From the NCBI GenBank assembly GCA_946965045.2, contig OX337229.1, positions 744,001 through 808,000 on the forward strand: a stretch of 64,000 bases of DNA. The letters are read 5' to 3'. A model generated the notes under the pieces. The model saw only the letters and a list, made by a program, of their open reading frames with translations. It had not been told where the DNA came from and ran no database searches. The position numbers and the translations under genes were made by a program. Shown here one piece after another: positions 1-64,000 of this stretch (its first letter is position 1; the number at the start of each line of letters is the position of its first letter). This DNA comes from Epithemia pelagica. Its lineage: Eukaryota > Protista > Bacillariophyta.

Positions 1-80
1 GGTATCAGAAGTGAGCAACTATTCGGTGTCGACAAAGCGGCGCTCAAGACATGTAGCTTCTCAAAGCACACCAAGCTTAC

Positions 81-1017
81 CGCAATCCGAAAAGCATCGA
101 TTCCACAATGGGCCGTTGCATTGGCATCGGTGTCGCGCAACAGTTCCGCCATACACAGGCCAAAGACAGCACAGATATTTCAAAACACAGCATTTGACGC
201 GTTGAAAGCCAAAGGCACCACGATCAAACGGGTGGGTCAGAACAGCATCCGCACTCCAGGATCCACATCTGTTGGCCAACGGAGAGGAAAGCAGACAAAA
301 TGTTTGAGCTTCGACGATCTGATGGAGCAACATCATGAGACCTTAAGTCTCAGAAGGTTATGTCAGGATCACGTACCCACAGTATCCAAAAGGCCAGCGG
401 GCAGTGGGGTTGTTAACTGTTTGTGTCGACCAGGAAAGTTAGAAGAGGAAGGTTCCATTCAAATAAAACTCAAACGGTGTTCAACTTACTAACAATTCGA
501 TTCGGGTAAACACGGAAAAATGTTCTCGTCGAGTATTCTTTGCGAAGCCAGCAACACATTTGATCACAGCTGAAATACACACAAACATTTCCAATTCCAT
601 TGGTAGCGATGAGTGTCAATACAGTCAGAAAGAATCCAGGCAAGAGAAGAATCCAGTACATGGGTCGGCAACATCGAAAGCCATATCCATGATCAATCAC
701 TGCTTCGTAGAGCAAAAGATCCGAGTTCTGTGCGAGGTGTTTTTCCATGTGAGTAGAGGGGAGGCCATCCACATGATCAGGAACAAGATTTGAGCCTGCT
801 CGGTTGGTACCAAAGTAGCTGTAATATGATCCCGTAGTTGTGGATGGAGCACCGTCCAAACAAATGGACAGATTGTAAGTTCAGATCTCTGGACGTCCTT
901 CAACAAAACACGAAGGCACAAATCGACGTACCGGAGAGGTCCAATCACCTCTTCATCGAGATCTCCAGGATCTCGATAGATACGGCTGTTGTGCGGTGAA
1001 CTGCAACAACAACCCAT
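81..1017 (-). CDS. Multi-exon Cys-rich hypothetical membrane protein with N-terminal MGCCCSS acylation motif; continues off the left edge
   Basis: Exons 1017-932, 818-490, 416-377 and 268-81 join in frame through GT..AG introns (931-819, 489-417, 376-269). A further donor GTAAGC starts at 80. Hydrophobic segment MYWILLLPGFFLTVLTLIA. Confidence 0.6.
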
Positions 1018-2006
1018 TGTCTCCTTTTGCTTTTGCGAATTCTTGGTGTTTGACAGCTGATGTTGCTGCAACTGCTGGACTTATGCTTGTACCGGTCATG
1101 ATTTTTCGACCTCGGACAGATGGATCTTCTGCTTGTCCTTTTTTGGGGCTTGGGGTCGACAATCCCAATAAGAAAAAATGAGAGCCTGCCATGGCACGAC
1201 AAATCGATTTAAGAATCACGCCGGTCCTTCAACTGTCAGGCGCAGGAAGCATTGAATTATTTAAGATCATGACTCCCAAAATTTTCGCCTCGGGGGAAGC
1301 TTGGGGACCAACGGCAGAAAAGTTCTGTTAAGTAGTGTACTCTTATTCGTACTCGTACTTTATGGCGCGGATCGCATCCGGACTCGGAACCTGAAAGTCT
1401 TTCATTGCGGATGCAGACCACATTCCGGGTTCACTTTTGGCAGTGGGAACTGGAAGCTGTCAGGGATGAGAATTCATACCAAGCACGGAAGATTCACTAC
1501 GATATAGTAGGAGTTCCACCAACGCAGATACTTTCTCTGATTTCTGTTTGAGTTTCCTTGTAACAGAGAGAACTATGCGAAAATCTTTCACGTACTCTAA
1601 GTGCAACGTGGACGACCAATGACCGAGTTAAATGCAATGAATGGTACGTCTAATGCCATATAGTACGCACTACAAGTAGGAAGAAAAGAGACCTGATCGG
1701 ACGAAACGGGACAACCATTGATACCATTCATTCGTCACTACATCAAAATTATAGTTGAAGTGTGATTTGGAAACTCCGACGAAGAGCTTGTCACTCCTAT
1801 CACGAAACGCTTTCCGCGACGGACTCTAAATAGAGAGAGAGCAACGACTTGAAAAAAAGAATTCCTTCGTCAAAGTATGAATTGTAACAATAGTCGTTAA
1901 GAAGAAAAGAGAGTATATTTGGTGATATCATATTCGACAATCATTTTTCTCATCGATGCTTGCAGCTGTCAAGCGAGACGGAACTCAGCCCAGAACAGGT
2001 GCTCTC

Positions 2007-3564
2007 CTATTTGTCGTGTTCCGACACAATCTGTACTCGAGTTCCTTTTCTGATTTCACCCCATCCAATCAGTCGCCAATGCTTGTCGACTCGGCGACTT
2101 AGCGCAATCTTTTCTTCCTCTTGTGTACACACGGGTTGCGTGAGAGCAATCTTGGCCATGTCGCCCTTGACACCCGTCACACGTCCACCGGTAGCCGTAC
2201 TGCCGATATTGACCATCAGAATTTCACCCTTGGTCAACCGTTGGACCTTGGCTTGCTTGCCTCCATCCGAAGTCTTCACTCCCAACAATCGTCGAAGCAA
2301 GTAATAGGAAACTTCAATGCTGCAGTACACATCTGGCAATTGACCTGTCAGTCCAAGGACCTGACCAACCAGACGATCGGCACGAGTGAGGGTCGGATCG
2401 ATACGGGTTCCAACACCAATCAAACCACCTGGCACGGCGAACTCCAAATCGTTTTGTTCGGCATACAGGGAAGATATCTTGGAATAGATTGGTGTACACA
2501 CCATCACCGTTTCTCCCTCTCCATCTTCAGAGTTCTCATTGTCTGACTTGGGTTGCGCTTTTTTGTGCACAATTCCGGGTCGTACTTCAATCTCATCTCC
2601 TACTTTCAAAACACCCTGGAGAATCGATCCACCCGCAACACCGCCTTGCAAGTGTGCCACATCTTGACCGGGTCGATTCACATCAAAGGATCGAATCACA
2701 ATCAAGCGTGGCTGCGATGTGAAATCACGAATCGGCAAGGGAATTTGCCGCACCAAATATTCACACAAGATATCCATATTGTATTTCAAAACGGCCGAAA
2801 TGGGCAAGATGGGTGCCGATCCAGCGACTGTACCTGCCACAAATTTCCGGATTTGTTCTTGTTGTGCCGTAGCTGCATCAGGTTTCACAAGATCGACCTT
2901 GTTTTGTAGAATTACAATGTGTTTGAGACGCATAATTTCCACGGCCGCCAAATGCTCCGAAGTCTGCGGTTGAGGACAGGTCTCATTTCCTGCCACCAAC
3001 AACAAGGCGGCGTCCATGACTGCCGCACCGTTCAACATGGTTGCCATGAGTATATCGTGTCCGGGACAGTCAACAAAACTAAGATGGCGTCGCAAGTGAT
3101 ATTCGCGACCACCTTCCTCAAAGACATCGGCATGAGAAGAACCTCGAGAAGTAAACATTGGACCAATTGGAGTATCGGATATAGCTTTTCCTTGGTATAA
3201 CTTAGCATTGGCGTAACCCAACTTGATTGTGATGTTACGCTCCAATTCGTTCTTAAATCGGACCGTCTGTACACCCGAAATAGCCTTGACTACGGTGGAC
3301 TTGCCGTGAGCCACATGGCCAATCGTCCCAACGTTAATTGTGGCTTGCCGAGAAATCTGGATTCAGAAAAAATGCCCATGAGGAAAAGCTAGAGGAATGG
3401 CTAATGGACTGGTAATTTAGACGTACCACCTCGGGTGTTAAAGCTGTCAGCTTTGTAGCATCGACAGAGGATGCATCCTGCTTGGCCAAGTGAGGTTGTT
3501 TCGGTTGATTGGGAGCTTCGACCAGGGCCTCTCCTTCAGCACCGGTTATCTCGGTTGCTGTCAT
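2007..3564 (-). CDS. EIF2S3: Eukaryotic translation initiation factor 2 subunit gamma (2 exons; intron 3357-3426)
   Basis: Spliced [21 protein letters not shown] (G1), [22 protein letters not shown] (G3), LQNKVD (G4), C-terminal [13 protein letters not shown]. Confidence 0.97.
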
Positions 3565-4614
3565 GACTCTAAGTATTTATGTGCAAACTCGTTCTTCTCT
3601 TGTTTGTTATCTCTCTCACAAAGAGTTTACTTTCTCTTCTCGCTTTCTCGTTGAACTCCAACGCTGCAGGACTTGTCAGCGCACTGCACACTGCACCCCA
3701 AGAGAACGGAGGGTGGAACGAGACGCGGACGTGTTTGAAAGGTCGAAGGACAGACTACAGGGGTTCGTGATTCAACAGGAGAAGCAGGATTCGAATATCC
3801 TCTGTGAGCTTCTACCAATGGTAGCAAGAGCACGAAAGTTTTGAGCGATTGCATCCATATATAACCATCGCCCAGCTCTACTTCATTCGTCACCTTGTTG
3901 TTTGTGTAAAAGAGAACCTACTTTTCTAGACAAGCAAGGGATGACGACAGCTGCCTTTCCGAAAAACCAACTTGATCTTGTTCTTTCAACCACACGTGAT
4001 GTTGCAGGTTGAAGATGTGTGTTTCACCATGAGTAGATGGAAGAACAAGACCTGAAATCACGTTTCGCCACCTTGCATCGAAGAGACGACGACAGTCAGT
4101 GAAAGCAAAGGATGGGACAGAACATGTCACGAGCTGAGCAGGTTGAATTGTCATAGCTAATGCAATAGATGAAATGTAGTAAAGGAAAGAAAAGATTGTT
4201 CTATTTTATTGTTCCATTGACTACTTGGTAGAACCATGGAACCAGAACTAAGAATTACCGTTCTCCCTCATCCATCAAAGATGTAGCTAAGATGCTTCCA
4301 GACTGATGCATCCATTTCCTATAATCCATTTCCTAATTTGTTACACGTTCTCCAGGTTGGTCGATACTTTCATTTTTAAATTTATAAATTAGCTCTGCAA
4401 TGCGAGTCGTATTCTTCATTGTGCACCACCTCCATTTGTTAACAAGAAGGTACAGCTTTCTTCTTATACGTGTTCTATTATTTTTGTTGCTCTTTCGCCA
4501 AGCCATGCAGGGTCAAAGTCTGTCTCAAAGCTTCAAACTCTTGATCAAAACCAATCCAAATCTTGCGTGAAAGGCAACCCCAACAAAACAACACAAAACC
4601 AGGGTTTCTCTACT

Positions 4615-4664
4615 ATCATCATCATCATCATCATCATCATCGTCATCGTCGTCATCATCATCAT
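4615..4664. repeat. (CAT)n/(CGT)n microsatellite
   Basis: Direct reading; lies just downstream of the 4713-5147 ORF. Confidence 0.9.
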
Positions 4665-4712
4665 ATCATTCTCATGTCTTGTGCGTGCGTGTGCGATTCG
4701 GAACGAAATCGT

Positions 4713-5147
4713 TTACACCGTCACTTGTTGGGACTGTTGCGCTGAGGCCTGCATATCACGATCCGACATGGGAGGCGGTCCCATGAGGAATTCGGCCACG
4801 GCAAGCTTGTCATCATCCGATTTTCGGATCACGCACGAGTTGCGCCTGACACTTCGGTGACGACGTGGTAAACTTTGCTGAGTCGGGCATTCCGAAGAAG
4901 ATGATCTCCTGCTGTTGGCCGGTTCCTCTTGCTTGGGCGGTGAGGGAGCAGCCGATGCGCCTTGATAGGAATCGCCGTAGCCATAATCCGTCTCGCCATA
5001 GCCATAGTCTGTTGTGTCGTTGCCGTATCCGTAATCAGTAGTGTCGTTGCCATAGCCATAATCCGTAGTGTCGTTACCATAGCCGTAGTCGGTGGTATCG
5101 CCGTAGCCGTAGTCCACGGCTTTCTCGTTGCTCTTGGCGCTTGACAT
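4713..5147 (-). CDS. Small disordered protein with six DYGYG repeats and RRxS motifs
   Basis: 144-aa ATG-started ORF. The peptide repeat is conserved while its codons vary at synonymous positions, which suggests coding constraint. Confidence 0.75.
   Translation of the reverse strand: MSSAKSNEKAVDYGYGDTTDYGYGNDTTDYGYGNDTTDYGYGNDTTDYGYGETDYGYGDSYQGASAAPSPPKQEEPANSRRSSSSECPTQQSLPRRHRSVRRNSCVIRKSDDDKLAVAEFLMGPPPMSDRDMQASAQQSQQVTV
4974..5114 (-). repeat. Coding tandem repeat, about 27-nt unit (DYGYGNDTT)
   Basis: DYGYG at residues 12, 20, 29, 38, 47 and 54 of the ORF. Confidence 0.9.
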
Positions 5148-6855
5148 TTTTGTTGTGAAGTTTCCGAAAAGGTGACTCGGTAGGAAGTGTCAATGATCTG
5201 GGCAAGGCCACGAATTATAAAAAGCGCTAGTGGTTGATGGTTGTGGATTCCGTGAAACCATAAAATTGTGCGTTGCCAGAGTTCTAACGTCAAAGAGGAG
5301 AATGGTTTGCTGGGTTCATCTTTTCGCTCACCAAACGACACCACATACATTCGTGACTCTTCATCCGGATTGGTGTCGTGGTCCCTTTTATCCGGGGTAT
5401 TGTATACCAGTGTCTAGATTTAGTATGGCCTCTCATATTCGAACTTCCCCCAAAGGCAATGATAGCGTATTGGCTATAATAATCCCTTTGTGGGGTCTAT
5501 GAATCAGCACGAGTATGACTTATCCCCTCATCCCCCGTCAACAAAGAATCGAAAGACCTAGCATGTCTAAATCTAATGTCTTAAAGTCCGTGCTTTCTAG
5601 CTCATTACTTGTACAATCTACACAAGTGTAAAACTATATTGATGCTCATTAAGATCTAATAAAATGATCAGTCATATCATGATCTTCTAACTCATAAGTT
5701 AGAGAGACTGGTTGGGCGTTATGATTCACGATTCATAGATCGGTTAGGTCAAAAAATGACTCTGAAGCATCAATGGCTCTCAAGTCGTAATTTGCAAATG
5801 TCACTTGCCCAACCAGATTTCTATGCCCGCCCTGATTCTCTCGGAAGTCAGGTGGCACAAGTCATTGTGGACAAAAGACCCATCCAATTATTGTCCCCGG
5901 ATTAAGCCCATCGGCTTGGATTTCTGATGATTCCTTCGAGGCTGATCGCAACAAGTTCATTGGACAATGGACTCTTGACTCTATTTATTTGATAAATCCA
6001 TGGCTTTGTTATGCTCGAATGAGCCGTTCCATAAGAATTATTCTTTGGAATATACTCCAGTAGAACCCTGTTATTCGAACAAAGAATAGAAAGGCCCAAT
6101 CCCTAAGGACTGAAATTCGACTGACGAGAGAAGAACACAACACACATATAATATCATAATATCCCCTTCGTGTTCGTTTGTGGGGTTGCGGGATACGAGC
6201 GCCTCCAACGTCCCTGATCAGTTCCCGATCCGCAGCCCCTCTTTCCCGTTTCGCACCCCTCTTTCGGAACCGACAACCACGTTACTGGAATCGGGGTCAC
6301 TCACCGGGGTTATTCTACAGAATGACTCTGCGGTAGATATTGACAATCGGTTTTGAAAAGTTTGTCCCTCTAGCTCAAGGATCGGAAGGTCAAATAGCAC
6401 TACCACCGTAGACACTCCCTTTCTCGAGACACACGATTCCGTACTCCGTGCATCATAATACTACTCCTAGATGCTATTGTACCTCATGCTTGCCTCCATC
6501 GTTTTTCTGTTCACGTAAGCTGTGCTCTTGTCACTCCCGATCTCCTTCATCCGAAATGAATCTCTTAGGAATGCTTAAACTTCAATGACAGAACCGCTGG
6601 AGATGAGACTTGGGTTGGGGGCGGGGGAGAGCACAATAATTTTATCCGAAGACCATACTCGTAATTGTCCCCCGTTTGGCCCCCCGCAAACGTTTCTATC
6701 TGGTTGGGCCTGTCGTATTCTACCAATGCGGGCACTGCAGATTGGTTGGTCGTACTTCCACTGCATGGTTTTTACAGGCCGAGGAATTGAAGCAGACTGT
6801 CCCTACCCTTTTCCCTCTCTTTACAGTGGATTGGACGTCATACTGGGTGTACACA

Positions 6856-8703
6856 ATGACCATGACGGCGGCCGCACATGCACATTCAATCGAAGACGGA
6901 GCATCCGTCCTGTCGGAACTCACCCAAGATACCAAGTCCACAATGCCCACCTTCTCATCCTATTCCGAGACGGAGGGCAGTGGCAATCACCCAGCCATGA
7001 TGACATCATCCCAGTATCATCATCATGCTCCTCCTCCTCGAGGAACCCTCCTCATACCTCGTGGTGCGGGAGGACAGGAGGACCACCACGAAACCGACAA
7101 TGACGAGCCTGGGCCATATTCGCACAGTGTTCGAGATCATGGTCCTCATTATCATTCGAATAGACATACTGGTGGATCGTCACAAAATCATGGTGCAACA
7201 ACAGGAGTGCCATCCACACGCATGGCACAACGTCAGGGACAAGGCATTCATCCTCCCAATCACAACAACAACAAAACCAACATGATGATCAGCAGCAACA
7301 ACAACAACAACAAGACGATTTATGGAGTGCGAAGTTTGTCGCAACCCTCGGGAAACGATTCTTCGTCCAGTGACAGTGACGACGATGACAACAATCATCA
7401 TCCTGGGAACCACCATCACCAGCACGGTGGTCCTCGCTCCAATCCCATGCTACAGCCGCCACAACATGGAGGAGGACGTCCGGGGAGTTTTGGTGGATTT
7501 TTGGGTGCAACCAATCCAGGAGCCGAAGATACAGATGGATATAGTACCGAAGATGAATCGGTGGTATCGGCTCGATCCCTCCAACGTCGGCAATCCATTC
7601 AAACCAAACGCTTGTCGTCGTCGTCGGGCTATCCCCATCCCAACCACAACAATAATAATTTGGATGGATCCAATCATTCTCATTCGGCCGCCCGTCGTCG
7701 GGAAAGTTGTGGAAGTGTCAATAGCAGCAGTCAACGGCGGCGACGGCGTTCCGTGGATGGATCGTCGTACCCAGCAACACCCCAACCAGAGTACCGTCAA
7801 CCGACGCCCAGTAGCTTGTTGGTACCAACGCCCCAACAACAGCAACAACAACAACAACATCAACATTCACCAAAAGCCTATTATCCAGAGGAGCCGTCTG
7901 CTGCTGGAAACGACTCGACACATGGTTCCTACCAGCACCCGTATGGAGGACCTCCACAACAACAGCAGCAATCCATGTCACCACCCGATGGCTTTGGCGG
8001 TGGTGGCGTCAATAGTAACAGCAGCAACCATAGCAATCGCTCGTCTCGACCTCGTCGTGCGGCACGACGTCGGGTTTCGGCCGAAACTACAGGGAGCGGC
8101 GAATACCCAAACCATATGGATGCGAGTAGTAGCAGTGGTGGACCACGACATCGAGGTGTCGATCGTGTCAATACTGGAGATTGCGATCAACTGGTTCGAG
8201 TGTCACGTCATGAACAGACAACCCACGAACCATCCAACGACTCGCAACAGTCACGACACTACACGGGACAAGCTTATCCATATCCGCAACAACAGCAACA
8301 GTCCTACCAGGACCACCCAGATACATCTCGTCGTTCGTCGTCGCGACAACAACAACCACGTGGATCCGCACGAGGAGATCAACCTCCGCAACAACCGCAA
8401 CCGCCTCCGCCAACACCGGTACGACACTACCGACCCCATCATTCGCCCGCGACTCGCAACAACAATGGTCCACCCCCACACCCCACGATTTGGACACCCG
8501 AATCGCCCATTCCCCATACTCCCCTGTCACGTCGGGCCTCAACGGGCTATGTGCCAACCGTTTCGGCGCTCTTGTCACCCACTGGGTCCCACACGAGCAG
8601 TGGATATGCAGCCTCACCGCAGCAACGAACTCGCAGAGGACGGTACCTCCCATCACCCATGGATACACATCCGAATGCTCCTCATTATCCAAGCCATATC
8701 ATC

Positions 8704-8741
<38 letters not shown>

Positions 8742-11232
8742 CATTAATCCCTTGGTGGCCATGATGAAACTGAATCGTCGAGGCTCTACGGGAGCTTGTC
8801 CGCAACCCATTTTGGAGCCTCAATACGACGATGATGATGATCGGGTCCACCACAAGGACAGTGACGGTGAGAATAGTGATGAGGCTCCTCGACGAGGTGT
8901 GGCACGGACCTATACGGCCAATAGTATGGACCTCAAACAACAGGCCCAAGCGGGAGGAGGGACGGGACTTCCGCGCAAACAACAAGATTATTATGGACGA
9001 CCCGTTCGTCGTGGAGCGGGTCGTCAAAAGAACACTGACCTTTCCTCCAAGGACGACGACACGGACACTGACCAAGCACACGGTCCATCGCCGGTCCCCA
9101 TCCAAACGACTTCGACAAACAGTGCAACCGTGGCATCCACCTCCACCAGTCGGCACATGGGAGTGACACCGGTTCCTCCCTTGACGTCCCATCATCATCA
9201 TCATAATAATCATCACCGACCACAAGAACTCCAACGTCGTGGCAATTCCGGGGTGGACTACCTTCCTCAGGCTATGAAACCTCGAAGAGCGTCCATGGGA
9301 GCTGTTCCCTATGGATCATCCTCCTTGGAAGCATCCCCTGTACCCCAAGAACGCTATCACGAAGACCGAGGACGTGCTCCAAGTAGTGGTACCATTCCGG
9401 CATTGCCATCTTCACGGCCATTGGAGGGGAGGGGCAAGACAGCACAGGCGACTCGACGTGCTTCCATGGGTGACTTTGAATCGTCTCCCATCACGAATCA
9501 CCAGTACAAGCTTCCCATATCTTCTTCTCCGTCCACTCCCCCGAGCAACAAGATGAGCCGTCGGGGTTCTGCAGGACGATCGGCACAAGGAACCTATGCG
9601 GAATCTTCCCATTCTCGTGCAGTTGAGAATTATCAAAGCAGCTATGACCATAACAGCCCCAAGATGTCAGAGAAAGAGTACATGGACGACAACAGTAACA
9701 AAGATTATCGAAATTATGGATCGCATCCGACGCCTGCTCATGGCTATGGCTACGCCTCTTCTTCTCTCCGAAAAGACAATGCCAGGCTTGCTGCGGAGCG
9801 AATGGGCGGAGGTCGGAGCGTAGAAGTATCGGACGACGAAGAGACGACTATTCATGGATACAGTGAAAAGGATGAAATGGAGGAGGCGGAGGACGAAGTG
9901 GACGGATCGGTCGTATCCGAGTCGGAAGGTTCCATCAACTCGGCCAAGAATATAAGACGACGAAACAGTGTCGCCGAAAGTCAACTGAGCGTGACCAATG
10001 ACTCCATGGCCGCTGCTTCGGTCCTGGGGGCGGCAGACCTTCGAAGAGGGAGCATGTTTTCTTCGACCGACTATGACGATGATCGACATGATCCCGATAG
10101 TCTCCTCAACAAGAGTGGCTACTTGAACTTTGTCACTGGTTTGAAACAAAAAGGTCCTGCACCACCGTCGTCCGAGAACCCAAGCCATGACAAGGGGCGT
10201 TCGATTGGGGCGGATTGTGCTCCACAAAATGAAACTCCAGACCATAGACCCGTGGATTCTCTCAAACCCTTGGATTCGTGGGGCAAGGCGACACCCCTCT
10301 CGCCCAGCAATGGTTTGACCAGTGATGCCTTGGGGAAGAAGGAAAGTGCTCCGGAGAAAAAACCTGCAGATGGCATGAACCAAGTGTCCATGCACGGCAA
10401 TTGGGGCGATTTGCGCATTCAAAGTAGTTGTCCCTCCTCCACGAATGGAGGGGAAGAAGAAAATGATTGTGATGTCAATTTGTACGATGATTCACCAACG
10501 CTCCAAGAATTTGATCGATACAAGCAAAGACCGAGGCGTCGTGATTCTCTGGTTCAAACTTTTGTCAACATGGAAGAAGTTCTAGCCTCCGATGGCAAGA
10601 AGACCAATGGCAAGGAAATAGTTCCGGTCCCCAAATTTACTCCAGCCGTAAACTGCACGAATGCGTCGGACTTTATCGTCCGGTGCTTTGTGGCACGATT
10701 GCGGAGTGGGATCACCGTGATGAAACACAATCGATCGAGATGGAGCAAATCCACGCAACGAGAGCTCATCTTGTTGCCCGACGGCAAGAATCTCAGTTGG
10801 AAGGCAGCCGAGGGCGAAGAAGAAAAGGGGAAACGACCCCAACTCGATCTGACCAAGTGTCTGGAAGTCCGCCATGCCTGGTCTCGTGACCCCGAAACAC
10901 GCAAACAGTGTGGAACGAGCGTGCTCCGGAAAAAGATCAAGGACGACAAGGGTGCAGCCCGAAGCTTATCCCTCATTTTTGCCAAACGCACATTGGATAT
11001 GACAGCCATTTCTCCTGATTCCTGCAAGGTATTAATGGAAGGATTTTCGGCCTTGTGCTTTCGACTTCAAATGGAAAAGCTCCAAAACCCCGACAATGAT
11101 CCAGCTGGAACGTCCTCACTTGCTCCCGACGATGACGATTGGGCCTCTACAGTGTATGGTGAGACTACGACGAGCATGACCCAAAGCGTGGCATTCAGCA
11201 ACGGAAACAACATGCCTTCCTGGGGACTGTAA
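6856..11232 (+). CDS. Large low-complexity protein with a C-terminal PH-like domain
   Basis: 1518-codon ORF from 6676 (likely ATG at 6856). The C-terminal SGITVMKHNRSRW...LSWK...LEVRHAW...LSLIFAKRTLDMTA segment resembles PLC/Num1-type PH domains. The rest is N/Q/S/H/P-rich with many RRxS motifs. Confidence 0.75.
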
Positions 11233-11618
11233 AAGAAGAAACCAAAACAACATTCTCTGCTTGTAACAGCTATCCATCTAGCAAAGATATTTATATGGCA
11301 TTTGACAGTATGCTTTGTACCATGCGTTGCATTCATTATACACAACCGCAGAATCCCCAAATCTAGGAGTAGACGTTTTCTACCATCTATGGCCATCTCG
11401 GGGTAGGAAATCGTCAACGTACCTCTCGCGCATATCTGAAGGCGATATGGAACAGAACTGACACTCAACACTTTAGAATCAAGTCAAGTCCTGGATCTCC
11501 CGGACAAACAAAGCAGTACCATCCAATGTGATTGAACTCGTTCTTGAGGCAAGGCAAACCAAATTGGCAATCCTTCCTTCTCGGTCCGTGTCTAGCTAGC
11601 TAGCAAGCAACTTTGCTC

Positions 11619-13061
11619 CTACGCATTATCCAGTACGGCATATTCGGGCACTGCGTGTTGGAGGGCCTTCCAGGGTGCATCGTCATACACATCCGATCCC
11701 AATGCCAAGGTTTCGGCATAGGATTTGTTGCAATTGCGGGTCTGCGCCTTGCCAGAAATGGGTCGTCCTCGCCAACAGGCCTTGACGACAAATTCTTCGA
11801 CACTTTTGGACCAATAATGGTAAATGGCGGCCACCGATTCGGCCGCCTTGTCACGATCCGTGACGGAGACCAGCGACTCGGGAACCGGTGCTTGACCATT
11901 CAACACGGTACCCCCCACGTCATGATGCGTGGCGGGCGACAAGGCTTTCATGTAATGCACATGAAAGCGTTGCGGATTGACCGTGGCAATGTGACCAATG
12001 GTTTTGTACAGAGAATGCGCATGACGGGCCCGATAGCGAAATCGTTGCATGAGGGGCACGGGAAGGTATCGGGTTTGATTTGCATGACCCACATAATACC
12101 AATACAAGGATAACGATCCCGAGGCACAATGTTCTTGCAACAACTCCACCACGGTCGGATAGCGTGTTGCATCTTTCAAGACGAGTCGTTCATCGACATC
12201 CAAGACCGCCATCCAGGTATGGTGCTGGTCACGGAGTAATTGGGCATGACAATCTTGGTAACTCGGAACCTGTTGTCGTGATCCGGGCCAATGACGTACG
12301 GAAATGCGATGACCCGTTTCGGGTCCCTTGACCTGAGTCACCCAATGGTGTAAATGAAAGTCGTCGGAATTGTCATAAATAAAAATTTCCTCAAAGCCAA
12401 TCCCCAGATGGTAATCGATAAACTCGTTAATGTACAACACTTCATTCTTGACAAAGAGACAAATGGCGGCCGTTGGTTGTTTGGACCTGGTAAAGGTCGA
12501 TAACAAACCATTGCGTGTTGTTGTCGTCTTGCGGTGGTTGTTGTTGTACTGGGGTGTGGGGTGGTACAAGGTGCCATGGCGACTGGACCAATAGTGAGTG
12601 GTGACTTGACAAGCCGAAGAATTGAAGGGATAGACAAGACAAGGTTCCGGTCCAAACAAGCGAGACAACATGGAACGTGGTATTTGTGTCATTTCCGGTG
12701 ATAACGTCTCGTTCGTGTTGTTGTTGTTGTTGTTGGAGTCCGAAGGATTGCGGATTGGATGGACCAATCTTGATCGTCTCTCCTGGAATTTGGACCGCCC
12801 CTCTCGTGGAGAATGTGACTTGATAATATGATGGCTCCCCGTATAGCCTTGGTCGTGCCAAGTCGAAGAAGAAGAAAAGTGAAACATGAGGTAATATTGA
12901 GGGACCAATGCCGCAATCATCAACACGACAAAGACGAGGACCAACAATGTGGTTTTGTGCAGTTTGTGGGTGCCATGGCACACCGAGCGATGGGAAGCCG
13001 TAGTCGTCGTCGTCATTTCGGTGTGAGCAGAAGAGTCTCGAGGCAAGGACTCAGAATCCAA
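11619..13061 (-). CDS. Type II membrane glycosyltransferase, GT92/DUF23-like (GT-A fold)
   Basis: N-terminal TM anchor; AAICLFVKNE..YINEFIDYH..IGFEEIFIYDN; WMAVLDVDE (DxD); IYHYWSKSVEEF. Confidence 0.85.
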   Translation of the reverse strand: MDSESLPRDSSAHTEMTTTTTASHRSVCHGTHKLHKTTLLVLVFVVLMIAALVPQYYLMFHFSSSSTWHDQGYTGSHHIIKSHSPREGRSKFQERRSRLVHPIRNPSDSNNNNNNTNETLSPEMTQIPRSMLSRLFGPEPCLVYPFNSSACQVTTHYWSSRHGTLYHPTPQYNNNHRKTTTTRNGLLSTFTRSKQPTAAICLFVKNEVLYINEFIDYHLGIGFEEIFIYDNSDDFHLHHWVTQVKGPETGHRISVRHWPGSRQQVPSYQDCHAQLLRDQHHTWMAVLDVDERLVLKDATRYPTVVELLQEHCASGSLSLYWYYVGHANQTRYLPVPLMQRFRYRARHAHSLYKTIGHIATVNPQRFHVHYMKALSPATHHDVGGTVLNGQAPVPESLVSVTDRDKAAESVAAIYHYWSKSVEEFVVKACWRGRPISGKAQTRNCNKSYAETLALGSDVYDDAPWKALQHAVPEYAVLDNA

Positions 13062-13238
13062 CCTCTATAGTCTCTTGTTGTTGTTTTTATGTTGCTGCCA
13101 CACCATTGTGAGAAAGGGGGCAACTTCCGTTTCCAGTCGCGCCAAAAAAGCATGACGCCACACGTCATGAAGCAATCGCGAATTGTTTGCGTGCCATGCC
13201 ACAGGAATCGTCATGTCTCGTGTGACAAAAACCAAAGA

Positions 13239-13248
13239 AGAGAACCAG
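13239..13248. repeat. 10-bp target-site duplication AGAGAACCAG (left copy; right copy 21065-21074)
   Basis: Identical decamer directly outside both TIRs. Confidence 0.95.
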
Positions 13249-13350
13249 TACCCCCTAGCGGAAGGGTGAGTCCAGGTCGTGAATGAGAGTTTGTGCATTC
13301 TGTAACTCACCCCCAAGGCGCCATCGCGCTCACTCGACTTTGACACAAAC
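13249..13350 (+). repeat. Left TIR (13249-13279 perfect; imperfect to about 13350)
   Basis: The blocks CATTCTG..ACTCACCCCCAAGGCGC and TCGACTTTGACACAAAC also match the reverse complement of 20953-21064. Confidence 0.93.
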
Positions 13351-13413
13351 CCAAAATTTCATCTCACACATTCACTGCATCCACCACGGTGGGTGGAGGT
13401 GCAACCCTCTACC

Positions 13414-16400
13414 ATGCCATCGTCCAAGTCTTCTTCATCACACAAGCGACGCCGTCGGTCCCAGCACGATGTTAGAGAGGCCTACGGTGCTCCCGCCACC
13501 AAGGAAACGTCGATACCAAGCAGTGTTGGAGGCACTACTAACGGCAACCCATCTATCGCCGAAATTGAACCAGAAGCATCTTCCATCTCCCAACCACCCC
13601 TTGATCCTCCTTCGAACGATCCTCGCGATGATGATGCCAGTGATTATTTGCAGTATCCCGACGTTCCTGATCAAATGGATTCAAGTGACGAGGAGGACGA
13701 GGAGAAAGACGAACACCAAACTCCGAACAACAGAGCATTTCCCACCATTGCTCAACAACAAGACAACCTCAACAATAACTCCGAACCGTCCACCTTTCTT
13801 GCCAGTGTGGCGGCCAGTGACTTGTCCACCAGCCTTCCCTCAACCTCCGATCGCAGTAGCAAGCCTCCTCCCCCGCCTCCTCCCCAAAACACTTCATTCT
13901 CGGCTGCCTTTCCCTTAGCGAATGTGGCTTCTCCGTCCAATAACCTCCCAGCAACATCCAGGCCTCCTTCCAATACGACAACCTTGCCACCCTCCTCGAC
14001 CAATACGAGGGTTTCGTCTTTTAATTTCAATGTTTGGCACCGGCAGTACTCTTCGGGCTCGCTGCAATATGGAACACAATCATCTCCACAAAAATCCCTC
14101 AATCTCCTCCCTGCCATTGAAGGACAAGCCAACGCCACAACGTCCATAGCCAATCCAACCACCAACCCGCCCTCCCGTTCCCCCAGCGCCTCCCTCCCTA
14201 CCATGGTACCTACCCAACCTTCTGTCCCGGAGGATACCACCCAAGACCCTGTTGCGGCCGCTCCTCTTGGTCTTACTCGCGCTGTTGGAACTCGCAAGCC
14301 TCCTCCTCTGAACCTAAAGACACTACTACCCGACGTTGGTCCCGGTTCGTTCTTGATCAAACTCCGTCGTCTTGATCCCTTCTATTGCAAAAACCCAGGT
14401 CCCTCGTCGACCAACACTCCATTGGTCACTGTGGCTGCCAACCATTCCGAAAACGCAAAGTCACCCCTCTCATTGGTGAAGAATCATTGCGCTCTCCTAA
14501 TGAAAAGGGCCAAGAACTACACTTCCGGCATTACACGTTCTCCGACTGGTGTCATGAAGCAACGTCGGTTCCAATCGAATACAAGCAACAAACGAAAGCA
14601 CAGTGAAACCATGACGACTGGTCCCGAAGTGGATCAAACCAGCAACAATCCAACTAATTCGGAAACCCATTCGCAATTACAAGTTGTTACGTCCTTTGCT
14701 TTGCGAACCTTGCTACTCGAAGACGTCTGGTTCCTAGAGGAAGGGTCAGCCGTCGTTCTTTTCTTCCACACCGACAGCCTTCCACCAAGATATTCCAAAA
14801 AGTGGTTGGAGGTCGCTGATGACACACAACAATCACATTGTATGCCTACTGTGCAATGTCAGGGCCGCCAATATCAGCAACTAACTGGATGGGTGCACAA
14901 AAACGGCGCTAAAAAACAGTTTGACGGTCCTCAAACCTACGAGCAAATCATAGCGGCGTTACAAGAATTCCCACAGAATGGCATACACATCAAGTTTCCC
15001 ATGCTTTCGGAAGGCGAGACTTTAAGTTTAACAAGCCCACCGGACGACTGCACGCTGAAACTACTGACATGGTTCGAATTGTTCCAGTTTCCACAAAGTA
15101 TCTTTCTTCAATCAGACTACCACCCAGAACGAAATTGGCTCGCAACCTTCAAGTCCATGAAGGATAACGGTGACGACCGGGCAACCTTGCTCCATCGTCT
15201 TGTTCAAGAGACACCGGGTGATAGGTTTATGCTCGCTGAGTTAAAGGGTGTTTGGGACCGCTGTGACCTCAAACAAACAAAAGAGATTCTACGTGAGGCA
15301 CATCTTAGAGAAATCAAAGCTGTCCGTGACGAAATGGCGGCCGCTCCGCCTCCCCCCTTCATTGAACCTGATGTCATCAAGCCATTCTGCGAATTTGTGG
15401 ACAAGCATCTCCTTCAGCGATTGGAAGACTGCTTCGGTCGGTTTACAAACATCTTTGACAAGTTCATTTCTGAATCCGAGTTGCGAATATTGGCCAAGGA
15501 GTTCGAGAGACAACTGCCTGATCACTTCAAGACCCTCATGGGCCTAAGTGGCTATACACAGCGCCTAGAAATCCTTGACTCCCCCAATACAAAGACCAAG
15601 CCCGGTCATGCCCAGATGCTCCGTCTTCGATACTCCTTGGATGTGTTTTTCCAGTTCGTCAATCGTGCTCGCAAACATAACAACCATCGCATGGTTCCGT
15701 TCGGCCTTATCTTTGCTCTCGCCCAATATGCCTGCGGCCATCCATTACTTGCTACGCAAATTCCAGTATGGATGGGATGGTCGGTTTCAAAACGAACCAT
15801 GGAGCGTCGGATTGAGCCATTCATTCATTCATACGACAACAAAATCAAGCGGGCCATCCGACGCTGTACCAGCTTGCTGTGCGTATTCGATAACCTACAA
15901 GACGGACGCAAGCTACAATTCCAGAGTGGTCAAAGCTCTGTATTCACCAGAGTTACCGCAAGATTCATCATGACGATGTATTTATCAAACTTCCCGGACT
16001 GGGTATACACTTTCCAGCAGCGTCCTGCATTAACCTTCATCCAACAATCCATACCCTCACCTTATAACATGCCTACGTTTGAATTGGAACCTCCGGAGAG
16101 TACAATGTACACGATCCTAAGTTCCGTTTGCCATGGGACATTCCAAACCGATACCAACCCGAACGGAAACCCATTCGATTGTTCCGGGAAACGTGTCCGG
16201 TATTACCAGGAACTTCGATCCTGTTGCAGAGAGTTGGACATTGTGAGGCGCTACCTTTCCACCAAGCGCAAGATTGGCCACATGGCAATAGACTACACCT
16301 TACAACCAACCGAATTTGCCAAAAACCCCATTCGTCACGCCGTGGCCAAAGCCATGCACAACCTTCGGAAAAACCGGAATGCCAATCTATTTGCGTTGGC

Positions 16401-18669
16401 AAAGCAGTTCCCTTCCAAAGTAGTGCAAACATGGCGGGCAGAACCACCTGTCGCCGAGTTACTCATATTACCAGTCTCGGTGTTGGACGAGACCACGAAG
16501 ACGGGCGCTTCCGGTATCGTTATCGACTTCATGGTTCTTCACGGCCTACTTGAGTGGGACGACAGTACCCAGATGTATCAACCACGAGAAGGATGGGACG
16601 AGAAGTGGTTGTTCATTGTTGGTGATGGTCTATCCCTCGAACGCATTTTCCAATTCCTAGACGACATAATGGGAATACTGGATTCCAAATTGGTATCCTT
16701 CAGGCACGCCTATCGTCAGGCAATGAACATTGCACAAGTGGTGCACCGCCTTGTCCCCATCAATGGAGATTTACACGTCCGGTTCCATATGTTGGACGTT
16801 GTTTACCGCTTATTCTATGGCGGATTCCTACAAGTCATGCAATGGCGTCTACAGTGGAAAAGACTTGATCCCTACGACGTTTCCAATAGTTACCGCTTGT
16901 GCCATCGATTGGCAGTTGTTGTCTACGAAGAGGTCCAACGCATCATGCTCGACCTCTATCTATTAAAAAAAATGACCATGAGCAGGTTTGATGAAATGAT
17001 GCACTTTGGTGGTGCTGAGGCCGTCGCTGTATACATTGCGAAGGACTATCTCGATTACTTGAATCGTCAAGTACGAGAATCCAAGGACTGGTTGTTACGA
17101 TTTCTTTGTAACTTCCTACTCCTTATGCGTAAATACTTGACATTCTTGGAGGCAGAACAACAAGGAGACAGCGTCACGATGGAAGCGGTCATCGTAGAAT
17201 ATCTGCCCTTTTGGTTTATAACAAAGAAGAAGGTCTCATTCAACAATCAATTGCGGTTGATTGAGTTGTATTACAACCGGTTGCCAATCTCGGTCCTCCA
17301 ACAGATACGAATCAACCGAACCAAACGCCAGAAACCAGGTAGCACTCCGTCCATGTACATTAAAGAGAGCGCCCTTGATCAGATTATGGAAAGGCTCATG
17401 CCTTTCTTTAAGGGCATGAGCCACAATGGAACAGAAGAGGCCTTCGTTAAAGTGTCAAAGATGCTTACCGCCTGCCAAAGGGCTAAGCACTTTGTAGAGT
17501 TCTATACGAGGCAACGATCCGACGCGGAGTACGAACTATCTGAGAGAGACATGGAAGAAGGAGGAGCGTCACAAAGTCCATTGGTGGATCCTGGTCAACG
17601 GAACAAAAAAACGACCTCACCTTCAAGTCGTCTGAACAGAGTGCTCGTAACGGAAATTCTTACTTTGGCGAAATGCCACAAGGTGCAACCGGAGAAACCG
17701 TCCATCATGGACGAAGACTGCTTTTGGAGAGCGTTAGATGAGACGTCGCTCGAAGTTCACAAAAAGGTATCGCGATTGGGAGACGGTAAAGTGGACAATG
17801 ACGCGACGGATAAGTATGTGATGGTGCAAGTAAACAAAATGATGAGCGGTCTTTCGAAGAGACGGGCAGTCAGTAATGAGAACGGAGAGGAACCTTCCAA
17901 TCCGGAAATGAACAATGATGACACTGATGACAATGATGCGAATGACGACGATAGCACGGTCGTTGATATCGCAGAGGAGATGAAGGATATAGACGACGAC
18001 GGGTCAACGGTTTTTGATGACGTGTCTTACTTCTCCGACAACGAGCCGCCTGTAGTTACCATTGAGAGTGACCCGGTATTGTATGGCACTCAACCAGATA
18101 CCGTGATGGAGAAGGTGAGCACAGTAGGAGAGGATGATGAAGAAGATGCTGATGGCAATTCAATAACAAACGAGACAGAGGATGAAGAATTAGCAGAGAC
18201 ACAGATTGAAGATGTTGTATTGGCAGCAGCAGACGAAATGGTAGGAGACGAGGCACAAGACGACGGAGAAGACGACAACGACGAGGAAATAGAAAGGGAT
18301 GAAACGGATGAAAAGAAAGCCGAGAAGAAGGATGACAGGCCAAAACCGGTGATGAAAGGAAAGGTAAAGGGAATGAAGGTTGCAAGCATGAACCCCATCG
18401 CTTCAGTGGATATCCTTGCAAGAGCCCTACATGATATGGCTGAGAAGAACGTAGTTAACGCAAGGCAGCGTGATTCCGACAGAAAAGAAAGAGAACAACA
18501 CTTTCTCCGGTTGAACCTATATAATCGATTGCAAGCGATGGAAGAGGAAGCGGTTGGTATGGATTGGGGTCAAGACGATGTGCTGATGGAAGAGGATGCC
18601 GAAAAAGAAAAGCAATTGGACGAGGCACTAGCTTTATTCGCCCAATTCAAGGAAGGTGTTGAAGAGTAG
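13414..18669 (+). CDS. Putative Academ-type transposase (DUF6589-like core)
   Basis: Uninterrupted ORF of about 1750 aa inside the TIRs. Motifs VFDNLQ, LDETTKTG, IVGDGLS, GDLHVRFHM, ALDQIMERL; basic N-terminal HKRRRRS; acidic C-terminal tail. Confidence 0.75.
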   Translation: MPSSKSSSSHKRRRRSQHDVREAYGAPATKETSIPSSVGGTTNGNPSIAEIEPEASSISQPPLDPPSNDPRDDDASDYLQYPDVPDQMDSSDEEDEEKDEHQTPNNRAFPTIAQQQDNLNNNSEPSTFLASVAASDLSTSLPSTSDRSSKPPPPPPPQNTSFSAAFPLANVASPSNNLPATSRPPSNTTTLPPSSTNTRVSSFNFNVWHRQYSSGSLQYGTQSSPQKSLNLLPAIEGQANATTSIANPTTNPPSRSPSASLPTMVPTQPSVPEDTTQDPVAAAPLGLTRAVGTRKPPPLNLKTLLPDVGPGSFLIKLRRLDPFYCKNPGPSSTNTPLVTVAANHSENAKSPLSLVKNHCALLMKRAKNYTSGITRSPTGVMKQRRFQSNTSNKRKHSETMTTGPEVDQTSNNPTNSETHSQLQVVTSFALRTLLLEDVWFLEEGSAVVLFFHTDSLPPRYSKKWLEVADDTQQSHCMPTVQCQGRQYQQLTGWVHKNGAKKQFDGPQTYEQIIAALQEFPQNGIHIKFPMLSEGETLSLTSPPDDCTLKLLTWFELFQFPQSIFLQSDYHPERNWLATFKSMKDNGDDRATLLHRLVQETPGDRFMLAELKGVWDRCDLKQTKEILREAHLREIKAVRDEMAAAPPPPFIEPDVIKPFCEFVDKHLLQRLEDCFGRFTNIFDKFISESELRILAKEFERQLPDHFKTLMGLSGYTQRLEILDSPNTKTKPGHAQMLRLRYSLDVFFQFVNRARKHNNHRMVPFGLIFALAQYACGHPLLATQIPVWMGWSVSKRTMERRIEPFIHSYDNKIKRAIRRCTSLLCVFDNLQDGRKLQFQSGQSSVFTRVTARFIMTMYLSNFPDWVYTFQQRPALTFIQQSIPSPYNMPTFELEPPESTMYTILSSVCHGTFQTDTNPNGNPFDCSGKRVRYYQELRSCCRELDIVRRYLSTKRKIGHMAIDYTLQPTEFAKNPIRHAVAKAMHNLRKNRNANLFALAKQFPSKVVQTWRAEPPVAELLILPVSVLDETTKTGASGIVIDFMVLHGLLEWDDSTQMYQPREGWDEKWLFIVGDGLSLERIFQFLDDIMGILDSKLVSFRHAYRQAMNIAQVVHRLVPINGDLHVRFHMLDVVYRLFYGGFLQVMQWRLQWKRLDPYDVSNSYRLCHRLAVVVYEEVQRIMLDLYLLKKMTMSRFDEMMHFGGAEAVAVYIAKDYLDYLNRQVRESKDWLLRFLCNFLLLMRKYLTFLEAEQQGDSVTMEAVIVEYLPFWFITKKKVSFNNQLRLIELYYNRLPISVLQQIRINRTKRQKPGSTPSMYIKESALDQIMERLMPFFKGMSHNGTEEAFVKVSKMLTACQRAKHFVEFYTRQRSDAEYELSERDMEEGGASQSPLVDPGQRNKKTTSPSSRLNRVLVTEILTLAKCHKVQPEKPSIMDEDCFWRALDETSLEVHKKVSRLGDGKVDNDATDKYVMVQVNKMMSGLSKRRAVSNENGEEPSNPEMNNDDTDDNDANDDDSTVVDIAEEMKDIDDDGSTVFDDVSYFSDNEPPVVTIESDPVLYGTQPDTVMEKVSTVGEDDEEDADGNSITNETEDEELAETQIEDVVLAAADEMVGDEAQDDGEDDNDEEIERDETDEKKAEKKDDRPKPVMKGKVKGMKVASMNPIASVDILARALHDMAEKNVVNARQRDSDRKEREQHFLRLNLYNRLQAMEEEAVGMDWGQDDVLMEEDAEKEKQLDEALALFAQFKEGVEE

Positions 18670-18705
18670 TGCTAGGCAGACGTAACAAATAAGAATTAGT
18701 AGTAT

Positions 18706-20892
18706 TTATTTCTTTGGAGACAGTACTTTAAAGCCATTCCATGCACCAGGAGCATTAAGACGAGGGTTTCCGTCATTGTTATAGCCAAGCTTCACACGTA
18801 GTTGAATACCGTCCACATCTGGTTCCAAAATACGCGCGCAAAAACACTTGAGGATCAAGGCTTTGGCACGCTGTCGAACAGACCGATTTGTGGTGATTCC
18901 CATGACAGCTTTGGGAAAGGCTTTGATGGGTTTCCCACCCGGTCCAGGCGTTGGAAACGAAAGCAATGCATCTAAGAACACATCCTTGTGAAGCAACAAC
19001 TGTGCGGGAGAAAGTTTCTCCGTTATGAACATGCGGACAAGATACTGTTTGAAGGTATCGATGTTGATGGGAGCATCGAGCGGATTAGAAATGCGGGGAT
19101 TAGCGCATTGCCAGCATGCTCCCCCACATGAAGGAGGAAGGTCGCAGATTGATTCTTTGTTTGGGTGCATCAATAATTGCTCCATCGCAAAATGAACGCA
19201 ACGTCCGTCGTCAATGCAGATAAGGGACAGGACATTGCGGGCGCGCTCCCATTGACGCTGAGCTAAGGCCGATTGTGACAGCAAGGCCGACTGTGATGTC
19301 GTGGCCCTGTCGTTGGAACGTTCAGTTTCGGGTTGTGCGTTGTTTGTCTTGTTCTGTCGAGCACTTGCCTTTGCCGCCTCATACTTAGGTATGATGAAGA
19401 TGCGAGTTAATAAAGAAACCATGCTGTTTAAAGATGCAATGATGGTGAATCGAGATGTGTTGTAGGTGGCGTCGGGGCTACGTCCACATCGGCCAGAGCA
19501 TTGCAGTAGGTCTTCATTGGTCTGCGGAAAACCATGAAAAAGGACCTGATCTACTTCCGGACAATCAATACCGGAGCTCGTTGCACCCGCAGTGGCGAAG
19601 AAGGCGACAGGATCGAAGCGTAGCGTCCGACGGGTGGTCGGGCAGTCCTCCATCAGAGGCTTTCCGACGAAAAGATCGGTATTGTGGAACTTCTGTTCCC
19701 GGTACATGTTTCCATGTACCAATACCAGATCTTTGTCCACACGTCGTATATTCAACTCATGGCGACACTTCTCGTAAAGGTTGATGATAGCTTTACGAGA
19801 GTTCGAATGCACCATGAGTTTACGACCGTTTGGCGAGCGACTTGTCTTGATAAGTTCTCGCTTGATTTTGCGAATAGGGGTATCTTGAAACGTGATGTCA
19901 ATGAAGACATTGCGGCGGTGGACACCAGAGTGTTGGTGAGGCCACATAAGATCGTCGTCTTTGTCGAATTGTAGGCCGGTAAGAGATTCAAGATCCGAAA
20001 GCATTTCGGACGAGGCTGTGGCTGTCATGAAAAGAATTGGGGTTGGTACTGAGGCATGCCGCTTGGCCATTTGGAAGAGAATGGCTCGTAGGTCGCCAAA
20101 CTCTTCGCGAAACTCTCGGCCATGCGACGCATAGAGATGGCATTCGTCCACACTGATGAACCGCATCAAGCCACGTCGAAAGCACGTAACAAGAGTCTGT
20201 TGCCATGATGGGTCTCTCGTCAATTTCTGTGGCGATGAAAACAAGGAGACTGTGACCTTGGATTCTCGTGGCAACGACTCCAGATTGCGTCGCAGTAACT
20301 CGTTGATTGGTGGGGAGCGAATGACATCCAAGTTGTAGACTTTCAGACGACGCTTGAGGCCTTGTGTTGCCGACAAAGCAACAAGTTTAGAAGTCTGGTC
20401 CGCTGCCAAACTCAACAGAGGAACGATGGTGATGGTTATGCCTCCAGAAAGGAAACCACACACATCTCGTACGGCAGATTTGCCACCACCAGTGGAGCGG
20501 ACGAGGAGAATTGGACGGAGAGGCGAGGAAGGAAGGCGGTGGACAGTACGCATCATTACTTGTTGGCAGGCATCCACTTGCCACGGTCGGGCGGTCTTGC
20601 CATGCCAAGCTTGGAAAGCAGTCTTTATGGCTTGTTGTAGCTTCTGTGACGCTGGACTTAGGGGAGGAGGCGGTTGAGGGACAAGGGAAGCAACGGGGAT
20701 ATGGGAGTAGGGAGGTAGAAGGTCTTCGGATGAGGGGTCATCCGTTTGCCTGGTGTTGGATGCCCTGGTACTTCCATCGTAAGTAGGAATATTGCGACTG
20801 GAAGCGTCAATTGGTTCGATATCATGGCCAGCTGTGTCCCTTGGGTGGTTAGAGACAGCAGGAACAAAGCGGATCTGTTTGGGAGGGGCCAT
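18706..20892 (-). CDS. Element-encoded RecQ-like SF2 helicase
   Basis: RPWQ (motif 0), STGGGKS (I), TIVPLLSL (Ia), DECH (II), HGREFR aromatic loop, MTATA (III), SGID (V), QCSGRCGR (VI), Cys/His Zn-binding region C..CVH..CGGACWQC. Confidence 0.92.
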   Translation of the reverse strand: MAPPKQIRFVPAVSNHPRDTAGHDIEPIDASSRNIPTYDGSTRASNTRQTDDPSSEDLLPPYSHIPVASLVPQPPPPLSPASQKLQQAIKTAFQAWHGKTARPWQVDACQQVMMRTVHRLPSSPLRPILLVRSTGGGKSAVRDVCGFLSGGITITIVPLLSLAADQTSKLVALSATQGLKRRLKVYNLDVIRSPPINELLRRNLESLPRESKVTVSLFSSPQKLTRDPSWQQTLVTCFRRGLMRFISVDECHLYASHGREFREEFGDLRAILFQMAKRHASVPTPILFMTATASSEMLSDLESLTGLQFDKDDDLMWPHQHSGVHRRNVFIDITFQDTPIRKIKRELIKTSRSPNGRKLMVHSNSRKAIINLYEKCRHELNIRRVDKDLVLVHGNMYREQKFHNTDLFVGKPLMEDCPTTRRTLRFDPVAFFATAGATSSGIDCPEVDQVLFHGFPQTNEDLLQCSGRCGRSPDATYNTSRFTIIASLNSMVSLLTRIFIIPKYEAAKASARQNKTNNAQPETERSNDRATTSQSALLSQSALAQRQWERARNVLSLICIDDGRCVHFAMEQLLMHPNKESICDLPPSCGGACWQCANPRISNPLDAPINIDTFKQYLVRMFITEKLSPAQLLLHKDVFLDALLSFPTPGPGGKPIKAFPKAVMGITTNRSVRQRAKALILKCFCARILEPDVDGIQLRVKLGYNNDGNPRLNAPGAWNGFKVLSPKK

Positions 20893-20952
20893 GGGTGATG
20901 TTACAACCACAACAAGATGGGTCTCGTAGTGATTGCGTTGTGGTGTTGGTGA

Positions 20953-21064
20953 GTTTGTGTCAAAGTCGAAAAATCGCCGATTTTGAGAATCGCGCCTTGG
21001 GGGTGAGTATCAGAATGCTCTTTGTCTGTCTGTCGACCTGGACTCACCCTTCCGCTAGGGGGTA
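20953..21064 (-). repeat. Right TIR (21034-21064 perfect)
   Basis: Exact reverse complement of 13249-13279. Confidence 0.93.
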
Positions 21065-21278
21065 AGAGAACCAGATCATGTGAGGTTGTATATGCACCTA
21101 TGCTGACATCACCTACTCTCCATCTTACTCTCGATTCACAAGATTCCTCCTCGTTCCATACGATTCATTCTTCCAATTTATGTTCCGCATCATCTTACGT
21201 GAAATGTTCCGTATCAAGTTCCGTATAAAGCTCACAATTTCGAAAACATACAGATCTCAGATCACTTTCCAAACGACC

Positions 21279-22808
21279 ATGGTACTGCAAAGGTTTCCAA
21301 TTGGATGGAAAAGCTGCGTGGCAGTGGCCAATGTCTTGGTGGTAGTTGTGGCAGTGGCAATTGGGATTCGTTGGAGTTTGCTCTCTCAACCCTGTCGAGA
21401 CGACCCCTTGGTGACGGTTCGCATCCCATCCTTCCTGAACAACAACAACAACAACAACAACAAGGAGAATGAATCATTGGAAACCTTTGTCAAGATTCCT
21501 CCCTGTCACGTATTTTCGGAATCGTATTTTGAAGCTCGGACCAAGTTTCGTCGAGCCGTTCAAGGCTTGGGCTTGTCGGTGGAAACGCTGTCGGTTGTTC
21601 CGCACCAGGATTATACCATGGACATTGTCGTCTTGCCTGGACAAGGCCCCGGTTTGGTCCTTCACACGTCGGGAGTTCATGGAGTCGAAGGGTTTGCAGG
21701 ATCCGCCATTCAACTGGCCTTGCTGTATCAGTTGCAACAACAACAACAACAAGCACTACCCCAATGGCAATCGCCACCCAACATGCCCACCGTCATTCTC
21801 GTCCATGCCGTCAATCCGTTTGGCATGGCCACATACCGACGTTCCAATGAACACAATGTCGATTTGAATCGCAATGGTTTGACCGACGCCGAATTACAAG
21901 ACTTGAAGTCCTCCCATGTCAATCACGGCCCCTATCAACGATTGGATGCCGTCTTGAATCCTCGCTTCCAGTCGCAACGTGCCTTGTACGGTTACGCCTA
22001 CGTTACGAGTTGGTTGATGTCCTTGTATTGTCTCGTCAAGGAAGGATATCATGCCACCAAGGCGGCCATGGTTGGTGGACAATATTATCAAGAACAGGGC
22101 ATCTTTTATGGCGGTCGTAACACCCGAGAACGATCCGTTCGACTCTTGGAAGAATGGTTGAAACAGTACTTGACAACAACCACCCATGGAGTGGTGGCAG
22201 CAGGAACAAATAAAGAGGATCCGTCGGAATCATCGACCCCAACGACAGTACCAACCATTTCCACCACATGGATTGATGTGCATACCGGGCTGGGACCGAG
22301 TGGTGTCGATAGCTTGATTTTCAACCCACAGTCCCGTTCTTCCTGCTCTACCACAAAGCACAACCAGAACCGTACCATGGAAATGCTCCATTGGTTCCCC
22401 AACAGTACATTGAGTCCCTCTGCCGATAACGTCAGTGCCGTGTCCAAGGGATACGAACACACCAAGGGTGTCTTGTTGGATTACTATGAACAAACCTTGT
22501 GTGGTAGCGACAACAACGACACGCAACGAAAGATCGCCCCGTTGGATGTTCTCCTGGTGGTGCAAGAATTTGGAACCGTCCCCAGTAGTTTGGTCGGCAA
22601 TGCTCTCATGGTAGAAAATGCCGCCTACTTTTCCGCCACGCTGAATCAACCCGACAAACTGACCTGGGCCAAACGCACGACTGGCCGAGCCTTTTATCCA
22701 CAATCCATGGCGTGGAGACGGGCCATTCTCCAACGAGGATGGGACGTGTTGGTGCAAGCCATGCAACGATCGGCGGCAAACACCCAACACGACACTTATT
22801 CGAGATAG
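21279..22808 (+). CDS. DUF2817 / M14-like zinc carboxypeptidase with N-terminal signal anchor
   Basis: SGVHGVEG (HxxE), HAVNPFG, NVDLNRN, IDVHTGLG. Confidence 0.85.
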   Translation: MVLQRFPIGWKSCVAVANVLVVVVAVAIGIRWSLLSQPCRDDPLVTVRIPSFLNNNNNNNNKENESLETFVKIPPCHVFSESYFEARTKFRRAVQGLGLSVETLSVVPHQDYTMDIVVLPGQGPGLVLHTSGVHGVEGFAGSAIQLALLYQLQQQQQQALPQWQSPPNMPTVILVHAVNPFGMATYRRSNEHNVDLNRNGLTDAELQDLKSSHVNHGPYQRLDAVLNPRFQSQRALYGYAYVTSWLMSLYCLVKEGYHATKAAMVGGQYYQEQGIFYGGRNTRERSVRLLEEWLKQYLTTTTHGVVAAGTNKEDPSESSTPTTVPTISTTWIDVHTGLGPSGVDSLIFNPQSRSSCSTTKHNQNRTMEMLHWFPNSTLSPSADNVSAVSKGYEHTKGVLLDYYEQTLCGSDNNDTQRKIAPLDVLLVVQEFGTVPSSLVGNALMVENAAYFSATLNQPDKLTWAKRTTGRAFYPQSMAWRRAILQRGWDVLVQAMQRSAANTQHDTYSR

Positions 22809-22934
22809 ACATGTAACCAACAGGAGCACCGCTGAAACAATGCGCTTCACACTATTAGGTTGGGATGAGAATCGGCTTGCACAAAAAGTTGTTAACGTAA
22901 AACCCCCAATGTTACCGCAATCATGACAAACTAT

Positions 22935-23483
22935 TCAAGTAGTGGCCGGAGCGTGTCCAATAAACTGGAGCACGTTTTCGGGTTGCTCTTCCACCAGGTG
23001 CTTCAGGGGTCCAAACAAACCGGGCGATGAATCGGACGGTGCTTCTTGTCCTCGCTGTTCACCAACTTGTACCATGGCTACCAGTTCCTCCCAGGAAAAT
23101 TCATGCCATCCTTCGCATTTGTGGGGCTCCATGGTTTCGGGAGGCGCGGATCCCTCCGCCACTCGTCCCATGATAAAGAGAGTAATGTAATGCTTTTCTT
23201 CATCTTGCATGATATCATTCGTCACGTGACCAAACTGTAGATTGTCAATCGTCATGTTGGTTTCCTCCTTGACTTCTCGTTTGGCGCACTCAAACCACGA
23301 TTCGTACATTTCCAAGTGTCCTCCGGGCAAGGCGAGACTACCGGCTCCATGACTTCCCTTGCGAATCCCCGCATAAATGTATCCCGGACGATTCGGAACC
23401 GGCACAATCACACCCACACCGACACGAACAAAGGTGCGAACCCGTCGAGTGGCGGTGGGATGAAATGGTGCCGGTGGATCCAT
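22935..23483 (-). CDS. Nudix hydrolase, NUDT15/plant NUDT1-like
   Basis: RVGVGVIV, RKGSHGAG, Nudix box PGGHLEMYESWFECAKREVKEET, KHYITLF, EPHKCEGW. Confidence 0.92.
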   Translation of the reverse strand: MDPPAPFHPTATRRVRTFVRVGVGVIVPVPNRPGYIYAGIRKGSHGAGSLALPGGHLEMYESWFECAKREVKEETNMTIDNLQFGHVTNDIMQDEEKHYITLFIMGRVAEGSAPPETMEPHKCEGWHEFSWEELVAMVQVGEQRGQEAPSDSSPGLFGPLKHLVEEQPENVLQFIGHAPATT

Positions 23484-24092
23484 TCTGCGGGCACCTCTGT
23501 CGTCATGGGCAAAAGAAAAAAATGACAAGAATCTTGATTCTCGACTTTCGAGCGACTAAAAGGTGACCAAAACCCAATGAGGCAACTTCTGCGGATGGAG
23601 CACCTACCTAGCAAAGGTAGAACATAGAAATGGATTGATAATACGTGTAATCTCCTATTCCTAGGTAGTATTGAAGACATTCACAGTCGGGAGACTTGGT
23701 TCTTCGCCATTATAACCTTGGAAGAATAGTGTAAAAGCTTAATTGCAAGTCACTATACCGGCCCACAAGTCCATATGCGAGTCTTGGATTATGGAATCGA
23801 CCAAACTTTCTTTGACTTTCTAATGTCGTGCATTTTGTCGAAGACACAGTGCGTGGTCCGATCGGCTCTTGGCGAGAAGCGCTTTCTGCAGCCTCGTCGA
23901 GAATGGCACGCTTACTTGTACAAGCGTACTCGTGACGGTGAGAATGCCGATTCTATTGGCTCCCCCTCCAGAATGCGAAACTCTGCTGGCAGCTGCTCCC
24001 CACAGACAGTGTATGTGTAATGTCACCCGTGGACCAGAACAAAGGAGCAATATGGAACCACAAACACAACGACAAAGCATCTGAACGCGGGC

Positions 24093-25596
24093 CTACCTCT
24101 TCTTCTTGTTTGTTTCGGGTGTTTTTCGGGGACCATACCGCTTGAACTTTCTATCCCTCTTCATCTTGGAGGATGGATCCTCTTTTTCAAAAATGTTCGA
24201 CGCCAGTTTTACCAGTGAGTGATCGGCATACATTCGATCCAGTTCATCCTGTTTCATACGAACAGCATCCTCTTTCAATGTTTGCATGTCCTCATTCTCG
24301 TCCGAAACACCACCCGCAACAGTCCAAGTCGTCGATCGTAATTGATCCACTTCCAATCGTAAACTTTCAATTTTCTCGTCACTGATAGTGTATCCATGAA
24401 CCAAACTGTTGAGTGGACGCGAGAGAACTATGATCCTCTCAAGAACAAACGGCAAAACGTACCGGACACATGTACGCAAACATTCCATGAATATCGTTTG
24501 AATTGAGACATCGGCGTTCCTATCGATGGAGTTTGTGTCAACCGTACGAGCTTCATATGATGCGGCGTCCACGACATGGTCATCCTTCACAGTTCCAAAC
24601 CAACCTGTCGAATTATTTGTAATGATTGAATATCCATACGTGCCGGTTGGCGAAAGATGACCTAGCAGCACCGGTAGAGAAAGAACACACAAAAGTGTAA
24701 TGTAAGATTCCGACCCGTAGTCATGAGAAGATCACCCAAAGATGCATTTGTTTACCCAGACTCGACGTACCTGACATGCCTTTGTATGGGCCTTCCACAA
24801 CTTTGACCAGCGAAGTAAATGGAGGGGAGGGGCGAGGTTGTTTTTTCACTTGGCTTCTCACCATGATCGTTCCACGTTGGCGGACATGATCTCCTACACT
24901 TTCGTTCTCGGTGTTATGAGTAGCTGCACTTGGTGGTGGCGCGTCTGTGCCACCCGTCTCGTCCTGAACAGAATTGGTGTCCATAATTGGAACAGACTCC
25001 AGTTTCGTCTCCTCTATTTCGTTTGTATTGTTGCCTTCTTGCTGTGACTCAGCTAATTGAGTAGGATCGCTCGGTCCATGTTGATCATCCGCATTGCATT
25101 CCTTTGCGCCCCCTAAGCGGCTCTCGTTTTCAGCATTCACCTCCAGCTCGTCCGATTCTGTGGATTTTCCAATCGGGAGATCCGTAGATTCGTTGAAGGA
25201 TGCCGAGGCCCACGATGAAGTTCTCTTTGATTTGCTGCTTCTAGATCCAGTGCTTTCTCCTCGATACAATTTATTTAGAACGATACTTGCAACGCTTCCT
25301 TCCGAGTACAGAGCTCTGCGTCCATTTTCCCCTCCCTGGTCAGATTCAATCTCATCATCATAGTCCGAAGATTGCCCACTCGCCACAGACTGTGCGACCC
25401 TTGCTAACGAACGGTGTTGATGTTTCGTAGTATGGCTCTTTTTTGTCACAGATCGCGACTTTTTCATCTTGCTGGATGGAACGGCTGACTTATTGCTCCC
25501 CATGTCGTCCATTGTCAAAAGCTGATGCGAGATCTGCGTATTGCTTGTCGATACGCTGTTTTTTCCTTTCGTTGATCTTCCGTTGGAGGTTACCAT
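24093..25596 (-). CDS. Hypothetical 2-exon protein with a KOW-like motif (intron 24662-24770)
   Basis: Two long ORFs join in frame across a GTACGT..TAG intron, giving SLVKVVEGPYKGMSGHL. Confidence 0.6.
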
Positions 25597-25997
25597 ACCT
25601 TAGCTTACGCTAACACACTCGGACCGTCGTGATTCTGCTGTATTGAAGGGAAACAACAAACATGGCGTAGCTCCATTGAAATGCTACACAATAGCTGGAG
25701 CGTGAGAAATCGAGTCGCGTATTTATTACATGAATGGTTCCAACTCTCGCGCTATCTCATCTAAATGTATTCTCAAACAAACTCTAAGAGTCGATTTAGG
25801 TGGTCAACGGTGACTCGTTTCGACAACCTTTCGGTATTCCAGATACATACAGAGCACGCATTTGGACGCACAAATGAATCTAAATCTAGACCGAGGAACT
25901 GAGCATAACGCAAACGTTCCGATCATGCCATCCTCGAGCACTGCCGTTTGCAAAGTACCTTCACATGTCATAACCAGATCAACGCTTCCGTCTTCGC

Positions 25998-26900
25998 TTA
26001 TACCTGTAAGACTTTGGCTCGATTGAAGTTTTCTACCATTTCTGCGAACGCCAACATTGCTACGCCATGATGAGCACCGGGTTTGAGGTCGTCAATGAGT
26101 TCAATCCCAGCATACATGGCAGCTGCTAGACCAACCATCATACCAATCGGTATTCTCCTCATAAACGTTCTCTTGGGTACCTTGTGAACAAAGGCGGCTC
26201 TTTCGTCGACCTTGGATACCTGCCAAAAACGACGAAGCTGATAACTGAGCTCCGAAAGGGCTAGAAGTGCCGCGCCATGATGAGTGCCTGGTTTCAAATC
26301 ATCATATATTTCGACAAAGCATGCTACTACTGCCACAATGCAAGCCGTTATTGATACCAAAGGTGAAACCAAAAAGTGCCCCAATCTTTGGAGCACGCGA
26401 ACCGGTCCCTTTGTCAATGCCTCTTCGTCAAGTCCCATTTTTTCGAGATCCTCACCAACCTCGCCAATCTCTGTCTGAAGGATTGCAACCGACCGAAATA
26501 GACGAATGACTGCTAGAATGAGAACGCCATGAGCACGACCCATCCTTCTATCCCTCGGTTCTCGTAACCCTTCGAGAATTTCCAAAACACTGAAACCTCC
26601 AATGACAAGAGATGTCGTTATTGGAAACACTTGACGTAGAGCCCGCCTTCGAGGATGTTCGTCCGAAACAGGGAGCGAAGTATCAGCCAAAGCAGTGAGA
26701 GCACATCTATTTTCCCGCTTGCTAATATATGCCTGCTGCTCAGGCACCTGGGACAAATCTCTTTCTGGCCCATATCTGTGGAGAAGGAAAATGGAGGATC
26801 CGAGAACAGAACTGGCCTGAAATCCATGGACTTGCGTGCACGCAACTAACCAGAGAATTAGGAAATTGTTCCCGAAATCCCTCGCTGCTGTCTTCTTCAT
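25998..26900 (-). CDS. Probable plastid-targeted membrane protein with three internal E-x-x-D-x-L-x-x-G-x-HHG helical-hairpin repeats
   Basis: Signal peptide ending VHG|FQASS, then an S/R-rich transit-like region and six hydrophobic segments. Confidence 0.75.
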   Translation of the reverse strand: MKKTAARDFGNNFLILWLVACTQVHGFQASSVLGSSIFLLHRYGPERDLSQVPEQQAYISKRENRCALTALADTSLPVSDEHPRRRALRQVFPITTSLVIGGFSVLEILEGLREPRDRRMGRAHGVLILAVIRLFRSVAILQTEIGEVGEDLEKMGLDEEALTKGPVRVLQRLGHFLVSPLVSITACIVAVVACFVEIYDDLKPGTHHGAALLALSELSYQLRRFWQVSKVDERAAFVHKVPKRTFMRRIPIGMMVGLAAAMYAGIELIDDLKPGAHHGVAMLAFAEMVENFNRAKVLQV

Positions 26901-27406
26901 CTCGTAGAACTATGTCGTAGGTATTTGTTTCCGTTGGTCGACTTTGTATCAGACTACCTAGTGATGAGGTCTCGTGAAGAAAGATCCCCTCTTGTCGAAA
27001 AGAAAGTGAGGTCATGGAAATTTTGGGGGATTTCGTGCACCTTGCATGCTTGCGCGCGTCATCAGTGAGCAGCTCTTTCTATTGTACATGTACAGTATTA
27101 AAGGGATTGGTTGGGGAAGTGTCATTGATGTGCCCACAAAACAAACGATGTACTCCTGCTCGTATCTCTCCTTAGAGCAATCTTTAAAGCTTCCATCCAC
27201 CTAAAGTATATTCCTTGGAACAAGACCACGTATAAAGGACTTGTTTGTGATCAGATGGTTTATGTTTGGGTAATTATTTCTTTTTGTCTATTATGAGTAC
27301 AGACGCTCGACGAGTTGATCGTATGCGAAGGCTTGTCGGTATGTCATTTCGTAAAATCATTTGCATGTGGCTCCAATGATATAGCATCAATGGAATAGAG
27401 CTTCAT

Positions 27407-28978
27407 CTAGCCCATGAAACGACGTCGGTCACGATCAAAGTCGTATCCGGTGAGATTTTCGTTGGTAACAGTAGTGCGCTCCGCGGCGCCCTTGGACTTG
27501 TTTCCTCTGTCCTTGAAGAATCCACCCTTGTTCTTGTCCGAGGACTCTTGCTCCAATGCTTGGTGATTTTGATTCGAGAAACTAGATCCAATTAAACTAG
27601 CCCGACGACGCCGACGATCTGTTCGTGCCCCAGTATTGTCGGCGGTAGCGGGTGCAGCGTCCGTCATGGGGAGCGTAAAGCCGCTTCCGGCACTAATCGA
27701 GGACTTGTTGTTGTTGTTTGATTCGGAGGACGAGAAACCAGTAATATCATCAATGAGCTTGCGCTGATACTGTGCGTTGTTACTGTCGTTTTTCGGGGTT
27801 GCTTCTGGCATGGCAAAGCTTGACCGTCGAGGAACACCACGTCGGGGAGGTTCGCCTCCACCACCAGCACCACCTCCAAAGCCGCCAAAATCGGCGCTGA
27901 ACATTCCACCAGAAGGCGCGGTTTGATCTTCATAGCCGTACATGTCTGCAGCTGCTCCAGAAGCGGCTGTACCCGTATCGCCGTAGCCATAATCTATTGC
28001 GGCGGCGTTTCCACTGAAACTTGCACCGACAAAGTTTGCCACCGCCTCGGCCCCCGCTGTTCCTACGGCAGAGGCTCGTCGAGCGCGGCGTCTCGCATTG
28101 CGTTGCACGGCCGTTTCACTGCCCAGACCGTCGGCGGACTTGGACGAAGTGACAGTCCCGGCATCGGCAAATCCACCAAAGCCTGTAGTCACCGGAGCGG
28201 CACCTGCTCCCCCCAGGGAATTTCGTCGCCGTGCTCGAGGTCTTGGTCGGGGAGCTGGATCCCCACCATCTGACATGGCACCATCGTTTCCACTCGATTC
28301 GTCCAAATTGAAGGCATCAAAGGAGCCAATCGCGGATTTGACTTTTGTTTGCTTTGTTCTCTTCTTTGTTTCCTCTGTTTCTGGTTTTGACTCGGATTCT
28401 TTTTGTTTGTCCGACTTCTTGGTCTTTTTGCCATCTGTAGATTTCTTTTTGGTATCAGAGGAGCTCTTTTTTCCATTCTTGCCCTCCTTTTTGCTGACGT
28501 CGCTCTTCTTTCTCTCAATGCCTGGGGTTTTACTCGAGCTACGTTTTTTGCCATCCTTTTTGCTTTCGGATGACTTTTTGCCGTCGGACGACTTTTTGCT
28601 GTCGGAGGAGGACTTTTTGGTGTCACCCGACTGCTTCTTGCTGCTACTACTCTCTCCCGACTTTTTGCTCCTCTTTTTGGAATCCCCGTTCCGCTTGGTC
28701 CCACTTTCGGACAGCTTCGTATTGCTCTCGATCGTCAATTCACTGGTATTCATGGTGGAAACAGTTGTTGCTGTCGTGTGGGACACGATGCTCTTATTGT
28801 CACAAAACCGCCCATTCATGCCTTTGTCCACAGACAAGCGAGCGACCTCAAGCACCATTCTCGCCAGTTCCATCAAAAATGTGTTGTGGTGTGGGCTTGC
28901 TCCCTGGTTTTGATGCTTGTAGCACTCCAAACTTGGAACTTGGGGGAGATTGGGCGTGATGAAATGACCGAAATGCAA
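27407..28978 (-). CDS. Disordered K/S-rich protein with DYGYG and RRxS motifs (start uncertain; possibly ATG 28753)
   Basis: 523-codon ORF; KK-S repeats, IDYGYGD, DMYGYED, RRRNS/RRAS/RRSS. Confidence 0.75.
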   Translation of the reverse strand: MHFGHFITPNLPQVPSLECYKHQNQGASPHHNTFLMELARMVLEVARLSVDKGMNGRFCDNKSIVSHTTATTVSTMNTSELTIESNTKLSESGTKRNGDSKKRSKKSGESSSSKKQSGDTKKSSSDSKKSSDGKKSSESKKDGKKRSSSKTPGIERKKSDVSKKEGKNGKKSSSDTKKKSTDGKKTKKSDKQKESESKPETEETKKRTKQTKVKSAIGSFDAFNLDESSGNDGAMSDGGDPAPRPRPRARRRNSLGGAGAAPVTTGFGGFADAGTVTSSKSADGLGSETAVQRNARRRARRASAVGTAGAEAVANFVGASFSGNAAAIDYGYGDTGTAASGAAADMYGYEDQTAPSGGMFSADFGGFGGGAGGGGEPPRRGVPRRSSFAMPEATPKNDSNNAQYQRKLIDDITGFSSSESNNNNKSSISAGSGFTLPMTDAAPATADNTGARTDRRRRRASLIGSSFSNQNHQALEQESSDKNKGGFFKDRGNKSKGAAERTTVTNENLTGYDFDRDRRRFMG

Positions 28979-29305
28979 CAGTCATCGACCAAACCACCAT
29001 CGATATCTAATGGGCTATTTTCTTGAAGGCGTAAAAAGAAGCCAAGGGGCATCAAGACTGTACGTCTGCTCTAACCAGTGAGCAATATTACTTCCCTCGG
29101 TATAGGTGACCACCTATTAATCGTCTGCCAGTCGTCCACCGAATTCTTCTCTGGCCTGGTTTTTTTCTTTTTTCATGTCAAAATTTTCTGGCAAAATCAG
29201 AAGGAACTCGCCGGCACAACCTGGTCACATTTCAAATCAGTTTGAGAATGGCCCAGCGTGCATGACCGTTGGTCTTGATTCTTGATTCTTGATGCACAGC
29301 CTTCA

Positions 29306-30088
29306 GGCCCTGTGTCCAGGGAATGTGTTTTCGAGGTCTGAAATCGAGTTTCGAGTTTTGAGGTGGGGCTCTGTCCCTACCTTGAAACAACGATCTGGAT
29401 GTACGTGTCCAGGTAAAAACTGTATTTTCGAGTTTCGAGTTTCGAGTTTTATTTTTCAATACTCGTGCACTCCCATGCTTCCCCCCTACCGGCGCATGAA
29501 CGAGCACAACGGCAATTGACAATGACGACAAACAAATGTCGCTTGAGTACTCCTAATTCCTAATATCACATTGCATAACGGGAGAAGGTAGAATATTTGT
29601 AGAGCCCGTCCATGGAGCAGGATGCGGGCTTTGTTCCGTAACCATGTCATCTATGGGGAGATGAGAACTATTTGCTTTTGACAATTGACAGTGGTTGTGA
29701 CCATTACTTCCATGGCAGCGACAGGTTAATAATACTTGCTTATTTTCTAGAGAAGCTCCTACTTACATCACATCAATCATTGTGCTACTATTGTCTATGA
29801 TGGACAAGAGAGATTGCCTCGTTGTTGTTGTCGGAGAGATCGAAATGAGAGACAGAGAGCCCGGCGGCTGAAAGGTGGGTTTTGTAGGAGCGCGTGGGGC
29901 TCTTTTGCAAACCTCGAAACTCGAAACTCGATTTCAGAATCTTGGCAAGGTCGTTGGGGGATTGCCAAGATTTGGGGGATTCGAGGTTGTGTTTTCGAGT
30001 TTTCAAGGGGACCATAACCTATTGGCTCAACCTCGAAACTCGAAACTCGATTTCAGAACTCAAAAACACATTCCCTGGACACAGGCCC
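29306..30088. mobile_element. PIF/Harbinger-type MITE A, 783 bp
   Basis: 59-bp TIRs (29306-29364 and 30030-30088, 4 mismatches) starting GGCCC/GGGCC; 3-bp TSD TCA (29303-05, 30089-91). Confidence 0.8.
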
Positions 30089-30189
30089 TCATTCGCCACT
30101 CGCCACACTCTCCAAACACAAACAAACCTCACCCCTCACCCATGCCAATGGCAATGACATGGTTTGTCTGCTTTCATGCGACTCAGGTA

Positions 30190-30909
30190 CTCCCTCCGGC
30201 CTTTTTTTATCGCACGAAGTTGAGAAAAATGACATAACGTCTCGAGCGTCAGCCCGTTCGCGCTAAAAATTATATAGATCGAAAGCTTATTACTAGACTC
30301 AAATTTCCATGTATAATTTATATGTTCCATCTCACAATCCTGGAGAGCTACATGGAACTAAAAGAGGCTAAAAACGCAATCCAAACTTTGGCGTACCGGT
30401 TCTGGCCCCCCAGGCGCACCCAAGGGATGGCACCCTCCAGTCAGGCCCGCGAGGGGGTAAAGTACATAGACTTGCCGGCTAATGACTGTGGACGTTCTAT
30501 AGACATTCATCTATCCTTCCCCATCTGAATGGCACCTTGCCAGAGGTGTTTTGTCTTTCGTCGCCAAAATTTTTGGATTTCATCGATCCATCATAAGTAG
30601 GCTATGAGAGTGCGCAGAGCAACTCGCACGCGGTGGACTGAATTAACTCCCCCGAAATTTCATCCAACGCACGCGCGCGTGGTCGATTCATATGTGTTCT
30701 TCGACTGCTGTTACAGAAGCGGTTAAAAGTGTCACGCGATAGAAGGATAATTAAGTTGTGGCGCGTGTCACATTGAATGTTCATCCTTAAAATTCGACTC
30801 CGAATGAGCCGGCCATCCTCCTGTAGAAATGTACCAGGTCCTACGACGGGTGTTTATGCGACTGATTTTTAGAAAAATAGATCGTGCGATAAAAAAAGGC
30901 CGGAGGGAG
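30190..30909. mobile_element. Tc1/mariner-type (Stowaway-like) MITE, 720 bp
   Basis: 28-bp perfect TIR CTCCCTCCGGCCTTTTTTTATCGCACGA; TA on both flanks. Confidence 0.9.
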
Positions 30910-30916
30910 TATGTAA

Positions 30917-31950
30917 GGCGCATCGGGGTCGTAAAAAAAATTCGAGGCAAAAATCAAGATTCGAGTTTCGAGGTTGGTCTAATAGGTTATGAATAGGTTA
31001 TGTGTACCCTCGAATCTTGACCTCGACTTTTGACCGAGGCGCACTTTTGAAAATTTTTGGGCCAAAGTGCGCTCCGACCAAAAATCGAGGTCAAGATTCG
31101 AGGTTGCTCCTCGTCCGAGGTTTCCTCAAAACTCCAAACATCATCCCTATCTCTTCTTGTTGTTGTCTTTGTTAAAATCAACACGAGAATCAAGAATCAA
31201 CCACAATGAGTCTTCATTCAAAGTCCTCCCATGAAGACAATGTGATTGCTGAAGAAATAGATGGAGAGGAGAACCCAGCAACCACAAAATTTGTCTCGAC
31301 AGAGTCGGTGCACCAATTTTACACGGAGAAAGTCAACCTTCTCCAGGACAAGAGGCGTCTCCAACAGCATACGAATCCCTTTGCCACACCAATTTCTGTT
31401 GCTCCTCAAACCCGAAGAAATGTTGATTCATCCCATTCAAGCAGTAGTTCCACCACCATCCAGGCATCGTCACAAGATCATCTTTCACCGGATTTAGCCA
31501 AAAATGAGAGCTGCGGATAGTACAATACTCTTTTCATGTGATGTTCGAGAGTGCATTGTTCTTGTCAAATTCGTTTGGTTATTGGTGATGTTGGAGGCAG
31601 TTGTATGAGATGAGGAAAGGGGAAAGTAGGTGTAATTGGAAAGGGCGGTAAAGATCTAGGTGACAAAGGAGGAGTAATTGGAAAGGGTGGTAAAGATCTA
31701 GGTGACAAAGCAGGTGTAATTGGAAAGGGCGGTAAAGATCTAGGTGACAAAGGAGGAGTAATTGGAAAGGGTGGTAAAGATCTAGGTGACAAAGTAGGTA
31801 CGTGAAACCTAGTGGAAACTCGAAACTCGAAACTAATCTTTTACCACCGTGAGACATCCTAGGTTAAGAATTCGAGGCCCGTAGAAGACCCCACCTCGAA
31901 ACTCGAATCTTGATTTTTGCCTCGAATTTTTTTTACGACCCCGATGCGCC
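30917..31950. mobile_element. PIF/Harbinger-type MITE B, 1034 bp
   Basis: 58-bp perfect TIRs (30917-30974 and 31893-31950) starting GGCGC; TSD TAA on both sides. Confidence 0.9.
31626..31800. repeat. 42-bp tandem repeat x4 with alternating variants, inside MITE B
   Basis: Unit GNAGG(T/A)GTAATTGGAAAGGG(C/T)GGTAAAGATCTAGGTGACAAA. Confidence 0.92.
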
Positions 31951-33306
31951 TAAGATGGAAGAGAGGACAGAACTGCTATTCTGATAAGGACAAGTTTCCC
32001 ACTCGCCCTTCCCTGCCACTTTTCTTTGCTCCATCTGAGGAATCACTGCGACTGGAATCATTGCGACTCTTCTCCGTAGTCTTAATGCTTGATTCAGTAA
32101 AAGCCCTTTTATTTGATACTCTCTTGTCTCTACATCAAATTCCTATTCTTATTCAATCATAGGGTCAATTTCAATAGGGCTGGCGATTACTTGCTTTTAT
32201 TGCGTTCGTCTTCGTTCTATTCCTTCCAGGACATGTCCTTGGCGGGGAAGATAAACTAAGCGAAAGAAAAGAGTCCATCTTATCAAGCAGTTCATCGAAG
32301 GAGATTTTAGGGACAAAGAGAAGCATATAAAAAGGGTTGACAATAAGAATCTCATGGTTTGTGGTTAGCCATGTAAAACTTTGATTGGAAGTCGTCAATT
32401 CGAATGGTAGAAAAGGTAAGGCCCAATGGCCCCTATGAAAAGCAAATAGTGAAATATCCTACCAATCCTACAGAAGATAAGAGGCAAAGGAACAATTAAC
32501 AATGAAAGGTAAGACGCGCTCCTTCGACAACGATTCGTCCGGAGTTCATGCCCCTTGGTCATCATGGTCCGTGTTTTCATCGACCCTCCAAATTTTGCTC
32601 TCACGGTTTTTATGAGACGCTGTCGCTCGCGAGCGTCTGGAATTTGAATCGTGTTGATCAGAGGACGCCCGCCAACCTTCAACTGTCACTTTCACGCCGG
32701 CCATTCTACATGACGTTTTTGCTTTTGGGAGATTTTGTGGGGGAGAAGGACAGATCTTTCGTGAGCGACTGGCAGACGATTAATAGGTGGCCACCGATAC
32801 AGAGCCTTACGAGCTAGTATGAAAGAATAAGACACGAGAAAGACATGTCCCAATGACCACAACAAGTGGTACGTTAACGACCGACCAATTTTCCTTGCTA
32901 CTTGCTACCCATCATCGACAAAAGGAGAATAGACCTACTAGGAGTAGGAGTAATTTTTTTGCTTCCGACCAGCTGACTGGGAACAACTTTTAGGAGTATA
33001 GATTTTCCGTATTGCCGTCGTTGTCGAAGCACATCAGCTACCTAACAATGGACGAAGGAAGAGGGGGATGACATCTCATTCATCGAGCGCCACACCGTAA
33101 TCCTGTGTTTATTGACATGGTGACCTGTCCCTCGATCTTCCTCTCCGCCTCACCTGACATAGGTAACCGTCAAGACAAGTGATGCTGATAGGGAGAAGGT
33201 AGCCTGATTTCGCACGCTCGACTATGAATCAATTCAAAGCGCTCGGACTTGAAGTGAGGAAAGAAGACTCCCACTATAGCGGAGAGAATGGTGTAGCAAT
33301 GCATTT

Positions 33307-36300
33307 TCAACCCGAACCATCTACCTGCTCCTGTGGTTTCGATCCAGCAACTACGCCCTGTTTCGTTTCCAGTTCATTTGCTCTCGGTTTCAGGTTCTCT
33401 TCTTTTGGTGGCAATTTATCCTTGACAGACGCACTCATTTCTCCTCCAACAGTCTTTTGTTCATTCGCTTCGGTCAGTGGAGAAGGAGCAGCTGCCAATT
33501 TGTCATCCAAATGGTTTAATGCTTGGGCCAAGGAAAACATTCTTTGGGTTCGGTGTAAATCCGCGATTCCTTCACCCGCCGTGGTACTTTCGGATGCATC
33601 GACTTCGTCTACCTTCATTGGGACGGCAAGAGGTCCATTGGATACTGGTCCGGTGGTTGCAATAGGCATGGCACTGGGGCTTTCTGTTACAGAGTTGTTG
33701 GACTCAAAGTACGACTCCTCTTCGTCTGCTTCTTGGAATTTTCGCTGGTCTTCAAGAGCTTTTCCGCTAAGAACTCGGTGAACAGTGTGATGAGACACTG
33801 TGCCAGTGGCGTTGAAGTATCGTGATCCTCCTGGAGAAATGGTTCCACCATGAATTCCAGTTGCGGAATGTTGCACAGGCTGCATACTCTTACGATTGGC
33901 CTCGTATGCTTCCCTAAGAACTGTCAAGGTTGAAACGTAGGGACTTGAGACATCTTCGAGCGATGTTACACCTTTTTCGGATTGATCGATCGGTGACAAA
34001 TGCTTCGTCACGATATATTCAATCAGGGACTTGATGTTCTCGTTGTGAATATAGTCACACATTTCCACAATTGATGAAGAAACGAGATTATCACCAACTG
34101 GATTTTCGCGGAGAGCATCAAACACTTGGGCGAACAAATCGTGTTGGATAATGTGCCTGTGATAAAACTCATCGTGAACCGACAAAATGGATCTGAGAAA
34201 TCGAAGGGCAGCAAGTTTGAGGCTGCGATCCCCTGACAGCTCATGTGAGCGACCAGGGCGTAGCAACGAAAGAACATTTCCCAGTACTCGAGACTTCAAC
34301 AGAAAGAACTTCATTCGATACAAATGAGCTCGCACACAAAAGCTGAGAAGTTCTATCGCAAACGAGCTGCGAATTGCGTTGAAGGGAACGGTCTGGAGAA
34401 ATCTATCATTCAATGACGCTCCATTCCTCCAGCTTGACTGTATTGCCCGCATCGTCTCTGATTCTGATGGATTCTTCAAAACAAACTCTGGCACAGTTCG
34501 AACCGAGTGCAATAAGGTGAACTGAAATGGGGCAACCAGCCATTCCATGTAATGCTCATAGAAGAGGGAGAAAAACTGTTTTTGGTCATTCGAGGCTGCA
34601 GCTGCCTGGGCAGATTGTGACGGTTGGTCATGGAGAGGCCCACTAAGTTGACCGAGTGCCATTCCTTCGCCTTCGTCTTTTAACGCAATAGATCCAGTGT
34701 CCCCGATAATATCAGTATCAAGAATTATCCTCACAATTTCCGTAGCCTGTAAAAGGATCCCAGCATCTACAGTGACATTCAGGAGAAAAACCAACGCTGC
34801 CATCAGATCATGTTGTGGGGGTATATGAATCACTTGCTTTTTCTCGTTTGCGTCTGGTCGTCCTGCAATCCAATTGGCGCTTCCATTTGCCATGTCAGAT
34901 TGCTTTTCTTTCCTTGAGGCATGATAGTCAATACAATGCCTACGAATAAACGAAGGATCTTGCATGGCAATTCCTGAAATAATCTCCAAAACGGAGCCTT
35001 TTTCACTCGCATCCATATTAGGGTCGGCAAGCGCATCACCGAGCAACGACAGCAAACTAACTGGAGTTGTAGGATTGTGCACTTCCCCCTGTGCACCAGT
35101 CTGCTCCGATTTGATAGTACTCGCGACACTTCCCGCTTCCGCCATTTGGCTCGTTTGTGAAACAGCATCTGAGAAATCTTCGACCAAATCCACGTCTACA
35201 GTGCTAATCACGGAAAAGAAGTCATCTTTGTCATTCTGTTGCAGAGAAAGTCGAACCATGTTGAACAGTTCCCGTAAAAAGCTAAGACAGCCTCTTCTAC
35301 GCAGTTTTCGAGAGGCTAACGAGCTATCTTGTGGTGCAAGATACTGTTTCCAATTTGAACCCTCCATTGTGTTGTGATCCAAAACCGTGGACGGATCCTT
35401 GGCCCCCGAAAGTAAATCGTCATGACTCTCCGCTGAGGACAATGACCCTGAGGGATGATCCAATTCCATCCACTCCATTACACGAATGGCGTGTAGCTCC
35501 ATACCAAGCATCCGTATGACTCGAATCAAATAGCTTTCTGTCAAGGCAACTTCTTCGCCATTTGGTGACATGGTAACTCCCTTGACAACATCGGCATGAG
35601 AAAATGTTTGCAGAGAGCTCAGTGTGCTCAAGGATGACTCATCCATGGTTGGTCTCAGCAGTGTATCGCGCATAAAATTGACACGAAACGAACGATGAAT
35701 CGCCCCCACCAGCTCTGTATTTTCCATAGCAACCACTGTGCGAAACTTGACTCGTTCTCGTAAGAACCATCTATGGTTCGCTTTCTCTCTCAAGTCCGGA
35801 TCGTACTCAAGGCAGCTACATACTTGCTCAAACAACTCTGCCACGGCCACAACCAACTCTAATATCGCTGGTTCATTCAAAAGCAGAATGGTCTTGACAC
35901 AGGCGGCCAGTGTGGCCAGTTTTCCATAATCATTGCGCTCCTCGGCTTCTGGAAACAAGGACAAGAGCGCCCGAAGATAAGCACATTCATCTTTGGCAAT
36001 GACATTGGCCATGGCTTCCCGTTGTTGCACATTGTGAATAGCGGCGATTGTGTCGCCAATTTGCTCAATGTTTGCGAGACTGGGTGGATCGGGCAAATGA
36101 ACGGGTGATTCGAGCATGTATTCACCACCTCCAGGACTGCCATCATCCAGCATGGATGCATTCCCAATGCCAGCACCTCCCCAGCCACCAAGGTCGGGTT
36201 GCTGAAGATGATGATGATCCATGGTTGCCGTATTGCCATTGATTCCGCCCACTTGCTGTTGCATATGAACATGATGTTGCGCGGCAATGGCTGCTGCCAT

Positions 36301-37827
36301 GCGTTGGACCGAATCGTCATTGGGCAAACTTCGCAATAATTCGGCAGCCCGACTTTGCACCTGGGTGATTTGACGCCAAATATCCAAACATCCCGCATTG
36401 TCCTGAAAGGACAAGGCCAAATCGACGCCCCCACCTCCAGGACCATGAATATGATTGTTTCCATTGGCACCACCCTCTCTCTCGTGTTCATCGTTACTAT
36501 CACTCTCCAGTTGCCGATTCTGTGTCTGTCCGTAAAAGGGTTCGCACCATGTGATAATGTTGTCACCCTGACGCTGATAAGGATCTCGTAACAAGATTCG
36601 TGTCCTCAACAATACCCTTGATTGTCGATTGGCTTTGGTCAGTTCTGCTTGAACACACAAGGTAGCTTCCCCCGTTTCTTGAAAGAGCCACTGATCAGTC
36701 GTTTGGTGCGGTTCCGGTCGAATACTATGGGGGTGAAAATTGTGAGAAGAATGGCTCGTGTGCCCATCACCACTCGTAGTATTGTTGTTGGAATTGCTGG
36801 CATCCGGATTGTCCGATTCGGAAGCAGTGGTGGGTGAGGCTCGCGAAGGATGTGTATGTGTATGATACAAGCACAGGATACGACCCGTTCCACAATCATC
36901 CCACGAACCATCTAAATTTAAGCGATAGAGTTTGACTCGCCATCCATCGGGTTGTTCACTTGGTGTCGGACCTGGTCTATGGTGATGATGATGTATGTGC
37001 GAATGCGGTTGTAGTGCATTTTCACTCCCTTCCGAGGGTTGCACAGTGGCATGAGTGTTGTCGTTGCTGCTGCTGTTGTCGTCATGGTTGTTCCCACCTG
37101 GTTCCTGACTACCAGGGGATGCTTCACTCTCGGTCTCTGTCATGTTCGATGTGTTGTGAGTTTCCATCGTTGGCGTGGAAGGCACTGCGGAGGATGCTGT
37201 GGGTTCCTCTGGTTCAATTACAGGACTTGACGATTTTATGCCTTGAGTATCCTCGGCTTTGTTTGCATCCACAAGAGGATTGATTGTGTGATGGGTGTCG
37301 TCGATGTTCAAAGACGCTGGTTTTCCTTGTCCGGCTTGGTGATCCATCACTCGTTGTTGTTGTTGTTCGTTGAGTACTTGATCAATCTGTTTTGTTTTCT
37401 TTGTTTCCGAAGAATCAGAATCTTCATCCATACTGCTGTCGCTGCCTCCATCCAATACATTGGCATTTGTAGGACCCGTCATGCCGGAGGGACGATGCTT
37501 GCGCTTTCGTGGTTTACGATGGCTATTGTTGATGTTGATGCTGTTGCCTGCAGTACCTGCCGTAGTACCCAATTTCATTCGAATCGGTGCATGAGATGCC
37601 ATTGTTGTGGGAGTTGGTACAGAGGCTGTCGGAGCCAAGGAAGTGGACAACAAGGCATTTGCCATGGCTGTGACACCACTGCTGTTTGTCTGTTCGCTTT
37701 TGATCGAATCCGCATCCTCTTCCTGCTTATTGGTATCGTCGCTGCGATTGTTCCCCAATGCCGTCGTGGGTGCGAGTTTTCCCGGTTCGTCCTCCATGTT
37801 TTCGGTCGTTTGCCTGTCATCCCCCAT
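33307..37827 (-). CDS. PPP4R3: Serine/threonine phosphatase 4 regulatory subunit 3 (SMEK/Psy2)
   Basis: EVH1-like [39 protein letters not shown]; SMK-1 region [14 protein letters not shown]; ALRFLR; [10 protein letters not shown]. Confidence 0.93.
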
Positions 37828-38742
37828 CCAAACGTCCTTTTCTCCACTGCAAATTGTTTTTCTACTGGCGTGAATAAACCGGTTTTTGGTCCGATTCAAT
37901 GGGACGCAAAACAAGAAAGAAGGGATGTGTTTCACTTGGATTCCCCATTCCCTCGACAACTCAAAGCTGCCAGTACTCTCTTTCCAACCCTTTTGCAAAA
38001 ACCTGAAATGAAAATTGGTGGAACAAAGATTTCAATCACAACCGGTGAAACAAAGATCCAATCCAGTGAATCAAGGGGTGGTGTTCAATCGGCAATCGTG
38101 CAACCAGGAGAGTCAGGGGTTTTGCTGCCAATCCAACGTAGTTTGAAACCGATTCGGTTTGTTTGCTCCCTCAAGAGAGATCTTTCCGCAAGCGAATAGG
38201 TTCTAGCCAAACAGACTCAAGCTCCAGTGTTTCTGTAGAACCTGATGGAATCGCGGCTAACTGCCTGCGAATTGAAACGCGCCCTCGTTCAATCAACAAT
38301 TTTATCAAAAGGATCCAACACCGTTGATAGCAGCTAACAGAGCTCTTGTTGTCGATTATGGTGGAGTGCTCTATAATAACAGAAAAGAAATGGCCTCTTG
38401 TCTGCTGCTCGGTACGAAATAAAAAAATTATTCTGTATGTTGCTGTTGTCACGTCGTCGTCCTCCTTGTCGCCATTTCCCGCGCGGTTCGTGCTCTATCT
38501 AAAAAAGTCGACTATGAACGAATCGAAGGAATCGGAGAAGCAAAGCGCAACGATGCGAGTGGTACGATTGGCTGGAAGGGATTGGCGAGTGGCGAGAGAC
38601 ACACGTCTTTCCTGGTCGCACCACATGCGTGAATATCCGCGACCTAAAAGCGATTCATACCCCATTTTGGAGAGTACGTCACACTTCGTTCCAACAAGCA
38701 CAGATACGAGAATCTTTTTGTCATTTTCCATTTCCTTGCTCC

Positions 38743-39951
38743 ATGACCATGATCCCTCGAACTTGCTCCATCACCGCCCTCTTACTCTGGTTTTCTTGCT
38801 GGAATGCGGCCAGTGCCTACAATGTGTTGATCATTGGTGGTACACGTTTTTCCGGCGCGTGGTTGTGGAAAGAATTGTTTTCTCGAGGACATGCCGTCAC
38901 AGTCTACAATCGCGGCAAGACACCGCCTTCACCCGTGGTGCGCGAGGGACCCTACGAATATCAAATGCGGGTGGCGTCTGCTCAATACTTGAAAGGAGAT
39001 CGCAAAGATCCCGAGCAACTTCGACAGCTCATTGATCCTTCCAAATACGATTATGTCTTTGATATGAACGCTCGAGAAGAATCCGACACCCGTCCCTTGG
39101 CCGAACTCTTTGTCGGATCCAACCTCAAACAATACGTCTTTATGAGCAGTGCGGGTGTCTATTTGATATCCGACGAGATGCCGCACATTGAAAGCGATCC
39201 GGTAGATCCCAAGTGTAGACACAAGGGCAAACTCGATTCGGAAAACTGTTTGCGATCTCTACCTGGACTCTCGTGGTGTTCCTTCCGACCCACCTACATT
39301 TGTGGACCTGGCAATTACAATCCGGTCGAACGATACTTTTTTGAACGCGTCGATAACAACCGTCCTCTCTGCATTCCAGGTCACGGACAGCATTTGACCG
39401 GTCTCGGACATGTGCAAGATTTGGCCGTGGCCATGGCCAATGTCATTGACCGCGAACAAATCACCAACGGCAAAGTGTACAATGTCCAAAACGTCCAGGC
39501 CATTTCGTTTGATGGCGTGGCCAGAACGGCCGCTAAGGTCATGGGCAAGTCGGACGTGGACATTGTCCATTACGATCCCAAGAGCTTGACCTTCCCTGAG
39601 GGCAAAAAAGCCTTTCCCATGCGGCCGCAACATTTCTTTACAGGAGTCCAACAAGCCATGGACGACTTGGAATGGAAACCTGTCTTTGATACGACTGAGA
39701 AAATTCTCAAGGATGCCTATGAAAATGACTTTGTTCATGTCAAGGCCGCTGGTGGCCTCAAGGGAGATTTTGCATGCGATGGTACGTACTGAGCTTAGGC
39801 GGTGATCATGATGATAATGACGGTTTCGAGTGTGTGCGACAGGTTTGATTTCTCACTTTTTTTGGTTCGAATCGATACACTCTTCTATTCACTTGTGCCT
39901 ATTGCAGACGTTGTTCTTACGGCGAATCGAGCAGGGGCTCCCGCTTACTAA
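38743..39951 (+). CDS. CSP41B: Chloroplast stem-loop RNA-binding protein CSP41b-like (atypical NAD(P) epimerase/SDR fold); intron 39782-39907
   Basis: VLIIGGTRFSG, SSAGVY, HKGKLDSE, RPTYICGPGNYNPVERYFF, TGLGHVQDLA, AFPMRPQHFF; spliced end GDFACDDVVL. Confidence 0.87.
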
Positions 39952-42127
39952 TAAATTCCGTGCTTCTAATCCCTCTCCTATAGACGTTTCTCTCTCCTCT
40001 TCCTTTTCGAACGTTGCTTTTGTTTACAACATAGTCCCAGGGTCTCAGATTGTTTGCTACTCCTAAGAAGCGATCCTTTGAGTAAAACATAGGAGTAGCT
40101 CTAGAGTAGCTAGGTGAAGTATCTTGAATCATCTCAATACGAGAGCTCGTATCGACGGAAGTCTGAGGCTGACGTGGTGTATTCATCTTGGACATTGGAC
40201 AGCGACTTATCGATCGAGAATGACCATTATTATTATTTAACGATGGGTCATTCTCTATTCTCGTGGTCATTCCGTTCTCCACTTGCTGGTCGCTGGTCAC
40301 CGACCACCGACACGGACCGACGAGTTGTCAATCCCAACTCCCAACAAGTAAGGTCCCGCGAGCAGCATCCCTTATCCCTTTTCCGAAGAATAATCTCCAG
40401 CGATCTCTATGTAATATATATATTCATATAAAGTATGAATATGCGAATAAACTTCTAGGCGTATTGGGTGCTTCTCATATACCGTACTCGTAGATGATAT
40501 AGCATAAGTATTTTTTATTTTGCGATACGGGATAATTCGCCATTAAATCCCCTCCATTTTGGTGAGGCGGCCAGACAAATCCCCAACCCTATCCTTTTTT
40601 CAATGTCGCCCGCCACTGCTCCAGTTAGCTCTAAGTATCTCTAATTGCCAACACCGTTACATCAAGGTTGGCTTGCGTCCAGTTGGTTTCTTGTTTAGGA
40701 CGAATCCTCACAAAATTGGGCAACCCTCTCGTTCGCGTCTCTCACAAAACCCAAAACCGAGGCACATGACATGAGGTATGAACCATGGACGAATCATGCT
40801 GGGCGGAATCGCTTCTAACTTCTCACTACTGCTGCTTAGTTCTAATCTTCTTCTCTCCTTTTCTTTCTTCTTACTCATCACTGCTGCAATCTTTCCTTTG
40901 GTTCATGCATAATCCTTTGGTTTTGTCTCATGTTGTACGCGTAGACTAGTCGGTATAAGCTGCTTGTGGTCAAGTGGAATATCTATCCCTTTCCCCTTGT
41001 TGCAATTCTTTTGTTGTTTGATTGTTGGCTGGTTGGTTACTTTTATGTCTTCTGTAGGATAGATCATTCTCAATCATTTCTCAACGACCAAACATGTTGT
41101 TGTTTTTGCTTCCACACCCTACTTTCCAATTATCAGCACCTACTCTAGATCTAGAGTCATACAGCGAATGATTCAATTCGTAGCTGTAGATGCGTGTAAG
41201 AGCTGCTCTGTCGTGTGTTCATGGTGGAACTGAGGGTCATTGACGTGCTCAAAACAGAAAACAGATGTACAACACGAATACAGAAGGCACTTAACTCTAT
41301 AGATGGCTAGCACATGAGTTCTATTTCTAGTGAATAAAGAAAAAAAGGTTTATAGTCTGTGGATGAATGCAATGAAAGTTATGGACTCATTTCGACAGAA
41401 ATGAACAATGGCAAGTAATTAGCTGCTGAGCCAGAGACACAGCAGATGAGCAGACGCTCGTCCAATGAGCAGAGCAAGCAAAAGAGACAAGTGTGAGTGA
41501 GCATGAGCAATGTAATTGTCATGGCAATCCGCAATGGATCAAGCTCACCTGGAATGCCATTAATATTAATCCGATGTGCTTTGGCAAGAGAAAAGGATTG
41601 TGTGCTTGTTGCTTGTCCGACATTATGAAACAACCAACCGTCATCCACGCAGGGCCGCTTGCAGGCAGCTGGAGTTGGAGAGCTGGCAAAGCCACCAATT
41701 TGAGAGCAAGCTCTTCCAAGCACGTGTCCAGGACACGCGACCGAATTTGGTCTGGCCGCCTCACCAAAATGGAGGGGATTTAATGGCGAATATAGGAGTA
41801 ACTTATTGTAGAACGTTTTTCGTTCCATAGCAGTACAGAGCAACTCTGCCAACTCGAGACTCGAGAAGCGTCGAGACAAGAGCGACAACGGCGGCAGAAA
41901 CAACACCAAATCCTACATAACAGAAAAAGGTTGTTGATGGTGCTACTGACGATACCATTCCAAAGCACCACCCAGTAAGAGCTTTTCCAAGTAAGGCGGA
42001 GAAAAAACAACCGAGAACTGTGTCCATCTATCTGGTTGGTCAAAGGTTGCTGTGACAGCGCACCAAGTATCTGCAAGAGATCGGAACCCCACTAAAGATC
42101 AACACAAAGCACTTGACACGATTGGCC

Positions 42128-43567
42128 ATGGCGTCTCTTGGTTTACCTCAAGGATATGAAGTGTTTCAGGATGTCAAAGAGGATGGAGGAGGAACAGGAG
42201 GAGAAGTGGATTTTGATGATTCCATGTCGTTGGGGTCCATTGGTGACATGTCGCTGTTGACGCTTGGAAGTACTTTGGAAAGCGACCTCCCGCAGAATCC
42301 ATTAAACAACCACCACAACAATTCGGAAAAATCCATAGATCTTCCTCCATCCGCACCTCCAGAGGAAGACGGTTCGAAGCAACCTGCGGCGGCCGATCCG
42401 ACACCTGACAATTCACATTCGGGCGCTCCACACCAACACGCGAACCAAGAAGTACATGCCGCTTCCAATTCCCTGGTCGCTGCTTCGAATCATGGCCCTG
42501 CGGTTGCTGCTGCAGCAGTAGCGGCACCAGCTCCAGGAGGACCTGTCGTGCACGAAGCACCACCCGAATCGGAACCACGCATGGTTTCGGCCGATAGTAT
42601 GGCCACCGTACGACATGCCAATGTGAAACCACCACCCCATGCATCGTCGCGTGCGGCCATGGCAGATAGCAGTGCCAATAGCTTTTTAAAGTCATCGCAA
42701 ACGCCTTATGATTCCTTGAAAGATTTGGTCAAGAGCAAAAAACGACAACGGCCGACCCAATTGCCTCCTACTTCGTCGTCTGCCGCCCTATCACAACCCT
42801 CCTTTCCCAATGGTAACTCTCATACAACGGCACCTAATTCCACTAGTTCTGGAATGGTTTCACGGCCATCGACGTTTTTGAGACAAGCACTGTATGGATC
42901 CAGAGCAGTAGTGCCACAACCCAATCAAGACATGCTTCAGGAAGCCAAACGATCGCGGTTGCAGGCTCCTGTCCAAGTGACCAATCCACTCTTGCACAAG
43001 GCTTGTATGAAACACGGAGTCGAAGCCGATGTCATTGAAGCCATTTTAAAAATTGATCGAAATCTAGCCTCCAAAACACAAAAATTGTATCAAACGAGAA
43101 AAGTCTACGACTGCGTCAAAAATATCATGGTGACGTCCAAAGTCAAGGAAAAATATGGATATCCTCTCAACATTGCCATCAAAAATGGAGCCAAGGAAGC
43201 GGCCGTCGAACTCTTGGTCCGCGCGTGTCCTCGTGTCGCGGCCTTGGCCGATGGACCAATGAAAGAATGTTCTCTGTTTGTCTTGTTGAAACACAATCCA
43301 CAAAATGCACAATTGGCCGATTTGCTCCTCTTGAGCAATCCATCCTGTGCTCGGACCCGAGATTGTCATCAAAATACACCCCTGCACATTGCCTGTCAGT
43401 ACGGTGCCTCCTTGGCCATTGTCAAACATATTTGCATTCTCTATCCTCCCTCTCTCAAGGTCAAGAACCGATTTGGACAAACTCCCCTCCATGTGGCACA
43501 ACGAGCAATACGGTCCAGTGCCATTGCCACCTATCTGTCGGGCAAACAACGGGGGATCTTCTCGTAA
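42128..43567 (+). CDS. Protein with disordered N-terminus and C-terminal ankyrin repeats
   Basis: YPLNIAIKNG, NTPLHIACQYG, QTPLHVA. Confidence 0.85.
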   Translation: MASLGLPQGYEVFQDVKEDGGGTGGEVDFDDSMSLGSIGDMSLLTLGSTLESDLPQNPLNNHHNNSEKSIDLPPSAPPEEDGSKQPAAADPTPDNSHSGAPHQHANQEVHAASNSLVAASNHGPAVAAAAVAAPAPGGPVVHEAPPESEPRMVSADSMATVRHANVKPPPHASSRAAMADSSANSFLKSSQTPYDSLKDLVKSKKRQRPTQLPPTSSSAALSQPSFPNGNSHTTAPNSTSSGMVSRPSTFLRQALYGSRAVVPQPNQDMLQEAKRSRLQAPVQVTNPLLHKACMKHGVEADVIEAILKIDRNLASKTQKLYQTRKVYDCVKNIMVTSKVKEKYGYPLNIAIKNGAKEAAVELLVRACPRVAALADGPMKECSLFVLLKHNPQNAQLADLLLLSNPSCARTRDCHQNTPLHIACQYGASLAIVKHICILYPPSLKVKNRFGQTPLHVAQRAIRSSAIATYLSGKQRGIFS

Positions 43568-43840
43568 TACACACACAAGTGATTCAATTAGAGATGATGT
43601 TGGCTAAGTTAAACTGTATTGTAGAGTCGGGGTTGTTGGAGATTACTTTTTTCGATTGGTAACTGCTGGTCAGCAGAGTCACTTGACGCTTTGTACGCGG
43701 AGATGTGACTTGTCGCCAATGTAGTAGGTTTTACATGCAGACAGAGGATTCTCCTAAAATATAAAACAACAGACCAATGGGATAATGACCTTCATGAATT
43801 TCCTGAATCATTCGCAAGCGCTATTTGGTTTATTGCATAA

Positions 43841-45040
43841 CTAATAATAAATGGTTCGAACACGATGATGGGGTTTCAATTCACCGGAACCATCCATCCG
43901 TTCCCCGACCTGCCATAAATACCAATCCACTTGTACAGCATTCCAGTGCATCGGATTCTCATCGTTTGCTGATTGCTGCCCCGTACCTGAAGGAAGCCCT
44001 CCGTTGGGTTCGTTAGTCGTTGTACTACTTGATTTGGTCATTTCACGGAGACGGTCGACCAATTGTTCCACCACCACGACCGTGGCGGCACGAATCGAAA
44101 CTTCGGCCTCACTGCCCACTGGTAGCTGTTGACAGGCATCTACGGCGTGTTCCAACTCGCTGTCAACATATTCCATGACATTCCAATGCCGTAAGAGTTG
44201 TGGAAGACGATAGTCAGCAAAGGTGGTAAGTTGGTCCGTATCGGTAAATTTGACCGACAAGGCCGCTTGCAAATCTCCTATACAAATCTGTGCCCGTTTC
44301 AAAAAGAAGCACGTCGGCGTACTGTCTGTATCCTTTTGGGTTGTGGTGTCCGAAACTGGTGGTTGTTGTTGTACATGAACCACGTCGCGAAAGCCAGGAA
44401 ACTCATCGTACAACCTTTGGACCAATTGGACGGCCGATCCTCCCGCGGATTCGACCAATGCCAAAGCAGATCCCTGGTAGCTGTCACGCAACACTCGTCC
44501 CAGTTCGTTCCATAAGGCACATCGTTTGTCCATGTCGGGTGGATATTTTTGATCCTTGTGGTGTTGGGTAAACAGTCGTTGCATCTCATCCACCGACAGG
44601 TTACACAGTCGGTCGGCTGAAAGAAGATACGAAGATGTAATGTATTTCGTGTCCGGACGTTTTTCTCCCCTATCGTATGTGTTTGTTCCATCCAAAATGG
44701 TTTCCAGTTGAGCGTGATCCGATGTAGCCATGGAGGTGAGGGTACAGGCAAGGTCGACATATTCGTAGTTGTTGGTGGATGGCCAGAAACAAAAATTAAT
44801 CGCATCCAACGCCAAGATGTAAAGCGAAATTCGCTCGTTCCGAACATGATCGGGCCACGAAAGCGGTGGCTGATAATGCCAATCTTCTTCATCCCATACC
44901 ACTTGTTTCGCTTGTTGCTGTATTCGTTGGGCAACCGCCAAGAGGGCATCCGAGTGGATCCGAACGTACTTGGGACCATTACCGTCCACCATCCAACGCG
45001 TGCAAGAATCACGAACTCGGTCACAAATCGATCGTCTCAT
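43841..45040 (-). CDS. QNG1: Queuosine-5'-phosphate N-glycosylase / queuosine salvage protein (DUF2419)
   Basis: LDAINFCFW, FLKRAQI, TFADYRLPQLL, EVSIRAA, VDWYLW, HHRVRTIYY terminus. Confidence 0.93.
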   Translation of the reverse strand: MRRSICDRVRDSCTRWMVDGNGPKYVRIHSDALLAVAQRIQQQAKQVVWDEEDWHYQPPLSWPDHVRNERISLYILALDAINFCFWPSTNNYEYVDLACTLTSMATSDHAQLETILDGTNTYDRGEKRPDTKYITSSYLLSADRLCNLSVDEMQRLFTQHHKDQKYPPDMDKRCALWNELGRVLRDSYQGSALALVESAGGSAVQLVQRLYDEFPGFRDVVHVQQQPPVSDTTTQKDTDSTPTCFFLKRAQICIGDLQAALSVKFTDTDQLTTFADYRLPQLLRHWNVMEYVDSELEHAVDACQQLPVGSEAEVSIRAATVVVVEQLVDRLREMTKSSSTTTNEPNGGLPSGTGQQSANDENPMHWNAVQVDWYLWQVGERMDGSGELKPHHRVRTIYY

Positions 45041-45150
45041 GCTTCAGTCTTCGGTGAGTCAAGGTATTGTTCTGGAGGATTGTATGAATGGCAGCGAGTG
45101 GCATCCAAAATCCGAAAGATTTTTCTAACCTTTCATCCGGAAGTAAAACA

Positions 45151-45233
45151 GGTCCACTCCGGGAATCGAACCCGGGACCTCCTGCATCTTCTTGTGGCCC
45201 GAAGCAGGAATCATACCACTAGACCAAGTGGAC
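45151..45233 (-). tRNA. tRNA-Pro(CGG) with an 11-nt intron (45187-45197) after position 37
   Basis: Acceptor stem GTCCACT/AGTGGAC, A box TGGTCTAGTGG, anticodon stem CCTGC/GCAGG, B box GGTTCGATTCC, TTTT downstream. Confidence 0.93.
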
Positions 45234-45319
45234 TCTATTCATGGGGGTAGAATGTCGTACAAATACTGAGTATTCTCTTCAGCCAAACCATTGTTGATGG
45301 GGGAGTTCACAAGTCCGAT

Positions 45320-46582
45320 ATGGGTGACAACGACAATGTTTGTCAAAGCAGTGGGTTGCGTATCGCTCCATCGGTGACACATCGTCGCAACAAGTTGGTG
45401 ATTGCCCATCGAGGAGCTTCGTTCCATTTACCAGAACATACAGTACCTGCCTATCGACTTGCCTTGGAATTGGGTGCCGACTTTGTCGAGCCCGACATTG
45501 TGGCCACATCGGACCACAAGTTGATTGCCATTCATTCCCTGGACTTGAGTTCCACCACTGACGTGGAAACTGTCTTTCCCAACAAAAAATGGTTTTCTCC
45601 GTTTGCGGGACAAGAAGGATATTGGGCCTTTAACTTTACTCTAGCTGAAATTGCCCAATTGACCGTGACGCAACGGTTGCCACAGGCGCGATCGACCGTC
45701 TTTGACAATCTGTTCAAGATACCACTGTTGGAGGAAATTGTTCAACTGGTCAATGAATGGAACTTGGAGGAACTTTCCAAATTTATCCGTTCACAAAGTG
45801 AAGACGCGTCTCGAAATGGCAATCGAACACCAACGTCAGTGGAGTTGGCAGGAGCTGGTATCTATCTGGAACCCAAAGAATTGTTATGGCATCAACAAGA
45901 AGCTGGAATTGATCTAGTGGATCTTTTGTTCAAGCACTTTGAGCTGTATAAATCCGACTGGGAGAAAGCAATGCCATGCTTTCAAGAGATGGAACCGGAC
46001 ACGTACAAAGTACCAAGTCTGGTGATCCAATCCTTTGAATTGGATGCCCTGACCACATTCCATGAAAAGTGGCTCATGTGGGAAAGTAACAGTGCCTATG
46101 CCGAACCTCCCTACGTCTTGCTCTTGTCGGGAGGACAATGTGACGATGACGTGTTTTGGATGCAAGTCGATGAAACACTACAGGAAGGCTTGCTGTCAGG
46201 GATTGGACCCGAAAAGACATGTTTGATGCCACGCGGCTCGTCCTCCTCGACCGATGATAGTTCGAGAACCGTAGCAACAACAAAGACTCGGACCAAAGCT
46301 CGTGAGTACAACCTGGCCATTCATCCCTACACGAGTCGCCCCGAAATTCACTTTATGGATGGGACCAATTTTCGCTCCATTGTGCAAGAAACCGAGTACT
46401 TGTTTTGCACTGTGGGTGTGGAAGGGATCTTTACCGAATCAGTTACCACGGCCGTTTCCGTTGCTACAGCAGGTTGTCAATGCGGTCGGTCTACGAGTGG
46501 CTCGTTCCCAGCATTTTCACTTGGTACTACGGCTTTGTGGACCATGTACTTGATTTGTTTCCTGCTCAACTTTGTTGTTTGA
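45320..46582 (+). CDS. Glycerophosphodiester phosphodiesterase (GDPD) with C-terminal hydrophobic tail
   Basis: VIAHRGASFHLPEHT, ADFVEPD, IHSLDLS, IYLEPK, VIQSFE. Confidence 0.92.
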   Translation: MGDNDNVCQSSGLRIAPSVTHRRNKLVIAHRGASFHLPEHTVPAYRLALELGADFVEPDIVATSDHKLIAIHSLDLSSTTDVETVFPNKKWFSPFAGQEGYWAFNFTLAEIAQLTVTQRLPQARSTVFDNLFKIPLLEEIVQLVNEWNLEELSKFIRSQSEDASRNGNRTPTSVELAGAGIYLEPKELLWHQQEAGIDLVDLLFKHFELYKSDWEKAMPCFQEMEPDTYKVPSLVIQSFELDALTTFHEKWLMWESNSAYAEPPYVLLLSGGQCDDDVFWMQVDETLQEGLLSGIGPEKTCLMPRGSSSSTDDSSRTVATTKTRTKAREYNLAIHPYTSRPEIHFMDGTNFRSIVQETEYLFCTVGVEGIFTESVTTAVSVATAGCQCGRSTSGSFPAFSLGTTALWTMYLICFLLNFVV

Positions 46583-46890
46583 CTTTGGTGGTCGATGCAT
46601 AACCTTGCTGGAAAATTCTGGCATGACAATGGATGCCCAGTGTATCCGGTTTTGATCACACTATAACAACATGAGGCTCCCTTGCCCTTAATGACCTTGT
46701 CAACTGCCCAATCAGGTACATCAGGTACGACCGTATGCTGAGAGTCGGAATTGAGCTAAGATGTTATGCAGGCAAACAATGAGGTCATCAGCGATTTGAG
46801 CAGTGACAGATACCACTAAGCAATTATGCATACTCGCTCTTTATTTTATACAAAAGTGAGACAACCACAAAGACACTCAAGAACTTGTTC

Positions 46891-48736
46891 TCAGTCAAGT
46901 TTTCCGTGATCCTGCAACGTGGATAAAATTGCTTGAGCCGATGGACGAACATTTGGGTTGAATCGGTAGCACTGAAACATGGCTTTTCGCATAATGACAA
47001 TATAGGGGTCCGTGCTGTTACGAATTTCTGGAGGAATTTCAGGAAGTGTCCCATTCTCGCGTTTGAGATGCGCCACTCGCTCCTTATCCTCGGACGTGAG
47101 CTTCTTTTGAAGAGGTTCCTTCCACGGACTACGACCGACAATCAAACGATACAAGACATTGCCGAGAGCATAAACATCCACCTTTTCGGTGACGAGTGGC
47201 GGCTCATGATCCACCATTTCCTTTTCTTCCTGGTAAATTTGCTCTTCGGGTGACCGCCATTGAGGGTTTGGAAATCGAAAATAAAATGGACACGTCTCTC
47301 CAGTCTCGTTGTGCTTCTTGAGCAGAATCGCAATGTTGAAATCATTCAAGACAGGTCGACCGTCATTTGTAAAGATTAGGTTGGCGAGATTGATGTCATT
47401 GTGAACGAGACTCGGTGGCTGTTCCGGTCCGTCAATGGAATGGATATCGGCGACACCTTGGGCGACTTGAGTCGCCAATTGCAGTTTCCTTTTCGAATCC
47501 AAGCTGCCTGATAAAGACGAGATTTCCTTGCCCGCAAACTCTTGGGCCACCGACATTCCACAAAAGGCATGAATGTTGATAATAAAGGGAGACCCCGTCA
47601 AGCGTTCCATTGCCAGAGCATCGACTCGGTTGTTTTCAAAAAAGGCGTCCTCCATACCGTGCACAAGTCTGATGGAGACAAAAGGCAATAAACTCATAAG
47701 TAAGACCCTTCGCCGAAGCAATGGAAAACACACGAGGACGACATGCGATTGTCACTTACTTGAAAGTTTTCCATACAATAGTCTGGTTGTTGGTGTCCTT
47801 TCGCCAAACATGGCGCCAAAAGCCTTTGGTGGAAACCAAAGATGTATCCGCATGAACAAGGCCTCCACCCATGTCGTTTTCATGAACCACATTGCACACG
47901 GGAAATTGAAAGGACTGCCAATCATGCATGGGTTTACAGTTTGGATCACGTTCATCGTGGGGCCATGCGCGAAGTTCCATTGTGTCAAAGTCTTGGTCGG
48001 ACGAATCGAGGGACGAGTATCCACGAGTGACATCATCCTTGAATTCCCAGCTAGACGAGGGAGATAGCATAGGATAGACAGATCGGCTCTTTGTCGTTGT
48101 ACTAAAACTCCAAATGAACGGTTGTTGACTGGATGGCTTGCCCAAAGTCACAACGTGAGGATACGTCATCTCGGTACGAGACGTTGGATTGGTGGAGTTG
48201 CCTTTGCCACTCCGGAGAGCGGCCTTGCTGCGCCAAACTAGATCATCAGACATGGCTTCTTGATCGAGGGTACTAGAGAAAGTCCAAATTTGTCGTTGGC
48301 TGGAAGGAAGAGTCGTTACTGGCGTTTGAACGGGAAGAAGTACTCCCGCTTCCCGTAAATGGGGACTGGGCATCGTATCATTGGTTTCGCCACGGTTGCT
48401 TGGTGGACTTTCTTCATAGGAGTAGGATAAAGAAATTGGGTCTTGCCACGTTGCAAAGACAGTTCGCATGAGACCTGCCTCTTTGGTAATGTTCCGAAGT
48501 GAACCGACGACCAGCACAAATCCAATTAGTCCAATGATTCCCATTTTAGATGACATTCGTCGTGTCCGTCCATGACAACGTCTGCTGTCGACAGACCGAG
48601 AAATACCAACCGAGTTTTCATCCTTCATGGGAAGAATTGGTTTGGAAGCTCCACGAGGTTGTTGGTGTGACACCGGCAACAGATTGGTCGAAGCAGACCG
48701 GGAAGTACATGAATGGGCATTTGTTTCCTTCATCAT
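46891..48736 (-). CDS. Type II membrane protein kinase-fold protein, possibly secretory-pathway (intron 47669-47759)
   Basis: TM GIIGLIGFVLVVGSL precedes the kinase domain; KGFWRHVW, VWKTFK, DALAMERL, HNDINLAN, LNDFN, WRSPEE, KVDVYALG, RPSA. Confidence 0.85.
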
Positions 48737-49150
48737 GCTCTGAAATGAAAACAGATCGTACTCAAGCTCCAGAAACAGAGAAAGTATGAGAGGGTCCAAA
48801 GCATTTGATGATTGCTGAACAGAACGAGGTAACCTTATGAGGAAGAGGTTCGTTCTGTTTTCTGGTGTCCATCCAAACTCGTCTTTGGATATTGTGAGGG
48901 CAGTTTTTCAAAACGATGCTCGCTCGCTCTCATTCTCATGTAACCCGGATTTACAACGGCGGAGAAAAGCGATCCATTCGCGCCCGCGCCCCTCGAAATC
49001 GATCGAAACCATCGCCATGGCCCGAAAATCACACATGAGTCCCATCCAGCGTCAATAGAAAAGAAGCTTTGCATTCACTTCAAATTCGCTCCTCTCTTCT
49101 TACTGCTCCAGTAGAGAGAGTGAGAGAAACACACAGACATACCTTCATCC

Positions 49151-51400
49151 ATGAGCGGCAGATTTTTTCGTCGCGTTCAGAACTTTTTTGGACGCAATGA
49201 GGGACAACCGCAACAAGGCGCAACCAATCCTGGCCGCAACAATAATGGAGACACGATCCATGAAGAAATTCCAATGGACTTGGAACAATTGTTGCAAACT
49301 GTGTTTGGCAGTGTGCAAGACTCATTTGATGCAGCCACTCGTGCGGCCATGGAAGCATCCCTCCGCGACACTCAACACCCGCAGGGACCTCCTCCCGCTT
49401 CGGCACGAGCCGTTCGAGATTTGCCCTTGATTCGAATCCGAGCCGAGGATTTGGTCGATCCCGTCAACCGCGAATGTTGTGTTTGTTTGGAACCTCACAA
49501 ACTAGGCGAAACGGCAGTGCGACTGCCCTGTGCCCACATTTTTCATAAGGAATGTATTGGAGATTGGCTCAAGAGCCATTGTACCTGTCCCGTGTGCCGA
49601 TATGAATTGCCGACGGACGATCCCAACTTTGAACGACAACGTTTGGAACGAATGCGCCACCGGAAGCCACGATTTGCCCTTCACGAACTGGAACGGTTGT
49701 CCATCAAAGAATTGAAACGACTCTTGCCCGCCGGAGACAAGTATCGGGCGATTGATCGTGCAGACCTGATTGACCATCTCATTAGTGAAGGTGCCATTGA
49801 CTTGATTGCCTCTCCGGAACCTGTAGAATATTCCATGGTGGCTTTGCGACAAATGACAATTTCCCAGCTCAAACGATGCATGAATGAAGAAGGGGGAGTG
49901 TTCTTTGATCCAAAAGATGTCGTTGAGAAAGAAGATATGATACGAATATTTCTTTCCAGTGGAAGGCTTCGGTTGCTTCCGGAAGATACAGAGAACGACG
50001 AATCCACGTCCGCTGCGTCGTCCTTGACAGGGACTTCACATCAATCAAGTACACTTTCAGACTCGGCGGGAATAGCTTCGCAGCCAGTAGTAGAAACGGT
50101 TGCAGAAAGCGAGAGAAAACCATCACCACAACCAGACCTTCGAACAAACAAAGACCTTGTTATGGAGGAATGTTCTCCAGAAGATGTGGGAAATACAGCC
50201 GGAGCTTCAATAACTGCTAATTCACCGCAGTTGGAAGAAGAAGCCACAAACCATGATCACAATGCCACCGAAACACCGATGGATGAATCCATTAGGTCCC
50301 ACAGTTCTCTTTTGGCTGAGAACGAGGCGAGCGCTACTATGAAAGACGACAGTGCCACCGTAGAGGCCGCTGATTCTGCAAAAATTTCCGAGTCTGGAAT
50401 CAATGAGCATACTGAGACACCCGCAGAGAACAACTGCACTTTGGAGGCAAAGCGAGAGGACATGGAGGTGGAATCAAACAAGAAGGTAGGACAAGATGAT
50501 GCGTGTACCAGTAACCATAGCAACCGGTCGGAGGAAGAGGATCAAATAGATTTATCAGAGAACCAATCCAGCGCAACTCAAGAACAGAAGACCATGGAGG
50601 TGGATGGGACGGAGAAGGTCGGAGAGAATGATGCTTCTACGGGCACACACAAAAGACAGTCAGATGAAGAGGCAAAGGGTGATTTGAACATGCATGAAAG
50701 TCACGGGATCTCTGTTGCAGAAGAACTCCCAGCTAGGTCAGTGTCGATGACGTCGGAGCGAACTATTTCCTCTTCACTGACATCAGACACACAAAGAATT
50801 GACGGAACGGCTGACGAGCTTCCAGATTCCATGCTTGGGGATGACTCGGTTAGGTCAGCCGGTGACACTTTGGACCCAGCAAGTCCAGCAGAGTTCAAAG
50901 CGACGACTGAGACACATCGACCAAGTCGGAAACGATCGTACCCAAACATTGCAGGCCTTTCCTCTGATCCGCCGATTTCACCATTTGACCGGATGAGCGT
51001 TTCGGAACTCCGACGGAGGGGTGATCAAATGTCGGTCGACCTCTCGGGATGCCTGGAAAGACAGGAGATGATCAATAAATTATCTCGTCATTCGATTGAA
51101 TGTGAACGCGCGTGCTCGGACTTGTTTGCAGATCTGAGTGCATCGGAGCTGCTCATGCTTGCTTCTTTGGTTGATGTAAAAAACCTCAGAAACGGCGACA
51201 GACACAGCTTAGAGACGTCTTTGCTGGAAGAAGTAAAAGAGAGACCGCACATTGCTTCGTTTGTCAAATCGTTGGCTCCTTTTGTCTGTTTGTCTGTTCC
51301 ACAGCTACGGTCCGTTGCACGTGAGCGTGGCGTGGATGTACGGGATTGTTTGGAAAAGACGGACATTTTACGTCGACTGGTGGAAACAAAAGGACGATGA
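49151..51400 (+). CDS. RING-H2 E3 ubiquitin ligase with repeated SAP-like helical modules
   Basis: CCVCLE..LPCAHIFHKECIGDWL..HCTCPVCR; repeated (L/M)S(I/V)xELK/R..(C)LE(R/K)x(E/D)(M/L)I modules. Confidence 0.88.
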   Translation: MSGRFFRRVQNFFGRNEGQPQQGATNPGRNNNGDTIHEEIPMDLEQLLQTVFGSVQDSFDAATRAAMEASLRDTQHPQGPPPASARAVRDLPLIRIRAEDLVDPVNRECCVCLEPHKLGETAVRLPCAHIFHKECIGDWLKSHCTCPVCRYELPTDDPNFERQRLERMRHRKPRFALHELERLSIKELKRLLPAGDKYRAIDRADLIDHLISEGAIDLIASPEPVEYSMVALRQMTISQLKRCMNEEGGVFFDPKDVVEKEDMIRIFLSSGRLRLLPEDTENDESTSAASSLTGTSHQSSTLSDSAGIASQPVVETVAESERKPSPQPDLRTNKDLVMEECSPEDVGNTAGASITANSPQLEEEATNHDHNATETPMDESIRSHSSLLAENEASATMKDDSATVEAADSAKISESGINEHTETPAENNCTLEAKREDMEVESNKKVGQDDACTSNHSNRSEEEDQIDLSENQSSATQEQKTMEVDGTEKVGENDASTGTHKRQSDEEAKGDLNMHESHGISVAEELPARSVSMTSERTISSSLTSDTQRIDGTADELPDSMLGDDSVRSAGDTLDPASPAEFKATTETHRPSRKRSYPNIAGLSSDPPISPFDRMSVSELRRRGDQMSVDLSGCLERQEMINKLSRHSIECERACSDLFADLSASELLMLASLVDVKNLRNGDRHSLETSLLEEVKERPHIASFVKSLAPFVCLSVPQLRSVARERGVDVRDCLEKTDILRRLVETKGR

Positions 51401-51799
51401 GATTGGTACCAAAAGATCGCTATCTAGGAGCTACCTAGGAGTACCAATAGATGCGGTTGTTGACTGGCTTGTTGAAGTCTCTTGCTTTCAGCCGTCGCTA
51501 GTTTCATTGAAAGGTCTACAATCGGACGGATGCCGGTAGCAAAAGCCGTTTATGCCTAGCTAGAGAGTTGTAAGGTCTCCATCAAAGCAACTCCTCGTTC
51601 GGCTCAGTATACTGAGACGACAATCAAAACTACATAGATTCAGATAGTCCCTTAGGACTCTCTAATACATTAATCATATTCCATTGTATTATAGCTTCGT
51701 CGACTGAACAAAAAGAGCTCCAATCTTCAATCCAGACTACAAAAAACAATTCCATTATCAGGTTGGTCGAGTAGCTACCTACGACAAAAACCAAGATAT

Positions 51800-51871
51800 G
51801 GTCCACTCCGGGGATTGAACCCGGGACCTCCTGCACCCAAAGCAGGAATCATACCTCTAGACCAAGTGGAC
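51800..51871 (-). tRNA. tRNA-Pro(TGG), intronless
   Basis: Same body as the 45151 gene with anticodon loop TTTGGGT; TTTTT downstream. Confidence 0.93.
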
Positions 51872-52332
51872 GCTGCCGAGGGGCGAGATTTTAGCAATAT
51901 AAATTTATTTCAAAGAGTCTGACCGTCACTACGTCGAATTTTATGCACCTGCGAATTTTCCGGTGAACAAAGATAGAACTTTCGCACCTATCTAAGTCAC
52001 GTGGAAGATTCCTTTGTGGGTCTACGGAAGAACGCCGTCCTTCAAAAATCTTAAGAGTACGAGCTCGTAGATAAGATCGAAAATGGGGAGCATTCTTTCC
52101 AGAACAAGAACCGCAACCAGCGCCACAATTTTCCCAATGGGGATTGTAATATGAGCAAGACTTCGGATGGGTTCTTGCTAGGCATGACCAACGAACTTTC
52201 TAGGTGGGATTATTTACATGGTATAACTCTATAATATGGCGCTCACGCTCACGTATTCTGAAGCGAGTGTGTTTCCAAGGCTCTCTTGATCTAGGTGGTA
52301 AAAACGCAAACAAAACTGGCTCCCGGTGCATC

Positions 52333-54402
52333 CTAATAGCTGTTGAGTGAACTTTCGTGTTCCTTCAACTTTTTCTCATACCATGGTCTTCGAAGTTTTC
52401 GAAGAGCTCGGCATTCTTGCGATCGCACCCATGCCTTGGATTGTTTCATTTGGGCCGCGACCGATGTCACGGTCCGGGTGATACCATCCGTCAAACCGTA
52501 CCGCGCACAGAGTACCATCTTTTCGTCCTTGTCCAGTATTTGAATCATATTGTTCAAGTCATCGAGAAACAATGTGTGGTCCACCATTTGTTCCGGTGCA
52601 CCTTCGTCCAACAACTCACCACCCACCGAGGTCGCATCAATGGTATCCGCCAGTCGATCATCCCCTTCGTGTCCAAAATCTTTGGGGTTGCTCGCATACT
52701 TGGCAATGTCCAGAGATATCGATCGCTTGGTGAGACGTAGTAGTTTGTTGTATTTGTGTAAACTCATACCTAATTGGGAGGCCATTTCTTCGTTGGTCGG
52801 AGCTCTTCCATAGTCTTTGGTGAGAATGCTTCGCAATCGATGAATGCGATTCAACATGTTGTGAATGTGTACTGGCAAGCGAATGTTTCTGGACTGGTAG
52901 GCAATGGACCGAAAGACCGCTTGTTGGATCCACCAGGAGGCATAGGTCGAGAACTTGAATCCCTTGCGAGGGTCAAACTTTTCGGCCGCGCGGGACAATC
53001 CCAAACTCCCTTCTTGTACCAAATCGTTCAAACTCACCCCCACATTCATGTATTTTCTCGCAATACTCACCACCAATCGCATATTGTTCTGTACCATGGT
53101 TTGTTTGGCCTCTCGACCTTCTTGGAGCATTTCCAAAAAGTCTCGCACCGTCCCCCGATTGACTGGTTCGGCACCGGCCCGGACCGAGTTGCGGGAGGCA
53201 CTACTCTCGGTTGTGGCGGTGGGCCACAAGCTATCTGCCCGTCGATCCTTGACCCGCACGTGGGGAATTTTGCGCACGCGTCCCCGACCTCGTCCCGGTC
53301 CCGCTTCTCCAATCAAGCCATTGCCGGCAAACATGTGCGGATCCACTTCTTGAAACATTTTTTCACAACCCACCGGTCGCAATCGTTCATCGGCTTGCGT
53401 CAATTTTGGCTTGACCATGGGAACCGTGTAGCCACAGGCGGCCGCCCATTCGCCCAGAGAGGGCAATCGATCCAATCGAATCGCCAAACCCTCGTGGGCT
53501 TCCTCACAAGCAATCATGAATCGCACACGGTCTCCATAAATGTATTCTTCTTCCATGGTCAAGAGTTCGGTCCGATAGTAGCGTTGCAAATCGGCATCGG
53601 CGTAGCTGGATTTTCCATGTTTACTCTTGCGACCACGCTTGGTCACGGCTTGCTTTCCATTATGGTTGTGGTGGTTGAATTCATTGGGAGTGCTCGTGTC
53701 CGCCGATTCGTCCGTATCGAGAGCGTCCTCGGACGACTCGGCCGAGGGCGGCGAAAGTGTTTGTGTGGCGGCATCTCTTCGTATCCGGTTTTCTTCCGAC
53801 TTGCTTCTCGTCTTGCGTTTCGAGGCAAAGGCGGGAATGCTCCGTGCTCGTTTGGAAACGACCGCCGCCGTCGAGGGGGCAACCTCTTGTTGTTGCGCTC
53901 GTTGCGAGACGAGACGCTGGAGTTGCTCGCGAATGGCGGCATCCTCCTCGGAACTGACTGCCGACGACATGGCCACTTTTCGTGGTTGTTTGGGTTTCAG
54001 GCTGGACATCATCATCATGCCTCGTTCCCGACGCCGGTACAACAATCGATCGCGGGGCGCCTCCGTTTCGGGAGGTTCCGTGGCACTGCTACTAGTGGTG
54101 GTGGTGGATTTTTTGCTGCTGGTGGGTGTGCCTCGCTTGGGTCTCCGCAATGGCTTGACCACCACCACGGCTGGTTGTTGGTCTTCAATGGGACTCGCCA
54201 AGACCGAGAGAGGGAAGGGAATCTTGGGGTGGGAACGTAACAACAAAAAAGACGATGGAGTGGAAAAGGCGTGACACTGGCTACCACCAACTGCCAATAG
54301 GACTACTACTTGGAAGAACACCAGGGTCCAGTCTCGCGGCGACAATTGTTGGTTCCTCATGGATCCCTTCACTCTGTGTACTGTACGGTTAGATTGGTTC
54401 AT
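52333..54402 (-). CDS. Nucleus-encoded plastid RNA polymerase sigma-70 factor
   Basis: Signal peptide ending CHA|FS; region 2 NMRLVVSIARKY..DLVQEGSLGL..AEKFDPRKGFKFSTYASWWIQQ; region 3 IRLPVH; region 4 RYGL..ECRALRKLR. Confidence 0.95.
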   Translation of the reverse strand: MNQSNRTVHRVKGSMRNQQLSPRDWTLVFFQVVVLLAVGGSQCHAFSTPSSFLLLRSHPKIPFPLSVLASPIEDQQPAVVVVKPLRRPKRGTPTSSKKSTTTTSSSATEPPETEAPRDRLLYRRRERGMMMMSSLKPKQPRKVAMSSAVSSEEDAAIREQLQRLVSQRAQQQEVAPSTAAVVSKRARSIPAFASKRKTRSKSEENRIRRDAATQTLSPPSAESSEDALDTDESADTSTPNEFNHHNHNGKQAVTKRGRKSKHGKSSYADADLQRYYRTELLTMEEEYIYGDRVRFMIACEEAHEGLAIRLDRLPSLGEWAAACGYTVPMVKPKLTQADERLRPVGCEKMFQEVDPHMFAGNGLIGEAGPGRGRGRVRKIPHVRVKDRRADSLWPTATTESSASRNSVRAGAEPVNRGTVRDFLEMLQEGREAKQTMVQNNMRLVVSIARKYMNVGVSLNDLVQEGSLGLSRAAEKFDPRKGFKFSTYASWWIQQAVFRSIAYQSRNIRLPVHIHNMLNRIHRLRSILTKDYGRAPTNEEMASQLGMSLHKYNKLLRLTKRSISLDIAKYASNPKDFGHEGDDRLADTIDATSVGGELLDEGAPEQMVDHTLFLDDLNNMIQILDKDEKMVLCARYGLTDGITRTVTSVAAQMKQSKAWVRSQECRALRKLRRPWYEKKLKEHESSLNSY

Positions 54403-54868
54403 GGTGGTCTTTGTCTGGTGTGTATGTATAAGTGGAGAGTGCATCCACCGTTTCCCCTTCTCCTGTTCTCTCTCTCTCTCCAAGTCGTTGCCCCAAACCA
54501 GTTGGTGATGGTGACGAGGTCCACACATCCAATCGATGGCGAAGCACACCCGGATGTTGAACAAATAGACACCTTCGCGATCCTTCCGATGCGGGGATGA
54601 CGTCACCTTGAAGATGCCACTGCCGTGACAACTGCTTTTTTCCAGGCATTTTTGCGTTTTTTCGTGTGGGTTTGGCCAAACGGCTTTTTTTTTGTTGGGG
54701 CGAATCTCGCTTTGTCATCGTCCACTCGAAATTTCAACTCTTCGTGTCCTTCTCCCGTTTTCTTTTGTGTGGCAAAAAGATCTTTGTGGAAGCCAAGCGC
54801 CAAACCATCCTTCTTGTTTGGTAATTTCTTTCGCTACGACCTCCAATTCACCATTCTTTGGAAGGACC

Positions 54869-56386
54869 ATGATGCGAACGGTTCAATTCTCTCTCTTGTT
54901 GGCCTCCACTGCGGCCTTTGCGCCGGCCCCCGTCGTCGTGACTCGGGGACCGCAACATGTCATGTCCTCGGCCGTGGCCGAGGTGGAGACGGCGGCTCCT
55001 CCCATGGCGCCCTTGACCTTGTGGGGGAATCCCATTCCCGACATTCGTCAATTGCAAGAACAAATGCGCAAGCAGGACTTGCCCGAATTTGCCCCCGAAG
55101 TATCGGCCCAAAACTTGGGATTGGAGGGCAATGTGGAAGCCCAATTGCAATACTTTCAAGACCATGGCATGGAACTCAAGGAACAAATGGAACGGCATGG
55201 AGCGGTCGTCTTTCGGAATTTTGAACTCATGAAAACACAAGAGGGATTTCAACAATTTTATCAAGCAGTGGGCATGAAACCCTGTCTGGATCCCTTGCAT
55301 TCCGTCTCGGCCCGACCCACGGTCGATGGATCCAAGAATTCGCCCGTCTACGAAGCCGTCAATAAGGAAAGTCGCAAAAACTTTTTCATTGGTACGTGTT
55401 GTTATATGACCAACAAACAAACAAGACGGTGTTGCGTGACCTTGCATAGGAAGCGTTGGATGGCGAGTAGTAGTGCGTGTTCTGACTTGGCGTTTGCAAA
55501 TTGGTTGTTTGTGACATATGATTGTGGTGGTAGGAATGCACAATGAGTTTGTCGGTACCCGTGCTCCTCGTGCCGCCGCCTTTGTTTGTTTCAAGGCCGC
55601 CGAAACGGGTGGCGAATTCATTATTGCCGACGGTCGTCGCATGTTTCGTGATTTGGATACCGACTTGGTGGAGGAATTGTACCATCGTCAAATTCGCTAC
55701 TCGGTCATGGAATTGCCCTTTTTTGGTTGGATTGACAATTTGCCCGACTTTGTCCAGGAACCCGTCATGGGCGTGGTCAAGGGATTGGTCTCGGCCGCCA
55801 TTAATGCCAAGGTGGACTTTGATGTCGAACTCTTGTGGGGCAAGGGAGGATACGACGATACGCGCATGTTGCAAGCACGGGCGCCCAGTCAACCGCCCAT
55901 TGTCGTCCATCCCGTCACCAAAGATCCCACCTGGTTCTGCAACGTTCATTCACATTCCTCCAAACTTCGCAAAGACCGGGAATCCATGTAAGTGTCAATC
56001 CATTCAGTATTTCTGACGTCGAGATGATAGTTGGCAATGCCCTCTAACAAACGAGTTCCTCTTGTCCTTGTGTGTTGTCGTTCAGCTACGGAGCGGAACG
56101 CTTTGAAGATGGCGCCAGTCAAATCAACAAGTCCGACATGTTCTTTGGAGACGATGGTCAAATATCCGATGACAAGCTCAAGCTCATGGATGAAGTCACG
56201 CTCCAGAATTCCCGATACGTGAAAATGTCGGAGGGAGACGTGGTCCTTTTGGACAACTACAAGACCATGCATGGACGCAACGTTTTTGATGGAACGCGCA
56301 AACATGGTGTGGCGTGGTTTGAGGGATGGGAAGGTGAAGAACAAATGAAGGAAAGCATGAACATGGGACAAATGCAACAAGCATAA
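54869..56386 (+). CDS. Plastid-targeted TauD/TfdA-family Fe(II)/2-oxoglutarate dioxygenase (introns 55392-55533, 55988-56085)
   Basis: STAA|FAPAP targeting motif; HGAVVFRNF; spliced IGMHNE (HxE); TWFCNVH; LLDNYKTMHGR. Confidence 0.9.
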
Positions 56387-56881
56387 GGTGTGATCACTGA
56401 AGATAGCATATTACATGACTTGTAGGAGCACAATGTTTGGAGTATAGCAAGTTCTGAGATAGACACGCTAGGTCAAATCATTTATAACAAGGTAGCAGAT
56501 GAATGTAGAAACCACAATGATTCTATTGGATGAACCAATGCGACTCTTTCGTTCTCCTTGAGTATCTGTTTCATCAAACCCAGATGAGGGAGTTCTTAGT
56601 TGAGGGAGTCCTTATGCGGAGGGGACATTTTGCAGACCTGAAGCAAGCAAACGTTTCTCATCAGTCGGAAAGGGTACATAGAATCTAATTAAAGCCCATG
56701 GACGTCCACTTCGAGAGGAATGAGACAAGATAGATTTCCCTTTTGCTATTAATATTGGCCCCACGGATTGTTTACCAAGATCGTTCAAGAGAAGGTGTGT
56801 CAACATTAAAATATATCTATTTCACACATTTCTATAGTGTTGCAACATCGCATGATAATAGCCAGGTCTTGCTTTACAGGA

Positions 56882-57517
56882 TCAAACGCGCACACAGTTC
56901 TTGTCGTCACGTTCTTCAATCGTCACTGGGCGAAAGGCAATATTTGGTCCAAGTGTCAGACTTTTCCGGCGTGGACCTTTTGATATCACAGCAGGATCAT
57001 GATGCTCCTCATCTGGGTATCTTGCAATAGGGTACAGGACCTTCTTGTCTGATGAACTACGCCGTTTCGATGACGACGAGGACTTTTTCCGAGAACCTGA
57101 GGGTGTGAGACTTTTGCTGCTGTTTGTCGTTGAAACTGTCGACTCTTTTCGGACAACTCGGCGTCTGTCTCGAGGGGCTTGCGGAACTTGTGGTGGTCCA
57201 AGGCACAAGAACTGTGTCATCAATTCCACCAAATCATTATTGCAAACCTCCGTGTCGTTCCTGTCTTTTGTCCCTCGGCCGGAAAATACTTCTCGGGCAG
57301 CTTGTTCATGACCTCCATATTGCTTTTGGTTAAAGTGCTGACTCCTCGAATCCATCGAATAGCGATGGCGATACTGGTATTCGTCACGATCCGTTTTCTT
57401 TCGTTCCGGTGTCGGAGGATAAGCGTTGGCGTGATGTGTAACTGGGTTCATGAAAGGGGCATGTTCGGAGCCATCGGCGTACATTGTAGCAGAGCGGCGG
57501 CGTTCAAGAGGTGGCAT
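56882..57517 (-). CDS. Disordered hypothetical protein rich in RRxS motifs
   Basis: Long open frame; RRRS, RRYS-like, RKES, RRSS, RRKS. Confidence 0.55.
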   Translation of the reverse strand: MPPLERRRSATMYADGSEHAPFMNPVTHHANAYPPTPERKKTDRDEYQYRHRYSMDSRSQHFNQKQYGGHEQAAREVFSGRGTKDRNDTEVCNNDLVELMTQFLCLGPPQVPQAPRDRRRVVRKESTVSTTNSSKSLTPSGSRKKSSSSSKRRSSSDKKVLYPIARYPDEEHHDPAVISKGPRRKSLTLGPNIAFRPVTIEERDDKNCVRV

Positions 57518-58155
57518 ACTGAAACCGTTACAGCCTCGCAGGATGATCAATGTTTGAACAAAGGTTTCTTGGAGAGGCTTTGACGAATCCAGTGCCTTCA
57601 ATCCTTTCTCGTGTTGACATTAATGAGCGTGTTTGATGCTCGGTGTCTATCTGTCTATCGAAACGGACAAGAACAAACGAAATGGGTACGCCTGAGGACC
57701 GTTGGTAGCCTTAACTAATACTGTGAAATCAGGTGTATTTAGAAGGTCAGGATGGCCTGGCGCGAAGAAAGAACGTTCAACTCCCATTCAACCTTTTATG
57801 GAGCCCGTTGTACTGGCTCCGTTGGGGGAACCTCTCTTCATTTTTGTACAGTATATATCATTTCTAGTCGCACTTCCCTCACTACTTCGTCCGTTACACA
57901 TGCATTTTGGGGGACCGTTGGATCAGTTGGACGGAGAAGCATCTACCGGTCACGCGGTCTCGAGAATCAGCTATCCCTCTAGCTAGTTTTCGATGAGTTA
58001 CGTAGGCAACAAGTCGTAGCCTAGTAAATGGGGCGGGTATGTCATTATTCCTCCAAGTTTGGATCCTAACTCGTTCAGTAGACAACGTATCGAACCAATA
58101 GCTATACCAAACAAATCTGCAACTACTCCTAGGTTGATTCATGTCGGCATTCATT

Positions 58156-59037
58156 TCAACTGAACGACTTTGACGGTGTGGCAACGGGTGCTGAAACCAT
58201 TCTTGCCTCAAACGCGCCACAGGGTATCATTCTGGATGCTGCACCAAGCAGTCCCATTGATTGTTCAATCTTTAATATGCCCTCTTTCATTGCTATAGAC
58301 CCAGGACGGTTGGACGACACCGACGCTTCGCCGTAAAGCCAACCACTTGGGATCGAGTACACAGTCGATGTACGGATTTGTTTGTCAGGTTCATCAGACC
58401 AGTAAATAGATTGGATGGATCCTTTTGTCTCAACTGTTCTGGTGAACCCTGTGACTTTGATGCGAAAGCGAACCTGTTTTCCGTCTTCGGATAGTTTCCA
58501 ATCCCCTTCCATGGAGCCATCCGTAAATGAAGACTCCGTTTCACAAACGCATTTTTCGTCGTCCCGGAAAGTTACACGGATATTGCTTAGCGTTGGACTT
58601 TCTGGAACAGCTTGACCAACCTTTCGGTCTCGGGAAGAGATATTCACCCGTGCCCCAAAAAGGTCATTGGACGGGTCCTTGTTGGGAGCTCCAGTCAGAT
58701 AGAAATCAAGATCAAAGGCTTTTCCTGCGAGATCCGTCATGGAGTTGGAAGTCTTCTTTCTCCACATCTGCTGTGTCTCGGTAAGTTTGACGCTTCCAAA
58801 AGTCTCTGAATCACTGGATCCTTCGTCAATTTGACCAGTTCGTTTCTCATCCTGGGACAAGTTGTCATCGTTCTGAAATGCTTGATCGATCAGGTTCTTG
58901 AAAAAAGAATTGACCCGGACCCTGGGTGCTCTTGTACGCGGTCTCAGCAGAAAGCTAGAGCCTTGTCCAATCGCATTGAGAAGCAGAACGAAAATGACCT
59001 GAATTCTTCGGCTATCCTTCATGGTGGGATGAGACAT
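58156..59037 (-). CDS. Hypothetical, probably plastid-targeted protein
   Basis: 293-aa ORF; signal peptide ending GSS|FLL, R-rich transit-like segment, beta-rich mature region. Confidence 0.75.
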   Translation of the reverse strand: MSHPTMKDSRRIQVIFVLLLNAIGQGSSFLLRPRTRAPRVRVNSFFKNLIDQAFQNDDNLSQDEKRTGQIDEGSSDSETFGSVKLTETQQMWRKKTSNSMTDLAGKAFDLDFYLTGAPNKDPSNDLFGARVNISSRDRKVGQAVPESPTLSNIRVTFRDDEKCVCETESSFTDGSMEGDWKLSEDGKQVRFRIKVTGFTRTVETKGSIQSIYWSDEPDKQIRTSTVYSIPSGWLYGEASVSSNRPGSIAMKEGILKIEQSMGLLGAASRMIPCGAFEARMVSAPVATPSKSFS

Positions 59038-59763
59038 AAAAGAAGATTGAAGATGTGAGAAAAGTGCAATGCGGAGTGCTGAGGGTGCTCATCTTTGATC
59101 GCATTATTTGCTAGATAGACTACCCCAAGAGCACTACGTCCACGAAGGACGGCTATACCCGTAAGGTTAGATCTTCTTGTCATTTACTCCTACTCCGCCT
59201 ACTCCTAGGAGTACCTCGAAGGTCAGCGGCTCATGCACAAAAGCCAATAGACACAAAGCATAGGATGAGCTCAACAACAACACCTATCACGGACGCTGTA
59301 AGAAAGAAGAAGTCGTCTCTTGAAAAATAGCAAAGGTGGATCAACAACAAAAGTAGCCATTTCAGGTGTTCCATATCATCGCAAACAGAGTGGGTTTTAT
59401 GATATTTTATCAATCAACTTCTACGCTGGAACTACAATAACACGCACCAGCAATGGAGAGCAATTTCATCACACTATGTAACTAGTCTCGATGAGTCTAT
59501 TAGGCCTTAGTTTGGGACAATCGATCAATCGATGGAGGGAATTGCTTCGTTTCGACCGAGGGTATCACATACAATGAAACTTGACACTGTTTCGTCCCAG
59601 TCCTACTCCTACATACAAAAGACATGAGCACATTTCCTATTGTCTTCTCTCCTGTCTCCTGTCTCCTTTATCATCACACAAACAATCCGCTAGAGAGAGG
59701 TAGATCAACTCTCAAGAGGTAGTGGAGGCAAACACATCTATCATGAAGGAAATGACGGACTTA

Positions 59764-60560
59764 GGCTATCTCCACCCGAGCGCCGCTATGCTGACGTATT
59801 GGGGCTTTCTGATTGGCCTCGCTATCCGGATAGCAGATTAGCGGAGCCAAAGGGAAATAAACTCCACGATCTCCGTTAAAAGAACGCCGCTATCTCGCGT
59901 TGCGCGTACGCATTGCGCATATGCCCTCTCTTGTTTCGGTTAAAAAGGGGTGCGACCGCGGAAGTTGCGGAATTCAAACAAGACAATCAACGAGAGCACA
60001 AAGCATAAACCAAAGATGGAGGACTCGTTGTTCTCCCTCTTCATTGTTGACTGTCATGGTGAATCATGTTGTTGTTCATGGCCAATGTAGATGTAGGTTG
60101 TAGGTTGCAGTCCAATCTTCCTATTCCCTGTCCGATTTCCGACTGATTGTCTGATAATTGATAATCGAACTCATCAATAGTTTGAATGATGCATTTGTTT
60201 GATTGTTGCATTCCTTCCGATCCGTGATCCTCGAATCATCTTGCTGTGCATGGTTCTTGTCCCATTATAGGAAGTAGGGAACACAACAATGGAAAAAGAG
60301 ATGGTAAGCGATCGTCACAATCAATACGTGCCATTGCCATGTTTTCGACACGAGAGATTCAAAGTTTCACTGATGGCAGCAGACGTTAATTTATTTATGC
60401 CGACGGTTATATTTTGCTCCGCTATCCGCTATTTTCCCCGCTGTTCGGGGCCCCAAATAGCGGCAAAAATAGCGGACAGCGGAGCTGTTTAGCGGTTAGA
60501 GGAGATGGTGGAGTTCGATAGCGGTTTTGGGGCCTTTAGCGGGCCCGGGTGGAGATAGCC
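59764..60560. mobile_element. PIF/Harbinger (Tourist-like) MITE C, 797 bp
   Basis: 15-bp perfect TIR GGCTATCTCCACCCG with imperfect extension; TSD TTA (59761-63, 60561-63); multiple subterminal CCGCTA/TAGCGG motifs. Confidence 0.85.
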
Positions 60561-60942
60561 TTAGATTTGGAATGCCATGGGGAGACAATATGGGGAGAAA
60601 CTTGAGGAGTTGGAGGAATCAAAATCTCAAAACTCAAAATGACGGAGCACTACTAACTACTACTCTCTGTACGAGCTCGTAGGAGAAACAACGAGAAATG
60701 CCGACATCCGGAGAAATCTCCTCCTCGCAGCTCCAACGCCAGTGCATATTCGTATTCGTAGTATAGAGCTGATATTGGTTCCAATATTCATTTTAGCCAA
60801 CTGTCAAAAGAAGAATACAATGCCACCGCTAACCGCTCACGTGTTTCACCCGAGGCAGCTATTCGTATTGACATCAATTCCCTCTTGTATTTTGTATATT
60901 CGTATTATATGCAAAAGACCGAGACAATGCGACTAACAACTA

Positions 60943-61104
60943 CCGTAAATTGCGGAACTTAAGAACCGCCGCTTATAAGCACCATTTGGGCCATTTCGTA
61001 GGACATTGTACTACGGCCACCATAATGTTAATGTGCGGAAGATAAGCACCATTTTGCCTAAAAGGAGGACATTTTTTGGTGGTTCTTAAGTACGCAATCT
61101 ACGG
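60943..61104. mobile_element. Small Tc1/mariner/pogo-type MITE D, 162 bp
   Basis: Imperfect TIR of about 25 bp, CCGTA(A/G)ATTGCG..ACTTAAGAACC; TA on both flanks. Confidence 0.75.
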
Positions 61105-61434
61105 TACTCCTAACAACTATTACTAGCTAGAGTTGCTACGAGTATTTGCTTTGCCTTGCATTTCCTATTTCTCCGCAAGGCAACATTCGCGATTTCGGAT
61201 TACGAGTATTAGACTTCGTGAATGTTCATGTTGGGTCGGATGTCGGATGCAGAACAAGATGGAACGAGCGAAGAACGATGCATCGATGAGTGATCCAGGT
61301 CCATCACTTCGGAAAAGCTCATCAACGTGAGGTCCTTGCGGCGATAAAGGCAAAGCACAAAAGTTTCTTGTATCAATCTCGGGCAAGCAATCAACAAAAG
61401 AGTGCAACTTAGAAATAATTCGTTCCGTCGTACC

Positions 61435-62106
61435 ATGTTCAGCCATAATGATTCTTTGTGTACCATCAGGGCCGCGCGTAAGCGAGATGACATGGGTTCG
61501 ACCAACGTTTTGCCCATAGAAGAGTTGAGAGGCTTGGCAAGGAAGCGGCAACGAACGGACATGACAAGCTGCTCCACGCAATCTCAGTCAACCGAAGTTC
61601 AGGGCAAGAAATCGGTCCAGTTCGACCTCTCAAGAAACACGTACAAAGAGCGAGACATCTCAGTTGAAGAAATACAAAAGAGTTGGTTGTCGACTGAAGA
61701 GGCACAAGACATCAAGAATGAACTTCGATTGACTGTATTTGCTCTGCAGAACGGTCTATTGAACCGTGAAGCCGTCTGCATTCGTGGTCTGGAGGCCCAT
61801 GCTGATCCGCAGCTGTCGAAAGAGAAGCGCGTCAAAGGCAGGGCATTCGCAATTCGCATTATTCAACAGCAATGTCTTTTGAAAGCCATGATGGGGAAAG
61901 TGAATGAATATATTTTGGCAAAGTTGTCGGAGACACTCAGCGCAAGTGATACCTTGCAGGCATGCCTGAATGGCTCCCAGGATGCCAGCGTGGCGAAAAT
62001 GATCCACACGAACAACAGTGCTGAAGCGTCGAAGCCAACATTGGAATCACATGGATGCTCTGTCATTTCTCTCCTTCAGGGACTCGCCGGCGTTCGTTCG
62101 GGTTGA
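61435..62106 (+). CDS. Diatom-type hypothetical protein (KxVxF...W...CxRGLE pattern)
   Basis: KKSVQFDLSRN..SWLSTEEAQDIK..CIRGLE..QQ..LAKLS..GSQDA. Confidence 0.75.
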   Translation: MFSHNDSLCTIRAARKRDDMGSTNVLPIEELRGLARKRQRTDMTSCSTQSQSTEVQGKKSVQFDLSRNTYKERDISVEEIQKSWLSTEEAQDIKNELRLTVFALQNGLLNREAVCIRGLEAHADPQLSKEKRVKGRAFAIRIIQQQCLLKAMMGKVNEYILAKLSETLSASDTLQACLNGSQDASVAKMIHTNNSAEASKPTLESHGCSVISLLQGLAGVRSG

Positions 62107-62664
62107 GATTTACAGTACGAAACCTGGGGCTCGACAAAAGGATGAGCCTTTAGGCGCCATGTTGTGAATGACCTAGTGTCAAGTCACTGGCAGATTTTGA
62201 AAGCGGCTTGTTGGCGTAGATGACGGTGAAAGAACCACCTCCTACATTAACAATTTAGACATTTTAGAGGTTCATCTCTGAGCAACCTAGGTAGGTAGTA
62301 AAAGACGAATGCTCAGCCGTTCGGTCATCATCGTCTAGCGTTTGTAGTTCTCCGCTGGTCTCCCTCCATGCATCGACAATCGACAGACATGTACGAAATC
62401 CGAAATCCGAAATCCGAATACCACAAGCCGGGAGAAGCTTCCGGTAGCAGACTTAGCAAGCCCTTTCAACATTCGGCAGACGTGTCCTGAATATGTCTCA
62501 ATGAAAAACGCAGTAGGGGATACTTATGGACCATCAATAATCGTTTCAATTTCGCCTCATATCGATGAAGAACAGGAGGAATTAGGGTTGAAAATTCGGG
62601 TACGTCATCATAACAGTATCTCCAAGAAAGCTAGAGGGGAGCTCTAGGAGTAAAGTAGAGCAAC

Positions 62665-63069
62665 TGGCTAACGCCAACTTTGTTGCGTGCTACCTTCGAC
62701 CGTTCTTAGCACGGCAACCAGAGAGGAGGAGATGTATGCTGGGCGAAATGAAAAACTATGAGCCCAACCTTGCTACCTCTCCTAAAGGAGGGCGGGCTGA
62801 GGCGGGCTTAATCTATTCTATCGAACGGTCTCTCGCGACGGCAAGAAAGAATGAGACCAGGCACAAGGAAGAAAAGGAAGAGTGTGTGACACGGCGTGCG
62901 CGCGAGCCCGTGCACAGTCCGTCTGTCGTCCACACACAACATCAATGGCTAACGCCAACTTTGTTGCGTGCTACCTTCGACCGTTCTTAGCACGGCAACC
63001 AGAGAGGAGGAGATGTATGCTGGGCGAAATGAAAAACTATGAGCCCAACCTTGCTACCTCTCCTAAAGG
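62665..63069. repeat. Split direct repeat: two identical 124-bp copies flanking a 157-bp spacer
   Basis: Base-by-base comparison shows no mismatch. Confidence 0.95.
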
Positions 63070-63184
63070 CCCATGTTGGTGGGCCAACGAAGACGTGGAG
63101 GGACGGGAGACATCGGAGGTGTGGGATTTGAATGTTTTGGTGAAGAAGGAAAGAAGATGAAGGATGGAGTACGACGGAGGAGTG

Positions 63185-64000
63185 CTAAAGGGAGTGTTGA
63201 ATGGTGTCATGGGGGACACTGTCGAGGAGCGAGTCAACGGATGCAGGTGTGGTGGCTCCTTGCGCGAGGGTGAAGGCGCCATGTTCGACCATGGTGGCGG
63301 CCAATCGCCGGATGATGGGCAGTGTTTGTGCGTGTAAGTAACGGAACATGGCGTCGGAGCGCCAGCGGCCCACAAGCTTGATGTGGTCAGAGTCAACGCG
63401 GCCACAAAGGAGTGCCATGGCACCTCCCGAACGGAGGCTGCGGGCTTGGAGACGCGTTGGGGCGATGCCCGGAACGGGATGGGCGGAAGCGGTGGAACGA
63501 AGAAGGGACGTGATCATCGCGGACGTAATGAGATAGGTATGATCGGAATGACGGGAGGGCGCAGTGCAGAGTGGGTCGGTCGGTGAGATTTGGTGTTGTC
63601 GAAGGGCGGCAAGCAGACGAGCAAGGGCGCAGGTGGGGCAAGCAACTGGGTGGCCACTGAGGCCGTGAGCGATGATCTCACCGCGTTGACGGTTTTTCTG
63701 TGTGTCGAATGTGATCGTGGAGGATGTGGCGCGGAAGAGGTCGTCCACGGGGCATGAGAAGATGTCGAGGGAACGGTTGTCGATGGACAAGGTGATGTTG
63801 GTGCCGCGGAGGGGGGCATTGTCGTAGGTGTGACAGTATTCGCCTGGTCGTAGCAGGTAGAAGTAGGCGACCCAAATAAGGTTCATCATGATGTGGATGG
63901 ATGGATCCAGGGCATTGTCGGCAATTGTTTGGGTGTGGTGCAGCAGTTGGATGGGTACTGGGGGTACGCGTTCGGGGGGCGGGTCGATGTTGCGCATCCC
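63185..64000 (-). CDS. Tyrosine recombinase (DIRS/Ngaro type), N-terminus probably beyond the window
   Basis: YFYLLRPGEY (R), TQKNRQRGE (K), CPTCAL, RSLRSGGA (xxxR), GRWRSDAMFRYL (W, Y). Confidence 0.9.
   Translation of the reverse strand, partial: GMRNIDPPPERVPPVPIQLLHHTQTIADNALDPSIHIMMNLIWVAYFYLLRPGEYCHTYDNAPLRGTNITLSIDNRSLDIFSCPVDDLFRATSSTITFDTQKNRQRGEIIAHGLSGHPVACPTCALARLLAALRQHQISPTDPLCTAPSRHSDHTYLITSAMITSLLRSTASAHPVPGIAPTRLQARSLRSGGAMALLCGRVDSDHIKLVGRWRSDAMFRYLHAQTLPIIRRLAATMVEHGAFTLAQGATTPASVDSLLDSVPHDTIQHSL

Follow-up and report, generated by a model that had tools for sequence, protein, structure and literature searches.

A 64,000-nucleotide stretch of the Epithemia pelagica genome (the window; contig ctg1342l of assembly ERZ21939226) probably carries, at positions 13249-21064, an intact and autonomous DNA transposon of the AcademH type that inserted recently. 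The element is about 7.8 kb long and is bounded by terminal inverted repeats (TIRs) flanked by a target site duplication (TSD). It combines a gene for a predicted DDE transposase with a convergent gene for a RecQ-like helicase, and another contig of the assembly carries the site that it occupies in an empty form.

Examination of the element ends (Table 1) revealed that both begin with 5'-TA, giving termini of the form TA...TA. The 31-nt TIR pattern was found in exactly two copies in the window by a pattern search and in none of 100 shuffles, and a repeat search extended the inverted repeat in imperfect form to 76 nt at 83% (at the left end up to 13324). The terminal motif ACCCCCNAG occurs at positions 2 and 61 of each end, and its subterminal copy is a candidate second binding site for the transposase. 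The perfect 31-bp TIRs with TA ends, the perfect 10-bp TSD directly abutting both of them and the two uninterrupted tail-to-tail ORFs of about 1750 and 730 amino acids, 36 bp apart, that a preliminary description had reported were all recovered; the sole corrections concern the likely ATG starts, which give products of 1751 and 728 amino acids. The ORF1 frame is open from 13393 (GTG) to 18669, or 1758 codons, and the ORF2 frame from 20910 (GTG) to 18706 on the minus strand, or 734 codons. The whole element sits in the spacer between two divergent genes coding for a GT92 glycosyltransferase and a DUF2817 protein.

Table 1. Features of the element and its target site, in window coordinates.
Feature	Position	Strand	Basis or remark
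Left TSD copy, 10 bp, AGAGAACCAG	13239..13248	.	read from sequence
Element, ~7.8 kb	13249-21064		TIR-bounded
Left TIR, 31 bp, starts 5'-TACCCCC	13249..13279	+	perfect reverse complement of right TIR
Subterminal repeat of terminal motif, ACCCCCAAG, 60 bp inside end	13309..13317	+	mirrored at right end
Further inverted-repeat block, 20 nt	13334-13353 / 20950-20969		repeat search
ORF1, transposase, 1751 aa from first ATG	13414..18669	+	DUF6589 match, DDE RNase-H-like fold
Candidate catalytic D826, motif VFDNLQ, strand beta-1 of model	15889..15891	+	D in 33/33 aligned relatives
Candidate catalytic D1071, motif VGDGLS, directly after beta-4	16624..16626	+	45/45
Candidate catalytic E1326, motif DQIMER, helix after helical insertion	17389..17391	+	32/32
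Spacer between convergent stop codons, 36 bp	18670..18705	.	
ORF2, RecQ-fold superfamily-2 helicase, 728 aa from first ATG	18706..20892	-	Pfam DEAD + Helicase_C
ORF2 Cys cluster CGGACWQC	19105-19128	-	intact
ORF2 QxxGRxGR	19480-19503	-	intact
ORF2 TAT motif	20011-20025	-	intact
ORF2 DECH	20137-20148	-	intact
ORF2 Walker A GGGKS	20476-20490	-	intact
Right TIR, 31 bp, identical to left	21034..21064	-	repeat search and sequence reading
Right TSD copy, 10 bp, AGAGAACCAG	21065..21074	.	perfect match to left copy

The product of ORF1 consists of an N-terminal part of about 470 amino acids of low complexity, a region conserved in the family (amino acids 470-630), a confidently modelled DDE core of RNase-H-like type, interrupted by a large helical insertion (about amino acids 820-1330), and an acidic tail. 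The RNase-H-like fold of the model matches DDE transposases and integrases, the integrase-core alignments covering model residues 190 to about 725. [quoted passage not shown] The relationship to DUF6589 on which the preliminary description proposed to check this ORF was recovered at a sub-threshold level (23.2 bits, the cut-off being 27), as the only Pfam match; comparison of the model with AFDB returned DUF6589 folds at probability 1.0. Nine family members were used to make a profile of the conserved region (A1), which retrieved 755 proteins at E <=0.001 from a library of 1.8 billion proteins, including 91 at E <=1e-30; several distant relatives among them exceed the DUF6589 cut-off, scoring 28-41 bits. 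The profile word-index search returned no named relatives. The Pfam scan of ORF1 and of 14 distant relatives detected no XPG domain, and ORF1 matched neither THAP nor P-element models of Pfam at E 0.01.

Identity between ORF1 and its relatives outside diatoms is just 19-30%, and DUF6589 proteins of animals, fungi and metagenomes share about 20-30% with it. Such distance, like the sub-threshold Pfam score, would also be compatible with a separate and still unnamed superfamily, made of a DUF6589-type DDE transposase and a helicase, that is convergent with AcademH and unrelated to the Academ elements of Repbase. We consider this improbable, since it needs three traits to coincide: a helicase partner, TSDs of 9-10 bp and the occurrence of DUF6589 in the animal and fungal groups that bear Academ elements. 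In support of AcademH membership we infer that DUF6589 is the core of the Academ transposase, because protein clusters with DUF6589 come from cnidarians, basidiomycetes, Mucoromycota and molluscs, groups from which Academ has been reported; our literature search found no link between DUF6589 or PF20231 and Academ, nor between Academ and diatoms.

The second gene codes for a protein that the preliminary description had called RecQ-like, and both its fold and its intact motor motifs bear this out. A sequence search of PDB with ORF2 returned RecQ-family chains only (best 9e-12). The structural model (pLDDT 79.1) had RecQ-family proteins as all 50 of its 50 best PDB folds, among them RECQL5, BLM, RECQ1, bacterial RecQ and WRN, with E values from 2e-18 to 3e-14 and alignments that span 520-680 columns and extend into the RecQ C-terminal region. 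By sequence, the Pfam RecQ_Zn_bind domain was not detected in ORF2, and no HRDC domain was seen. Identity to cellular RecQ proteins is about 26% over some 200 amino acids, in the first lobe only. A maximum-likelihood tree was computed from three cellular RecQ-like sequences and 16 helicases that are transposon-linked or close kin (eight from elements of this assembly, five metagenomic sequences of unknown context and three adjoining distant DUF6589 transposases). The 16 split from the cellular sequences at 100/100 support, which is indicative only because of the long branches and the small outgroup. In this tree ORF2 joins the DUF6589-linked helicases and none of the three cellular sequences.

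Several observations point to mobility of the element and its kin. Over 7817 bp, a second copy on contig ctg1332l (L001) differs by 64 substitutions and no indels, which amounts to 99.18% identity; its 31-bp ends are identical and its 10-bp TSD, CTAGGTGGTG, is different. Sister subfamilies, whose ORF1 products are 47-53% identical, share this arrangement of two convergent genes, and the ends of L003, L004/L005 and L006 carry the terminal motif TACCCCC...GGGTGAG. TSDs of 9 bp flank L003 (TGAGTCCAT) and L006 (TTGGTTGCT); L004 and L005 have matching 9-bp flanks, with the two 9-mers exchanged between the copies. One sister subfamily has two 100% identical copies of 7809 bp at different loci, which indicates very recent transposition by the superfamily in this genome. 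In addition, read-derived contigs from three runs contain junctions of the terminus with at least four other flanks, and there the terminal 150 bp reaches 20-30 times the depth of the flanks, an excess for which short non-autonomous derivatives are a candidate explanation.

The empty site gives the most direct view of the insertion. No contig with an empty site was found among those of four read runs, nor did these runs yield a usable expression signal, and exact-protein look-ups of two flanking genes returned the window's own contig only; a matching contig, ctg1269l, was found via an eIF2-gamma gene located 10 kb away. This contig keeps the gene order of the region (L012, L014) at 97-98% identity and is probably the other haplotype, the element then being hemizygous. 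At L014 2653-2662, on the reverse strand, the complement of AGAGAACCAG occurs once between the same flanks and without the element. As the target is present there as a single uninterrupted copy, the duplication in the window can be attributed to the element's own insertion, and its absence from the matching site of the second copy of the region argues for recent movement. The insertion also appears younger than the 2-3% divergence of the matching contigs, given that the near-identical copies of the element differ by 0.8%. The preliminary description had inferred a recent insertion and proposed to look for other TIR-bounded copies with different 9-10 bp duplications and for an empty site: the copies are there, the site is on ctg1269l, and together with the 99.2% identical second copy it supports the proposed recency.

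The 64 differences between the element and L001, 40 of which are in ORF1 and 21 in ORF2, indicate that both genes are under purifying selection, as judged from codon changes. In ORF1, 24 are synonymous and 16 non-synonymous (pN/pS 0.19, binomial p 2e-7); in ORF2 the numbers are 10 and 11 (pN/pS 0.35, p 0.015), and these include a nonsense change in the helicase gene of L001, corresponding to window 19665. The low ratios indicate that most differences arose in functional, transposing lineages and not by decay after insertion. That the copy in the window looks intact and is nevertheless immobile at present, either silenced or dependent on factors lost from the strain, seems to us rather unlikely. 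The nonsense mutation in its nearest copy favours such a loss of mobility, and one of the read runs (X4) has related sequence for the first 1.1 kb only. Against it, both ORFs of the window copy are open and its TSD and ends perfect, the matching contig lacks the insertion, and a sister subfamily has two identical 7809-bp copies at different loci.

The association of the two genes extends well beyond this genome. On unrelated metagenome contigs (L009/L010, L015/L016 and L017), a convergent DEAD/Helicase_C gene lies immediately downstream of each of three distant ORF1 relatives, which have about 20-25% identity to it. At their candidate ends, L009 shows two nested inverted repeats, the inner one of 50 bp lacking a TSD and the outer one with an 8-bp match, L015 has TIRs of about 230 bp without a TSD, and in L017 the element ends run into the contig ends. 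From this recurrence, the pairing of transposase and helicase appears to be old.

The same recurrence bears on whether the two ORFs could have been domesticated by the host, or ORF2 be a RecQ gene of the host that lies by chance beside a transposase. Such an origin would draw on the RecQ fold of ORF2 and on nothing else, and we find it hardly conceivable. The pair is enclosed by TIRs and a TSD, absent from the matching contig, present in multiple copies at unrelated loci and recurrent in distant relatives, and its helicase is remote from cellular RecQ proteins in sequence (about 26% over some 200 amino acids). It was rejected on the TIRs and TSD, the empty site, the multi-copy state and the recurrent pairing.

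A far-reaching proposal would be that this genome's elements, together with their relatives from metagenomes, constitute a separate deep branch whose DUF6589-type transposase and RecQ-like helicase were already partners before stramenopiles separated from animals and fungi, as an ancient and mechanistically obligate two-enzyme system. We regard this as doubtful and offer it as a speculation. Were it correct, the live hemizygous copy would offer the first tractable setting for examining the role of a helicase in DDE transposition, and could be an endogenous tool for insertional mutagenesis in its host.

A transposition pathway compatible with the anatomy of the element can be proposed. The transposase would bind the terminal motif and the subterminal repeat at each end and pair the two ends, then cut the element out and join its 3' ends to target strands at positions staggered by 9-10 bp; gap repair after strand joining would leave the 9-10 bp duplication. 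The helicase may act as a dedicated accessory factor needed for the spread of the element, and would most likely work during assembly or strand transfer, by opening or remodelling DNA at the target or the ends. This accessory role is purely conjectural.

To our knowledge, AcademH elements are among the least studied groups of DNA transposons, and we know of no experimental study of their transposition. An intact and recent copy together with its matching empty site constitutes a clean substrate to ask whether the helicase is needed and why TSDs of 9-10 bp are formed. The presence of such an element in a diatom would extend the range of AcademH beyond animals and fungi and bears on the age of the partnership between transposase and helicase, and a mobile endogenous DNA transposon would serve for insertional mutagenesis in this host. 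The classification of such elements is left unchanged by our findings.

Comparison with known systems places the element as follows. ORF2 shares its fold and all its motor motifs with the cellular RecQ helicases (RECQL5, BLM, RECQ1 and bacterial RecQ), but differs from them by its low identity, confined to the first lobe, and by its separation from the three sampled proteins. The Drosophila P element is known for an 8-bp TSD and a THAP DNA-binding domain. Its transposase (PDB 6p5a) resembles ORF1 in fold, without sequence similarity, but it has no helicase partner; with TSDs of 9-10 bp here and no THAP or P-element Pfam match in ORF1, assignment to the P element superfamily was rejected.

The carriage of a RecQ-type helicase by a DDE transposon is also a feature of certain Kolobok lineages, namely KolobokH in fungi and Kolobok-1_CCri in a red alga, where the helicase is on the complementary strand, and Kolobok has been reported from a diatom, Fragilariopsis (PMC9587614). 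Moreover, DUF6589 alone cannot separate Kolobok from Academ, since in 2017 a Pfam model existed for neither (PMC5751038). Kolobok elements, however, have TTAA-specific TSDs of 4 bp, termini of the form 5'-RR...YY-3' and a C/DxxH signature (PMC9587614), whereas the TSDs here are of 9-10 bp and none is TTAA, the termini are 5'-TA...TA-3' and the motif is GDLH. A Kolobok-type transposon, the single serious alternative to AcademH, is thus highly improbable, contradicted by TSD, termini and signature alike, and was rejected.

Within Academ, the group AcademH is said to have been defined by Kojima in 2020 (reportedly in Mob DNA 11:15), AcademX reportedly being distinguished by an XPG nuclease fused to the transposase. 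TSDs are of 9 or 10 bp in AcademH and of 3 or 4 bp in AcademX, a difference that goes with helicase versus nuclease (PMC10045372, which cites Kojima 2020, as does PMC10799480). AcademX presumably belongs to the same transposase superfamily as the element described here, but differs by these 3-4 bp TSDs and by XPG; it was rejected since the TSDs of our elements are of 9-10 bp and an XPG Pfam match is lacking. The TSDs of the window copy and of L001 (10 bp) and of L003 and L006 (9 bp) are all within the range of AcademH. Likeness to AcademH includes the large DDE transposase with a separate gene for a superfamily-2 RecQ-like helicase, the TIRs and the 9-10 bp TSDs, as well as low copy number and the coexistence of several divergent families in one genome. 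Membership in AcademH, judged from TSD length, gene content and DUF6589 as a proxy, and set against the published description of the group, is accordingly likely, and the AcademH lineage first proposed for this DNA is supported by the helicase, the TSDs, the TIRs and the DDE core. Its presentation as an undescribed system was too strong: the element fits a known group, so that its sole novelty is the host, a diatom, AcademH having been described from animals and fungi (PMC10799480).

The spacer between the divergent genes holds a hot spot for transposon insertion (window 21074-21264; L014 2653-9350, on the matching contig that is probably the other haplotype). Together with the Academ element, the solo Copia LTR of the window and the full-length Copia of L014 amount to three independent insertions into this single intergenic spacer, and the two Copia insertions carry LTRs of the same family in opposite orientations. 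The 542-aa DUF2817 ORF of the window has its start within the solo Copia LTR, and the corresponding ORF in the matching contig measures 517 aa.

Insertions near the Academ target and ORFs overlapping the transposase gene
Feature	Location	Strand	Remarks
Solo Copia LTR, 181 bp	window 21079-21259		within about 15 bp of Academ target
5-bp TSD (GATCA) of solo Copia LTR	window 21074-21078 and 21260-21264
Full-length Copia	L014 2665-9345		TSD TCTTT
211-aa ORF	window 13283-13918	+	overlaps low-complexity N-terminal part of ORF1
202-aa ORF	window 13752-14360	-	overlaps low-complexity N-terminal part of ORF1

Comparison of word depth along the Academ element, around window 13200-13400 and in read-derived contigs from three runs, gave 20-30x the flanking value for the terminal ~150 bp and about 1.5x for the body. 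This contrast suggests that the ends are far more numerous than full-length bodies, the surplus possibly corresponding to short non-autonomous derivatives.

The gene caller used for the assembly began the transposase gene, ORF1, at an internal methionine, giving a product of 1488 aa. The long form of ORF1 is more likely, because its N-terminal 260 aa can be aligned with the sister subfamilies. In L001, the 99.2% identical second copy on ctg1332l, the transposase ORF is intact and a GGA to TGA nonsense change, at the position equivalent to window 19665, splits the helicase into pieces of 409 aa and 315 aa.

The sister-subfamily copies L004 and L005 (5829-13637 in each) lie on separate contigs and are 100% identical across 7809 bp. 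The left-hand 9-bp flank of L004 is AATGGAGCG and its right-hand flank is AGTGACCGG; in L005 the two are swapped. Either two insertions underwent a reciprocal exchange, or the assembler made a switch within the repeat.

The distant metagenomic relatives L009 (7636-14998) and L015 (34-7861) have differing end structures. In L009, a 50-bp inverted repeat that lacks a TSD is nested within an outer inverted repeat (CACACTGTAGTA...), a candidate terminus with an 8-bp matching flank, ACTTACTC; in L015, the candidate termini are inverted ends of about 230 bp.
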